From Centroscyllium fabricii (Eukaryota), in NCBI GenBank assembly GCA_051313645.2, contig JBNRSN020000022.1, positions 57,970,001 to 58,034,000 of the forward strand: a stretch of DNA of 64,000 nucleotides, in the 5' to 3' direction. The notes beneath the pieces were generated by a model. The model was not told the origin of the DNA. It made no database searches and saw nothing but the letters and a program-made list of their open reading frames with translations. Each line of letters begins with the position of its first letter. Within the stretch, counting starts at the first letter, position 1. The position numbers and the translations under genes were made by a program. Positions 1 through 64,000 of this stretch are shown in pieces.

Positions 1-287
1 TGTTCAAAGTGAGGCTGGTTGCATCTTCAAACGATGTACAAACAAAGTTTTTCTTCAAAGGTCCGAGGAGCTACTTTGTGCTGGTGAGCATAGTGTAAGC
101 AAAGTTATGTTAAGTCACTGCAATTTTGACATTAGTCTGTTATAACCTTAATAAATTTAATGAACAGCAATAAGTATAAAAAATACTTAAATCCTGGAAT
201 TTTGTAGGTGACATGACTAAGGAATACTTGACTGCATGACTTCTTCTCCCCTGAGGATTGGAAACTGAACAAGTTGACTTGACTATA

Positions 288-680
288 TAGAAACATAGGA
301 GCAGGAGTAGGCCATTCGGCCCTTCGAGCCTGCTCCGCCATTCAATGAGATCATGGCTGATCATCCAAACCCAGTACCCCGCCCCTGCCCTCTCCCCAAA
401 TCCCTCGATCCCCATCGAACCTGCACCGACACATAACCCACCCTATCCCCGTAACCCCACATATTCAATCCCCCTAACACTAAGGGTCAATTTATCCTGG
501 CCAATCAACCTAACCCGCACATCTTTGGACTGTGGGAGGAAACCGGAGCACCCGGAGGAAACCCACGCAGACACGGGGAGAATGTGCAAACTCCACACAG
601 ATAGTACCCGAGGCTGGATTTGAACCCGGGTCTCCAGTGCTGTGAGACAACAATGCTAACCACTGTGCCACCGTGCCGCC
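288..680 (-). mobile_element. tRNA-derived V-SINE (HE1-like) with CR1-derived 3' tail, near full length
   Basis: On the minus strand: tRNA-like head (GGCACAGTGGTTAGC...GGGTTCAAATCC), V-domain (TGTGGAGTTTGCACATTCTCCCCGTGTCTGCGTGGGTTTCCTCCGGGTGCTCCGG) and CR1-type tail (GAATGGCCTACTCCTGCTCCTATGTTTCTA). Many copies in the window. Confidence 0.85.
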
Positions 681-796
681 ATATCTCATGAAAGTTAAGG
701 ATCATTGTGGAGACCTTGTCTAAGTGCTTTTGGTATATCTATAAAATGAAAAATATGGAACCGTAATGTGCAGAGAGCAGGTGACATGGAGTCCTG

Positions 797-1589
797 GGGC
801 TCAATTTTCCAAGCCCCAAAGATGCGGATTTGGAGGCGGGAGTGGTGGGGAAATTGCAGAATCGGGGGGCAGGAACCCATCCCGCCTCCGTGCCAATGTC
901 CCATGAGGCGGGTACCCGACCTGTGCTGGGAGCCGCATTCCCGAGGCGGGAAGGGGATTAGTGCCAATTAACTGCCTGTTAACAGGCAGTTTTTTGCCTA
1001 ATCCCTATTTTTAGCCCTGAAGTGTGAGCTGTCCAACGGCGCCGAACCACGGCGAGTTAGCGAGGCGGACCGTCAGTCGAGATGTCCGTTATGCAGGGGA
1101 GTAATGGGTGCATGTGTGCAGAGGTAAGTGTAAAGTGTTTTAATAAGTTTTACTTACATTTACTTTCTCCTGCAGGCTTCCTTCCTTCAGTTCTTGGGAG
1201 TCCCTCAGCTCAACGGCACAGAAAGCAGAATGGCCGCTGAACTGTCAAAAGCTGCAGCCTCTGTTTTCTGGTCTGGAGAGCTCTCTAACTGAGTCTTGAG
1301 TAGAAGGACTCAAGTTAGAAGACAGATTGTCAGTGTTTGACAGCTTCACAGAGCTGTCAAACGCTGATTTTTTAAATCTGTCAAAAGCTCTTGACAGATG
1401 AAATGTCAATCGCTGATGTCACCAGTAACCAGCTGTCCCTTAATTGGCCTGCTGAGCCCACTGGGCGGGCTTAACAAGGTCAATCAAGGGAAAATAGCGT
1501 GGGTTGGCCGGAAGTCGATGGAGGCGGGACCACAACCCAAACAGTGGGAGTCCTGCCTCCAAAAGCTCCCCATTGACAAAATCGAGCCC
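797..1589 (+). mobile_element. PIF/Harbinger-type MITE, copy A
   Basis: TIRs GGGCTCAATTTT / AAAATCGAGCCC, 3-bp TSD CTG (794-796, 1590-1592). An inverted homologue lies at 6550-7416. Confidence 0.8.
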
Positions 1590-3104
1590 CTGGACTCCAT
1601 CTTTGGTTAGAATATGGTTGAGCTCTGTCATGGAATTCTACATGGCATTGAGAAATAGGACAGCTGCAAAAGAGATTGGAATATGAACAGGAGTAACTTG
1701 GACCTTGGATGTGCAACTTGTAAGTAGGTTTTGCTTGTTAATTGAGGACAGTTTTGATCATTGCAAATGGGTATTATCATAAAATTGCATTAAATTCCAT
1801 CTGTTTGTTATAGTCAAGGATTCAATAAAACTAGGTACATAGTAAATGGAGATCACTATATAACTCGGAAGTCAGGTTGACAATCTGACTACAGCCCTTA
1901 TTAAGGTAAGATGTGTGAGACCGTATCCAATGGATAGTCTCAAGCCTCGTTGTTTTCACACCAGCAACGAGATAAAAGCAGTTCAGTACAAAGTCTGGTT
2001 TAATAAAATTGCATGGCTGTCTATTTCACTGCCTAGGAACATTTTAAACTTCATTTTTAATATTGAGAAGTAACACAAATTTAACCAGCATTTGGAAGCC
2101 AATGAGCAAGTGCGCAGTGCCATTTTCCATGAGCAAAGACCAACCGCAGGAGCTGGCAGCATAACTGTAGTCTACTGCACCACATTATGGTCTACAACCC
2201 CGTATTGCACTCTTTTAATACAGGACCTAGACTTGTCGTATAAGTGGCTCCTAAATTACCAATCTTAGCTAAGCAGAAGGTAGCATTTCCCCACAGTGAG
2301 GGGAAAAAATCTGAGTCATTCCAGATTGTCCCTGCATCTACCAGTCATAGAATTTTACAGCAAAGAAGGAGACCATTTGGTCCACCAAGGGCGATGGCTC
2401 TCGGCCCTATTCCTTTACCTATTCCTTTACCTTTTCTTCATACATTTTGCTTTAGTCTAACTGGGTGTGGCCATGTAACTACTTCGCCAAAAATAACTTT
2501 AAGGATGCAATCTACTCTTAATTCATATTTGTTAATTCAAAAGGTTTTGATAACATTTTATTAAAAATTTTATTTGAATTACCGGAGAATCTGATTTTTT
2601 TTTCAGGAAAGCACTGATTTTGAATTAACAGGAGTAGAGCATAGTTCAATCTATCCATGTTATGATTTTTACAGCTCATGGCTAACGGCAATTTTTGGTT
2701 AAAACATTTTTGGCTGTAAGCGATTATTTTTTTTTGGTTGTTCAGCCAGGTATCTAATGCACACGAAGCCCGCCATGGTTTTTAAGTATCTAAGCTAACT
2801 TGAGAAATCCACACGGTAGAGCTTGTCTGAGATGTGCACACAAACACTCTCTGGAGGGACACATTTCACTAGCCCAAATCCAGTAAACTTGAGCACAGGT
2901 TGTGTGGCGGGGTATTGCTCGAGTTTAACCAGCTAAACCATGCAGCTCACCAAGGCTGCTTCCCGATTGTTTTGGTCTTTGTTTATCTAGGACCACTCCA
3001 CACACTAGGCGTGCTGGGTGAATTGCAGTCAAGTGCAAAGAATCCCAGCCACCCGTGACCGATCTACACCTTCAGGCTCCATCAGTGAGCTAGGCTCCCC
3101 TGTA

Positions 3105-4222
3105 CAGGGTGCGACAAAAAAAAATTTTGGATTTCTAAAACACTTGCCCGAACACACATTTCACTTGCCCAAAAGTTTTAAAGAAATAAATAAAAAAATT
3201 ACATTTTTATTAAAATGCTTCAAGATAAAGCCATAGATTGTGATTGTTCCTGTAGTTGCATTGGCCTGGTTTCTGCCCCTCGCTCCCTAAAACTATTGGC
3301 CTCTCCATCCTATTCCACATTTAAAAATCTTTTCAAAAATCTATTTCCTCAAGCATTCACTCCATTTCTTCATTTGTCTCTTCCAAACTTTCTGTGAAGG
3401 CTCCCTCACTCTCTCTCCCCGCCTACCTTCGTCCAGCAGCCGCTCCAGGTGGGTGAAGATGCCGCAAAAGTTGGGCAGGCTCGACTTCAGCTTCTTGTCA
3501 TTCATCAGCTGCATCAAATAGTCGGGACTGGGTCTCGGCTTCTCCGTCACTTCCATTTCCCCCACCATTCTGTTATATATATTTTCCCCCCTCTGAGGAG
3601 TAATTTAAAGATTTTATAATTGATCAAAAGAATAAAGACCCAGGGCATGACAAAACCAAGGGGGCACAGACATGAGCATTTAGCCATCAATCACTAGATC
3701 TGGCTGCACCACATCAAGCACCATCTGACCTGACTCTCCTGTGCCAAAGCCGCCAGGGTCCTCCTGGGTATCAACATTGACTCAGTGGTAGCATTTTTGT
3801 CTGAGTCTTGAGGGTACAAGCCTCATTCCAGGAGTTCTCAGAAACAGCTCCGTTTTTTTCTCTTCCCCCCCCCCCCCCCCCCGCCCCCCCCCCCCAAGCG
3901 GGTCGACGGCACCGACCCACTCTTGCCACGCTGCATCAGCCCGCTCCACCTAACCCGACTGCTGCCCCGATTGACACGCCGCCTCCTCCAATCCCAGCCG
4001 CGCCGCCCGGCCCCCCTCTAGCCAATCCACACCCGCCTCCAGGGCGGGATCCACCCATCCATTCCCGTCGTCGTCAACCAATCAATTTGACGACACGCCG
4101 CCTCCTCCAATCGACCGCCGTGGCAAACCAAGACGTGGCCTCGATCATCGATGAGAAATGCATCGCACTTGCCCCTTCGGCGCATTTTGCTTGCCCCGGG
4201 CAAGCGGTTTTGTCGTGCCCTG
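3105..4222. mobile_element. Non-autonomous hAT-like DNA transposon carrying captured host sequence (Pack-TIR)
   Basis: TIRs CAGGGTGCGACAAAA / TTTTGTCGTGCCCTG (13/15), direct repeat CTGTA on both flanks (3100-3104, 4223-4227), and subterminal (CA/G)CTTGCCC motifs at both ends (about 3141, 3162, 4166, 4189). Confidence 0.75.
3427..3568 (-). pseudogene. qki: Captured copy of QKI (quaking) coding exon 1, most of the QUA1 dimerisation region
   Basis: [47 protein letters not shown] matches the QKI N-terminus. Homology stops after 142 nt at G|GTAGGC, a phase-1 donor. No further QKI exon was seen in the window. Confidence 0.9.
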
Positions 4223-4431
4223 CTGTAGTACTGGAGACCTGCCTGGTTCAGATATTGGGTTACCCAAGTCTTGGTTGACTTGGGGGTTGACCTGGTTTCA
4301 AACAACCATTACCAGGCCCTGAGGTTAGTTAGCAGTTAGCCCTCAATAAGTGGCTGGCAATAGCAGGGGCTGCTCACAGGGATTAGGAAACAGCACAACT
4401 CAGCATAAAATATACAAGTGCATTTCCCCCA

Positions 4432-6527
4432 AGATATCAGGGCAAAGAGAGAGAGTATGAGAAAAGATTAGGAGGTAACATATAAGGGAACCCAAAAGTC
4501 TTTTATAAACATTAAAAAAGTAAAAGGATAGTTAAAGGAATGATGGGGCTGATTGGGGACAAAAACGGAGATCACTGAGGTACTGAATGAGTACCTTGTA
4601 TCCGTTTCCACAAAAGAAGAGGATGAAGTTAATGTACAAGTAGACGAGAGGTTTGTAGAGATATTAGATAGGATAAAAATAGATGGAAAGGAGGTGCTAA
4701 ATAGGTTGGTATCACTCGAGGTTAACAAATCACCCGGTTCAGGTGGGATGAATCATAGGTTGCTGAGGGTAGCTAGGATGGAGATAGCAGAAACTCTGAC
4801 CACAATCTTTCAATCCTCCTTGGAGGATGTGGTGTCAGAGAAGTGGAGGATTGCAAATATTCAAAAAGGGGGAATGGGATAAACTTGGTAACTACAGGCC
4901 AATCAGTCTAACGTCAATGGTGGGAAAACTGCTGGAGACCATTGTCGAGCACAAAATTAATTCTCACTTGGAGAAGCATGGGTTAATAAGGGACAGCCAG
5001 CGCTGATTTGTTAAAGGCAAATCATGTCTGAGTAACCTTGATGAAGTAACAGAAAGGGTTGATGAAGGTAGTGCAGTAGACGTGTATATGGACTTTCAAA
5101 GGCATTTGATAACGTACCTCACAACAGACTCGTTCGGAAAATATAAGCACATGGTATTAAAGGGACAATTATAACTTGGGGACAAAATTGACTAAGGGAT
5201 AAGAGGCAGAGAGTAGTGGTAAACGGATGTTTTTCTGGAGAGTACGCCGTGGTGTCCCCCAGGGGTCGGTATTGGCACCATTGCTTTTCTTATATATAAA
5301 TGACCAGGACTTAGAAACATAGAAGATAGGAGCAGGAGTAGGCCATTCGGCCCTTCGAGCCTGCTCTGCCATTCAATGAGATCATGGCTGATCATCCAAA
5401 CCCAGCACCCTGTCCCTACCTTGTCCCCATATCCCTCGATCCCTATCGAGCCTGCACCGACACATATCCCACGCTATCCCCGTAACCCCACATATTCAAT
5501 CCCCCTAACACTAAGGGTCAATTTACCATGGCCAATCAACCTAACCCGCACATCTTTGGACTGTGGGAGGAAACTGGAGCACCCGGAGAAAACCCACGCA
5601 GACACGGGGAGAATGTGCAAACTCCACACAGATAGTCACCCGAGGCTGGATTTGAACCCGGGTCTCCAGTGCTGTGAGGCAACAGTGCTAAGCACTATGC
5701 CACCGTGCCGCCCACCGACTTGGGTATAGGGAGTACATTTTTGATATAATTTGGTAAATGTGAAGTGATGCACTTTGGGCGAAGCAACATGGAGAGGCAG
5801 TATAATCTAAATGATATTATTTTGAGTAGGGTGCAAGAACGGGGGGACCTGGGGGTGCATTTACAAATCGTTGAGAAGGCAGTTAAGAAAGCGTATAGGA
5901 TACTGGGCTTTGCAAATAGGGGCACTGAACATAAAATCAAGGAAGCCATGCTGAACCTTTACAAATCTCTGGTTAGTCCTCAGCTGGAGTATTGTGTACA
6001 GTATCGGGCACCACACCTTTTAGGAAGGATGTCAAGACCCTGGAGAGTGTGCAGAGGAGGTGCACCCAATTGGTACCAGGGATGAGGGAGTTCAGAGATG
6101 TGAAGAGATTGGAGAAGCTGGGATTGTTCTCATTAGAGCAGAGAAGGTTAAGGAGAGACTTAATAGTGGTCATCAAAATTATAAGGGGTTTTGATAGAAC
6201 AAGTAGGGAGAAATTATTTCTTCTGGCAAGAGGGTCATTAACCAGAGGTCATAGATTTAAATTAATTGGCAAAAGAACGAGAGGGGAAATAGAAAAATAT
6301 CTTCATACAGAGGGTTGTTAAGTTCTGGAACGCACTAACTGAAAGGGTGGTGGAATCAGATTCCGTAACATTTAACCGACAATTGGGCATGTATACGAAG
6401 AGGACTAATTTGCAGAGCTATGGGGAAAAAGCTGGATGTGGAAATACATTGGACAGCTGTTTCGAAGAGCTAGGACAGGCATGACCGGCTGAATGGCCTC
6501 CTTCTGTACTGTAAGATTCAATGATCC
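4432..6527 (+). mobile_element. Degenerate CR1 LINE (ORF2 RT region to 3' end), interrupted by a SINE at 5312-5713
   Basis: Frameshifted pieces such as KSPGSGGMNHRLL, LYKSLVSPQLEYCVQ and TRGHRFKL are collinear with the intact ORF2 at 8038-10914. Confidence 0.85.
5312..5713 (-). mobile_element. HE1-like V-SINE, full length
   Basis: Highly similar to 288-680. A short GACTT duplication lies at both flanks inside the CR1. Confidence 0.85.
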
Positions 6528-6549
6528 TCTTGACTAGTATGGACACACC

Positions 6550-7416
6550 GGGCTGGACTTTGTCAATGAGGAGCTTTTGGAGGTGGGACTCCCGCTTTTG
6601 GGGTTGTAGTTCCGCCTCCATCGATTTGTGGCCAACCCACGCTACTTAGATAGCAAAATACTGCGGATGGGCCACGCTACTTTCCCTTGATTGACCTTGT
6701 TAAGCTCACCCAGCGGGCTCAGCAGGCCAACTAAGGGACACCTGGTTACTGGTGATGTCAGCGATTGACATTTCATCTGTCAAGAGCTTTAAACAGATAA
6801 AAAATCAGCATTTGACAGCTCTGTGAAGCTGTCAAACACTGACAATCTGTCATCTAACTTGAGTCCTTTTACTCAGACTCAGTTAGAGAGCTCTCCAGAC
6901 CAGAAAGCAGAGGCTGCAGCTTTTGACAGTTCAGCGGCCATTCTGCTTTCTATGCCGGTGAGCTGAGGGACTCCCGAGAACTGAAGGGAGGAAGCCTGCA
7001 GGAGAAAGTAAAGGTAAGTAAAACTTATTAAAACACTTTACACTTACCTCACACACTTACCTCTGCACACATGCACCCATCACTCACCTGCACAATGGAC
7101 ATCTCGACCCCTCCAATCCCTTCAGATCAACGGTCCGCCTCGCTAACTTGGTGTGGTTTGGAGCTGTCTGGAAGCCCACACTTTGGGGCTAAAAATAGGA
7201 ATTAGGCAAAAAACTGCCTGTCAACTACCTGTTAACAGGCAGTTAATTGGCACTAATCCCCTTCCCGCCTCGAGGAGGCGGGTCCCAGCACAGGTCGGAT
7301 ACCCGCCTCCTGGGACATTGGCACGGAGGAGGGTTGGGGGCGGGATGGGTTCCTGGCCTCCGATTCTGCAATTTTCCCACCACTCCCGCCTCCTCGGGGC
7401 TTGGAAATTCGAGACC
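6550..7416 (-). mobile_element. PIF/Harbinger-type MITE, copy B (inverted relative to copy A)
   Basis: Reverse complement of 797-1589 over its whole length, with its own 3-bp TSD ACC (6547-6549, 7417-7419). Confidence 0.8.
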
Positions 7417-7979
7417 ACCATGTCCCATTGAGCAGTGGTTCCAAGTTGTAGGTGCAGAACTTCAGCAGAAACTGCTTACTTTTTAAAGTAGGCACTAAGC
7501 CCTGGATATATAGGCACATGTTCTGATACCCAGCCACCAGATAATATCTTCTAGCAGCTGTTATTATGCCTAGTCCGAGTTTCTTCATAATCTGTTGACC
7601 GCTTGCATCATAATAAATATTTTGGACATCCAAGGGCCATGCTGTGTACCAAGCTTGCTCGTCAACTGCTTAATCCTGTCCTCCTTCATGAGGGGTTGAC
7701 CGACAAGTGCCCGTACTTGGTGACCAGTTGTTATAGGCTGGCATCCTCTTTCCCTGCTTGCCCCTTTTGACATAAATTACCTCCTAGTTTGGTCTTGGAT
7801 CCAGCACGTGTGAATTTGTGAATATCACACATAGCTTAAAGGAAGCCCTCCATCGCATGCCCAGGTGTTCTGCACCGAAAAGAACTGTTTGGACACTTCT
7901 GGTACGCTAAACACTTAACCTGATTGGATTTTGCTGTCCATTGGAGGAAGATCAAATGCGCCTTTCATTCCTTCTGAAC

Positions 7980-10900
7980 GGGTTGGGGTGGGTTTAAACT
8001 AAATTGGCAGGGGGAGGGGACCCAGAGTGAAGGCATAATGGGTAGGGGAATACAACCTAATAAAGGTAAGCAGACTACACAGCAAAACAAGGTAGTATTA
8101 GGTCAGAGAATGAAAGGTATATATTTTAACGCAAGGAGTCTGACTAACAAGGTGGATGAGTTAAAGGTATTGGTTGACGCATGGGAATATGATATAGTAG
8201 CTATCACGGAGACGTGGCTGAAGGAGGGGCAGGAATGGCAGCTAAATATTCCGGGGTATAGAATTTTCAGGCGGGACAGAGACGAGGGAAAAAGGGGAGG
8301 GGGGGTAGCGATACTGATTAAGGATTCAATCACAGCCATCAGGCGGGTCGACCTAATGGATGATTCCTCAAACGAGGCACTATGGGTGGAGGTAAAAAAT
8401 ACAAAGGGGGGGGGCACCTTACTGGGAGTATATTATAGACCACCAAACAGTAAAGGGGAGATGGAGGGTAAGATATGTGAGCAAATCACGAAGATAAGCG
8501 AAAATAACAAAGTAATAATATTAGGGGACTTTAATTTCCCCAACATCAACTGGGATTGTCAGAGTGTGAGGGGCACGGAAGGTTCAGCATTCTTAAAATG
8601 CAGCCAAGAGAGTTTTTTGAAGCAATATGTTGGGTCACCTACAAGGGGGGGGGCGGTACTAGACCTAATACTTGGGAACGAAGACGGGCAGATAGAGGAG
8701 GTAACAGTGGGGGAGCACTTCGGGGATAGCGACCACAATTCAGTTAGTTTCAAGATTGTAATGGAGAAGGATAAAAATGGACATGGGGTTAAAGTACTAA
8801 ACTGGGGGAAGGCGGATTTCATTAAAATTAGGCGCGATGTAGCCGCAGTAGACTGGGGCCATCTTTTCAGAGGAAGATCTGCATCAGAGCAGTGGGAGGC
8901 CTTCAGAGGGAAGGTCGGGAAGATACAGGAGGAACATGTTCCTGCAAAAATCAAGGGCGGGGGAGGTAAACAAAGGGAACCTTGGATGTCTAGGGATATA
9001 TGTAAATTAATGAAGAAAAAAAGGGGGGCCTTCAATGAATATAAACGGCTAAAAACTGAGGAGGCGCTAGGGGAGTATAAGAAGTATAGGGGGGAATTAA
9101 AGAAGGAGATAAGAAAAGCCAAGAGGGGTCATGAGATTGCAATGGCCGGCAAAATCAAGGATAACCCTAAGGCATTTTACAGTTATATAAAAAACAAAAG
9201 GATCACGAGGGAAAGAATGGGGCCCATTAAGGACGATAGCGGAAAGCTGTGCGTCGAGCCCGAGGCGGTGGGGGAGGTACTAAACGAATTTTTCTCTTCA
9301 GTATTCACAAGAGAGAGGGACGGAACCGACATCGTAATCGGACAGAGTGTAGGGGGGGTAATTGAGGATATTACCATTACAAGGGAAGAAGTACTAGAAA
9401 TCTTGGGAAGCTTAAAGGTAGACAAATCACCAGGGCCGGACGCGATGTTCCCCAGGCTGCTGTTCGAGGCCAGGGAAGAGCTTGCGGGCCCCCTGTCTCA
9501 AATTTTCAGGTCCTCTCTCGCGTCAGGGGATGTACCCGAGGACTGGAGAACGGCTAATGTAGTACCCCTGTTTAAAAAGGGTAGTAGGGACAAACCGGGT
9601 AACTATAGGCCAATCAGTCTTACATCTGTAGTGGGGAAAGTAATGGAAAAAATTCTGAGGGACAAAATCAGTCTGCATTTGGAAAAGCAGGGTCTGATAA
9701 GGGATAGTCAACATGGCTTCGTCAAAGGTAAGTCGTGCCTAACTAATCTCTTGGAATTTTTTGAAGAGGTAACAAAGAGGGTGGATGAAGGGAGTACGGT
9801 TGACGTGGTGTATATGGACTTCAGCAAGGCTTTTGATAAAGTCCCACATAGGAGACTAATAACAAAGGTTAAAGCACATGGGATACAGGGCAACTTGGCA
9901 CAGTGGATTCAAAATTGGCTGGGGGATAGGAGACAAAGGGTAATGGTAGAGGGCTGCTTCTGTGACTGGAAACCAGTAACCAGCGGTGTCCCCCAAGGAT
10001 CGGTTTTGGGACCCTTACTGTTTCTAGTATACATCAATGATTTGGACATGGGAGTAGGGGGTACGATCAGCAAATTTGCTGATGATACGAAAATTGGAAG
10101 GGTGGTAAATAACGATGAAGATAGTAAAAGGCTCCAGGAAGATATAAATGTAATGGTTAGTTGGGCAGAAAAATGGCAAATGGAGTTCAACCCAGAGAAA
10201 TGCGAGGTCATACAATTCGGCAGACCAAATGGGGTAAGGGAATATACCATGAACAAAAAAACGTTAGGTAGGACCGAGGAACAGAGGGACCTTGGGGTAC
10301 AGGTGCACAGCTCCCTGAAGGTTGCTGGACACGTAAACAAGGTGGTTAAGAAGGCATACGGAATTCTGGCCTTTATTAACCAGGGCATAGTATACAAAAG
10401 TAGGGAGGTAATGTTAAACTTGTATAACACGCTGGTGAGACCTCAGCTGGAGTACTGTGTGCAGTTCTGGTCACCGCACTTCAGGAACGATGTGGTTGCC
10501 CTGGAGAGGGTGCAGAGAAGGTTTACCAGGATGATACCTGGTCTGGGGGACTTATGCTACGAGGAAAGGCTGGACAGGCTGGGGTTGTTTGCCTTGGAGA
10601 AGAGAAGATTGAGGGGTGACATGATTGAGGTGTACAGGATCATGAGAGGACACGATAGGGTGGATAAAGGGGCATTGTTTCCCTTGGTGGGAGAGTCAAG
10701 TACTAGGGGACATAGATTCAAGATTAGGGGGGGGAGGTTTAGGGGGGAGGTAAGGAGAAATTTCTTTACTCAGAGGGTGGTGGAAGTGTGGAACTCCCTG
10801 CCTGTAAGGGTGGTGGAGGCAGAAACCATCGCAACATTTAAAAAATATTTGGACCAGCACATGAAGGACCGTAACATACAGGGTTATGGGCCAGGTGCGG

Positions 10901-10995
10901 GCAAATGGGGTTAGTATAGTGAGGAGTTTCCTGGGCCGGTGCGGACTGGATGGGCCGAATGGCCTTTATCCGCACTGTAAAGTTTCTATGATTCT
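7980..10995 (+). mobile_element. CR1 LINE, 5'-truncated in ORF1, with intact ORF2 and 3' UTR
   Basis: Probable ORF1 end (GGTTTAAACTAA), a full ORF2, and a CR1-type tail ending TTTCTATGATTCTA. Confidence 0.9.
8038..10914 (+). CDS. CR1 ORF2: APE-type endonuclease plus reverse transcriptase (958 aa)
   Basis: EN motifs YFNARSL, ITETWL, YRPP, LGDFN and SDH; RT motifs NYRPISLTS, YMDFSKAFD, GVPQGSVLGP and KFADD; uninterrupted frame. Confidence 0.95.
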   Translation: MGRGIQPNKGKQTTQQNKVVLGQRMKGIYFNARSLTNKVDELKVLVDAWEYDIVAITETWLKEGQEWQLNIPGYRIFRRDRDEGKRGGGVAILIKDSITAIRRVDLMDDSSNEALWVEVKNTKGGGTLLGVYYRPPNSKGEMEGKICEQITKISENNKVIILGDFNFPNINWDCQSVRGTEGSAFLKCSQESFLKQYVGSPTRGGAVLDLILGNEDGQIEEVTVGEHFGDSDHNSVSFKIVMEKDKNGHGVKVLNWGKADFIKIRRDVAAVDWGHLFRGRSASEQWEAFRGKVGKIQEEHVPAKIKGGGGKQREPWMSRDICKLMKKKRGAFNEYKRLKTEEALGEYKKYRGELKKEIRKAKRGHEIAMAGKIKDNPKAFYSYIKNKRITRERMGPIKDDSGKLCVEPEAVGEVLNEFFSSVFTRERDGTDIVIGQSVGGVIEDITITREEVLEILGSLKVDKSPGPDAMFPRLLFEAREELAGPLSQIFRSSLASGDVPEDWRTANVVPLFKKGSRDKPGNYRPISLTSVVGKVMEKILRDKISLHLEKQGLIRDSQHGFVKGKSCLTNLLEFFEEVTKRVDEGSTVDVVYMDFSKAFDKVPHRRLITKVKAHGIQGNLAQWIQNWLGDRRQRVMVEGCFCDWKPVTSGVPQGSVLGPLLFLVYINDLDMGVGGTISKFADDTKIGRVVNNDEDSKRLQEDINVMVSWAEKWQMEFNPEKCEVIQFGRPNGVREYTMNKKTLGRTEEQRDLGVQVHSSLKVAGHVNKVVKKAYGILAFINQGIVYKSREVMLNLYNTLVRPQLEYCVQFWSPHFRNDVVALERVQRRFTRMIPGLGDLCYEERLDRLGLFALEKRRLRGDMIEVYRIMRGHDRVDKGALFPLVGESSTRGHRFKIRGGRFRGEVRRNFFTQRVVEVWNSLPVRVVEAETIATFKKYLDQHMKDRNIQGYGPGAGKWG

Positions 10996-11599
10996 AGGTC
11001 TAGAGGACTATGTCCAGGCAGAAATTGGCATCTATCCTGGCTCTGGGTACCAATATGAATCAATAATGGAATAGATAACCATTGTATCTTCCATTCAGTA
11101 TCTTGAGATCCCTTACTGAGCTTTACAAAGCGGTAATACTGCAGATAAGGGCATCCGCTAACATATCACACTGGCTCACCCTTTTTTTCAGGGTGTTAAC
11201 TAGAGTGAACCATATCCCCAGGTGAGTCTGCCAGCAACACCATAATCATCTGCAAAAGGAGCACTGCAATATTCCAAAAAAAGTGACTGGAAGAGACACC
11301 CTGATGCCATCCAAACATAATTGAAGACGTTGAATAAGATGGGTAGTATTAGACAACCTTGGCGTAGGGGAATCGAGGGATATGGGGATCAGGTGGGAAA
11401 GTGAAGCGGAGGTAGATCAGCCATGATCTTATTGAATGGCAAAGCCGGCGTGAGGGGCTGTATGGCCCACTCCTGCCCTTCATTTTTATGTTCTTATCTA
11501 CTCTGGAGTCTGTAAAACAGTGTTCTAATTAGATCTCGCCAAATCTGTCCTGTAGGAGATCAGTTTGGATTTGTGTTGACCCATACAGGATACTTTGGG

Positions 11600-11780
11600 T
11601 TTCTAAAAGTCAGTCAGCATCTGTAAAGGTGGTTCTAAAAAATGGGTTAATGTTTTGGGCGTAAGACCCTTTTTCTTAGAACACACCTGGAACGTTAACC
11701 TATGTTTTCTCTTAACAGATATTGTGTATTTCCAGGACTTTCTATTTTTATTTCCGATTTCTGGAATTACAGTTTTTATT
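11600..11780. mobile_element. Degenerate Penelope-like terminal palindromic fragment
   Basis: CAGCATCTGT...GTTAATGTTT followed by its rough inverse AACGTTAAC...ACAGAT. Related to the cargo at about 46612-46720. Family assignment is from recall. Confidence 0.4.
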
Positions 11781-11962
11781 TCTAGGTTTCTGAACATGAG
11801 GTGAAACTCAAGAAATCTAGAAGAAAGTAATGTTGGCAGACCTGAAGCTACTGTGGAATAAGTTAATAATGCTACCCTCTAATCTTACAGTAGATTTTGT
11901 ATTTTGACCTTTATGATTTAATTTTAATTTAACACCATTCTCCCTTTCTGGATTTTGTTCAG

Positions 11963-12088
11963 GTATCGGAAGTTAGAAGAACATTAACACCTTCAAATTC
12001 ACCAGTATCATCACCAAGTAAAAATGGAGACCGGTTTATTCCTTCAAGAGCAGCAGCAAACTGGAGTATAAACTTTCACAGAATAAAT
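11963..12088 (+). CDS. fzr1: FZR1/Cdh1 in-window exon 1 (C-box DRFIPSR); the ATG exon is upstream of the window
   Basis: ag|VSEVRRTLTPSNSPVSSPSKNGDRFIPSRAAANWSINFHRIN|gt, 126 nt. Confidence 0.97.
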
Positions 12089-12302
12089 GTATGTTATTGC
12101 TGAAAGCACTCAGTATTGTAGGCATTTTTTTGGGGGGGGGGGATATTTATACATTAAGAGCTAGATTAAATTGACCTTAAATGCTTGCTTTAATGAGCTT
12201 CACTGTACTTCCATTCTTGTTCAACATAACCCTCAGAATATTTGTGGATCCAGATAAAGTTAGTTATATCTTACTTCCCATTGCTATTGTACCACCAACA
12301 TT

Positions 12303-13028
12303 CTTCGGCCCATCGTGTCTGCACCGGCCATCAAGCCCTGTCTATTCTAATCCCATTTTCCAGCATTTGGTCCGCAGCCTTGTATGCTATGGCATTTCAA
12401 GTGCTCTTCCAAATGCTTCTTGAATGTTGAGGGTTCCTGCCTCCACCACCCTTTCGGGCAGCGAGTTCCAGATTCTAACCACCCTCTGGGTGAAAAGGTT
12501 CTTCCTCAAATCCCCTCTAAATCTCCTGCCCTTTACCTTGAAACTATGCCCCCTTGTTATTGACTCCTCTACTAAGGGAAAAAGTTCCTTTCTATCTACT
12601 CTATCTATGCCCCTCATAATTTTGTACACCTCAATCAGGTACCCCCTCAGCCTTCTCTGCTCCAAGGAAAACAACCCCAGCCTGTCCAGTCTCTCTTCAT
12701 CGCTGAACCGCTCCAGCCCAGGTAACATCCTGGTGAATCTCCTCTGCACCCTCTCCAAAGCAATCACATCCTTCCTATAGTGTGGTGACCAGAACTGCAC
12801 ACAGTACTCCAGCTGTGGCCTTACCAACGTTTTGTACAGCTCCATCATAACCTCTCTGCTCTTATATTCTGTGCCTCGGCTAATGCAGGTAAGTACCCCA
12901 TATGCCTTTTTAACCACATTATCTACCTGTCCTGCTGCCTTCAGGGATCTATGTACCTGCACACTAAGGTCCCTCTGATCCTCTGTCTTTCCTAGGGTCT
13001 TACCATTCATTGTGTATTCCCTTGCCTA
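12303..13028 (-). mobile_element. CR1 LINE 3' fragment
   Basis: ORF 12387-13010 (LYKTLVRPQLEYCVQFWSP...FTQRVVRIWNSLP) matches the ORF2 C-terminus. Confidence 0.9.
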
Positions 13029-13685
13029 TATTAATATATTATTAATCCCCAGCCTGCTGCTCACTGATTTCTATTGTGGGTTCAAATGGAATTTCAGGTT
13101 TTCATTACAGTATCTTATATCGATTAAAAACCTGTTAGGTGAGTAGCACTCTTACTGTTGTGCCTGGGCTTGCCTTTTGAATGTAAATAGGCTGACTAAA
13201 TTTGCTGCAAATTGCCACCAATTTGTAGATTGACCTTATTCTCCACCTTCTCTCCTTTCCCAGACAGTGAGTGGGAGATAGATGTGGAAAGAGATGGGAT
13301 TGACCAGGTGAAGTGTATGTTGACTGGTAGAAAGTACTTTCAGTGCAGCATAATTCCCAGCCACCTTTTTCTCCCCTCTTCCATCTCCCATCTACCCTAC
13401 AGAGAGTTCCAGATATGTGGGAGCCCCTCCAATCAGCTCTCCAGATATGTGGGGTGGGGGAGCGGTGCTCAACCAATGCTGCAGCAGGTCTGCCAGTGAT
13501 TGGCTGCCGTTGTGTTATCAACGATTAGCATCTTTCTCTATTTGAAGTCGTCCGCAATTTAAAACTGCAATCCTTTATGAAAAATGTCCAGAGGAGAAAT
13601 AGACAATGAGCACTAGTGGAAAGATTGGGGGAGATGACCAAAAGTATGGTTGAAAAGTGTAACAGAATAAAGGTTAGCCCATTTT

Positions 13686-14284
13686 GAGTATAGGGTTTGA
13701 GTACAGGAGCAAGGATGTCTTGCTGCAGTTGTACAGGGCCTTGGTGTGTGTGCAGTTTTGGTCACCTTATCTGAGGAAGCATGTTCTTGCCATGGAAGGA
13801 GTGCAGTGAAGATTCACCAGTCTGATACCTGGGATGGCAGGAAAGACGTATGAGGAGAGATTGAATCGATTGGGCTTATACTCGCTGGAGTTTAGAAGAA
13901 TGAGAGGGGATCTCATTGAAACTTATGCAATTCTGACAGGACTAGACAGAATAGATGCAGGAAGGATGTTCCCGATGGTGAGTCCAGAACCAGGGGTTAC
14001 AGCCTAAGGATAAGGGGTAAGCCATTTAGGACAGAAATGAGGAGGAATTTCTTCACCCAGAGAGTGGTGAACCTGTGGAATTCTCTACCACAGAAGACAG
14101 TAGAGGCCAATTCATTAAATATAGTCAAGAAGGAGTTGGATATATTTCTTAAGGCTAAAGGGGTATGGGGAGAAAGCAGGGACAGGGTACTAAATTTGGA
14201 TGATCAGCCATGATCGCATTGAATGGTGGAGCAGGCTCGAGGGGCCGAATGTCCTACTCCTGCTCCTATCTTCTTTGTTTCTAT
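13686..14284 (+). mobile_element. CR1 LINE 3' fragment with the tail shared by the SINE
   Basis: Decayed ORF2 C-terminus followed by GATCAGCCATGATC...CCTACTCCTGCTCCTAT. Confidence 0.85.
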
Positions 14285-14934
14285 ATTTTAAGTGGCATTA
14301 AATTATTCTATTTGTGGAAATTTGCTTCTGCTTAAAAAGTATTGTTCTTCCAGAGTCACATTCTTGAGCCTTAATTGTTACGAATAAGGTAAACGGTCAT
14401 GTGCCATTGTAGTTTGTGTGCACAATTGTCTGAACAAGTGGGTGTCACAAACTGCAGATAGGCCGCATGGTTTTTGTGATACTGAGAAAGCTTATTAGCC
14501 TACATTTTCTCAAGTGCTGTTGTGCTCCAGAAGCTTTTCATTCTTCGTGGAACTTTTGCTACAACAATTGCTTTTTGTTCTTTGTTTTTTTGAGACTTTT
14601 TATATAATGCAGCCGATCTTCTGTGGTGTTGCCCACAGCAAGAACAGAAGTCTTGTACACTATGTAATGCACAATGTATTATTCTGCTGTACTTTTAAAA
14701 CCAAGGAATATAATTACTGTTAAAGAAATCATCCTTGGGTTGATTAGAGTTTAATTTCTGCGCAGTGTGAAAAATGCTTGTAAATTTTGGGCATTAAGTG
14801 ACTGTCTTTCTCCGTGCAATTGTTTTGCTTTTGCAGCAAAGCGTGATGGGCAAAATACATGTAAGAGGCAATAATTATATATAAATATATAGATGTATAA
14901 TAAACCACTAAAATAGTCACTAGACAGCAAGGCT

Positions 14935-15650
14935 CCAAGGTACACTTACCCTGCACTTCTGCCGTTTTGCAATTATGGGATGTGAAATCCCGAGTTGTAC
15001 AGCTGCTGCAAGCTCCAAGCGACCTGGTGCAACTCAACGGAGGAGTTAGTGGGAGAAATCGCACGGGACCACGTGATCTGCAGGGAGCCAATCAATGGAA
15101 GCAATCCTCCATTCATAACTTACACAGAGAAATCTGTGTAAGTTATGAAAAGGAAGAGCTTCAAAAACACATCCAAACACAAAAATAAAATTTAAAAAAC
15201 ACCACATTTTTTAACAATACTCTAACATAAATTACCTATTTTAAAGAAAAAATATAAATTTAGATTATTTTTTTTTAGAGTCTTTAACTGGCCTAAAAGA
15301 ATACTTACCTGTCTTTAAAGTTTAAAAAAATTAAAAACCTGTTAAAACAATACTTAAATTCTATAAAATAAAGACTTACCTGCTAAAAACTGGTGGTTCC
15401 GGCTGATATTTTCAAGTGTAAAATCTTCCATACTTACCCTGATAAAAAACTCGGGAAAAAATCGGAAGTCCACTGCGCACCTCCTGGTGCACAGGCGAAC
15501 GCAATCCAGCCGGCTGCAGCTCGCGATCCCTCGCTATACGCCATCGGAATTGCAGGTAGCAGCTGGAAACGGCTGCTACCTGCAATTCGGAGCTCGGGTG
15601 CGTGAGCACCTGGCTCAAAAACCTCCCGCGATCATCGTAATTTTTGGCCC
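14935..15650 (+). mobile_element. Harbinger-type MITE, left end not resolved; relative of 19113-19862
   Basis: Right end AATTTTTGGCCC|ATT. Shares CACGTG, GAGCCAATC, CTCCATTCATAA and four ACTTACC motifs, in the same order, with 19113-19862. Confidence 0.6.
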
Positions 15651-16652
15651 ATTAAGTAGTAAATGTGCCAGTATTTTTAATAGCCCGGAGCTCATTACAA
15701 GTAGATCCCGTCCTATTGGAGTACAAAATGATGCCAAGTTTGTGTTCTATATACTTGACACTCTGTAAACTTGCGCATTTGCTAAGATTTTTTTGGTGTA
15801 CCAAACAGTGATATAAGGTCCAGGAGTTATTGGATATGAAGGTAGAAAGACACCATTGTTCTCTGAATTGTGGGGGGGTTTATTTTCTTTGAAGAATGCT
15901 GCATGGCTCAGTCCTTTTTGAAAAGTATCCTGGAGCTCTGAAGCTGCTAGATCTCTAATTACAGAGCTGCTATAGAACTTAGGCTTTAGCAAAATGTCTG
16001 CCATCTATCTGTTAACCCACCTAATAAAAAATGTGGCTTGGATCTTGTCAGCAGTGATTTTATTAATGGAATTACTGTACCAGGTTCTTTCCTAATTGAT
16101 TAACCAAATTTGGGTTTAAAAAAAGCAATAAGCATATTTTTTAAAGAATTTTTTTCATGGCCAGTGTAATTGTAGCTAGCTGATCACAGCATATGTGGTT
16201 TGTCGGTTGTAAAAGTATATTGTTCACTCTGACCTACATACTAATGTTGAGTTGTACATCTGGCTATAAGTTAAAATCGCCAGACCAGTAGCCAGGAAAA
16301 CAAAATTATTAGTCTACAGCAAAAAAAACCCCACATTGATCTGTAAGCATATTAATGCACATCACCATTCAGAAATAGATCTGGGGACCATTTCTAAGAT
16401 GCTTTTGTTGATGATAAGCCTCTGTTTTATTCAAATCCTAATTTTATAGCTTTACAATTTGATATCTTTGGCCATGACAAACATTGAAAAACAGCCAAGA
16501 TTGAATGTTTTGCAACACCTTGGGATGTTTTACTATGTTAAAGGCGCTATATAAATTCAAGTTGTTGTTGGTGCTGCATGAATGACCTGTGTAAAATTGA
16601 GCATTGAATACATATAACTGAAAATATATTCTGATTTTTGTCTCTGTTCTAG

Positions 16653-16716
16653 GAAAATGAAAAATCACCCAGTCAAAACAGAAAAGCAAAAGACGCAACC
16701 TCTGACAATGGCAAAG
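16653..16716 (+). CDS. fzr1: FZR1 in-window exon 2
   Basis: ag|ENEKSPSQNRKAKDATSDNGK+G|gt, 64 nt. Confidence 0.97.
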
Positions 16717-17192
16717 GTTCAGTACATCATTTTGTAGTTATTTTAGTTATTCCTCATTCATTTGTTAAATCCAAGGTTAAAATTAAGATTTTACAATCTT
16801 TACACATTCGAAAAAGGCAGTTTTGCAGATTATGTCCAGACTTAAAGAAAAAATGTAACATAAAGGTAAAACAATAGTGTGTGGGAACTAATTTATTTCG
16901 CTGTTGAGGTTGGAAATGAAGACAGATAATATATTAAGATAATTACAGGAATGAGCGTGTAGCAGGGTTGCCTCTGCCCATTCCTGTTTTTCCTTCTTCA
17001 CCCTCTACCCTTTACCCTCCACCCCAAAGGGATCATCACTCACTATTCCGGGCAGACAGATGGACCAACCACTGTAACAGTCCACATTAATGCAGCGATG
17101 CACCGATGACCCAAGTTTACCTCCATTGCTCCTTCACCAACTTCAACAATGTGTACAAAGTGCGAAAAGCAGAAACAAAATGCATACACATA

Positions 17193-17712
17193 CAGGTTGA
17201 GCACCATTAATCCGGCACCCGATGGTCCCCCGGCAACTTCAGTGGTTCGGCACGAATCGGAACTGGCGGCCTTCAGTTTGTGGAGCAGCCGCTCGGTGGT
17301 GCCGCCAGTTCCCGCGAAGGGTAGACAAGCATCGGGCGTTTGGGTTGCTGCTGGACAGTGTTCTATCCTCGGGCTCCCTCCCGGGAAGTGTTCTACCGTG
17401 CGCTCCGGGCCCCGGGGAGTGTTCTACCGCGCGCTACGGGCCCCGGGGAGTGTTCTATCCCCGGGCTCCCTCCCGGGAAGTGTTCTACCGTGCGCTCCGG
17501 GCCCCAGGGAATGTTCTACCGCGTGCTCCGGGCCCCAGGGAATGTTCTACCGCGTGCTCCGGGCCCCGGGGAGTGTTCTACCGCGCGCTCCGGGACCCGG
17601 GGAGTGTTCTACCGCGCGCTCCCCCCCCCCCCCAAACCTTCAGTGATCTGAATTTTCAGTAATCCGGCACCGGCCTGGTCCCGAGGGTGCCGGATTAACG
17701 GTGCTCAACCTG
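17193..17712. mobile_element. Tc1/mariner-superfamily (pogo/Tigger-like) MITE with an internal 31-bp GC-rich tandem array
   Basis: TA|CAGGTTGAGCACCATTAATCCGGCACCC ... GGGTGCCGGATTAACGGTGCTCAACCTG|TA. Unit approx. GGGAGTGTTCTACCGCGCGCTCCGGGCCCCG. Confidence 0.85.
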
Positions 17713-19112
17713 TACTTGGGAGGGAAGGTCCAAATGGTTGGTTATAACCACTCAATAGAAAAACATTTAAAGGCACATGTGCATTTAATTCCTAACTTAC
17801 TGTTTTGTAAAACATTCAATCTTGGCTATTTTGCAATATTTGTAATGGTCCAAGAATAAGACATTAAATTGTATTAAACTGTAATGCTTTAAAATTAGGA
17901 TTTGAATAAAACAGGCTCATCATCACCAAAAGAGTAAAGGGAGCGGTTAGAAAACAATTTATGCTGAGGGTTGTTGAGAAACATTGGGGGAAGCGGAATC
18001 CATAATGGATTTTAAAAGTGAAGTGGATACATATTTGAAAAATAAAAAACTTAAGTGTCTGAGTAAATGGTAGCGGGATGAGACTAAATGGTTAGGTGTC
18101 AGCATTAGCTGACAGTAGCACTCTCACCTCTGAGTCAAACGGTTGCAGGTTCATCATCTTGGCTGACATTCCAGTGCAGCACTGTGGGAGTGTTGCACTG
18201 CCTTCAGCTGCACACTTCTACCACTAGATGGACCTTCTGAGCTTCAGACCAACAACATCACTAATGTACTCTGATGAAAATGTGCTTTGTCTTGAATTTC
18301 TTTGGGCAAAGCCGCCACAGAAGATCCACAAGTATATAATTTTTTTAAATCATTCTCCGTTTTGTTGTACATAAACTGTCGTGTGTTGTATGCCTTCACT
18401 GCACACACTGCTTTGTAGCATAGGGAGGTGACATGCAAAAGTTATATTGAGATGCTCTAATATTGAGATGCTCTAATTTTCAAACGATCATCAGTTTAAC
18501 TATTCACACACAATTGTAGAGAAATTGTACTGAACTAAAGCAGGCCTCTGCATAATACTGAAATGTGTACTCAATAGTGGGTGTAAGTAGGGATATTATA
18601 ACTGTTATGACCACTACAATGTGCACTGCTCAATTTAAAAGCCTTTCTTGGTGAACGTAGAAATGAAGAAATCCTGAAAATGAAATCTGCTAAATGTGAA
18701 ATTTTGGTTTAAAACTTAAACTATACTCTGAGGGAAATTTGCTTTGTCCTGACTTTCTGTGGTCAAAGCCACAGGAAATCCACTTTTTCAAAACACTAAG
18801 TCAGTTGCCCAGCTCTCATGATGATATTGTGATTTTAAATCATCAGTTTATTAAACGGTGGTCATATTTAGTGTCTCATGTACGTGATCCAGCTATCCCT
18901 AAATCAACGGTAAACTTGTTTGTTGCTGAAATTAAAACTTTCGTGTTTGGGAAACAGCTGGTGAAGTGTTGCTCAGATGTAGAAACTATAATACTCCCCT
19001 GTATCATTCAGTTGGACCCCATATTATTTCAAGTCACATGAATTGATCACAGAAAACATCTGCCCTTCACTGTGATGCCCACTGGCAGTTAACAAATTAG
19101 CTGTAACTAATT

Positions 19113-19862
19113 GACCCAGAAATTCGGTTTGGAGGCTTCCCGCGTATGTAAGCCTCCAACCTGCACTTACCTAGCGCGCCGGCCATTGAGCTGTGGGCCC
19201 GTGTGGAATTCCGATCCTGGGCCTGCTTCAACTGCCGGCACATTGTGCTCACGTATCCCAGCGGCGCAGTTAGTGTGATGGATCACGTGGGCCACGGAGA
19301 GCCAATCGGAGCACAGAATGCTCCATTCATAAGTTTGACAGGAAGAGCTGTCAAAAGTATGAAAACTACAAGCCCCAAAACATCACTGAAACTTCAAATA
19401 CATTTTTTTAAAATTACTTTTTTTAAATAACTATCAATTACATTGAATAACTATTTTAAACAATTTAAATTTTTGAAAAAAATTAATTATTTTTTCTGAC
19501 AGGGCTAAAATAAACTTACCTTTCTTTAAAGTATTTAAAAATAATAAACCTGTGGATAGAATGTTTTAATTTGAATTAATTCACCACTTACCTTGTTAAA
19601 AACAGGCTTTGCAGATTAAAATATCAGCCCTAACTTTTTCAGACTTACCCGGACGCAGAATTTTTTTTTAAAAAGCGGAAGTGCAGTGCGCACGCGCTGC
19701 TGCTCCCGCGCACACGTTCTGACCTCTGAACCCTTCTGTCAAGAGACCAGAAGTGCCGGTTTTACGAGCATGCACTGTGCATGCACGAAACCGGCATTTT
19801 GGATGGGCCTATGTGTGAGTACCCAGCGCGTGCTCACCCGTGGGGACCCGAATTTCTGGGCC
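19113..19862 (+). mobile_element. PIF/Harbinger-type MITE
   Basis: TIRs GACCCAGAAATTCGG / CCGAATTTCTGGGCC and TSD ATT on both sides. Confidence 0.8.
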
Positions 19863-20095
19863 ATTGTTACTGCTCAGAAAGACACAACATTTAATGTTGT
19901 TAAACCACCCAGCTTTCCCCTTCCCTGTTTAAAGTTCTTTCAGCCTTGCTTATTGCAAAATGCAGCAGGATAAAAGTCCTTACAAATATTACAACAAACT
20001 CTTTAGCAAAGTGCTGCAAGTAAAAACTGTGCATGCTTGAGCTTTTTAAAATTGAGATTTTCTTACTTTTCTTCTGGCCCTGTTTTACTTGACAG

Positions 20096-20223
20096 ATGGA
20101 CTTGCTTATTCTGCATTACTTAAAAACGAGCTGCTTGGGGCAGGGATTGAAAAAGTTCAGGACCCTCAAACAGAAGATAGAAGATTACAGCCTTCAACAC
20201 CTGAAAAGAAAAGTTTATTCAAG
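20096..20223 (+). CDS. fzr1: FZR1 in-window exon 3
   Basis: ag|(D)GLAYSALLKNELLGAGIEKVQDPQTEDRRLQPSTPEKKSLFK|gt, 128 nt. Confidence 0.97.
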
Positions 20224-20491
20224 GTATGAACTGCTCATTCCTCAAAACAAAACAAAACTGCTGCTGTTTTATAATAGGAGTTTTACTCTTTTTTAACCCA
20301 TCCTATCATAGCCAGAGCATCTCCCCAATGGCTCTTTCTACCCCTGCAATGTTGTCTCTGGAGTCCCCCAAGGTTCTATCCATGGCCGCCTCTTCCTCAT
20401 CCACTTTCTGCTCCTTGGTGACACCATCTGAAGACATGGGATGAGGTTCTATAATGTACACTGATGACAACCAGCTCTACCTCTCGACCCA

Positions 20492-21178
20492 TCCACTCCT
20501 GTGTTAGACTGCTTGTCCACTCCTGTGTTAGACTGCTTGTCCACTCCTGTGTTAGACTGCTTGTCCACTCCTGTGTTAGACTGCTTGTCCACTCCTGTGT
20601 TAGACTGCTTGTCCACTCCTGTGTTAGACTGCTTGTCCACTCCTGTGTTAGACTGCTGGTCCACTCCTGTGTTAGACTGCTGGTCCACTCCTGTGTTAGA
20701 CTGCTGGTCCACTCCTGTGTTAGACTGCTGGTCCACTCCTGTGTTAGACTGCTGGTCCACTCCTGGGTTAGACTGCTGGTCCACTCCTGGGTTAGACTGC
20801 TGGTCCACTCCTGGGTTAGACTGCTGGTCCACTCCTGGGTTAGACTGCTGGTCCACTCCTGGGTTAGACTGCTGGTCCACTCCTGGGTTAGACTGCTGGT
20901 CCACTCCTGGGTTAGACTGCTGGTCCACTCCTGTGTTAGACTGCTGGTCCACTCCTGTGTTAGACTGCTGGTCCACTCCTGTGTTAGACTGCTGGTCCAC
21001 TCCTGTGTTAGACTGCTGGTCCACTCCTGTGTTAGACTGCTGGTCCACTCCTGTGTTAGACTGCTGGTCCACTCCTGTGTTAGACTGCTGGTCCACTCCT
21101 GTGTTAGACTGCTGGTCCACTCCTGTGTTAGACTGCTGGTCCACTCCTGTGTTAGACTGCTGGTCCACTCCTGTGTTA
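20492..21178. repeat. 24-bp minisatellite, left array (about 28 units)
   Basis: Unit TCCACTCCTGTGTTAGACTGCT(T/G)G with blocks of variant units. Confidence 0.98.
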
Positions 21179-21755
21179 AGGCCCTGTCACACCTAGGCGT
21201 TTTAGACAGCATATGCAAATTTGGCTAAAACGCTGAATTTTTGACTTTTTTTCAGTTTTGGGCGTATAATAGCGTATTCATAACGTATGCATAACGTATT
21301 AGTAACGTACACAGAACGTATCGATAACTTACAGATAACTTATACCAACGAATGCTTAGCGTGTTGTCGGCGTTCTCAACTTATGCCCAACGATAGTCTA
21401 ACGTATGCATAGCGCGCGGCAGCGTATCGCCGACGTTTTAGATAAATTTTGATAAATTGGCATACTAAATCGTCAAGTTGTGACAGGGCATGACAGGGGC
21501 ACAGGTAAAGTGTGTTCAACGATCGCCTAACGTGCCTACAACGTATGGCCAGCGTATGCGGAACGTGTGAGTCATATGCTGGATAAGTCGAGATTTTTTG
21601 TGCATGCTCAAAAATTCTCGACTTACTCGAAGTACAACGACATATGCAACGTATGCCCAGCGTTCTCGTAACGTTCCCATAACGTATCCGACGTAACCCA
21701 GCGTTTTAGCCAAATTTGCATATGCTGGCTAAAACGTCTAGGTGTGACCGGGCCT
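21179..21755. mobile_element. PIF/Harbinger MITE with long TIRs, inserted in the minisatellite
   Basis: About 55-bp TIR AGGCCCTGTCACACCTAGGCGTTTTAGACAGCATATGCAAATTTGGCTAAAACGCTG (3 mismatches to the other end), TSD TTA, interior rich in AACGTA/GCGTA motifs. Confidence 0.9.
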
Positions 21756-22755
21756 TTAGACTGCTTGTCCACTCCTGTGTTAGACTGCTTGTCCACTCCT
21801 GTGTTAGACTGCTTGTCCACTCCTGTGTTAGACTGCTTGTCCACTCCTGTGTTAGACTGCTTGTCCACTCCTGTGTTAGACTGCTTGTCCACTCCTGTGT
21901 TAGACTGCTTGTCCACTCCTGTGTTAGACTGCTTGTCCACTCCTGTGTTAGACTGCTTGTCCACTCCTGTGTTAGACTGCTGGTCCACTCCTGTGTTAGA
22001 CTGCTGGTCCGCTCCTGTGTTAGACTGCTGGTCCGCTCCTGTGTTAGACTGCTGGTCCGCTCCTGTGTTAGACTGCTGGTCCGCTCCTGTGTTAGACTGC
22101 TGGTCCGCTCCTGTGTTAGACTGCTGGTCCGCTCCTGTGTTAGACTGCTGGTCCGCTCCTGTGTTAGACTGCTGGTCCGCTCCTGTGTTAGACTGCTGGT
22201 CCGCTCCTGTGTTAGACTGCTGGTCCGCTCCTGTGTTAGACTGCTGGTCCGCTCCTGTGTTAGACTGCTGGTCCGCTCCTGTGTTAGACTGCTGGTCCGC
22301 TCCTGTGTTAGACTGCTGGTCCGCTCCTGTGTTAGACTGCTGGTCCGCTCCTGTGTTAGACTGCTGGTCCGCTCCTGTGTTGGACTGCTGGTCCGCTCCT
22401 GTGTTGGACTGCTGGTCCGCTCCTGTGTTGGACTGCTGGTCCGCTCCTGTGTTGGACTGCTGGTCCGCTCCTGTGTTGGACTGCTGGTCCGCTCCTGTGT
22501 TGGACTGCTGGTCCGCTCCTGTGTTGGACTGCTGGTCCGCTCCTGTGTTGGACTGCTGGTCCGCTCCTGTGTTGGACTGCTGGTCCGCTCCTGTGTTGGA
22601 CTGCTGGTCCGCTCCTGTGTTGGACTGCTGGTCCGCTCCTGTGTTGGACTGCTGGTCCGCTCCTGTGTTGGACTGCTGGTCCGCTCCTGTGTTGGACTGC
22701 TGGTCCGCTCCTGTGTTGGACTGCTGGTCCGCTCCTGTGTTGGACTGCTGGTCCA
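21756..22755. repeat. 24-bp minisatellite, right array (about 41 units)
   Basis: Same unit, changing stepwise CTTGT>CTGGT, CCACT>CCGCT and TTAGA>TTGGA. Confidence 0.98.
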
Positions 22756-23438
22756 ACATCTAGTCCTGGATGACCCACAATTTCCTCATTTACTTCCATT
22801 TAATTCAACCATTTCAGCCCTCGGCCCTCACCACCAATTCCATTCCCCTTCCCGGCCACTGTTTCAGTTTGAACCAGACTGTTCGCAACTATTTGACCCC
22901 GAGCTGAGCACTGAGCTCATTTACTCTACATTACAAAGACTGCCTACTTCCATCTCCACAACATTGCCTGGCTCCACCCCTGCGTTAGCTCACCAGCTTC
23001 TCAAACCATCACGCATACCTCCAGACTTGATTACTCCAATGCTGTCCTAGCCAGCCTCCAATGCTCCACCCTCCATAAACATAAGTTGTTCCAAAACTCT
23101 GATGCTTGTGTCCTATCCTATATCAAGACCCCCTTATTCATCACCCTTCTGCTTGCTCACCTTCATTGGCTTCTTGTTCAAATTTAAAATTCTCTTCCTA
23201 GTGTTTAAATCCTTTCATGACCTTGCCCCTCCCTATTTCTGCAATCTCCTCTAGCCTTCTAACCCTCCCAGAACTCTTGTGTATTCCCCCGCGCTCTCTT
23301 TCCATCATTTGCAGCCATGCCTTTAACCATCTAGAGCCTACGGCCTGGAATTCCCTCCCCTAACATCTCCATCTCCTCCTTTTAAGACCCTCCTTAAAGC
23401 ATATCTCTTTGGCAAAGATTTTGTCATCTCTCCTAATA

Positions 23439-24377
23439 CAGGTTGAGCACCGTTAATCCGGCACGGGCGGGACCAGGCCCGTGCCGGGAAATGGAAAAAA
23501 CTGGGAGAACGAGTTTGGACACTGCGCATGTGCACCAGTCAAAATGGCAGCGCGCATGCGCGCAACATTGGTATTGGCTGTCGCGCGCATGCGCAGATCG
23601 TCCAATATTGGCCGCCGCGAAGTTTTTTGATGGGCTCAGGCTTTTGTGGCTGTCGGGCAGCAGTGAAAGGCCGGTCTTGCGGGGGGAGGCAGGAGGGTGG
23701 CGCGGGTCGGGGGGCGGGGAAGGTGGCGCGGCGCGGGTCCGGGGGTCGGGGGGGGGAAGGAGGAAGGCGCGGGTCCGGGGGGGGGAAAGGATTGTGGCGC
23801 GGGTCCGGGGGGGGGGGGGGGGTGGAAAGGAGGGTGGCGCGGGTCCGGGGGGGGGTGGTGGAAAGGAGGGTGGCGCGGGGGCAATTTATCCAATCCCGTT
23901 TTGCTTTCAATTGTAAGAGGTCACACGGCGCCAGGCTGTGGTCCAACGGTTTTAGTTGGGGTCACGGGCTTTCGGAGCGCCGCTTCCCCGTCAGGTGATG
24001 GGGGAGCGGCGCTCCGAAGGCTCGTGATTTCGAGTGGGACTTTTGGACTACAGCCTGGTGCTGTGTGGCTTCTTACAATTGTCCATCCCAGTCCAACACC
24101 AGCACCTCCACATCATGGCTTCAATTACAGTTATCGATAAAATAACCTTGAATTATCTGCGCATGCGCTAACCTTCCGGCGACGCATGCGCAGATCATTC
24201 AAAACACCCGCAGCTGTTTTGAATGATCTGCGCATGCGCTCGGCGCATGCGCAGATCATTCGTTGAAGCCACGATGGCGGCTGCCATTTTGCGCATGCGC
24301 AGTGCAGTCGGGGCAATTTGTGCCGGCAGACTGAAGCTGCCGGCTATTCGGTTACCGGATCAACGGTGCTCAACCTG
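23439..24377. mobile_element. TA-flanked MITE (same TIR family as 17193) carrying G-rich repeats and a Penelope-like hairpin
   Basis: TA|CAGGTTGAGCACCGTTAATCCGG ... CCGGATCAACGGTGCTCAACCTG|TA. Confidence 0.85.
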
Positions 24378-25287
24378 TACTGTATATCCTTATCTGGTAG
24401 AGTGTCCATTTTTGTCTACTTATGCTTCACAGAAGTTCCTTGGGACATTTTTTCTGCATTAAAGGTGCTATCTGAATGCAAATTACTTTTTTTTGTTGGA
24501 GCTAATAAGAATAAAACCTAGGAATGGGTAAGAAATTAGCTGAAATCTAAGAAGTAGCAGCTACCTTTTTTTAAAGGTGTTGGGTCAGGGTGTGGGAAAT
24601 GTTGAGTTGGATGTAGAGCATCAGCCTATCACTGATTGCACCTTCCATTCCTCCTCTCTGCTTTACATTTGCAAGTCTCCTTGTTCATTTATCACCCCAC
24701 TTCTGAGTGTCCCTCTCCAGCACATGAAATAATAGCATATTGCCATTGTCCAGAACTCCAAGCACTCATTCTGTGTGAGATAGCAATGTACATGTAATTT
24801 TGCATTGCTGCTGATAATGCTGTGGTATTGTATAAAGCATTTTTTGGAAACTTTCTCATGGAACCTTAAATGGGTAGTGTGGAGTCCGTGATAGGATAAA
24901 TTATGCATGTTTTATGGAAGAGTGGTTTTGACAGGCATTTGAGCTGTTCTCGGATGTTGCGCCTCCTTGTGTTCTTTCTGAAATGGTTGAATTAAATGGA
25001 AGTAAAATCCATATTCATTACAATTCCATTTATGGTTCTATGGACTGATTATTCTTTGAATGTTGACTATTGGATCATTGAAAATCAAAGATCTGTATTA
25101 TTAAAACTTCAGATTTGCTGAACGAGCTTTGTTCTCGGTCTCGCCAAGGACTACATTAAACCACTTTCATGTTCTCCATCGGGGATTTAAAAAAAAAACT
25201 GAAGTAGGTTTCCATTGCAGAATTCAAATGCTTTGTTTAATGTCTTCTTAACCAATATTGGTATCTTGTATTGATTTTATTTTCTAG

Positions 25288-25370
25288 TACTCGCTCAGCA
25301 CTAAGCGTGCAAGTCCTGACGATGGAAATGACATTTCACCTTACTCCTTATCTCCTGTTAGCAATAAAAG
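25288..25370 (+). CDS. fzr1: FZR1 in-window exon 4
   Basis: ag|YSLSTKRASPDDGNDISPYSLSPVSNK+AG|gt, 83 nt. Confidence 0.97.
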
Positions 25371-25427
25371 GTAACCTTCTAGCTCACTGTGCCATTTTAT
25401 AATGGGAATTCTAATTGTTCAGTAATA

Positions 25428-26050
25428 CAGGTTGTGCACCGTTAATCCGGCAGCCGATAATTCGTCACCTTCAGTGGTCCGGCACGAATCCCGCTGGCCA
25501 GCCCACGTGATCCCAGGGACGCTCGCGATGCGCGGGCCTCTCCCCGACTGGTCTGTACATGCGCGGCGCCCATTTTGAATGGTCTGTGCCTGCGTGGCGC
25601 CCATTGTGAATGGTCTGTGCCTGCGCGGCGCCCATTGTGAATGGTCTGTGCCTGCGCGGCGCCCATTTTGAATAGTCTGTGCCTGCGCGGCGCCCATTTT
25701 GAATGGTCTGTGCCTGCGCGGCGCCCATTTTGAATGGTCTGTGCCTGCGCGGCGCCCATTTTGAATGGTCTGTGCCTGCGCGGCGCCCATTTTGAATGGT
25801 CTGTGCATACACGGCGGCCATTGTGAATGGTCTGTGCATGCGCGGCGGCCATTGTGAATGGTCTGTGCATGCGCGGCGACCATTTTGAATGGTCTGCATG
25901 CGCGGCGACCATTTTGAATGGTCTGTGCATACGCGGTGGCCATTTTGAATGGGCTGCGCATGCGCTCCCCGAACCTTCAGTGGTTCGGATTTTTCAGTGG
26001 TCCGGCACCGGCTTGGTCCCGAGGGTGCCGGATTAACGGTGCACAACCTG
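25428..26050. mobile_element. TA-flanked MITE (same TIR family) with a different internal 31-bp tandem array
   Basis: TA|CAGGTTGTGCACCGTTAATCCGG ... CCGGATTAACGGTGCACAACCTG|TA. Unit GAATGGTCTGTGCCTGCGCGGCGCCCATTTT, about 12-13 copies. Confidence 0.85.
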
Positions 26051-27192
26051 TACTACATTTCAAATAGCCTGTATATTGAAATTATTTATCTCTAAACAAT
26101 TTTAAATTTCGTTACTGAAAGTTCACACACAATTTCTTCATTTTCTGTTTTTTTTATTGCAACCTTTGTGGAAATGAGTAGATATCAGTAGCTTGATATA
26201 TATCGGAATTAAGATGCTAGAGACTCGAGCTTCAGTAGCCAAATGGCTTTTTCTTGTTGTGGGCACTTTTCATTTTTAATATATTTTGGAATTACTAAAC
26301 TCATTGTTCAACTAATATCTAAATATGCAAATTAGTACATTAAACAGCAGAATTGTGTACTGAACCTGAACTGTACGTATGTTTGGACTAGTTTTCTTTA
26401 CCATTCTCTTTTGTTGGCTCGCCTTCAATCTGGAGCATGAAATGCTGCTTTAGATGACTTCAGCAAATTAAAGAAATCAATAGCGAATGTCTGGCTGAAC
26501 AGTTTTGCGATCCATCTTAAATGGATCTTTGAAATCTACCTAATCCAACTTGGCCCCAGGAATTGTCACCAGATATCTAGATCCTGAACCAGCCTGTTCT
26601 TTCCATCATGATGGAGGCCTGAGGAAAACCTTGTAGACAAATATGATGCTGAGAATAGAAAATTGAACCTGAGGCAATGGTCCAGAATATCCTAGAGATT
26701 TCCTTTCTTGTTGGAATGGTGCATCTGCAGCATCAGGTTCCTTTTCCAACGTAAAGGTCCTGAAAATTATGGCATAAAGGAGTTCTGCCATTATTCGCAC
26801 CATGCCATAATTTTCTGAGACTTTTGTGCTGCTCTGCTGATACCCTAGTTGAAACCATGCAAAATTGATTATTGTAGCTTTGCTCTCCAGTCCAGGCAAT
26901 AGTGATCGCGAATTTCCTGGATTTACACCACTGGCCACAACCACTTAGACTGAAAATTAATGGCATAGGTGAATGGATTTAAATTCATGAGTTCAAAATA
27001 ATTGATTAAGTTTAAAATTTCTGCTCTTTCTTGATATTTACTCTGGTTCAAGTTGGGCTGGGTATGATACTGGCACGGGGCCTTAGGTAGGTCCTGGGAG
27101 AAGGGGTGGGGAGACAAACTGGAGGGGGGCGAGTGCAGGCTGTTATCTGTCCGGATGTAGTGCGGTAGAGCTCCACATTAAGGTAAGTTTAA

Positions 27193-27561
27193 AAACATAG
27201 AAGATAGGAGCAGTAGTGGGCCATTCAGCCCCTTGAGCCTGCTCTGCCATTCAATGCGATCATGGCTGATCATTCAATTTCAGTACCCTGTTCCTGCCTT
27301 CTCCCCATATCCCTTGATCCCTTTAGCCATAAGAAATATATCCAACTCCTTCTTTAATGAATTGGCCTCCGCTGCCTTCTGTGGTAGAGAATTCCACAGG
27401 TCCACCACTCTCTGGGTGAAGAAATTCCTCCTCATCTCAGTCCTAAATGGCTTACCCCTTATCCTTAGACTGTGACCCCTGGTTCTGGGCTAACTGGCCA
27501 TTGGGAACATCCTTCCTGCATCTAGTCTGTCCAGTCCTGTTAGAATTTTCTAAGATTCTAT
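27193..27561 (-). mobile_element. CR1 LINE 3' fragment
   Basis: Reverse complement of the sequence type at 13940-14284. Confidence 0.8.
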
Positions 27562-28449
27562 GGGTGAAAAATTGGCGCCTTAGCGCCGGCCCATTAGCGC
27601 CGAAAATCGGCGCTAATGGGGCAGCGTCGACGTAACGGCCAAATTAGCGCTGGGCGCTAAATTGGCCTAGTGGTTAGCGGCAGCGTTAAACGTTAGTGCA
27701 GCGCCGTCTGGCTATCAACAATCGTCATGGCAATGCGTGTGCAACGCCCGCCGGTGGGTTATGCCCGATATTGGGCTTAGCGCGGGGGGTGGTGGAAAGG
27801 CGCTATCAACGCCAGCTTTTGCAAGCGCTGCAGCGGGTTTGAGTGGCCGCTGCAGCGCTGCTAAAAGGGCCACCCTCCCTCTTCGGTCCGAGCACGGCCA
27901 GCTGATGGGGGGAGTCGGCCTGAGGGGCCAATTGATGAGAGAGCGGGGACGGGGCCAGGCTCTCTGATCAGTTCCCGATCGGTGGGTCGCCGCGACCCAC
28001 CGATCGAGAACTGATCAGAGAGCTGGCCCCCGAATCTGCGGTCTTCTGTCAGGAATCACGCTGTGTTCCGTGTTCATTCTTCCAGAATTTATCTTCAGCA
28101 AGTCAGAGCCCCCTCAGCTTTCCAGTGCAACACCCCCCGATCGGGGGGGTCGGGCGATCCCCCAGTGGCAACTGATCAGAGAGCACGGAGAACAGCTGCT
28201 GCTCTGCTTCCCCTTTAAGGCCTCATCGGCTGCAGAGGCTATGGGGAAACAAGCAGTTAGTGAGGGAGCGCTGCACCCGGCAACGGCCATTAGCGGCAGC
28301 ATATTGGCCGCCTGGAAGACGTGCAAGGCGTGAATTCGCGCCAAAATCATCAAGGCCACTGCTAGCGCCAATATCGGCTGCACCGGCGCTAAATTTTAGC
28401 ACATCGCCAAATTTAGCACCCAATCCGTGCGCTGACGAATTTTTCGCCC
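27562..28449. mobile_element. Harbinger-type MITE rich in TAGCGC/GCGCTA motifs
   Basis: TIRs GGGTGAAAAATT / AATTTTTCGCCC, flanks TAT/AAT (one mismatch), and internal palindromes. Confidence 0.7.
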
Positions 28450-28537
28450 AATGAGTTTAAAAAGGAAAAACTTGGTGGTCTCCAATGATCCCCTTTAAGG
28501 ACCGCTTATTAGGCCGCAGAAGGACCCGAAAAACTGT

Positions 28538-29668
28538 GGCGTCAATTTTCATTGAGCCGTGAGGCGGGCTCCGCCGCAAAATTGCAAAACCGTGGAGTCC
28601 CAACCCCCCCCCCCCCCCGGCTGGATCCCCGCCGCTTCGCGATTTCCCGCCGCCGTGCCTACCCGCCCTGAATCTTTCCCGCCGGTGGGGATGGTCGTTA
28701 GGCTCATTAGGGACCCATAATTGGCATGTATAATGCCATTTTAAGGGCCCCCCGCGATTTCAGCGCTTCCCCACGCAAAACCCACCAGGTGGAAACCCCG
28801 CCGTCTGGAAGTAAAGGGAATTGGGGGTTATGGTGAGCGGGCAGGTAAGTGGACGTGAGGCTAGGTTCAGATCAGCCATGTAATCTCCTGGACCAGTTTT
28901 CGATCGCCTAGATGGGTCGGAGAGGAACTTCCTTGATTTTTTCACCCAAATTGGCCACTGGGTTTTTTATCTGGTTTTTCGCCCCTCCTGGGTGATCACA
29001 TGGGTTTGGGCGGGATGGAGAGTAAAAATAAAATTGAGGTTAGGATCAGATCAGCCATGATCTTGTTGAATGGCGGAGCAGGCTCGAGGGGCCGATTGGC
29101 CTACTCCTGCTCCTATTTCTTATGTTCTTGTGAAACCTGGCGGGGACACTCGTGACTTCCTGAATATCATTGAAGCAGCTGCAGTAGAAGCAGTCCCTGG
29201 ACTCCAGCGTGCATCGACACTAACTATCCCTAGGGTGCAAAAGATCAGTGGGAGAAAAGCTGTCACAAACTCACCTTGTGGCTGTTTTGACAGATAGCAC
29301 CTAAGTTCTCAATGAAATGGCTGTGCTTGAGCAGGCAGTCAGTGAAACAGACAGCAGCTGTCACTCAATCTCTGTGGTTTAGAGTACCCGTTGTGATGTC
29401 ATCCACCTCTTTGATAATCCATTGAAACAGACAGCAGCTGTCACTCAATCTCTGCAGTTTCAGTCGGCTAACTCTGCTGCTTAAACAGCTGAAACCTGCC
29501 AGCTTTCTGTCTGGAAACCGCGCTGAGGCAACGATTCCCACACGCAGGGAATTAATTGGCCAATTGAGCCAAAATTACGTGGGCCTCCCAGGCCCTTCAA
29601 CATTCGGGTCAGAAACGTGACCCACCCGAAACCCGCCAGTTCCCCGCACCTGTGGGAAAATTTACCCC
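28538..29668 (-). mobile_element. Harbinger-type MITE with nested CR1 3' ends (about 28812-29130)
   Basis: TIRs GGCGTCAATTTTC / GAAAATTTACCCC and TSD TGT. The right end is the reverse complement of the left ends at 45222 and 59947. Confidence 0.75.
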
Positions 29669-29734
29669 TGTGTGGAGCATGCCCAGCACATGCTCTGTTC
29701 AGTTTCTGACTAATTTCAATTAGGGGTCCTTAGG

Positions 29735-30372
29735 GCTGAGGTGGAAAGGGTGTCCAGCTTCAAGTTCCTCGGGGTCCACATCTCGGAAGACCTCTCCTGG
29801 TCACTAAACACCTCCTCTCTGATAATGAAGACCCAACAGCGCCTGTATTTCCTAAGGAAGCTGAAAAAAGCCAAGCTGACATCCGGCATCCTCACCAACT
29901 TCTACCACTGCACAATCGAAAGCATACTGACAAGCTGCATCACAGTCTGGTATGGAAACTGCACCATCCCTGCAGCAGGTAGTCAAAACTGCCCAACGAA
30001 TCACCGGCACCCAGCTACCATCAATTGAATGCATCTACCTCAAACGTTGCCTACGGAGGTCTCTGAACATTATTAAAGACCCCACACACCCCAGCCATAG
30101 TCTGTTCGCCCCCCTGCCCTCCGGGAGACGCTACAGATCAATTTGCACCCGCACGACTAGATTCAAGAACAGCTTCTTCCCCAGGGCTGTCAACCTCCTG
30201 AACTCTAACAAAAAACTCCAGTATCTGCACACCTGAAATGTTCTTTACTGTATGCAATTGTATGTAACTTATTTGCACTACTCTCGGGAGCGGCGAGTCT
30301 TCATTTCATTGTATTGTACTAGTACTCTGCAATGACAATAAAATTTGAATTGAATTCAATTGAATTGAATTA
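29735..30372 (+). mobile_element. Rex1/Babar non-LTR retrotransposon 3' fragment
   Basis: VERVSSFKFLGVHISEDLSW, QQRLYFLRKL and DPTHPSHSLFAPLPSGRRYRS; AATAAA followed by a (TTGAA)n tail. Confidence 0.85.
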
Positions 30373-30862
30373 AACCAGCATTTGCTTCCTCTACCATATG
30401 CAAGGTGTCTGACAAATGTGTAAGGTGGTTGCTAGGCACGCCTGAATATTGCCCAAGTCACTTTGTATTTCAGGCGTCCTTCTTGCACGGGACATGGCCC
30501 CATGAAATTGGTCCTTTTACCTCTGGTTTGCACCTGGGAAATGGACAAAAGTAGGCCTAATTTCACACCCACCTGCTTTTCTTTAATCTGAGACTTTTAG
30601 GTGGTTTAAATAACTAATATTCTAAATATCACTAAAAATATATATTTTTCTGAACAAAAATTAATTTCAATGTTTTTCAATACCCATTTATGAACGGTCA
30701 CAAGAAAATTATACCAACAATAAAGTGTGGCCTTTTCCTAAAATGAGCAGAATGCAACCAGTGGTAGCACAGGCCATGGACACTAACCATTATCAGACGT
30801 AAAGAAGTTATATGCTGCTATTCTGTTCGGCATTTAATTTTGTATATTTCTTTCTTGAACAG

Positions 30863-31046
30863 CCAAAAATTGTTGCGGTCACCAAGAAAGCCTACTCGAA
30901 AAATCTCGAAGATTCCATTTAAAGTTCTTGATGCACCAGAACTTCAGGATGACTTTTATTTAAACCTAGTGGACTGGTCTTCCCTAAATGTGTTAAGTGT
31001 TGGACTTGGCACTTGTGTGTACCTTTGGAGTGCTTGCACTAGCCAG
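30863..31046 (+). CDS. fzr1: FZR1 in-window exon 5 (KLLR motif, first WD40 strands)
   Basis: ag|(S)QKLLRSPRKPTRKISKIPFKVLDAPELQDDFYLNLVDWSSLNVLSVGLGTCVYLWSACTSQ|gt, 184 nt. Confidence 0.98.
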
Positions 31047-33194
31047 GTGAATTTTTATATTCCTGTTTTCTTTTCTCTCCCTGTCTTGCTGTCTCTTTCC
31101 TCCGCCGCCGCCCCCTCCAAACAGGATGAGCATTTTAGGCATTGCCTGGTTTGGCTTAGATGCATATTTATCAGTAACTGATGTCAGTTACAGAGAGACT
31201 ACATCACTTTGAAATAAGTTAAACTTTTTGAGTTTAGATCATGCTAAACAGGGATTACTACAATCGGACATTCTGTATTCAGCATTCTTCACAAGCTCAT
31301 GAAGTTGAACCTGATCCTGATCAATATTCTAGAGAAATCATGTGATGGATGATGCCTGCTAGTGATGTTTTTTGTCATTGGTGAGCCCTGGTAACCATGA
31401 CCATGAGGTTCTCATGCTGCATACGAGTCTTTCGCATGCATTAGAGTGGCAGTTTATCTTTCCCTAGGAAAGGAACAACAATTTCTGCTCAGTGTTGGCT
31501 ATTTATGGTAAACTGTCTTGGTAGCTTGATCTACACAGTATTTTCTTAGATTCTTTTTGAAGCTTTTCATTAACTTTGCTACAACAATTACAATATTAAT
31601 GTTTCAAACTTTAAGAAGAAAAACATTAGTCAAGTGGCACTGTTGTGAAGTTTTTTTGTGTATATTCATGAATTGGGCTGTTCCCTCAACCGTGCTACTG
31701 ATGGTGGCCATTGCTCAGGCCCTAGCAGAGTGTGCAACACTGGTCAATGCAAGAGGTCAAAGTCTGAGATTGGAGTGTGTCTATACAGGGCTGGATGGAT
31801 AGTCACAGCTGTGCTGGATCAAAAGCGACAGCTTTCTAGTAGTAGCGGCACATCAAAGAGCCTCTGAAGCACACAGAAACTGGACATATGTGGTTGGGAT
31901 TGAGAATCTGGGAGCCGAGACCTAGACTGCAAGGAAGTAGGGAGCTGGGACCCAAGGCCAGAAGGTCTACAGCCAGAAGGGTAAAGCTGGGGGGACCCTG
32001 CTGCCAGTAGAAGCCGAGAGCTGGATCTTGGCGGGAGAGGTTCCTAAGCTGGGAGGGAGTGGCAAGGCACAGGAGTAGGTGCTGAGGCTGATGAAGTGAA
32101 AACAGGATAAGAAAGCTTGTCCTTGAGCCAGGAGAGAACGGGGTCTTGGGATTAATCCAGATATTGGGAATGTGTCCAAGGATTAGGAAAGGGGGAGTCC
32201 AAAGCCAAGGAGTCATAGAGTTTCCAGCACAGAAAGAGGCCCTTCGGCCCATCGCGTCCGCGCCGGCCATCAAGCCCAGTCTATTCTAATCAAATTTTCC
32301 AGCATTTGGTCCGTAGCCTTGTATGCTATGGCATTTCTGAAGTTGAGTAAGAACTTCATGAAAACCTTTTATAAAAAATAAAAAAATTAAAGTGGCTTTT
32401 TTTTTTAGCTGTTTTTCAAGTAGTTTGTTCATGTGGTGAATCCTGTAATATTTTAGCAACAAAATAATTTTTTCAAAGAACACGATGAAAGCATCTTTAA
32501 TTCAATGCACTTTGTGTATAGAAGCATGGAATGATGATTTGCTAATTGCCTGCTCCATTATATATACTACTTTACAACATATTGCAGGAGATCCCAGCTT
32601 TTTGTGGACCACTTCGGTGTGCACCGTGGAGTTGCAGGATCTAAATGCAAAGCTTAAACCCATGTTCCTGTTAATCTCAAGCTGCAGATCTGGGTGTGCT
32701 AATTTAGGATTTATTCACCAGAGGGCGCTGTGCGAAGAACAGCCTTTTCCAAACCTAAACCCCACGAAAGCAGTGAATGAAGTTTAGCAAAATATAACTG
32801 AATTGCCTAGTTTCTGTACTATTGGATTCGTCTTTAGTGAAATGTGGAGAATACTGAATGAAGGCAGTAAAATGATCTTGTCGGGCTATATTCATTGTTT
32901 CTTCACCCACCGTGTTTGTATGTGCAAATTTATTTCATTTCATAGCTTAGGCAGCACATCAAAACCAACTGCGACTTTAACACGTGGAGGGTGTTTACAC
33001 CGTGTGAAAGTAGACTTGCCATGTGATTCAGCATCACCTGACATCAAAGCATACCAGTGTCAAAAATGTCTCTTGGGTGGGGTTTTGCCCATCACATGGC
33101 TTCTCTAGAACATTGATCAGTACTCTGGTGCATGGAGGATTCTTCATATTCGTAAATGAAGAAAGTCCCACTATCTATATAACAAAAAAGCAGT

Positions 33195-33560
33195 TAAGTA
33201 CCCATCACCCCTGTGCTCTACATTGTCTCGCAGTCCACCAATGCTTCAATTTTAAAATTCTTATCCTTGTGTTCAAATCCCTCCATGGCCTCGCCCCTCC
33301 CTATCTCCTCAAGCTCTACAACCCTTCGAGAACTCTGTGTTCCTCCGGTTCTGGTCTCTTGTGCATCCCTCACTTCCTTTGCCCCACCATTGGCAGCCAC
33401 GCCATCAGCTGTCTCGGTCCTAAGCTCTGCAATTCCTTCCCCAAACCTCGCTGCCTCTCCAACGCTCTCCCCTCTTTCAAGATGCTGCTTAAAACCTACC
33501 TCTTTGACCAAGCATTTGGTCACCTGTCTTAATGTCTACTCCTTTTGGCTTGGCTTGGTG
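33195..33560 (+). mobile_element. L2 LINE 3' fragment
   Basis: FKILILVFKSLHGLAPPYL ... FKMLLKTYLFDQAF, a typical L2 ORF2 C-terminus. Confidence 0.8.
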
Positions 33561-35094
33561 TCCGGATTAACGGTGCTCAACCTGTAATCTGTTCCTGTTT
33601 AAGGATATTCAGCTTTCTTTATACTATTGAACCGTCAGCTCATTGAGATTGTTTTTCAGTCAGTGTATACTTTAAATATCCAGAGAGTGAACCAATGAAT
33701 ATATCCTTGTTTTTCATCATTCACAGCCATGCATTTTAAAATAGGGTTTGAGTAACCAAAAGTAGGTATATAATGAATATTTCCAATTATGTAGAACAGT
33801 GGGTAATCTTGAGATCCTAAAGCTGTTTAGTTGATTTTTATAAATGTCTTCTGAACCTCAAAGTTGTTGGTCTTTTTACATAACCAAATGTGCTCCATTG
33901 GCTTCTACGAACAGAGTTAATGTTCCAAAATCAAGACTGTTGTATGTCTAGTTGATTTGCAGCCACACAAATTGGCAGCAGTCTGGTCTTTTTTTTAAAC
34001 TCCTGTTGGTAAACTTCACTGGAGTGCGTCTGGTTTTTCATAAATTCAAGGGAGCATCTTCTAGGCTCTCAAGCAATCTTTCAAAATACCAGTTTCTAAG
34101 AAAATGCATCTGTAACCATTGTATAAGTCAAAGGAACAGATATTCACCCTCCGAGCTACTTGCTTTGTTTGCTAATAGTTTTAACTGTCACAAAAAGATA
34201 TCTCAAAGATTGCTCACCTTTGTAACAGAATTGATTTGCTTACATGTCTGGATGATGTTGCCAAGGGACAGCATGTATTTGAGTAAGAGGAAGGGACCAA
34301 GGATAGACCACTGGGGGATTCCACGGATAACGATGCATAGGCAGGAAGAGAAACTATTGCTGAGGTGCTCTGGCTGCAATCAGAAAAGTAAGAGTGGAGC
34401 AAAGTAAGAGTTGGAACTAAGTGAGAGCAGTCCTAACCGAGGAGAGGCATTGGAAGAGGATGTTGTGGTATACTGTGTCAAAGGCTGCAGATTGATCAAA
34501 GAAGGATAATGCAGCACGGTCACTGTCTTGGAGGATGTCATTTATTTACAAATGGCTTAGTTAGTGCCATTTTGGTGCTGTATCTCTCTCCCTCACTCTC
34601 ATTCATTCAAAAATTTACATTTTTTAACTGTGAACCTAACAAGTGATAATTAGAGGCTGTTTTAATAGCACAACATGTTGATGATCAGGAGACAATTAGA
34701 GGCTGTTATTGAGCAATGAACACATTCCAATGAGGAACAATACTCTTGCTGAAGTTTATAGAACACAAAACAATAGCAACAACAGGTGTGCAATCAGTAG
34801 TCTGTTGTTTTCTCGCACAAACAAAAAGCCTTTTTTTTAAATAACTAAGCTTTTCATTTTAAAAGAACTACTCTATAAACTTCCTGAAATAAAGCTTTTG
34901 AAATGTGACCTCCAGCTTCATACAATTTTGAGAAACAAAAAATAACAGCTGAAATTTCTAGATGCTAAAGGAAAAATATTCCATCTGTACAGCTGACTGT
35001 ACTGCTGCATCCTGGGAAATTGTGTACACTGCACATGCTCAGAATGCACAATCTGGATTCAGCTCAAGGCTTTTGTGAGAAGCAGATCTTAACA

Positions 35095-35328
35095 CACAAG
35101 ATGGGAGCAGGAGTAGGCCATTCGGCCCTTCGAGCCTGCTCCGCCATTCAATGAGATCATGGCTGATCACCCAAACCCAGTACCCTGTCCCTGCCTTGTC
35201 CCCATATCCCTCGATCCCTATCGAGCCTGCACCGACACACATCCCACCCTATCCCCGTAACCCCACATATTCAATCCCCCTAACACAGGGTCAATTTATC
35301 CTGGCCAATCAACCTAACCCGCACATCT
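35095..35328 (-). mobile_element. HE1-like SINE, 5'-truncated
   Basis: Matches the 3' half of 288-680. Confidence 0.8.
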
Positions 35329-35617
35329 TCAAGTATAAAATTTAATGAAGGTATTACAAGAAACAAAGACAATTCTGTGCATTTATATAATATGCAATAT
35401 GTAATTTAAAATTTTTGTTTAACCTTTTAATTTGAGCATTAGAAAGTTCAGTACAGTAAAATGTCAACTTTAGAAGAAACATTTCTGGAGTAAATGGTTT
35501 ATTTTATCCATTTTTGTCTTTTGGCACAGCTTGAAGAAAATGTTGATGTCCTACCTGTGTACATTTTTTTTTCAATGCATGCCCTCTAAGTATTGACTCT
35601 CTTTTTCTGCATTTTAG

Positions 35618-35683
35618 GTGACCAGACTGTGTGACCTTTCTATAGATGGAGATTCTGTTACGTCGGTCGGCTGGTCAGAGAGA
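35618..35683 (+). CDS. fzr1: FZR1 in-window exon 6
   Basis: ag|VTRLCDLSIDGDSVTSVGWSER|gt, 66 nt. Confidence 0.97.
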
Positions 35684-35859
35684 GTAAATATCATTTTTTG
35701 ATGTAAAAATAGAGCTACGCATAAGCTTTATTTAAAGCGACCTCTTTCATCGAATTGCCATGTTTTTTTTACTAATCACTGTATTCATTTGTGAAAGTAT
35801 ACATTGCAGCAAGATAAATCTTTTTTGTTTCTTTTACTCGATGCATTTTAAAAGGTCTT

Positions 35860-36524
35860 GGGTTAAAAATTGAGTAGCGTCCCTAACTTCACCGGTTTTT
35901 AGCACCCTGTAAAAATGAGCGCCCCGTGCCGGAAATTGAGTGGTTGCGCCCCAAAAGGGAAGCCGGGTGCTACTGCAAGCGCCCCGCCTCCCTCTTGGGC
36001 GCTGCGAGTCAATATTGCGGCGCTACGTGCCGTGGTATTGCAGGCCTTCCTCCCCTTCTTAAAGGGGAGGGGCCTTGTGCAGCGCGACCCAGGATTCGGG
36101 AGTGCCGGCCAAAGAGCCCGGCATGCACTCGAGAGAGAGAGAGAGAGAGGTGCCGCGCTCTTGGAGCGCAGCCGGCACTCCGCGGGGGTGGGTGGGGTGC
36201 GTTCAGGAGGTCAGAGACGGGAGCGCAGGCAGGTGCTGGCAGGCGGCTAGCAACAAAAATGGCCACCCTGCGCCTTGCCTTTAAATTGCGCCTCCTCGGC
36301 TGCAGGTAGGCCCCCCATAGCCCGTCAGATATAGCATCCGGCGGTAAGTCGGGGCGCTCCCGAAGATCGTGGCCGGGGCGCTGTGCACGGTGATGACATC
36401 AGCGCTGCGGGACGCTACCGGTTAGCACCGCCGCTAACCTCCCACTAAATTGCTTAGGTGGCGCCGCGCCCGAGCGCAAGTTGCTTTGTGCCCCGTTAGC
36501 GCAAAGCAGCCCAACTTTTACCCC
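35860..36524. mobile_element. Harbinger-type GC-rich MITE
   Basis: Imperfect TIRs GGGTTAAAAATTG / CAACTTTTACCCC, flanks CTT/ATT, and TAGCGC-type motifs as in 27562-28449. Confidence 0.6.
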
Positions 36525-36548
36525 ATTCTATTCCTATACAATTGATAT

Positions 36549-38315
36549 TGTAGCAGAGCCACTAGGGGGAGACATCCCGATCTCCCCAAAGAGTCAGAAT
36601 CCACATTCCAGAGTTGGTCCCGCCCCTGTTTCCCCATTGATTAGTGGGACCAACATTTCTGGTCCCTAATTGGTCCTGCGGGCTGTCCGTCAAAAGCCCC
36701 ATCATGCTTTGCATTTTCGCACCTTTTGTTAGTCATTTTCTGGATCGAACCAATAAAGACCTGTTTACGTTTGCTCTGCATTTGTCGACGCTATTATTGA
36801 TTTTCCCTACAATTGGTGACCCTTAATGTTAGCCCCCGAAGGTGCTGACCTGAACGCGAGCCCCGAGGCCGGGCAACGCGAAAGGCCGTCGACTATCAGC
36901 CTCCCCGCCTTTTGCGAGCACCAGGCAGCCGCTTGGTTTTAGCAGACAGGGGCCCAGTTCCGGCTCAATCGCCTCGATAGCGATGAGGACCGCTACCTCG
37001 TCGTCGTTTCGGCTCTGCCTAGCCACATTGCCGCCGACATCGTGGGACCCGCCTCAAACTAACAGGTACACTGCCGTTAAGAGCCGACTGCTCCAGGCTC
37101 ATGACTCACGGAAGATGTAAGGGCCCGGCAACTCTTCAAACTTTCGGACTTAGGCGACTTCACGCCTACGCGACTGATGAATCGCATGCTAGCCCTCCTC
37201 GAGGACCACAAAGACTGTCCTTTGTTTCGGGCGCTATTTATCAGTCTCCTCCCACAGCCTGTGCAATCGGCTTTAGCGAACGTTCGAGGCGGGCCTACGC
37301 CGAGTTGGCCACCGCCGCGGACCGCGTTTGCCTTTGTGCACCCACTAGTTGTGCAGCCACGAGGCTCGCAGCCCCTTCGCAGCGGGCAACGCCTCAAGCA
37401 CAGCCGGGACTCTGTTATTACCACACACGTTTCGGCCCGAAGGCTCATCGCTGCCGACCACCTTGTTCATTTGATGGCAAAGAGGTTGCGCCCAAACACC
37501 ACGCTCCGACCCCGCACCGCCGCCAGGGCCCAGCTGCAGCTAACGCCATTGGCACAGCGGGAAAGCTGCTGTACGTCACGGACTCACTTTCCGGATGAAA
37601 GTTCCTCTGCGACACAGGGGCTCAATGCAGCATTCTGCCAGCTACGCAGCTCGATCGACAAGCAGGCCGCAGTGGCCCACCCCTTGTGGCGGTGAATGGC
37701 ACAGCCATAGCCACTTTCGGAAAATGTTGGGCGGAGATTCGCCTGGGTGGCCAACGGTTTACCTGGGATTTCGTTACAGCCAATGTGGAACATCCATTGC
37801 TGGGCGCGGATTTCCTGTGTGCCCATGGCCTGCTCGTGGATGTCTGGGGCAGACGCCTCATGGACGCGTCTACCTTTACCTTCCTGCCCTGCCAGCGGAG
37901 CGACAGCCAACCCCTCGTGGGCTCCTGCTCTCCTCTTCGCGACAAATATGCGTGCCTTCTGGCCGAGTTCCCGTCCATGACGCAGCCGACCTTTTCCGAG
38001 GTGGCGGCCAAACACGGTGTCCGACATCACATCGCCACGACTGGCCCACCAGTTTTCGTTCGAGCCAGGCGCCTCGACATGGCAGTCACCGAGCAGGAAT
38101 TCTAGGCCATGGAGAAGTTGGGGATCATTTGTCCTTCAAACAGCCCGTGGTCGTCCCCGCTCCACATCGTTCCCAAGCCCGGCTGGCGACTGTGCGGCGA
38201 CTACAGGCGCCTCAATGACGCCAGCACGCCGGACAGATACCCGGTGCCACACATTCAAGACTTTTCGGCACATTTGGCGGGTAAAACAGTTTTTTCAAAA
38301 GTCGACCTCATCCGA
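36549..38315 (+). mobile_element. Ty3/Gypsy LTR retrotransposon, 3'-truncated (5' LTR 36549-36811, PBS, decayed gag-pro-RT)
   Basis: TG...CA LTR with AATAAA, PBS TGGTGACCC (tRNA-Trp-like), Gag CYYHTRFGPKAHRCRPPC, protease FLCDTGA and RT WRLCGDYRRLN...DRYPVP; frameshifts and stops. Confidence 0.9.
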
Positions 38316-38819
38316 AGATGGCCTCCCCATAGCCACATTTACTTCACTTGATGCTGCATACCCTTGCTGCCACATAATGCACCAGTTTGGCACTACCCCA
38401 CACCACCCCTACAATGCCTAAGCCATTCCTTTCACACTCCTCAGCATTGTGGGGGGTACCGTTATGTCTCCCCATTCACTGCAACTCGCTAAGCCACTTC
38501 CAAAGTTGCACACAAATCTGTCCAAGAACGTAAAATGTTAAATAAAGATTTCAATGTTTGACAGCACATTAACAGAAACTTCACACAAACATTGGCTAAA
38601 ACACACAAGTGCCAACGCTTGTGTGTTGTTAGTTGGTATGATTGAACTAGGATGAGGGTGAGTATGAGGGGTGGCTAGTGAAATGGGGAAGTGATAATGT
38701 AGATAGAGAGGGATGGGTGGAGGTGCAAGGTAAGGTGGTGTGAGTAAGGATGTGCAGGAGTAGGGTAGGGAAGGCAGAGTGATGGGGATGTGATGAGTGG
38801 CACAGCAGGATGAGGTTAA

Positions 38820-39062
38820 ACATAGAAACATAGAAGATAGGAGCAGGAGTAGGCTGTTAGGCCCTTCGAGCCTGCTCCGCCATTCAATGAGATCATGGCT
38901 GATCATCCAAACCCAGCACCCCGCCCCTGCCTTCCCCCCATATCCCTATCGAGCCTGCACCGACACACATCCCACCCTATCCCCGTAACCCCACACATTC
39001 AACCCCCCCAACACTAAGGGCCAATTTATCCTGGCCAATCAACCTAACCCGCACATCTTTGG
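38820..39062 (-). mobile_element. HE1-like SINE, 5'-truncated
   Basis: Matches the 3' half of 288-680. Confidence 0.8.
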
Positions 39063-40281
39063 AAGCCAGAGGACTGCTAAAGTTGTACCGTTGTTTAAAA
39101 AGGGAGTAAGGGATCGACCAAGTAATTACAGGCCAGTCAGCCTAACCTCGGTGGGGAAGCAAATTGTTGGAAAAAATTCTGAGGGACAGTATTAATCACC
39201 ATTTTAGAAAGGCACAGATTAATCAAGGACAGTCCGCATGGATTTGTTAAGGGAAGGTCGTGCCTAAATTGATTGACCCTCCTGGTTACCACCTCAAAAA
39301 AATTGAATGAGGGCAGCATGTTTGATGTAGTTACATGGATCATTTGATAAGGTCCCACATGGCAGACTGGTCAGAAAAGTAAAAGCCCATGAGATACAAA
39401 ATTGGCTCAGTGGCAGGAAACAAAGCGTAATGGTCGACGGGTGTTTTTGTGACTGGAAGGGTGTTTCCAGTGGGGTTCCGCAGAGCTCAGTACTGGGTCT
39501 CTTGTTTTTTTGTTATATATCAATGATTTAGACTTCAATGTAGGGAGTATAATTAAGACGTTTGCAGATAATACAAAAATTGCCCGTGTGGTTGATAGTG
39601 AGGACGAAAGCTATAGATTGCAGCAAACTATCAATGGACTGATTAGGCGGGCAGCTAAGTGGCAAATGGAATTCAATCCGGAGAAGTGTGAGGTAATGCA
39701 TTTGGGGAGTGCGAACAAGATGAGGGAATACACGATAAATGGTAGGACACTGAGAGGTGTAGAAGAACAGAGAGACCTGGGAGTGCATGTACACAGATCC
39801 CTGAAGGTAGCAGGACAGGTAGATAAGGTGGTTAAGAAGGCATACGGAATACTTGCCTTTATTAGCCAAGGCATAAAATATAAGAGCAGGGAGGTTGTGC
39901 TTGAACTGTATAAAACACTAGTTAGGCCTCAGCTCGAATACAGCGTGCAGTTCTGGTTGCATTACAGGAAGGATGTGATTGCACTGGAGAGGGTGCAGAG
40001 GAGATTTACAAGGATGTTTCCGGGAGTAGAGAATCTTTGCTATGTGGAAAGATTGGATAGGATGGGTCTGTTTTCTTTGGAACAGAGGAGGCTGAGGGAA
40101 GATTTAATTGAGGTGTATAAAATTGAAGGGGCCTAGTTAGAGTGGCTAGGGAGGGCCTATTTCCCTGAGTAGAGAGGTCAATAACCAGGGGGCAGAGATT
40201 TAAAGTAATTGGTCGGAGCTGAGAATTTTATCACCCAGAAGATGGTGGGGGTGTCTGGAACTCTCTGCCTGAAAGGGTGGT

Positions 40282-40766
40282 CCTCTTTTGTTGAACCAAT
40301 TAACTGTAAATTAATAGAACTTTAAATAAAACTTATCAAATTAAATTAAAATGACATTGGCCGGGTGTGGTAAACCACTGTTGTTGTATTATAGTTCACT
40401 CTTACCTGCTGTATGTAACCTAGCTGGACATGCCTCTGCTGACTCTGCCTGTGGCTCCTCCCTCAGGCCCAGGTATAAAGGTGACTGTTTCCCAACCCCC
40501 CTTCAGTCCTGGACCAGTTGATCAGCGAAGGCATGCTCTCATTCTTTAGTGAATAAAAGCCTATTTGTTACTTGTATAACTTCTAGTCTTTTGGAGTTAT
40601 TGATAGCGCATCAGCGGGGTGATGTTGCACTCCAGTCCCCATGGCGCCCACCAGTCTCGGAAGGCCTCAAGTGTGCCGGTGGGCACCGCGTGCTCCATCT
40701 CCAGGGCTACCCGGGCGCGAACATAGCCGCGGAAGAGAGGCAGGCAATCGGGTCGAACGATCCCTT
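40282..40766 (-). mobile_element. Non-LTR retrotransposon 3' end (Tx1/L1-like) with 14-bp TSD
   Basis: TSD CCTGAAAGGG(T/C)GGT at 40268-40281 and 40767-40780. The minus strand encodes EAFRDWWAPWGLEC. Clade assignment is from recall. Confidence 0.6.
40366..40613 (+). mobile_element. Solo LTR
   Basis: TG...CA ends, TATAAA and AATAAA in order, flanks CCGGG/GCGGG (5-bp TSD with one mismatch). Confidence 0.75.
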
Positions 40767-40944
40767 CCTGAAAGGGCGGTCGAGACAGAGACCCTCATCA
40801 CATTTTAAAAAGTACTTGGATATGCATTTTAAGTGCTGTAACCTACAGGGCTACGGACCAAGTGCTGGAAAGTGGGATTAGGCCGGGTAGCTCTTTCTCG
40901 ACCAGCACAGACACGTTGGGCCGAATGTCCTTCCTCTTTGCCGG

Positions 40945-41380
40945 ATCCTGTGAGAGACAACATCATTCATGTCCGAGGCCGGGACCCAGGAGCGAGGACG
41001 AGCCCAACAGCTACGAAACCCAGGCAGAGAGGACCTGCGGGAAGGAGGGAGGAGGACAGTAGGAGTATGTTTGTGTGTGCTCGGCCGTTGTAGCAGAGCC
41101 TGGTCTCCAATCGTCTTGGATCCCCTTGCCATTGGACCAAGATCTTGCTCGGTCAAGCCCGTGTGGCAGCTGGTGTGCAACGGCCACCCCACGTTAAAAG
41201 AATTCAGGCACAGGCATCTTCCACCCTTTAAAATGAAGTTCGGGACCTGGAACGCCAGGACTCTCATGGACAAAGAGACTGTAGGTCCTGCATTGGACTC
41301 ATCAGTCACCTGAGAACTCATTTATAATGTGGAAGCAAGTCATCCTCGGTTCTGAGGGACTGCCTAAGAGAGAGAGAGAG
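40945..41380 (+). mobile_element. Internally deleted RTE-clade element (5' UTR and ORF start fused to the 3' end)
   Basis: MKFGTWNARTLMD (endonuclease start) joined directly to ...IGLISHLRTH (RTE C-terminus), then a short 3' UTR and (GA)n tail. Confidence 0.7.
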
Positions 41381-41750
41381 CACACTGACAGCGCAAATGT
41401 CAAAGTAAATTTGCGCACGGTCCCATTCAGGAAACCGGCTGATGACACGTCATCAAATGATGTCCTCGGACCCACTTCCTTCAATTGGCCGGAATACTTG
41501 CTGGGAACAAGCCCAATCAGGGGACATTCATGTCTGAAGCCGAGATTGAGCCAGCAGCAGGGCCGTGACCCGCCACCGACGTCGCCCGCCGAGGTAGGGA
41601 AAATCGTGGCCATAATTTCTGCCTTCCATACCACTGAGGGTAAGCCCACATGATTTACTCGTGGTGGTTTGAGGAGGCTGTTTCAGTTTCAAGCATGACG
41701 TGCATACAAGGCAGCTAATCTCACTTAATTTTTTTTACCTAAATAAGTAA

Positions 41751-42095
41751 CACAGAAACACAGAAGATAGGAGCAGGAGTAGGCCATTCGGCCCTTCGAG
41801 CCTGCTCCGCCATTCAATGAGATCATGGCTGATCATCCAAACCCAGCACCCCCTCCTACCCTCTTCCCATATCCCCGTAACCCCACATATTCAATCCCCC
41901 TAACACTAAGGGTCAATTTATCACGGCCAATCAACCTAACCCGCACATCTTTGGACTGTGGGAGGAAACCGGAGCACCCGGAGGAAACCCACGCAGACAT
42001 GGGGAGAATGTGCAAACTCCACACAGATAGTACCCGAGGCTGGATTTGAACCCGGGTCTCTAGTGCTGTAAGGCAACAGTGCTAACCACTGTGCC
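41751..42095 (-). mobile_element. HE1-like V-SINE
   Basis: Near full-length match to 288-680. Confidence 0.85.
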
Positions 42096-42329
42096 CACTG
42101 AGGCTTTACAGGGTAATGTGTCATAAAGTAAACTTTGACAGTCAATTAAATATCACAGAAATGGAAATTTTAATTGCCGTATTTTTACAAAGTATCAGCG
42201 TTTTTCATGCAAAAATAAGTTTTATAATGTATTGATTTAATATTCAGCCATGGGTAGCAATAATTGTATTCCATTTACAGGTAACAACTGAAAAGGCTCT
42301 TGGAATCATAATTATTTAATTTAATCTAG

Positions 42330-42432
42330 GGAAACTTGGTAGCAGTTGGAACACACAAAGGATATGTTCAGATCTGGGATGCAGCTGCAGGGAAGAAATT
42401 ATCCACGCTGGAAGGACACTCTGCCAGAGTGG
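42330..42432 (+). CDS. fzr1: FZR1 in-window exon 7
   Basis: ag|GNLVAVGTHKGYVQIWDAAAGKKLSTLEGHSARV+G|gt, 103 nt. Confidence 0.97.
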
Positions 42433-42865
42433 GTAAGTTCTTGTATTCAAGTTTGTGGAACTTTTTATTGACCAAGCTTCTGATTTGCCAAGAGCATCTT
42501 TTAAACTAGAATTCTGAAATCTGTTACAACATTGTCGAGCACAAATCTGTTTACAAATAAATAATTACAAATAAACGATTGCAGCTAAGGATATGAAGGA
42601 AGGGAGACAAAGAGACTATTTTAAGTAATGCATTTGATTTTCCATCCAATTGATATATTCTTCAGATATTGGCATTTTCATAGCCCCTGAAAGGCCTGTA
42701 ATAGTTGTTTTCAGGGTAAGATACTGGCATAAATGTGATGACCTCACTAACATTGCTTTAGCAATGTAGCCCATCCTCAGTACTATACTAAGGGAGGGTT
42801 CCAGTTCAGGCCCCCACACTCTTTCCTCCCCTATCTCCCCCCACCCATATTCATGGCAGAAAGGT

Positions 42866-43092
42866 ACATCCCACCCTATCCCCGTAACCCCACATATTCA
42901 ATCCCCCTCACACTAAGGGTCAATTTATCCTGGCCAATCAACCTAACCCGCACATCTTTGGACTGTCGGAGGAAACCGGAGCACCCGGAGGAAACCCACG
43001 CAGACACGGGGAGAATGTGCAAACTCCACACAGATAGTCACCCGAGGCTGGATTTGAACCAGGGTCTCTGGTGCTGTGCCACCGTGCCGCCC
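42866..43092 (-). mobile_element. HE1-like SINE, head and V-domain
   Basis: Matches 430-680. Confidence 0.8.
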
Positions 43093-43817
43093 TTGTTGGC
43101 CTTCCCTCTTCCATCCTTCATAAACTCTACTTTTTCCAAATGGCTGCAGCCCATATCCGACCAAATTCCACTTGCCTATCAGCCCTATCCTCATTGATCT
43201 CCTTTGGCTCCCAGTCCCCCAGTGTCTCTGGAATTCCCTCCCTAAACTGCTCTACCCCCCTCCACCTTTATTTTTAAGATCCTCTTTAAAAAGGCGCTGT
43301 GCTCATGATTTGTGGTAAACTGAACTAAAGTTGAGTCTTCAAGGCAAGGTCTTGCTGCCAAAAGAAGTCTTTTATGTCACACATGTTAGAGATATTGGGT
43401 ATCTTACACACAAATGTATTCCTTGATGAGGCAGCAATTGGCGAGAATGAATTTGTCTATTTCTCGTAGTCTGTGAGCTTGTGCACATTAGCATTTCAAA
43501 AGAGTGACCACCAACCATCAAGAAAACTTTGATCTAACCTATTTATGAGAACAGACCGAAGCACCAACAAAGTAGAGGAATAATCCGTCAATGAATTTGA
43601 GCGTGGATCTCGTCAGTTTGAGTGTTGGCCACCTCCATGAAATAGACAAAGTGGTTCTGTTTCAGTTACAGTTGGCTGAATTTTTTTTAAATTGCATGGT
43701 ATTTACCAGGTCTCAGCTCATAAATATATAATACAGAAATTTCTCAAATCTTTACTGGGAGAAAGCAAAGTAATTAAAAAAAATAAAGAACATAATCCTG
43801 TTTTGTGGAATTAAATA

Positions 43818-44036
43818 TAGGTTGAGCACCGTTAATCCGTTACCTGAAAAATCGGCAACTTCGAACGTCCGGCAATAATTTCCCCGACTGCCCCGCGCAT
43901 GCGCAAAATGGCCGCCGCGATTCATGCTTAGGCGAATGACCTGCGCATGCGCCGCCGAAGCTTCAGTCGTTCAGGATTTTCACTTTCCCGGCACGGGCCT
44001 GGTCCCGCCTGTGCCGGATTAACGGTGCTCAACCTG
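43818..44036. mobile_element. TA-flanked MITE, minimal 219-bp member of the CAGGTTGAGCACC family
   Basis: TA|TAGGTTGAGCACCGTTAATCCG ... CCGGATTAACGGTGCTCAACCTG|TA. Confidence 0.85.
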
Positions 44037-44775
44037 TATCCGGATCTGATTGGGTCCATGCAATCAAAGTATCACGTGCTTAATAGGGATCAGTGGGTAA
44101 CATTTTTTAGTTTTCTACAATTATATGTTCATATATCCCTACGTTATTACATAACAAAACGTTGAATAGTATGGATGTAGCTCCTTTTATCGATATAATA
44201 CCTGTAGTTCTATACATTGAGAGATACTGGTCTTTGGCCCAAATTGTCTTTCTGCCACCCCCCCGCCCCCCTGCCCCCCTTCAAAGTTTAGCACTTAGAC
44301 TGTCTAGTTTTATTTAAAGTTTATTCAGGTAGGCAAATTAGGAACAACTATTGCTAGGTGTCCCAATGCCATTGCTATGGCTGCCTTTTTATTTGCAACT
44401 TCACTCTTCCAAAATTCCATCAATATATTTACATCATCCCAAACCTGCAAGTCTAAGGTCTCAGGAAGCTGAAATAAAATATTCATGAAATGGTCCCCCT
44501 TCCACTGGGAAGACATTTAACACACAAATGGACTTTTAAAGGAATTGCTGATGCCTATGGTATTCTGTATGCAAGATTAACAGTTGGCAGAAACGAAAGA
44601 CTAACTTTGGACTAAGAATACTTTCTGATAGGCTGTTGTCAGCAGTCTAATTGGTTTCCAATCAACTCAAATTGAAGCAGCTTTCTGTTTAAAATAAAAT
44701 CGATACAAGTTTTCAGTAGTTGTGTACATTTTCAGCATTGCAAGCAGTTTACATGTAAGGTTGATTGTGCTATAG

Positions 44776-44960
44776 GGGCTCTCGCATGGAATGCTGATCA
44801 GCTGTCATCAGGAAGTAGAGACCGTCTTATTCTTCAGAGAGATATCCGCACCCCACCATTGCAATCTGAGCGACGGCTTCAGGGTCACAGACAGGAAGTT
44901 TGTGGTTTGAAGTGGTCGACAGATCACCAGCTTCTGGCCTCAGGAGGAAATGACAACAAG
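44776..44960 (+). CDS. fzr1: FZR1 in-window exon 8
   Basis: ag|(G)ALAWNADQLSSGSRDRLILQRDIRTPPLQSERRLQGHRQEVCGLKWSTDHQLLASGGNDNK|gt, 185 nt. Confidence 0.98.
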
Positions 44961-45221
44961 GTAATGAAATCTACAAAGAAAAAATGTGATGCACTAAGTT
45001 AAGCTGATCTAAGCTGTGGTGGCCATAGGGGCCTTACATTTGGGCTCCATGCCCTTTTGTTAGGGAGGAGGAAATGGGGTTCCCACTCCTGATCGAAGGG
45101 CCGAATGGCCTACTCCTGCTCCTAGTTTCTATGTTTCTATGATCCCTATTAAGTGATTCCTGCAAAAAAGGGCACTCTTAAACAGGAGAAGCCTTGGCTG
45201 TGATCCTTCCAATGAGACATA

Positions 45222-46018
45222 GGGCAGAATTTTCCTCAAGGTGCGGGAACCTGGCGGGTTCTGGGCGGATCAGCTTTCTGGCCTGCCCGCCCAAGGGCCT
45301 GGGAACCCCACGCAATTTTCGCGAAATTGGGCAATTAATTCACCGCGTGTGGGGAGCCACTTCCAATTGCTTGAATCGAGTTGGAAAGCAACAGGTTGCA
45401 GCTGGGAGCCGGAGGTTTGAGTGACAGTTCTAGGGACTGTCTGTTGTCAGTTTCCATTGAAACAGTCCATTGTGACATCACAATGGAGTGCAACCAATCG
45501 CAAAGCCCAAGTGAGTTGAGTGACAGGTGTGCGGACATGCTGGAAATCTTTCAGAGTTAGGGACCGTCTCTCAATCCAGCATTTCACCATCTGTCAAGTT
45601 AAGTGTTTTACGGTTTTTCTCCACAGATGGCCCTCAGAAAATGGAGTCACTTACACCTCCAGGGTGTTGAAGGCCTGGAAAGCATTCGCTCTAGCTCCTT
45701 CAATGCCTTGAAGGTGAAAGTGACCAAGCCGACTGTGATCCCACTAGCTTTCACCAGCGGGGTTTCAGGATGGCGGGGTTTGGGTGGGAAAGGCCTGAAA
45801 ATAGCAATGGGCCCTGAAAATGGGATTGCTGTTCCCATTAATTGACCATTAAGGGCCCTTACGACCATCCCCGCTGATGCCCGGGACTGAGGCGGGCCGA
45901 TCGGAGCCGTCGGGTGAAATTGACAAGCGGGCGGGAAGCCGGTGGGAGGGGTCGCTGACCCCCGTTTTAGCGTTTTTGGGGTTTTTTTGCCACTCACCTC
46001 CCGCCCAAAATCCTGCCT
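45222..46018 (+). mobile_element. Harbinger-type MITE, relative of 59947-60721
   Basis: GGGCAGAATTTT ... AAAATCCTGCCT. Shares GCGGGAACCTGGCGGG, the TGTGACATCACA palindrome and a CCAAT box with 59947-60721. TSD not clear. Confidence 0.65.
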
Positions 46019-46084
46019 CACGGCCCGACACACCCAACTCTAAGAACTATATCTCACACACATACTCATGGGCAATTTTTAGTA

Positions 46085-46264
46085 TCTCCAATTCACCTAA
46101 CCTGCATGTCTTTGGGTGGTGGGAGGAAACCGGAGTACCCGGAGGAAACCCACACGAACATGGGGAGAACATGCAAACTCCACACAGAGGTCCTGGGCCA
46201 AGCAGGATTCGAACCCAGGAGCTCCTTATTGCGAGGCAGCAGTGCTAACCACTGCGCCACCATG
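46085..46264 (-). mobile_element. Divergent V-SINE
   Basis: tRNA-like head and V-domain variant (GTGGGAGGAAACCGGAGTACCCGGAGGAAACCCAC). Confidence 0.7.
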
Positions 46265-46432
46265 TCTAGGTCCTACATTCCTAAGCAAGGATAGGAGACA
46301 AACTTATCAGCTTCTAGTTTCCACTAATTTTAATTCTAAAGTTATAGTTTCTTCTAACTTTTAATTCTAAGAAGTCATTTTTGTCCCCTTACACTTGGTT
46401 TGCTGAATGAGCAGAATAATTGAAAAACTATA

Positions 46433-47152
46433 CAGGTTGTGCACCGTTAATTCGGCACGGGCGCGTCTAGGCCTGCGCCAGTATACCGAAAAAGCCGGGA
46501 GAATGAAGCCGGCCAGTGCGCATCGCGCACCATTCAAAATGGCCACGTGCATGCGCATAACATTGGAAATGGCCGCCGTGAAGTTTTGAAGAGTCCTAAA
46601 GAAATGTTAAATAACAACAGAAAAACGCTGGAGAAACTCAGCAGGCCAGGCAGCATCGGTGGAGAGAGGAGCAGAGTTGGCGTTTCAGGTCGATGTCCTT
46701 TTTTCAAAACTAGAGAAGCCGGGAGGGGAGATAGATTTTAAAGCTTGTGGGGGAATGTTTATGGATGTGATAGGTGCAGACGCGGAGCTTCTCACTCCTC
46801 GCGCACATAGAGGGAGCAGACCTTTTCATCCACAATGTTGGTGCGGGAAACATTTCACATTCGCATTATTATCCCACCGGCTTCAGCCCAGCTTTTACAA
46901 GGAAGCCGCACCGCTGGCCGCTCAGTGCCATCTTCCTCACCCGCCCACCCGCAGCATTCTGGGAGCACAGGCACCACTTCTCTTCCAACGGCCGTTTTGA
47001 ATGATCTGCGCGTATGCTTGCATGCGCAGATCATTCGGCGAAGCATCGATCGCGGCGGCCATTTTGCGCATGCACAGGACAGTCAGGGCAATTTGTTCCG
47101 GAAGACTGAAGCTGCCGGCTTATCGGGTAATGGATTAACAGTGCACAACCTG
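46433..47152. mobile_element. TA-flanked MITE (same TIR family) with about 370 bp of unrelated cargo
   Basis: TA|CAGGTTGTGCACCGTTAATTCGG ... TGGATTAACAGTGCACAACCTG|TA. The arms match those of 23439-24377 but the interior differs. Confidence 0.85.
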
Positions 47153-47354
47153 TATTACAGTCTCCCTATAGGTATATTGTTCTTCCAGTACTTAAACGCT
47201 GGGTCAGTTACTTCAGTTATGTTCATTCAAATTTTGTGCGCCCTTGTTCATGGAGGTCCAATCTGAAGTGATTTGATGGGCTTCATCACTTGTCTGAATG
47301 GTGGAGCATGCTCGAAGGGCCGAATGGCCTACTCCTGCTCCTATCTTTAAAAAA

Positions 47355-47734
47355 GGGCGGCACGGTGGTATCGTGGTTAGCATTGGGGTCTCACAGCACT
47401 GGAGACCCGGGTTCAAATCCGGCCTCGGGTACGATCTGTGTGGAGTTTGCACATTCTCCCCGTGTCTGCGTGGGTTTTCTCCGGGTGCTCCGGTTTCCTC
47501 CCACAGTCCAAAGATGTGCGGGTTAGGTTGATTGGCCAGGATAAATTGACCCTTAGTGTTAGGGGGATTGAATATATGGGGATAGGGTTGGATATGTGTC
47601 GATGCAGGCTCGATAGGGATTTGGGGAGAGGGCAGGGGCGGGGTGCTGGGTTTGGATGATCAGCCATGATCTCATTGAATGGCGGAGCAGGCTCGAAGGG
47701 CTGAATGGCCTACTCCTGCTCCATGTTTCTATGT
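47355..47734 (+). mobile_element. HE1-like V-SINE, full length, sense to fzr1
   Basis: GGGCGGCACGGTGG head, V-domain and CR1 tail. Confidence 0.85.
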
Positions 47735-47994
47735 CACATGCTGCTTAGGAAATGGAGTCAGTCCGCTGATCTATAAACTGCTGGTATTAGTGAGCGATTT
47801 GTGCTACTCAACTAAAACTCTTTCCCCCCCCCCCCGAAAAAAAAATTAAACTGTACATGATTCGTAATTCGCTTTGTATGGTCAATCTTGGTAATAAAAA
47901 ATTGTTTAAAGACAAAATGGGTTGCACTTCATATTGCAAAATCTGATATTTCTTTTGCATCTGATTGTTTTGCATATAACTTATCTTTGTTTAG

Positions 47995-48228
47995 CTTCTG
48001 GTGTGGAACAACTCCAGTTCAGGGCCAGTACAGCAGTATACAGAGCATCTTGCAGCAGTGAAAGCCATTGCCTGGTCTCCCCATCAGCATGGTCTCCTTG
48101 CATCGGGTGGTGGAACTGCTGACCGGTGCATCCGTTTCTGGAATACTCTTACTTCTCAGCCTTTGCAGTGTATAGATACAGGTTCCCAGGTGTGCAACCT
48201 TGCTTGGTCCAAGCATGCAAATGAATTA
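47995..48228 (+). CDS. fzr1: FZR1 in-window exon 9
   Basis: ag|LLVWNNSSSGPVQQYTEHLAAVKAIAWSPHQHGLLASGGGTADRCIRFWN...WSKHANEL|gt, 234 nt. Confidence 0.98.
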
Positions 48229-48940
48229 GTAAGTACAAAGTATTTCACTTGTTTTTAGTGCATCTGGTATTGGTAAAAATGACGCTATTAGGTTGTCGTA
48301 AAATCCCAACATGTTCACTAATGTTATTCAGGAAAGGAAACCTGCCATCCTTACTCGGTCTGGCCTATCTGTGACTCTAGTTCCACATCAGTGTGGTTGA
48401 CTCTTGCAAGCACTCTTGTCTAGCAAGCCACTCAGTTTGCCAAATCAAAGGCTGGCAATTAATGTCGGCCTTGCCAGCAATGCATACATACCGAGAAGGA
48501 ATAAAATTACATTTTATCTGGATTCATCGGAAACTTAAATTTAATTTTCTTTGAGTATTAATAAGATTGTTTTCTTGGCTCATTAGAATTCACAAACCAT
48601 TACAATTAGCCAAGAAATCATTCTGCTCTCGTCATGAATGCATAATTGGTTGTTGAAAACTTTCCATTCACTGAGAACATAATGGGTAAGAACATTCTGC
48701 GGATTTTATGGCAGTTGAGAAAACAGCTTTGTTTTGTACGGACTGGTCAATAACTGAACTGTAGAATTCACACATAGTATTGGAATATATTGGTGCTGTT
48801 GTATAATAACTATGTTACAGTAATAATGACTGGAGCACAATTGATGAAGCTTTTTTCTTTCAAACATTTTATGTGACAACATTGTTTTTATGTACATTTT
48901 TATTAAAGTATTAGTAAAACAATGTTTTTAATACCCGTAG

Positions 48941-49045
48941 GTGAGTACTCATGGATATTCACAAAATCAAATCCTGGTGTGGAAGTATCCATCATTAACA
49001 CAAGTAGCCAAATTGACTGGACATTCATACAGAGTGCTATACTTG
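48941..49045 (+). CDS. fzr1: FZR1 in-window exon 10
   Basis: ag|VSTHGYSQNQILVWKYPSLTQVAKLTGHSYRVLYL|gt, 105 nt. Confidence 0.98.
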
Positions 49046-50139
49046 GTGGGTTACTTGTTATCATTTTTACATTCATTTTGTATAATGCAAGGATTAAAAT
49101 TCAAAAATTCTTTGGCTCTTTCATAAATGACATATGCATCCATCGCTAAAAAGCTACAAGACTGGTTGACTCTTTCAGGTTAATTGTGTATGGCCTTACT
49201 CTTTCTATGTTGCTAATGTTGACATTAAGCATCAGCAGTCCTCATAATGTTGTTGTTACGGTGTTTGTTCTAGCCGATGGTTGCCAAAAGACCTGTTGCT
49301 AATTGTATCTCTCGTGAATTTCATCTATGTTCAGTGATGTCAATTAGTTTGCGTGCAGTATCACAGACATACCTTCAGCATGACAAAAAGACCCACATAG
49401 GGCAGTTTATGGTATGCCAGTCAGTTTAACGCTGGACTTGAATGTCTAGACCATCAGTGAACCAACCCTACAATTTAGCACCAATTACTTAATCTGGGTA
49501 AAGGGGCTTTGGTAAAGAGATGTGGTCACTATGAAACTGGCTCCTTCTCCAGAGTATGTAGTGACAGATCAGTGTTGGCTGGAGCCCTCCCTCCCTATAA
49601 CAGTTTCTTCTTTTTGCCACAAATCTACCTCATTCCTTTTTGTCCTGGAATATTGAACATGAACTTTTGGAAATTGTTCCATTGTATGCCCAAGACTTTG
49701 AACCATGAAGACACTCATTCTATACCACAAGTTTAACCAGTATTGGGATGTTGCTGTTACTGCAGAAAGAATAGAAAGGCCAAAGGACCAGTCATGCCTT
49801 ATCAGCGTGGTCCTAAAGAATGTGTCCAAAGTGCAGTTAGCATCCAGCAGAAAACACGGGTATCAGTATGAATCAAGTACTGGGATAGACCCCCGTTGTA
49901 TCTTTCAAACAATTTTTAGTTCCCCTCTTCAGCTATGCAAAGCTATAATACTATAACAGAGGTTCTCCCTGCCATATCCCACTGGTTCGTTAGTTGATCA
50001 ATGTGACGAGTAGCGGGTACTAGACACCTGGGAGAGATGGGGAAAAAATTAGTCCCACAATTCTTTAAGAAATGGCTACAGCAAATTTCACTTCTCCCAG
50101 CAAGTTCAATACAGCTACGTCCAGTTGTAGCACTACCTC

Positions 50140-50371
50140 CAGTCCAAAGATGTGCGGGTTAGGTTGATTGGCCAGGATAAATTGACCCTTAGTGTTAGGG
50201 GGATTGAATATGTGGGGTTACGGGGATAGGGTGGTGTTGATGCAGGCTCGAGAGGGATATGGGGAGAGGGCAGGGGCGGGGTACTGGGTTTGGATGATCA
50301 GCCATGATCTCATTGAATGGCGGAGCAGGCTCGAAGGGCCGAATGGCCTACTCCTGCTCCTAGTTTCTATG
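50140..50371 (+). mobile_element. HE1-like SINE, 5'-truncated
   Basis: Matches the 3' half of 47355-47734. Confidence 0.8.
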
Positions 50372-51325
50372 CAATACTTTGCAGATTTCCACTTGAGCCA
50401 ACCCCCTGGAACTTTTCCTCCACTCCCCAGTAGCCTGCTGTGGATGCATCTCCACCCTGTGCATTTGCTCGCCTCTGCAACCAAGGACTCAATAGAAAGC
50501 CTGAAGAAATTAAGGCTGACTTAAGTGAGGAGGAGTGGTGAGAGGTATGGAGCCAGATCCTAAACACAAGTACTCATGGCAAAATGTAAGAAAGCCAAAT
50601 AAAGATCATATATTGCACGTACTGCACATACCGTACACTACACCAACTCCATAGATTTCATCTTTCCATACCAGATCGTTGGTTGGATGCACTGTGGCCA
50701 GCAAGGCACGCTCCTACACATAATCTGGTCATTCCTCTGCATCAAGACATTCTGAATTGCAGTCTGGGAGACCACCAGGTGCATGACCAGTTTTACGGTC
50801 CTAAAGGTTGCAGCTTCGTTCTTGCTGGGTCTGTCTACTGTAATGATCAGACTAGCACAACTCCCACGAGTAGCTAGAAGAAGATGCATTCCTCTTTCCC
50901 CCCCCCCCCCCAGAATCCAAGACCAAAGAATCTGCCTCAACTAGCTGACCTGCATTGCTCCGAGTCGTACTGAGAAACTTGGATGTATCCTTGCATTTCT
51001 CCCACAAATATCATGCAATCAAAATGCACAACAGCCTCAAAATATGTGAATGTACACCTCTATATACAGGGGCATCATAAAAATATATACGTGAATGTAG
51101 GTTTTGAGTAGGAGGGTGACAGTGGACTGTCTTGTCACACTTCTCTTTCGAACAATATAGGTTAAATGAGTCTCCCAGCAACCCTTTCCCAGGTAGGGAA
51201 GGTGTGTGGCGAAGAGGAAAAAATAAGCGGTTGGCAAAAGCAAATCTTGTAGAAACCAGTTTTTTTAAAGCTGCAAAAGAAATGTACTGTTTAGTAAATA
51301 CACTGAATCCTCTTTTTATCTGCAG

Positions 51326-51418
51326 GCAATGTCACCAGATGGAGAAGCCATAGTGACTGGAGCAGGAGATGAAACACTCCGATTCTGGAATGTTTTTAGT
51401 AAAACTCGCTCAACTAAG
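51326..51418 (+). CDS. fzr1: FZR1 in-window exon 11
   Basis: ag|AMSPDGEAIVTGAGDETLRFWNVFSKTRSTK|gt, 93 nt. Confidence 0.98.
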
Positions 51419-52034
51419 GTATATGATATTGTGGGTTGCGGTGATGATGTTAAGGGTATACCAAAAATCTTTGATTTTAGTTAAAGAATCAACAGATCCT
51501 GTGTTTGATTAATTGTAAAAATTATGCTGTGTAAGAGTTGCTGGTCTGTGGTGGTTTATTGCAACATAGGAATTTACTGTACAGAATGGTCGAACATAGT
51601 TTGCTCCTACAGTTCTCCTAACGGTTGGTCCCTTAATTTATTGTTTTGGGAAGGAGCAGATATGCAGTACTTCCCACAGAATTAGAGGAGGAATTGAAAA
51701 GGAGCAGAGTATAATATTGCACCAATCTGTCAAACCACCGGCAGCCAGTTGTACGGCAATATTTCCAGAAGTGAGGGAAGATCATCTTTGTGGTTGGGGA
51801 ATGGAATACTAATGTCCATAACAACATCTTGGATGCAACTCCTACTTATCCACTAATCATTGTGATGTCATGGTAATTTCAGTATTGTGATAAGCCACCA
51901 AGTGAAACACGGAGGAACAACTTACTCCCTTTTTCACCCAGCTATCTACGTAGGGAGCTTTAACCACAGTCTGTATGGTGGCTATTAATCACAATTCAAC
52001 AAAGATGGTGGTCGGTTACAAAGTTGGGTATCTT

Positions 52035-52897
52035 TTTTTATTATTCATTGATGGGATGTGGGCGTCGCTGGCTGGCTAGGCCTGCATTTAGTGCCCATCC
52101 CTAATTGCCCTTGAGAAGATGGTGGTGAGCCACCTTCTTGAACCGCTGCAGTCCATATGGTGTATGGACACCCACAATGTTAGGAAGGGAGTTCCAGGAT
52201 TTTGGCCCAGTGACAGTGAAGGAGCGGCGATACAGGTCCAAGTCAGGATGGTGTGTGGCTTGGAGGGGAACTTGTAGGTGGTGCTGTTCCCATGCATCTG
52301 CTGCCCTTGTCCTTCTAAGTGGTAGAGGTCGCGGGTTTGGAAGGTGCTGTTGAAGGAGCTTTGGTGAGTTGCTGCAGTGCATCTTGTAGATGGTACACAC
52401 TGCAGCCACAGTGCGCCGGTGGTGGAGGGAGTGAATGTTGAAGGTGGTGGATGGAGTGCCAATCAAGCGGCCTGCTTTATCCTGAATGGTGTCGAGCTTC
52501 TTGAGTGTTGTTGGAGCTGCACTCATCCAGGCAAGTGGAGAGTATTCCATCACACTCCTGACTTGTGCCTTGTAGATGGTGGAAAGGATTTAGGGAGTCA
52601 GGAGGTGAGACACTCGCCGCAGAATTCCCAGCCTCTGGCCTGCTCTTGTAGCCACAGTATTTATATGGCTGGTCCAGTTCAGTTTCCGATCAATGGTAAC
52701 CCCCAGGATGTTGATAGTGGGGGATTCAGCGATGATAATGCCATTGAATGTCAAGGGGAGATGGTTAGAGTCTCGCTTGTTGGAGATGGTCATTGCCTGG
52801 CACTTGTGTGGTGCGAATGTTACCCCCACAGTGCTGTTAGGAGAACGAGTTCCAGGATTTTTACCCAGCAACGATGAAGGAACGGCGATAATTTCCT
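52035..52897 (-). mobile_element. Non-LTR retrotransposon 3' fragment (CR1/L2 group)
   Basis: INILGVTIDRKLNWTSHI, MEYSPLAWM and KSWNSLP. Confidence 0.75.
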
Positions 52898-52899
52898 AA

Positions 52900-55800
52900 T
52901 GACTATAACCTGATCCACGACCCTAAACAACATGGCACCTTCCTTGAACTCGATGACTTTCCACAAAGTACAAGGAAATCTTGATGGAACCTCAGGAAAG
53001 CCATTGCACTTTGTTTAGAGGCCGTTGAACAAATAATTGTTACTATCCCACAACCTAACAACCCAATCAAGGAGGCTTACAAATGCTTTTGTGGCACCCC
53101 TCAAAGCTCTAAAATCCACAATCTATTGTGCTTTTTGCCCCTTGTACACAGTGTGCCTGGACAAAGTGCATTGTTCCATTGAAACCAGATCATTGAAATC
53201 TATGCTGAGGGTGGTGTCTTTGCTACTCAAGCTAGTGATTTCCCCCCCCCCGCCCCTGGAAACCACACTGACCAATGATATGAAACTTATGGCGGAGTAC
53301 TGCCTGAAATGGCAACTTCAACCAAGTACCACAAAGACTGTGTCCTCTGTCTTTCACTTGCACAATGCTGGTGCCTCTCATGAACTTATCCTAAATGGTT
53401 AACTTCTTAAAACATGATGCTCAACCGGTTTACTCGGGCATCGCCCTCAACAAATCACTAACCTACTAAAACCATCTATTGAGAGAGTCAACTTTAAATA
53501 ACCTAATCACCAAGCATTCTGGCTTTGCCTGGGGTGTAAACACCTCCACTTTACCCTCTTTGCTCATGCACTCTGCTATTCAGTATTTTTTTATTCATTC
53601 CTGGGATGTGGGTGTCGCTGGCAAGGCCAGCATTTATTGCCCATCCCTAATTGCCCTTGAGAAGGTGGTGGTGAGCCGCCGCCTTGAACAGCTGCAGTCC
53701 GTGTGGTGACCGTACTCCCACAGAGCTGTTAGGAGAACGAGTTCCAGGATTTTGACCCAGCGACGATGAAGGAACGGCGATAATTTTCCAAGTTAGGGTG
53801 GTGTGTGACTTGGAGGGGAACTTGGACGGATATGGTGTTCCTATATGCCTACTGCCCTTGTCCTTCTAGGTGGTAGAGGTCGCGGGTTTGGGAGGTGCAG
53901 CTGAAGGTGGTTGGGCCTAGGACACTGCCCTGAGGAACGCCTGCAGTGATGTCCTGGGGCTGAGATGATTGCTTCCAACAACCACAACCATCTCCAGCCA
54001 GTGGATAGTTTTCCCCCTGATTCCCATTGACTTCAATTTTATTAGGGCTCCTTGATGCCATACTCTGTCAAATGCTGCCTTGATGTTCAAGGGCAATCAC
54101 TCTTCCCTGGAATTCAGCTCTTTTGTCCATGTTTGGACCAAGGCTGTAACGAGATCTGGAGCCGAGTGGTCTTGGTGGAACACAAACTGAGCATTGGTGA
54201 GCAGGTTATTGGTGAGTAAGTGCCACTTGATAGCACAGTCAATGACACCTTCCATCACTTTGCTGATGATTGAGTATAGACTGATGGAGTGGTAATTGGC
54301 TGGATTGGATTTGTCCTTTTTATGGACAGGACCTTCCTGGGCAGTTTTCCACATTGTCAGGTAGATGCCTGTGTTGTAGCTGTACTGGAACTGGCTTCAG
54401 CACGACAGCCGGAATGTTGGCGGGACCCATAGCCTTTGCTGTATCCAGTGCGCTCAACTGTTTCTTGATATCACGTGGAGAGAATTTAATTGGCTGAAGA
54501 CTGGCTTCTGTGATAGTTGGGACCTCAGGAGGAGGCCGATATGGATCATCCACTCGCCACTTCTGGCTGAAGTGGTTGCAGCCTTGTCTTTTGCACTCGT
54601 GTGCTGGGCTCTGCCATCATTGAGGATGGGGATATTCATGGAGCCTCCTCCTCCTCCCGTTAGTTGTTTAATTGTCCACCACCATTCATGACTGGATGTG
54701 GCAGGACTGCAGAGCTTTGATCTGATCCGTTGGTTGTGTGATCGCTTGGCTCTGTTTATAGCATGCTGCTTCCACTGTTTAGTCCTGTATGTAGTCCTGT
54801 GTTGCAGCTTCCCCAGGTTGGCACCTTATTTTTAGGTACGCCTGGTGCTGCCCCTGGCATGCTTTTCTGCACTCCTCATTGAACTAAGGTTGGTCCACTG
54901 GCTTGATGGTAATGGTAGAGTGAGGGATAGGCCAGGCCGTGAGGTTAGATTGTGGTGGAGTACAATTTTGCTGCTGCTGCCTCATAGATGCCCAGTTTTG
55001 AGCCGCTAGATCTGTTCTGAATCTATCCCATTTAACACGGTGATAGTGCCACACAGCACGATGGAGGGTGTCCTTCCTGTGAAGACGGGACTTCATCTCC
55101 ACAAGGACTGTGGTGGTCACTGCTGCCAATACTGTCATGGACAGATGCATCTGCAGCAGGTAGATTGGCGAGGACAAGGTCAAGTAGATTTGTCCCTCAC
55201 GTTGGTTCTCTCACCACCTACCACAGGCCCAGTCTGGCAGTTATGTCATTCAGGGCCCGGTCAGTAATGGTGCTACTGAGCCACTCTTGGTGATGGACAT
55301 TGAAGTCCCCCACCAGAGTACATTCTATGCCCTTGCTACCCTAAATGGTGTTCAACATGGGGAAATACTGATTGATTCAGCTGAGGGAGGACGGTAGGTG
55401 GTAATCAGCAGGAGGTTTCCTTGCCCACGTTTGACCTGAAGCCATGAGACTTCATGGGGTCCAGAGTCAATGTTGAGGACTCCCAGGCCCACTCCCTCCC
55501 GACTGTATACCTCTGTGCCGCCACCTCTGGTGCGTCTATCCTGCCAGTGGCACAGGACATACCCAGGGATGGTGATGGAGAAGTCTGGGACATTGGCTGA
55601 AAGGTATGATTCTGAGAGTATGACTATGTTAGGCTATTCACGCTTGACTCGTCTGTGGCACAGCTCTCCCAATTTTGGCACAAGTCCCCAGATGGTAGTG
55701 AGGAGGACTTTGCAGGGTTGACTGAGCTGGGTGTGCTATTGTTGTGTCCTAAGCCAGTGCCTAGGTCGCTGCTGGGTGGCCTGCCCATTTTTAAAATTCT

Positions 55801-56347
55801 TATTATTATTTTCTGTTGTGTAATATTTGCTCCCATTTGTGCTCGCTCCCTGCATACTAAGCTGGTGGATACTCAACTGCATGCTTCTATAAAGCTTGTC
55901 CAGGCTTGCCCGCGTCTGCTCACATGATTACAAGTCCTCTGCAACATAGCTCCTCCACATCTTCATCGTTCGGATGCAGTAACAAAATTGGTGAATACAC
56001 GTTGACAATATCATGGTCACTCTGATTTGTTTAATCCACCAACGGTGCAGATCTCTTCAAGGCACCCAATATGGTTGACCTTTCCTGATTAATTTGACCT
56101 TTCCTCATCAACTCGCTGGCATGGAGACTGGATAATAGATGTCCCTATAAATCACCATATTATCTCTGACCCTACATACAGTCAACCACGATTCAACTAG
56201 GCCACATCGTAGTTGGGCACTTCTCAACTGCTTTCAAACTGGAAAGGGAAACTGCATCTCAGATCTTCACCTATGGCATCTTCATTGCAACAAATGGCCT
56301 TGTGGACAAACACAAACCATGTCTCACGTTGTTGAGTCATTCCTACT
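52900..56347 (+). mobile_element. Old RTE-X-like LINE remnants (about 52900-53584 and 55790-56347) split by a younger LINE
   Basis: YCLKWQLQPSTTKTVSSVFHLHN and APICARSLHTKLVDTQL are RT C-terminal-like. Clade assignment is from recall. Confidence 0.5.
53585..55730 (-). mobile_element. Second, internally deleted copy of the 52035 LINE family (EN/RT remnants)
   Basis: Same 3' end as 52035; GVPQGSVLGP, KSNPANYHSISL and KAMGPANIP in shifted frames. Confidence 0.8.
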
Positions 56348-56355
56348 CACTAAAC

Positions 56356-56694
56356 CAGCGGTCCCCAACCACCGGGCCGCGGACCGGTACCGGGCCGTGG
56401 ATCAGTTGGTACCGGGCCGCACAGAAACAATTAATCATTTGACCGCTATATGGCCTTTGCACTTTTCGGGGTTAAATTGGAAATGATCCGAAAATAGGCG
56501 CGAGGGTCAGGCTGCCTGGTGTTTTACATGATTGCTGCATGCAGCAAGCGTTACCCGCGCTGTTCATTGGCTACACACATCAGCAGGGGACCCAATGTCA
56601 CAAGTGGCTAGCACTACTTAAAGGCAGCCCGGTCCGTGGAAAAATTGTCCTGCATGAAACTGGTCCATGGTGCAAAAAAGGTTGGGGACCGCTG
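56356..56694. mobile_element. hAT-Charlie MITE (MER1/Charlie3-like ends)
   Basis: Perfect TIR CAGCGGTCCCCAACC / GGTTGGGGACCGCTG and perfect 8-bp TSD CACTAAAC. Confidence 0.92.
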
Positions 56695-56981
56695 CACTAA
56701 ACTATCTAGTTGGCCAGGTGCTTTGCGTTCTGGTGATGACAATTCTCTAAAATTACTGGAATTTTATACTGAGTCTGCAATAGTAGAATAATATATATGT
56801 GTGTGTGAAAGGGAAGATCTGATCATTGTTCTAAAATAGTACAATGCTTTACACTAATCTTAGGCACACAGGATATCGGGCTAGTGGAGCACTAATAAAT
56901 AAAATGTGAGATGAATAAAACTTTTGGAAAAAATAAAACTGTTTTTCTGAACATGGAAACTTTTTTTGAATTGGTTTACAG

Positions 56982-57023
56982 GAATCCATATCTGTGCTGA
57001 ATCTCTTCACAAGGATACGATGA
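56982..57023 (+). CDS. fzr1: FZR1 last coding exon (IR tail, stop)
   Basis: ag|ESISVLNLFTRIR-TGA. The 12 exons sum to 1413 nt (470 aa plus stop) and join in phase. Confidence 0.97.
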   Translation, partial: ESISVLNLFTRIR

Positions 57024-59410
57024 TGATTAAGGAAGTGGTGTGTTAAATAGGGAAAATGCCAACAATCCCATAAATATACAAGAAACTGTTTCATCATGCT
57101 GGTACTGATTTTTTTCATTTGGATGGATCTTAGAAAGAGGACATTTTGAAGGATTTTGCTGCTCATTCCAAACAGCTCGAATTTTTAAAAGTATGTTTTC
57201 AATTATGTTTGTTTACAAAGAACTGTTTGAAAAGACTGCCAAAGGTTTTGAATTAAGGTCTAGTTGAGAGCTGAGATTCTACTTTTCTTGTACAGTTTAT
57301 ATAAAAAGCCCGCTACTTTTCACTGTCAGATACAAATGGTGATGTTGAGAGCAATGTGCACATTTTATTTAGTGCTACCTGTAAATATTTTTCTGTTAAG
57401 TGTAGAAAAATGTACATTGAATATAAAATTCTGTAGAAATGCAGTGAGAATGCAAAACAAAGCTTGATTATGGAGATAAGCATAATGTTTAAAAAGAAAC
57501 CCGAATATTAGGCTTTCCTGTGTGCCAACATATATATATATATATATTTTGTAACTATTACAAGGATTTTCAAAATATTAAGCAGGAAGATTACTTCTAT
57601 TAAGTATTTTGTTATTAAAATGTCTGGCTCCTGTAGGTTAACATCATGTTGAACTGCACAAAATAGTAATCTTATTTTAATTAAAATTATGAATTGGCTA
57701 AAATTCTAATATTAGAGGTAAAAATCCAATGAAGCACGAACCCCAAAATTTGTTGGAGAGATTAAAGGGTCTTGCTGCTTATAATGTTGAAAATGCTTTT
57801 GTCTCAAACTGTACAAATATGGATGGAAAAGCACTTGAATTTTTTTAACCTTTTAGTGTCGACCATTACCAAGACTGTTAATTTTTGTACACCTGTTTCT
57901 GTTATTTTATACCATCTGTGACCTTTTGTTCGGCTGTAAAACTGCTTTCAGTGTTCTGTAATAGTGAGTGAATGCCTTTCAAGTTGTTTGCATTCTTGAA
58001 TGAACCTTCCGACGCCCAAAGGAAGTGAGAAACGCTGTTAAAAATGATGTTGCACAACGTGACTGTGTTGCTGTCTAATATCTGCACCTAGGATGACATG
58101 ACAAGTTTGCTGGTGTACAAGTATTTGTTGGTGCATTTCAAAACTGTAATTGCACAGTATTTCTGAAAGTCATCTGTTCTAATTAAAACTGAAAATCCAA
58201 ATATATTTACTACTCCATATTGTGGATTGCTTTCACAAAAATATTTATACAGTACTTCATCATTCATGATCTTTACAATAATTCAGGACCTTTGCAAAAA
58301 TTATGAACTAGAAGTTTAGGTGGATCCTGCAGAGAAATCTTTTAGTCAATTTCCTTTCATTTACATCAGGTTACAATAATGCCAAGTCGGAGGAGACTCT
58401 GTGTTCAAGTGGGTAATAGAAAATAGTGTGTCTAGCTCCTGTATTCAAATCCAGCTTCAACAGGATAAAAAATCTTCCTTTTGATTTGAGAAGTCTAAAT
58501 GTGTGGGCATTGATTTTTGTTTCCAGTGGTCATGACTACTCAGGTTAAAGTAGTCCATAATTTTTTTTTTAAACTTCTGGAAATCACATGCAGTTGATCA
58601 GAATAGATGATGAGGTACGTTAGGTTGGTGAAGTGCTTCTCAGTTTGGACTTTCACTTTGTTAAGGCAATGTAGGAGGAGCATTACATAACATCTGACCT
58701 CTGGATCCTTGGAGCTGTTGCTGGATGTAAAAATAAATAATGTGCCCTTCCCTGCCATTGTCATTTCCCTTACTTTGAGCAGGACATATTTCAGTACTAC
58801 TTGGTATTGGCGATCACGTAGTGATTTTAAATTGACCGATGAATTACTTTTGTTTTGTTCCCATTTTATGAATAAGGGAGATGAGAAATACTGTTTAAAA
58901 TAGGATTACTTAATACAGGTAGCAACAGTGTCGTCACATCGGAGGATTTCAGTGATGCATGTCGTAGTTGTCTCATCATAATGAATACTGTCGCTTAGCT
59001 GGCATGCTGCATTTCCAAAGGTGTATGAAACTGCTGTAAATGTGTGGTGCACAGTGAGAACTGAGCGGGTATGGGTGCTATTTATGATAAATGCTTCACA
59101 GCTCTGTAATACTGCCCTGACTGACTAACTAGAATTTCAATATCTGCCTGTTTACTATTTGCCAAATTATTATCTGTGCAGAATATCCAAGAGTTTATAA
59201 CAAGTTGTGTATTCAAATATATGTATTTGTGAGGTGTTACAAAAAGATGTTTAACACATTGGATAGTATATCATTATGATAAGTTATACAGCTATTGAAA
59301 ACAAAACCTAAGAAGCATTAAACATAAAGAAGACCTTTCATTGATGTGTTTTATTTGAAAGAATGAAGCTCTGAATAGTGATTCTAAATAAATATTTGGA
59401 GGGTAAAAGC
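57024..59410 (+). other. fzr1: Probable fzr1 3' UTR; candidate poly(A) signals AATAAA at 58732 and 59387
   Basis: AT-rich tract after the stop codon with no recognisable repeat. The true 3' end cannot be fixed from sequence. Confidence 0.55.
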
Positions 59411-59946
59411 AGTGTATCCACCAATTACATGATTATTTGGTCCACTTACCGATTCTTTTTAAAAGAAAAGATTACTGTGGTAATGTAGAGTGTGAGAAAA
59501 TTTGCAAAGAGTCAAAAGCACTCTCTCATGGTTGGTAGGTTCCCAGAACAGTGAGTTTCTGCAGAGCAGAGGCAACATGCATCCCCACAGCCAGGGAAGG
59601 AAAATCAAAATAGAACAGTGGGGGACACTGAAAATACTGATGGTTCTAATCACGTTCACTGGGTGAAGCTTATGCACAAAACTACCTGAATTCAATGCGC
59701 TGCTGCCTTACACATCTTGTAAGGGACAAAGTGTAACCAATTTTTAAAAATTAGCTTCATTCTTTGATTTTTTTTTCTTTAACACTTTAGCTTTTAATCT
59801 GAGTACCAACTGCAGACCTATATTCATTAACTTTTGTATTTTCCTTTTATAAAGAGGAGAGACTGAACACTAATCCAATTCTAAAGCTGCTGTCCTGGAG
59901 GAATATGTCAAAGTAATCGTTAATCTAAGTACTATACAGACACATT

Positions 59947-60721
59947 GGGGGGAACTTTTCCGGAAGGGCGGGAACCTGGCGGGGATTGGTCGGGGCGGCT
60001 TCCGGTCCCGCCCGCCCAACCAGCTGGGAAGGCCACGCAATTTTAGGTTAATGAGGTCGTTAAAACCCCGCCAGCGGGAGGTAATTAGGTGAATCGAGTC
60101 GGACTGCAGCGGAGCTGCGAGCACTTAAGAGTCACAGCTCTAGCACTGGTTGTTGCCAGTTCCCCAGGCAACACTCCACTGTGACATCACAGTGGAGTGG
60201 AGCCAATGGGAAAGGCCAAGTGCTGGTGACTGACAGGTGGGCGGGCGGGCTCCGAATCGCTCACAGCTTGCAGCAGCTGAGAGGCCATGGTGAGAACTGA
60301 GATTGCTCAGTTTCTGGTCTCAGCTGATATTGAAGGCAGAACGGAGGTACTTACTCCTCTTAAGGTGCTGGAGGCATGCCAAGCATTTGGCAGCATGTGC
60401 TTCAGACCTTAAAGGAGAAAGTAATAAATTCAGGAACTCACACAACACCAGGTTATAGTGCAAAAGTTAAAAGCAGCGTTTAAGGTGGCGGGGTTAGGGC
60501 GGCAAACAGCGCAAAATGGCTGAGGGCCCTTAAAATGGCATTAAAGATGCCAATTATGGGCCCTTAACGAGGTGACAACCCATCCCCGCTGGTCAGTGGC
60601 GGGAAGGTTTGGGGGCGGGAAAATGAGAAAGCGGCGGGGAGGGGCGGGACCCGCCGGTTCTGCTATTTTGCCGGCCGGGCCACCGAAAACCCCGCCTCAC
60701 GGGGACATGAAAATTCCCCCC
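59947..60721 (+). mobile_element. PIF/Harbinger-type MITE
   Basis: TIRs GGGGGGAACTTTTC / GAAAATTCCCCCC and TSD ATT. Confidence 0.8.
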
Positions 60722-60898
60722 ATTATATGGCTAAGGAACAATGCTTCTGTGGTGAATTTTTTTTGAAGCCTCAATGTTACATTTTAAACAAATGCATGTG
60801 AAACTCCTGGCCAACAAATGAAATCAGAAAATAGTACTATACTAAGTAAGTAAATAATACAATATGTTTTTGCTGTGCTTAAAAGACCATCGTAAGTA

Positions 60899-61228
60899 CA
60901 GGTCCACAACCCCTTATCCGCAATTCTGAAATTCGAAAAGCTCTGAAAACCTAAAGTTTTTTCATGGAGCGTCACTCGTGTGCACGACATGACCCGAGTT
61001 GCGCCAAACATGACCCACGCAGGTGTGCGGCGTCAGTTTCGTCTCCGCGCTGCTACCAATCACACGTGCTTCTGCTGCTCTCTGATATTTTTGGTGATTT
61101 TGAGTTTAATTTCACTGTGAAAATGTCAAAAAGCTGCAGATACCCCTACCGTTCTGAAATCGGAAAAATAATCCAAATTCCAAAACGCATCTGGCCCCAA
61201 GGGTTTCGGATAAGAGATTGTGGACCTG
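60899..61228. mobile_element. Tigger/pogo-like MITE
   Basis: TA|CAGGTCCACAACCCCTTATCCG ... CGGATAAGAGATTGTGGACCTG|TA. Confidence 0.85.
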
Positions 61229-61639
61229 TATTGTGTCTCATTCTGCAGAGTAATATTTAGCTGTTTGGAAAAAAAGTAAGTAGGTAGGAATGCAAAAAGG
61301 CCATTTGGCTTCTAATAGTATTTTAAATACCGTTATTATTTTGACTTTCGTAACTTGCTTGGTAGATTATTTCAAGTGTATATTACTGAGTACATATGTT
61401 TTTTTGGCCATGATGATGGCATAAAAACCATGCAGCAATTTCTGTAGCTTGTGTAAGCAATATTAATCTGATGGATTGGAGAATCGAGGTTTCTGCCGCC
61501 TGTTTTAACAGCAGTGGTAACGAGTTTAAAATTTAGAGTGACAGCTGCCAATGACCAGAAGCTGTGCAGAAGCGCACTGCACATTAATCTGGAACCAGAA
61601 GCATGATGTTTCTGGGGTTTTTCCTGCCCCGGCATTTTT

Positions 61640-64000
61640 TCAAGGATCCCGCTCCCTCCCTGGCACTTTGATGGAGTAAGGCAGGTTGCGGGCCTTAATG
61701 AAGTGGAAAAACCTGGTGACCCCCGGGTGGCAAAGGTCATTGTGGAGGGCCCGCAGCCTATCGACCTGTGCGTTTGCACACGTTCCACGGGATAGGACGT
61801 CTGGGGGCTAATTAAGTTTCCCGGGCCGGTATAAGATATCGTAATTGTAGGTGGATAATTCGATTCTCCACCTCAATATCTTATAGTTTTTGATTTTTGC
61901 CCCGCTGCTTGTTGAACATAAATGCTACTGATCGTTGGTCAGTGAGCAGGGTGAATCGTTTACCAGCCAGGTAATGCTTCCAATGCCGCACAGCCTCCAC
62001 TATAGCCTGAGCCTCCTTTTCTACTGAGGAGTGTCTAATTTCGGGGCCCTGGAGGGTTCGTGAAAAGAAGGCCACGGGTCTCCCCGCCTGATTTAAGGGT
62101 TGCGGCCAGGGCGAAGTCAGACGCATCGCTCTCCAGCTGGAAAGGGATGGACTCGTCCACGGCGTGCATTGTGGCCTTCGCAATGTCCTCTTTAATATGG
62201 CTGAAGGCTAAGCGGGCCTCTGCCGCCAGGGGGAAGGAGGTGGACTTGATAAGGGGCCAGGCCTTGTCCGCGTAATTGGGCACCCACTGGGCGTAGTAAG
62301 AGAAGAACCCCAGACATCTCTTCAGGGCAGTGAGGTAGGGGTAGTTCCAGGAGGGAGGGCATCCGGTCGGGGCCGATGACTCAGTTTTCCACAACACAGC
62401 CAAGGATAGCGAGGCGGGTGGTGCGAAACATGCATTTTTCCTTGTTATAGGTCAAATTTAAGCGCTGGGCTGTGCGGAGGAATTTTTCGAGGTTGGCGTC
62501 ATGGTCCTGCAGGTCATGGCCGCAGATGGTAACGTTGTCCAGTTAGGGAAAAGTGGCCTGCTGCGCGTTCTGATCGACTATTCGGTCCATCTCCCTTTGG
62601 AAGACTGAGACCCCGTTGGTGACGCCGAAGGGAACCCTAAGGAAGTGGTAGAGACGGCCGTTTGCCTCGAAGGCAGTATACTGGCGGTCCTCAAGCCTGA
62701 TAGGGAGTTGGTGATACGCCGACTTAAGGTCAATGGTAGAGAATACCCGGTACAGTGCAATCTGGTTGACCATATCAGATATGCAGGGAAGGGGGTATGC
62801 GTCTAACTGAGTATATCTATTGATCGTTTGAATGACCAAGCACTGTTTCTCGCCGGTCTTCACGACCACTACTTGGGCTCGCCATGGGCTGGTGCTACCC
62901 TCGATGATCCCTTCCCGCAGGAGCCGCTCTACTTCTGATTTTATAAAGACTCTGTCCCCGCACTGTACCGCCTGCTTTTGGTGGCGATAGGTTTGCAGTT
63001 ATGGGCGAGGTTAGCGAACAACGGGGATGGGGGGGGCTGACTTTCAGTGTGGAGAGGCTGCATATTGTGCGCGGCGGGTGTTTAAAATTTTTCCGGCTGC
63101 AGACTGTAAGTGGGGGCAGAGGCCCACCGTACGCCATTGTGGCACTCTTAAGGTGGCATTGGAAATCTAACCCCAGTAGCACGGCAGCGCAGAGCTGTGA
63201 TAGAACAAGGAGCTTGAAGCCTTTGTACTCCGTGCCCATCACAGTCAGGGTCACTACACAGTAGTCGCCGACGTCCGCTGTATGGGACTTGGAGACCATA
63301 GAGATCCGGTGGCGTGCTGGCAGGACTGAAAGGGAGTAGCGCCGCACTGTGTCGGGGTGGATAAAGCTCTCCGTGCTCCCGCAGTCAAACAGGCAGTTCA
63401 TAGCGCGGCCGTTTACCTTGATGTCCATCATGGACCTGGCAAGTTGGTGAGGCCTGGATTGGTCCAGGGTGATGGAGGTCAGCGTTGGGTTCAGTGGGTT
63501 GCTGTCGTACTCAGTTGAGGTGGTGGGGGAGTCAGGGGCCTGATCCCAAAATGGCGGCCTGCACGGCTCACACGCGGCTGGCGGTGTCCAAGATGGTGGC
63601 CCCCATGGCCCACACGCGGCGCTGCAGGAGTTGGAGGTCGGTTTTGCCTTGCACACCTTAGCGTAGTGCCCCTTCCCGCAACCGCAGCAGATCGCATCCT
63701 TTGCCGGGCAGCATTGCCTGGGGTGCTTGGCCTGGCCACAGAAGTAGCACTTCGGGCCTCGGGACATCGCGGCTGTCGTCGGACTGCTGGTGGGTCGTGG
63801 CGGTGGCAGCGTGGCGCAGGCTTGTAGCCCTACCGAGTCCCAAGATCGCAATGTCCGCGACATCCACGATGTGGCCGCGTGGTATGGGGAGTAGGCGTCC
63901 ATGTTTCGGTGAGCCACGTCCAGCGAGTTAGCGAGGGTCACAGCCTTCTGCAGGTCGAGCCCACCCTGTTCTAACAGTCTCTGCTGGGTGTAGCTGAACC
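61640..64000 (-). mobile_element. Decayed Ty3/Gypsy internal region (Gag zinc knuckles, protease, RT, RNase H), running off the window
   Basis: CYFCGQAKH...C...CGKGHYAKVC, LFDCGSTESFI, IDLKSAYHQ, PFGVTNG, (Y>stop)LDN, DASD and EKEAQA; several frameshifts. Confidence 0.92.

Follow-up and report, generated by a model that had tools for sequence, protein, structure and literature searches.

A cut-and-paste hAT transposon family that probably carries the 5' end of quaking-A at an estimated 4,500 sites in the genome of Centroscyllium fabricii

In a 64,000-nt stretch of contig JBNRSN020000022.1 of Centroscyllium fabricii (positions 57,970,001 to 58,034,000, hereafter the window), what reads as the first coding exon of a quaking gene, with its start codon and splice donor, lies between inverted repeats within an intron of another gene. 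How did it get there, and does it serve any function? A sequence-only reading had proposed that a Pack-type hAT transposon captured exon 1 of QKI, and that the resulting cassette could yield QUA1 peptides, fused to others or dominant-negative, or else antisense RNA with homology to QKI. In the reading that we favor, with a probability of roughly 0.8, the element belongs to a cut-and-paste hAT family that carries the 5' end of quaking-A (qkia) at an estimated 4,500 sites, and the cargo is likely a neutral passenger. Promoter or exon-trap effects at single loci may occur, and would then be a side effect.

The element is bounded at 3105-4222 by imperfect CAGGG terminal inverted repeats (TIRs) with ACTTGCCC subterminal repeats, and these, the CTGTA target-site duplication (TSD) on both flanks, the 142-nt open exon with its donor and the KKLKSS reading within it were all present as first described. 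Its transposase sense is the minus strand. The features are as follows (window coordinates; quaking-A assignments follow the alignments discussed below):

3100-3104, no strand: left TSD, CTGTA, 5 bp, from the sequence
3105-3237, minus: hAT 3' TIR and 3' subterminal arm with ACTTGCCC repeats, 87-95% to the 3' end of autonomous copy L196
3238-3398, minus: filler common to other subfamily members (3285-3385 present in 57 loci compared), without counterpart in the autonomous element
3399-3426, minus: start of quaking-A intron 1, GT donor at 3426-3425, from alignment to the parent intron
3427-3568, minus: quaking-A coding exon 1, 142 nt, ATG at 3568-3566, open frame and G/GT donor
3569-3640, minus: quaking-A proximal 5' untranslated sequence (window 3399-3643 versus parent, 86%, with gaps)
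3641-3657, plus: 17-nt copy of the 5' TIR, nested and inverted, opening a ~195-nt subfamily-specific insert
3679-3748, plus: old LINE scrap within the insert, which we take to be L2-like, 75-85% to three dispersed copies
3771-3835 (about), plus: decayed SINE-head-like scrap within the insert, 67-71% to five dispersed copies (E 1e-4 to 0.04)
3836-3983, minus: quaking-A distal 5' sequence, GC-rich; 3897-3983 aligns to the parent as far as an assembly gap, and 3835-3925 aligns to copies without interruption
3984-4167, minus: GC-rich segment with CCAAT and GC boxes, putative quaking-A promoter DNA, adjoining parent-matching DNA and missing from autonomous copies
4168-4222, minus: hAT 5' subterminal arm and 5' TIR, 91% to the first 55 nt of autonomous L196
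4223-4227, no strand: right TSD, CTGTA, 5 bp, from the sequence
11963-12088, plus: next coding exon of the host gene, presumably fzr1; the preceding (first) coding exon lies ~1.4 kb left of the window

The dispersed copies bear out both the L2-like and the SINE-head scrap of the earlier reading, which had overlooked the GC-rich 5' cargo (~3836-4167), the nested inverted 5'-TIR end at 3641-3657 and the existence of thousands of copies. Since coding exons of the host gene, which we presume to be fzr1 from its motifs, lie on both sides of the element and on the plus strand, the element is intronic and its cargo antisense to that gene, as had been proposed. A nested QKI paralogue beside the window was considered and rejected, as downstream QKI exons are absent from the 80 kb to the left and from the rest of the contig.

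Two quaking genes are present in this genome: canonical QKI on contig C1044, with exon 1 ~206 kb above exon 2, and a quaking-A paralogue on contig C834, with exon 1 ~40 kb above exon 2. Exon 1 of the paralogue equals the window copy at 135 of 142 nt (the 7 differences being 5 silent changes, K8T and M28K) versus 78% for QKI, and the latter was rejected as the source. In addition, C834 exon 2 is 47/48 identical to three shark quaking-A proteins, and the best database matches of the window exon are quaking-like or quaking-A proteins of cartilaginous fishes. These comparisons indicate that the cargo derives from the fish paralogue quaking-A and not from canonical QKI; the claim of a captured exon 1 with ATG and donor therefore held, and its attribution to QKI did not. 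Quaking-A has been reported as likely lost in tetrapods (PMC4699748), and qkia as required for zebrafish muscle development (PMC11457510).

At least 398 nt of the parent are represented in the cargo, namely ~32 nt of intron, the exon itself and, on its 5' side, 224 nt that extend as far as a 200-N assembly gap. Because intron bases are included, capture from spliced mRNA is excluded, as had been argued, and ~32 intron bases after the donor together with the absence of exon 2 set the copies apart from a processed pseudogene or retrocopy. The alignment to the quaking loci that had been suggested for finding breakpoints thus located the 3' side of the match, while the 5' breakpoint falls inside the parent's assembly gap. 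Beyond that gap the cargo is extended by the GC-rich stretch with CCAAT boxes, which is missing from autonomous elements and has no similarity to the QKI paralogue; owing to the gap at that place, its origin as qkia promoter DNA is only putative. The filler past the donor was considered as more parent intron and rejected, the matches being short (75-87%). Parent intron 1 turns into a long GA-rich minisatellite exactly where the cargo match stops (locus L096:1-2345), and the true 3' breakpoint may therefore be hidden. No family TIR was found in 100 kb around the parent. Horizontal transfer from a distant lineage need not be invoked, as V7 is common to the parent and the family and absent from five other cartilaginous-fish quaking-A proteins. 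Among the 148 longest of 238 ORFs no further host domain exceeded the Pfam cut-off, and no Rfam match at E <= 0.05 was found in 12 loci. At C1:569204295-569204429 and C1155:255023673-255023792 the KH region of QKI has weak matches (58-60%), of which one contains a stop codon; these are likely other STAR-family genes or pseudogenes.

How many copies does the family have? A 211-nt query returned 1,181 first-look candidates genome-wide, and all 40 candidates that were scored were at least 95% identical. Exact patterns matched 290 times within the exon, 1,556 times across the exon end and donor, and 3,251 times for a 25-mer of the 5' end, with 0 matches for the reversed control patterns; TIR-like ends thus recur throughout the genome. 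Considering that these patterns were exact in only 10/41 (exon), 22/63 (donor) and 14/42 (5' end) copies picked by other modules, scaling gives estimates of ~1,190 full-exon copies (95% range 740-2,100), ~4,450 donor-bearing copies (3,300-6,400) and ~9,750 5' ends, with some elements having two. In public runs of other studies, contig X13 covers the exon (3413-3543) and contig X6 crosses the junction with the nested TIR (3606-3754), which argues against an assembly artefact; the organism labels of these runs are coded, mixed samples may include host DNA, and the contigs are no evidence of sharing between species. The one run presumed to be RNA had a DNA-like profile and bears on expression in neither direction.

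Copies with the cargo and distinct TSDs were recovered by the genome search, as expected of transposition with cargo. Among 69 distinct two-ended elements, 37 have exact TSDs (28 of 5 bp, 5 of 6, 2 of 7, and 2 of 8), 11 have one-mismatch TSDs of 6-7 bp and 21 have none, while shuffled flank pairs gave a TSD of at least 5 bp in 0.1%. A cargo-blind sample was also drawn, consisting of 40 family ends from the first 100 of the 3,251 matches listed, all on contig C1 and with near neighbours skipped; its 26 elements with both ends yielded TSDs of 5 bp in 8 cases, 6 bp in 2 and 7 bp in 1, and ~10 began at an internal end. Pooled exact TSDs (n = 48) are therefore of 5 bp in 36, 6 bp in 7, 7 bp in 3 and 8 bp in 2, and the canonical hAT length of 8 bp is found in 2/37 and 0/11 in the two samples. 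Since a 5-bp TSD defines hAT5 (PMC12730594; PMC9004415), and hAT5 and hAT6 are published exceptions to the 8-bp TSD (PMC12730594), the family would be hAT5-like by TSD length, in agreement with the 5-bp group first proposed. The likeness to hAT5 extends to the hAT transposase and the modal TSD, whereas a quarter of the exact TSDs here (12/48) are of 6-8 bp though the family has one set of ends, which may reflect a loose transposase or several related transposases.

Both autonomous and non-autonomous members have the TIRs of ~15 nt (imperfect CAGGG) and the ACTTGCCC repeats characteristic of hAT elements. Host non-TE DNA lies between the TIRs, the parent is without this TE, and several copies have distinct TSDs, as in Pack-TIRs. 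In 37 full-length copies there are 238 non-redundant ORFs, and the 148 longest of them yield nothing beyond a weak remnant of the hAT C terminus, QUA1 and pieces of nested LINEs, with no intact transposase. By membership, then, the family is a multicopy, non-autonomous Pack-TIR of the hAT superfamily. Four loci (L018, L019, L027, and L030, on C945 and C1377) have identical flanks on both sides, indicating that they were re-amplified within a larger repeat.

In a long subfamily the final 530 nt of a transposase gene of hAT type are retained, and through this remnant an autonomous partner of 2.76-3.06 kb was found, with the same ends and no cargo. Autonomous copies L192 and L196 have 5-bp TSDs. 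The partner's transposase contains zf-C17orf113 and hAT dimerisation domains (the latter, PF05699, at 22.7 and 23.4 bits versus a cut-off of 21.4), and its relatives are ZNF862-like and KIAA1586-like. The autonomous copies are 84-93% alike by segment and broken, and no intact copy was found among the 20 fetched. An autonomous element carrying the exon, i.e., a QUA1-transposase fusion gene, was also considered and rejected, as no autonomous-length copy among those 20 has cargo and the long-subfamily remnant is neutral.

In transposase sense the long form reads 5' arm (~100 nt), qkia 5' region, exon 1, donor, filler, transposase C-terminal remnant and 3' arm. An internal deletion into which foreign DNA was filled during repair would be expected to produce this order, as in the gap-filling or fork-switching models of capture given by Tan et al. 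(2021; PMC8277862). We infer that an autonomous copy was broken internally and that its repair likely involved a template switch to the qkia 5' region, which would have replaced ~2.1 kb of transposase DNA and left ~100 nt of the 5' arm and 530 nt of the 3' end. The hybrid would have retained both ends and presumably was mobilised in trans; subsequently, deletions, inserts and added outer ends would have produced the subfamilies, including the window type and the commonest, ATG-less type, and the family is likely extinct by now and decaying.

The window type (about 285 candidates) is without the transposase remnant and has in its 5'UTR the ~195-nt insert composed of the inverted 17-nt 5'-TIR end, the LINE scrap and the SINE-head scrap. 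The junction is identical in 19/19 fetched copies, and movement of the inner 3641-4222 unit alone was rejected on the same count. In the commonest type the 5'UTR is joined to the last ~20 exon bases at a 9-nt word, GGAGCGGCT, and the ATG is deleted; this microhomology junction was present in 22/23 such copies of the cargo-blind sample. Many copies have an internal 5' end plus an extra outer end. Three loci (L030, L126, and L069) contain a tandem 57-61-nt unit with the exon end and splice donor, giving 2-3 donors per copy, and L103, L125, and L126 have 5-6 exon matches each.

Did the cargo contribute to the spread of the family? In the cargo-blind sample, 28 of 40 ends carry qkia DNA (23 the 5' region and donor without the ATG, 3 the 5' region only and 2 the full exon) and 12 carry none. 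With 28/40 ends bearing qkia DNA the cargo may have helped the spread, though all copies stem from one capture. In the strongest version of this idea, which we consider unlikely, the qkia 5' region gave the transposon an advantage, either as an active or unmethylated promoter that opened chromatin or through weaker silencing because the host cannot silence qkia, and cargo copies out-competed empty ones. Consistent with it, 26 of the 28 keep the 5' region without the full exon, and bat Helitrons are described as more numerous when they carry promoters or first exons than when they carry other parts of genes (PMC4224331). However, a single capture event provides no replication, the loss of the ATG is explained by the 9-nt microhomology, the CpGs decay, and for maize TEs with captured fragments no copy-number increase is described (10.1101/777037). 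A neutral passenger therefore remains our preferred reading of the cargo.

We regard as highly improbable that the cassette has been kept for QUA1 fusion or dominant-negative peptides, or for qki-homologous antisense RNA. ATG, frame and donor are intact in the window copy and in 45 of 98 exon-selected copies, the long-subfamily exon lies in sense and upstream of the hAT dimerisation remnant, and the pre-mRNA of the presumed fzr1 would contain the exon antisense, so that antisense RNA may follow from the geometry of the locus. However, 38 of the 98 copies are frameshifted or truncated and the commonest form is without an ATG. Relative to the column majority, dN/dS of the 98 copies is 0.85-0.88, and with transition weighting it is 0.96-0.97 (67 copies), 1.2 (19 window-type copies) and 1.3-1.75 (20 long-type copies), with 0.97-1.02 for the transposase remnant; these samples were mostly chosen for similarity, which biases them toward conserved copies, and the substitution counts lack phylogenetic independence. 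GT persists at the donor in 87/98 copies versus 91% expected, and in 18/22 ATG-less copies. With dN/dS at ~1 and the donor retained no better than by chance, there is no support for a QUA1 peptide under selection. The exon is moreover short of the domain end: the window exon (3568->3427) matches positions 1-35 of 53 of the Pfam STAR_dimer model, and residues 3-36 of the 56-residue construct 4DNN. The proposal of a functional cassette is consequently unsupported. Considering that 45/98 copies still have ATG, frame and donor, averages over the whole family would not reveal the co-option of a few.

The two amino-acid changes of the window copy occur in few other copies. M28K is found in 2/98, with the Met kept in 78, and the Met-to-Lys change that had been noticed is best read as decay. 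The CpGs of the window copy are intact, as reported earlier, but this does not extend to the family, in which CpG transitions are ~three to four times as frequent as other C/G transitions, as expected from methylation. Copies are thus decaying, with no sign of constraint. At exon columns 2, 83, 100, and 144 of the 98 copies, several T sites have three alternative bases, with T-to-C and T-to-G frequent; subfamily structure may explain these sites.

An origin in retroposition, segmental duplication or misassembly, with the TIRs incidental, can be dismissed for most copies in spite of the four loci that share both flanks, given the intron bases, the scatter over many contigs in differing flanks and with differing TSDs next to the TIRs, the autonomous partner with the same ends, and the public-run contigs covering the exon and nested-TIR junction.

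The parent gene itself has diverged from its transposed copies. Relative to the family majority it has 5 fixed silent differences, plus 2 sites that vary among subfamilies; polarised against the QKI paralogue only, the family equals QKI at 3/5 of the fixed silent sites and the other 2 are uninformative, which weakly suggests that the change in qkia came after capture. Across the non-coding cargo, parent and majority disagree at 30/241 sites (12%), versus 4.5-10% by region (about 6.5%) for the copies. This extra divergence could be explained by biased sampling, by a lag between capture and spread, or equally by a faster rate close to the end of the 43-Mb contig. Escape of the parent from small-RNA homology is a lead only. 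It belongs to a broader conjecture, which we hold as possible and rather doubtful, that ~4,500 working promoter-donor cassettes exist, some serving as alternative first exons for host genes, and that silencing of the family also affects the qkia promoter and exon 1, an epigenetic conflict through gene capture; were this so, 12% versus about 6.5% would be an escape signal.

Plant Pack-MULE and Pack-TYPE elements and the epigenetic-conflict model (10.1101/777037) offer one comparison. The plant elements resemble the family in mosaic cargo, nested rearrangements and a high-copy TE that shares host-gene sequence, and differ in that the host here is a vertebrate and the element a hAT. Another comparison is with the animal Pack-TIRs, e.g., frog hAT-N8_XT with the CAPSL 5'UTR (PMC8277862), which likewise have host DNA between hAT TIRs, distinct TSDs and an unlinked parent without TIRs. 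Tan et al. (2021) found 4 multicopy cases among 370 Pack-TIRs in 100 animal genomes, animal Pack-TIRs being almost always single-copy in their survey; the examples in the main text have 3 and 5 copies, in contrast to ~1,200 full-exon and 4,500 donor-bearing copies here. The authors call their own list highly conservative, and the word 'shark' is absent from the main text (PMC8277862). The cargo layout is also that of HelibatN3 of vesper bats, as described in two reports, in which promoter, 5'UTR, coding start, donor and a little intron of NUBPL occur in ~thousand copies and exon trapping in cells was shown (PMC4778049; PMC4224331). Unlike HelibatN3, a Helitron of rolling-circle type, the qkia family is a cut-and-paste hAT with TIRs and TSDs; its anatomy would nonetheless fit an exon trap of the HelibatN3 type.

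The mechanism is ordinary, the scale unusual and the lineage little studied for Pack-TIRs. In the literature searched, bat Helitrons were the only vertebrate case in which a captured promoter and first exon had been amplified en masse, and a qkia-bearing hAT family was not reported; Repbase and Dfam lay outside that search, and the family may already be in a repeat library. Here parent, autonomous partner and intermediates are all in one genome, which opens in a vertebrate the questions of promoter capture aiding TE spread, of copies as exon traps, and of TE silencing spilling onto the donor gene qkia. Some copies could act as stray promoters. In practice, ~thousand exon-1 copies will confuse qkia annotation, read mapping, and primer or guide design in this lineage.

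Several other repeats lie around the window copy. The same intron holds a LINE that is almost intact, with an open frame of 978 codons at 7978-10914 (plus strand) encoding endonuclease and reverse-transcriptase domains. Some way off on either side of the element, an 800-nt repeat occurs at 832-1589 and, inverted and 82% alike, at 6550-7393; a different repeat is present in direct orientation at 287-680 and 5319-5712 (94%). Intron 1 of canonical QKI (contig C1044, about 203,217,100-203,218,300) contains a deleted family member, also antisense; antisense placement in both this gene and the presumed fzr1, two of two, is anecdotal only.

Follow-up and report, generated by a model that had tools for sequence, protein, structure and literature searches.

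How does a DNA transposon come to carry a long hairpin whose arms mispair almost exclusively as G.U? The question is raised by positions 23908-24081 of the window, a 64,000-nucleotide stretch of the Centroscyllium fabricii genome (contig JBNRSN020000022.1, positions 57,970,001 to 58,034,000, forward strand), to which coordinates refer unless a locus is named. The original prediction was that an edited Penelope-like RNA had been reverse-transcribed and now rides in a MITE.

A hairpin rich in G.U pairs

Gap-free re-pairing of the arms reproduced the predicted composition exactly: of the 86 positions 67 are Watson-Crick pairs, 17 are G.U, 2 are other mismatches and none is A.C. Four shifted registers of the same arms gave only 20-22 Watson-Crick pairs. 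Both strands fold strongly, with -157 kcal/mol (z -17.3) for the + strand and -106.5 kcal/mol (z -9.8) for the - strand. A scan of the window for long hairpins returned four, and this hairpin alone has a G.U excess. A second hairpin at 27950-28032 is near perfect and unbiased (36 Watson-Crick pairs, 1 G.U and 1 A.C). The features of the locus are:

23439..24377, Tigger/pogo-type MITE of the young subfamily B, with TA at 23437-23438 and 24378-24379
23439..23461, + strand, left terminal inverted repeat (TIR), 23 bp
23680..23880, + strand, G-rich repeat of variable length within the MITE
23902..23912, + strand, left copy of the 11-bp target-site duplication of the Penelope-like insert
23908..23993, + strand, left hairpin arm, an inverted, tail-less copy of the Penelope-like terminus with A>G on the + strand
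23966..23994, - strand, hammerhead relic whose core descriptor passed in the unedited ancestor and failed in the window
23995..24023, + strand, hammerhead relic whose descriptor failed already at the palindrome junction and which A>G altered further
23996..24081, + strand, right hairpin arm, a Penelope-sense copy of the terminus with A>G on the + strand
24082..24115, + strand, unpaired Penelope "tail", an internal control in which no A is changed
24116..24126, + strand, right copy of the target-site duplication
24355..24377, - strand, right TIR
60426..60468, + strand, unedited fragment of the source terminus, matching the source consensus

Source of the hairpin arms

The arms trace to a repeat terminus with 67,040 exact 24-base matches in the genome. 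Its organization supports the predicted source, a Penelope-like element. Copies of this source form palindromes in which an inverted arm without a tail is combined with a sense arm that has one, and a minimal hammerhead core (as defined in a passage of PMC4209133 and searched with a regular-expression descriptor) matches both the source and the - strand of the unedited insert, as a match of sequence alone. Passages of PMC8557442, PMC4209133 and PMC11167929 describe Penelope-like elements with an inverted 5'-truncated copy, a 30-40 bp tail and a minimal hammerhead. The likeness to these elements, as described there, extends to the inverted tail-less arm, the tailed sense arm, the terminal hammerhead and a single ORF with RT and GIY-YIG; the difference is that the insert here comprises only ~200 bp of termini. 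One source copy, L262, has an uninterrupted 919-aa open frame (1133-3889) between two arm copies, and several more frames of ~919 codons occur among the Penelope-like matches listed, so the family is probably young. The Pfam match of the L262 frame to RVT_1 is weak (E 0.007, under the cut-off). Support for GIY-YIG in this frame comes from Atlas neighbours at 0.95-0.96, in which 11-27% of members carry the domain; Pfam gave zero GIY-YIG matches in the source sequences searched. Different Penelope palindromes occupy one site of another repeat in L065 and L076, an apparent insertion hot spot.

Compared with 43 source arms, the window hairpin has A>G on the + strand in both arms but not in its unpaired tail. 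The fragment at 60438 has A where the left arm has G, as had been noted, and agrees with the source consensus. The source has A, and the unedited state is ancestral, which upholds the predicted A>G direction over C>T. CpG decay and APOBEC were rejected as origins of the pattern: for 14 of the 17 G.U pairs the base on the G side is A in the source, and only one pair involves C>T.

The prediction that both ribozyme cores are disabled proved correct, with a correction as to timing. Two degenerate hammerhead cores are present in the window hairpin and both fail the descriptor that the source passes, but the edits removed only the - strand core, the + strand core having been broken earlier, at the junction formed on insertion. 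Rfam searches of the window and of one unedited palindrome returned sub-threshold, miRNA-like matches and no hammerhead; the best match in the window scored 47.3 bits, below the gathering score of 80.

The carrier

A carrier of MITE type was borne out at 30 fetched loci, all of which have distinct flanks, TA at both ends and a perfect 23-bp TIR. A 25-base degenerate pattern has 2,649 matches in the genome, and among the first 100 of these 94 are of the window type (subfamily B) and 6 of an older type (subfamily A). The hairpin is shared in its edited form: all 40 scored matches (of 384 candidates in the 7.2-Gb assembly) are 100% identical over 191 bp. Because the pattern is inherited, the probability of 2^-17 originally attached to the absence of A.C pairs is inapt, as it assumes independent changes in a single copy.

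We assign the carrier to the Tigger/pogo type because a longer ancestral copy, L198, retains transposase relics matching HTH_Tnp_Tc5 (PF03221, E 6e-13) and DDE_1 (PF03184, E 5e-11); judged by these domain matches, the MITE is derived from an element with a CENP-B-type HTH and DDE transposase. It resembles Tigger/pogo (Tc1-mariner) MITEs in its TA duplication, its 23-bp TIR and the relics in long copies, and differs from them in that its lineage has changes that imply passage through RNA. MITE length varies from 844 to 1040 bp, and the G-rich repeat is the likely main source of this variation. The same TIR family, with other interiors or ends, occurs in the window at 17193-17712, 25428-26050, 43818-44036, 46433-47152 and 33562-33584, in every case without the hairpin. 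Long arrays of a 24-bp minisatellite lie at ~20336-22757. At another locus, L018, a subfamily-B MITE has inserted at a TA within an unedited version of the terminus that the MITE itself carries.

Capture preceded editing

A pattern for subfamily-A flanks matched 54 loci, 30 of which were fetched. Most were empty elements with a single target site; three contained the arm unedited and two edited. A follow-up search raised the copies with the long ancestral flank to eight filled but unedited and six edited. In insertion site, target duplication, loop junction and one rare G, the eight unedited copies match the edited ones. They also have the long right flank seen in empty elements, and one of them, 5 kb in length, has both TIRs. 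The left target duplication is single in empty elements, perfect in subfamily A and decayed in the window, and it contributes the first 5 bp of the left arm. Empty elements occur with subfamily-A flanks; when subfamily-B flanks were used to look for an empty site, the four matches were all filled copies with a point change. The genome thus holds a series that runs from the empty element to the unedited hairpin (eight copies), then to 19 A>G changes, to four more, and lastly to T>C changes opposite G only. Editing is therefore later than capture and came in waves: an unedited hairpin entered the element, at least two waves of change on the + strand followed, and a third wave, of T>C, came after them.

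In wave 1, 19 of the 51 A in the hairpin became G, compared with 3 of 952 A in the rest of the element, and no intermediate carrying part of the 19 changes was found among the MITE loci aligned. This wave is located in elements of ~4.8 kb with both TIRs, and therefore needs either a long retrocopy or later recombination. A non-exhaustive search of 14 long-flank copies gave no donor/copy pair for this wave, and 17 enlarged loci gave no shared junction. The edited long-flank elements L237-L241 have an extra insertion of ~450-720 bp, some 344-1012 bases right of the hairpin centre, that is absent from unedited elements and may mark the wave-1 event.

Wave 2, seen in L159, added four A>G changes at 23919, 23940, 23948 and 24019. 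In wave 3, seen in L164, L184 and subfamily B, 9 of the 24 T that face G changed to C, as against 0 of the 26 that face A (P=0.0005). One of the nine reverts a C>T private to L159 and L131, and seven occur in the window. The T>C changes were gained stepwise across L164, L184 and B, and a T>A at 24047 restores a pair; these observations fit hairpin repair at the DNA level better. G.T glycosylases are enzymes of such DNA-level repair. We accordingly lean slightly towards hairpin-templated DNA repair or conversion for wave 3. Editing of A.C mismatches by ADAR on the minus strand fits the 9:0 direction and is a plausible but less favoured account; ADAR editing at A-C mismatches is described in a passage of PMC7955049.

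Relative to the unedited ancestor, 23 of 50 duplex A are now G in the window and 0 of 9 tail A. Of the 17 G.U pairs 14 were A-T pairs in that ancestor, two were already G.U and one arose by C>T. Depletion of edits after a 5' G is weak in the window alone (3 of 11 after G versus 20 of 39).

The same signature at other loci

Two A>G patterns gave 39 and 40 genome matches, and none of the 39 had only the two required changes. Sixty loci were fetched and 14 dropped (five MITE copies and nine duplicates or siblings), leaving 46 standalone loci. With the pattern columns excluded, these A>G-ascertained loci contain 457 A>G, 25 T>C, 23 C>T and 9 G>A changes; in their tails A>G occurs at 2 of 162 A. 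The A>G sites vary from locus to locus, and the edited strand is Penelope-sense or antisense about equally often. The signature is thus genome-wide, at dozens of A>G-ascertained loci, and the initial view of a single hairpin was too narrow.

The neighbour context, weak in the window, is clear when these 46 A>G-ascertained loci are pooled: editing follows G at 56 of 268 A (21%), T at 118 of 205 and A at 188 of 337 (56-58%), and C at 30% (P=1e-14). Depletion after an upstream G is reported for ADAR in passages of PMC3197674, PMC4365171 and PMC2873906. Enrichment of a 3' G is slight (0.455 versus 0.36-0.44).

The pairing bias recurs as well. With L079 left out of the pair counts, 16 double-edited palindromes have 501 G.U and 33 A.C pairs, against 66 and 55 in 15 unedited palindromes. 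Within the double-edited palindromes A>G is found at 382 of 869 A in the duplex, 9 of 231 in loops and 4 of 132 outside. Editing of first-strand cDNA, or twin-primed misincorporation, was rejected for the double-edited palindromes; it predicts T>C in one arm, which was observed at 21 of 858 sites. Across the 46 A>G-ascertained loci we therefore see the features of an ADAR-like footprint, namely dominance of A>G on one strand, restriction to duplex and depletion after G. The predicted roles of ADAR and an RNA intermediate agree with this signature, which affects both arms on one strand; we infer them from DNA. A_deamin domain matches, a domain common to ADAR and ADAD, lie on five contigs.

An inverted partner within 1.5 kb was absent at 22 of 23 single-arm loci. 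In the palindromes L070 and L087 the 5' arm alone is edited, with 16 and 15 A>G changes against 1 in the other arm; these are possibly chimeric copies. A>G clusters also lie in SINE sequence, at ~1740-2000 of L109 and ~1550-1620 of L078 (edited-strand orientation), and the process therefore extends beyond Penelope termini. In L078 an inverted SINE partner lies within 1 kb.

SINE or LINE tails downstream of many edited copies

A sense SINE or LINE 3' tail lies downstream on the edited strand at 29 of 49 edited loci and at the mirror position in 4 of 49, while unedited controls in the same test gave 6 of 29 and 5 of 29, respectively. Collapsing three sibling sets leaves 25 of 45. At the other 20 of the 49 edited loci a retro-tail of the one type tested was absent within 1.5 kb.

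Two donor/copy pairs have the form of LINE-type retrocopies: a block end at a sense tail, new flanks and a donor elsewhere. In the first, L227 is an unedited palindrome in an intact MITE. L228 (the same locus as L089) reproduces ~1.25 kb of L227 within an LTR-like repeat; it begins inside the MITE, and is thus 5'-truncated, and ends at a SINE 3' repeat. The copy differs from L227 by 40 A>G in the hairpin region and by mixed changes in the flanks. Pieces of the edited L089 sequence, including its junction, have zero differences from short-read contigs of runs X2 and X4, which belong to one study and represent at most two samples.

In the second pair, L251 and L252 have in common a 2.49-kb block, a whole MITE inside a LINE, which ends at the LINE tail; L252 is the inserted copy because it splits a repeat. 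L252 has G at the four wave-2 sites, and L251 has A at three and T at one. Both have a right TIR lacking 4 bp and two private changes absent from B, so L252 as it stands is not the direct parent of B. The wave-2 sites would thus have reached B through a sibling copy, through recombination, or because hot spots were edited repeatedly. L253, at the same LINE site, was considered as part of this pair and rejected as a separate insertion, being 90.6% identical with other ends. Across L251, L252 and L253, two MITE subfamilies occupy one TA of a LINE, an apparent insertion hot spot.

The sibling sets L104/L109/L117 and L071/L078 are blocks of ~0.9-1 kb that end at or just beyond a SINE tail, and their edits differ between siblings, some lying in SINE sequence. 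Fixation of the edits by reverse transcription is more readily linked to downstream SINE or LINE tails than to the insertion step of Penelope itself.

Alternative explanations

The main rival for wave 1 is rewriting of a resident DNA copy in place, by repair templated on edited RNA or by ADAR acting on an RNA:DNA hybrid, with no new insertion. We think this unlikely, although it would explain both the edits inside a 4.8-kb element with both TIRs and the palindromes L070 and L087, edited in the 5' arm only. According to passages of PMC7955049, ADAR1p110 edits A-C mismatches in both strands of hybrids, and RNA-templated break repair is reviewed in part of PMC12686478. That hybrid editing required A-C mismatches, however, as the same passages of PMC7955049 state, and most sites here were A-T pairs. 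Nor does rewriting in place predict the tail bias (29/49 versus 4/49) or the truncated, tail-ended copies, and a supposed pair of edited and unedited alleles at L089 was discarded, since the second version is a paralogue located on a different contig.

A process with no deaminase, whether misincorporation by reverse transcriptase, strand-biased mutation or selection for a G.U-tolerant RNA hairpin, appears improbable. The later changes in lineage B do keep or restore + strand pairing (9/24 versus 0/26), as in compensatory evolution. Against this, the changes do not extend past the edge of the duplex, are rare in loops and tails, disfavour a 5' G and vary from one locus to the next; C>T, which also gives G.U, is nonetheless rare (23 versus 457); and the MITE loci aligned include no intermediate between the unedited and 19-site states.

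We give still less credence to the order originally proposed. In that scenario the MITE would have received its insert by reverse transcription of a Penelope RNA that was already edited, and copies lacking the edits would reflect later conversion or independent insertion. The insert does have a target-site duplication, other repeats have taken up Penelope more than once at a single site (L065, L076), and the standalone edited palindromes may include such cases. The same insertion is nevertheless unedited in eight longer copies, with identical site, duplication, loop junction, rare G and long right flank, and editing before capture cannot explain waves 2 and 3. Finally, although long hairpins can disturb sequencing, a sequencing or assembly artefact is hardly conceivable given 2,649 pattern matches with fixed states, cleanly assembled unedited palindromes and the short-read contigs that reproduce the edited L089 pieces without a difference.

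Discussion

We consider it likely that the hairpin was captured unedited, edited on read-through RNA, probably by ADAR, returned to DNA, probably as a LINE retrocopy, and multiplied by transposition to ~2,600 copies. A Penelope-like palindrome inserted unedited into a Tigger/pogo DNA transposon, whose read-through transcripts would fold at the palindrome. ADAR would hyper-edit this folded RNA within the duplex and on one strand, a LINE reverse transcriptase priming at a downstream SINE or LINE tail would copy the edited passenger, and transposase would spread the edited element; template switching during gap repair may bring edited interiors into mobile elements. We infer that the enzyme was ADAR, that the intermediate was RNA and that the main 19-site wave took this passenger route too. 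Host function is unnecessary for the explanation.

A broader reading, which we offer tentatively, is that in this genome ADAR and LINE reverse transcriptase together act as a routine germline mutator of any inverted repeats that lie upstream of a SINE or LINE tail. The lineage would then have passed through RNA three times (+, +, and - with A.C converted to I-C), and the breaking of the palindrome and loss of the ribozyme would have let the edited lineage grow from ~8 to ~2,600 copies.

Fixation of edited RNA in DNA has a precedent in retroviruses, and probably in mammalian retroelements too. Hajjar and Linial reportedly found A>G hypermutated inverted repeats fixed in retroviral proviral DNA. 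That case and ours share an edited hairpin RNA fixed by reverse transcription; there, however, the retrovirus copied its own RNA in culture, whereas the edits here are in passenger sequence, are heritable, occur at many loci and were amplified by a DNA transposon. Hyper-editing of inverted repeats by ADAR is described for RNA in parts of Carmi 2011 (PMC3197674), Porath 2014 (PMC4365171) and Zaranek 2010 (PMC2873906). The differences in those passages are between RNA and DNA, whereas here G is in germline DNA, and the downstream-G enrichment is slight. APOBEC editing (G>A) of LTR retroelements in vertebrate genomes, described in passages of Knisbacher and Levanon (PMC4866542, in whose main text the word ADAR has zero occurrences), likewise left a deaminase footprint frozen in genomic copies and detected against source copies; the enzyme and the change are different there, and the passages describe edits not limited to duplexes. 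Within the open-access literature, which was our scope here, we found neither a DNA transposon whose lineage was edited in waves nor donor/copy pairs on this scale, and nothing linking ADAR to Penelope-like hammerhead elements.

A passage of a 2016 review (PMC4982230) described the role of editing by ADAR in how repeat subfamilies evolve as not determined. The present lineage offers a worked case in which editing defines transposon subfamilies, and in which a class II element took on changes by way of RNA. Edits made in RNA are not normally inherited. In this genome their footprint appears to be fixed in germline DNA at dozens of loci while unedited donors survive, and germline ADAR activity and site preference therefore become readable from the genome alone. 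The same findings carry a warning, since clustered A>G differences in repeats can be encoded in the DNA itself and can skew estimates of repeat age.
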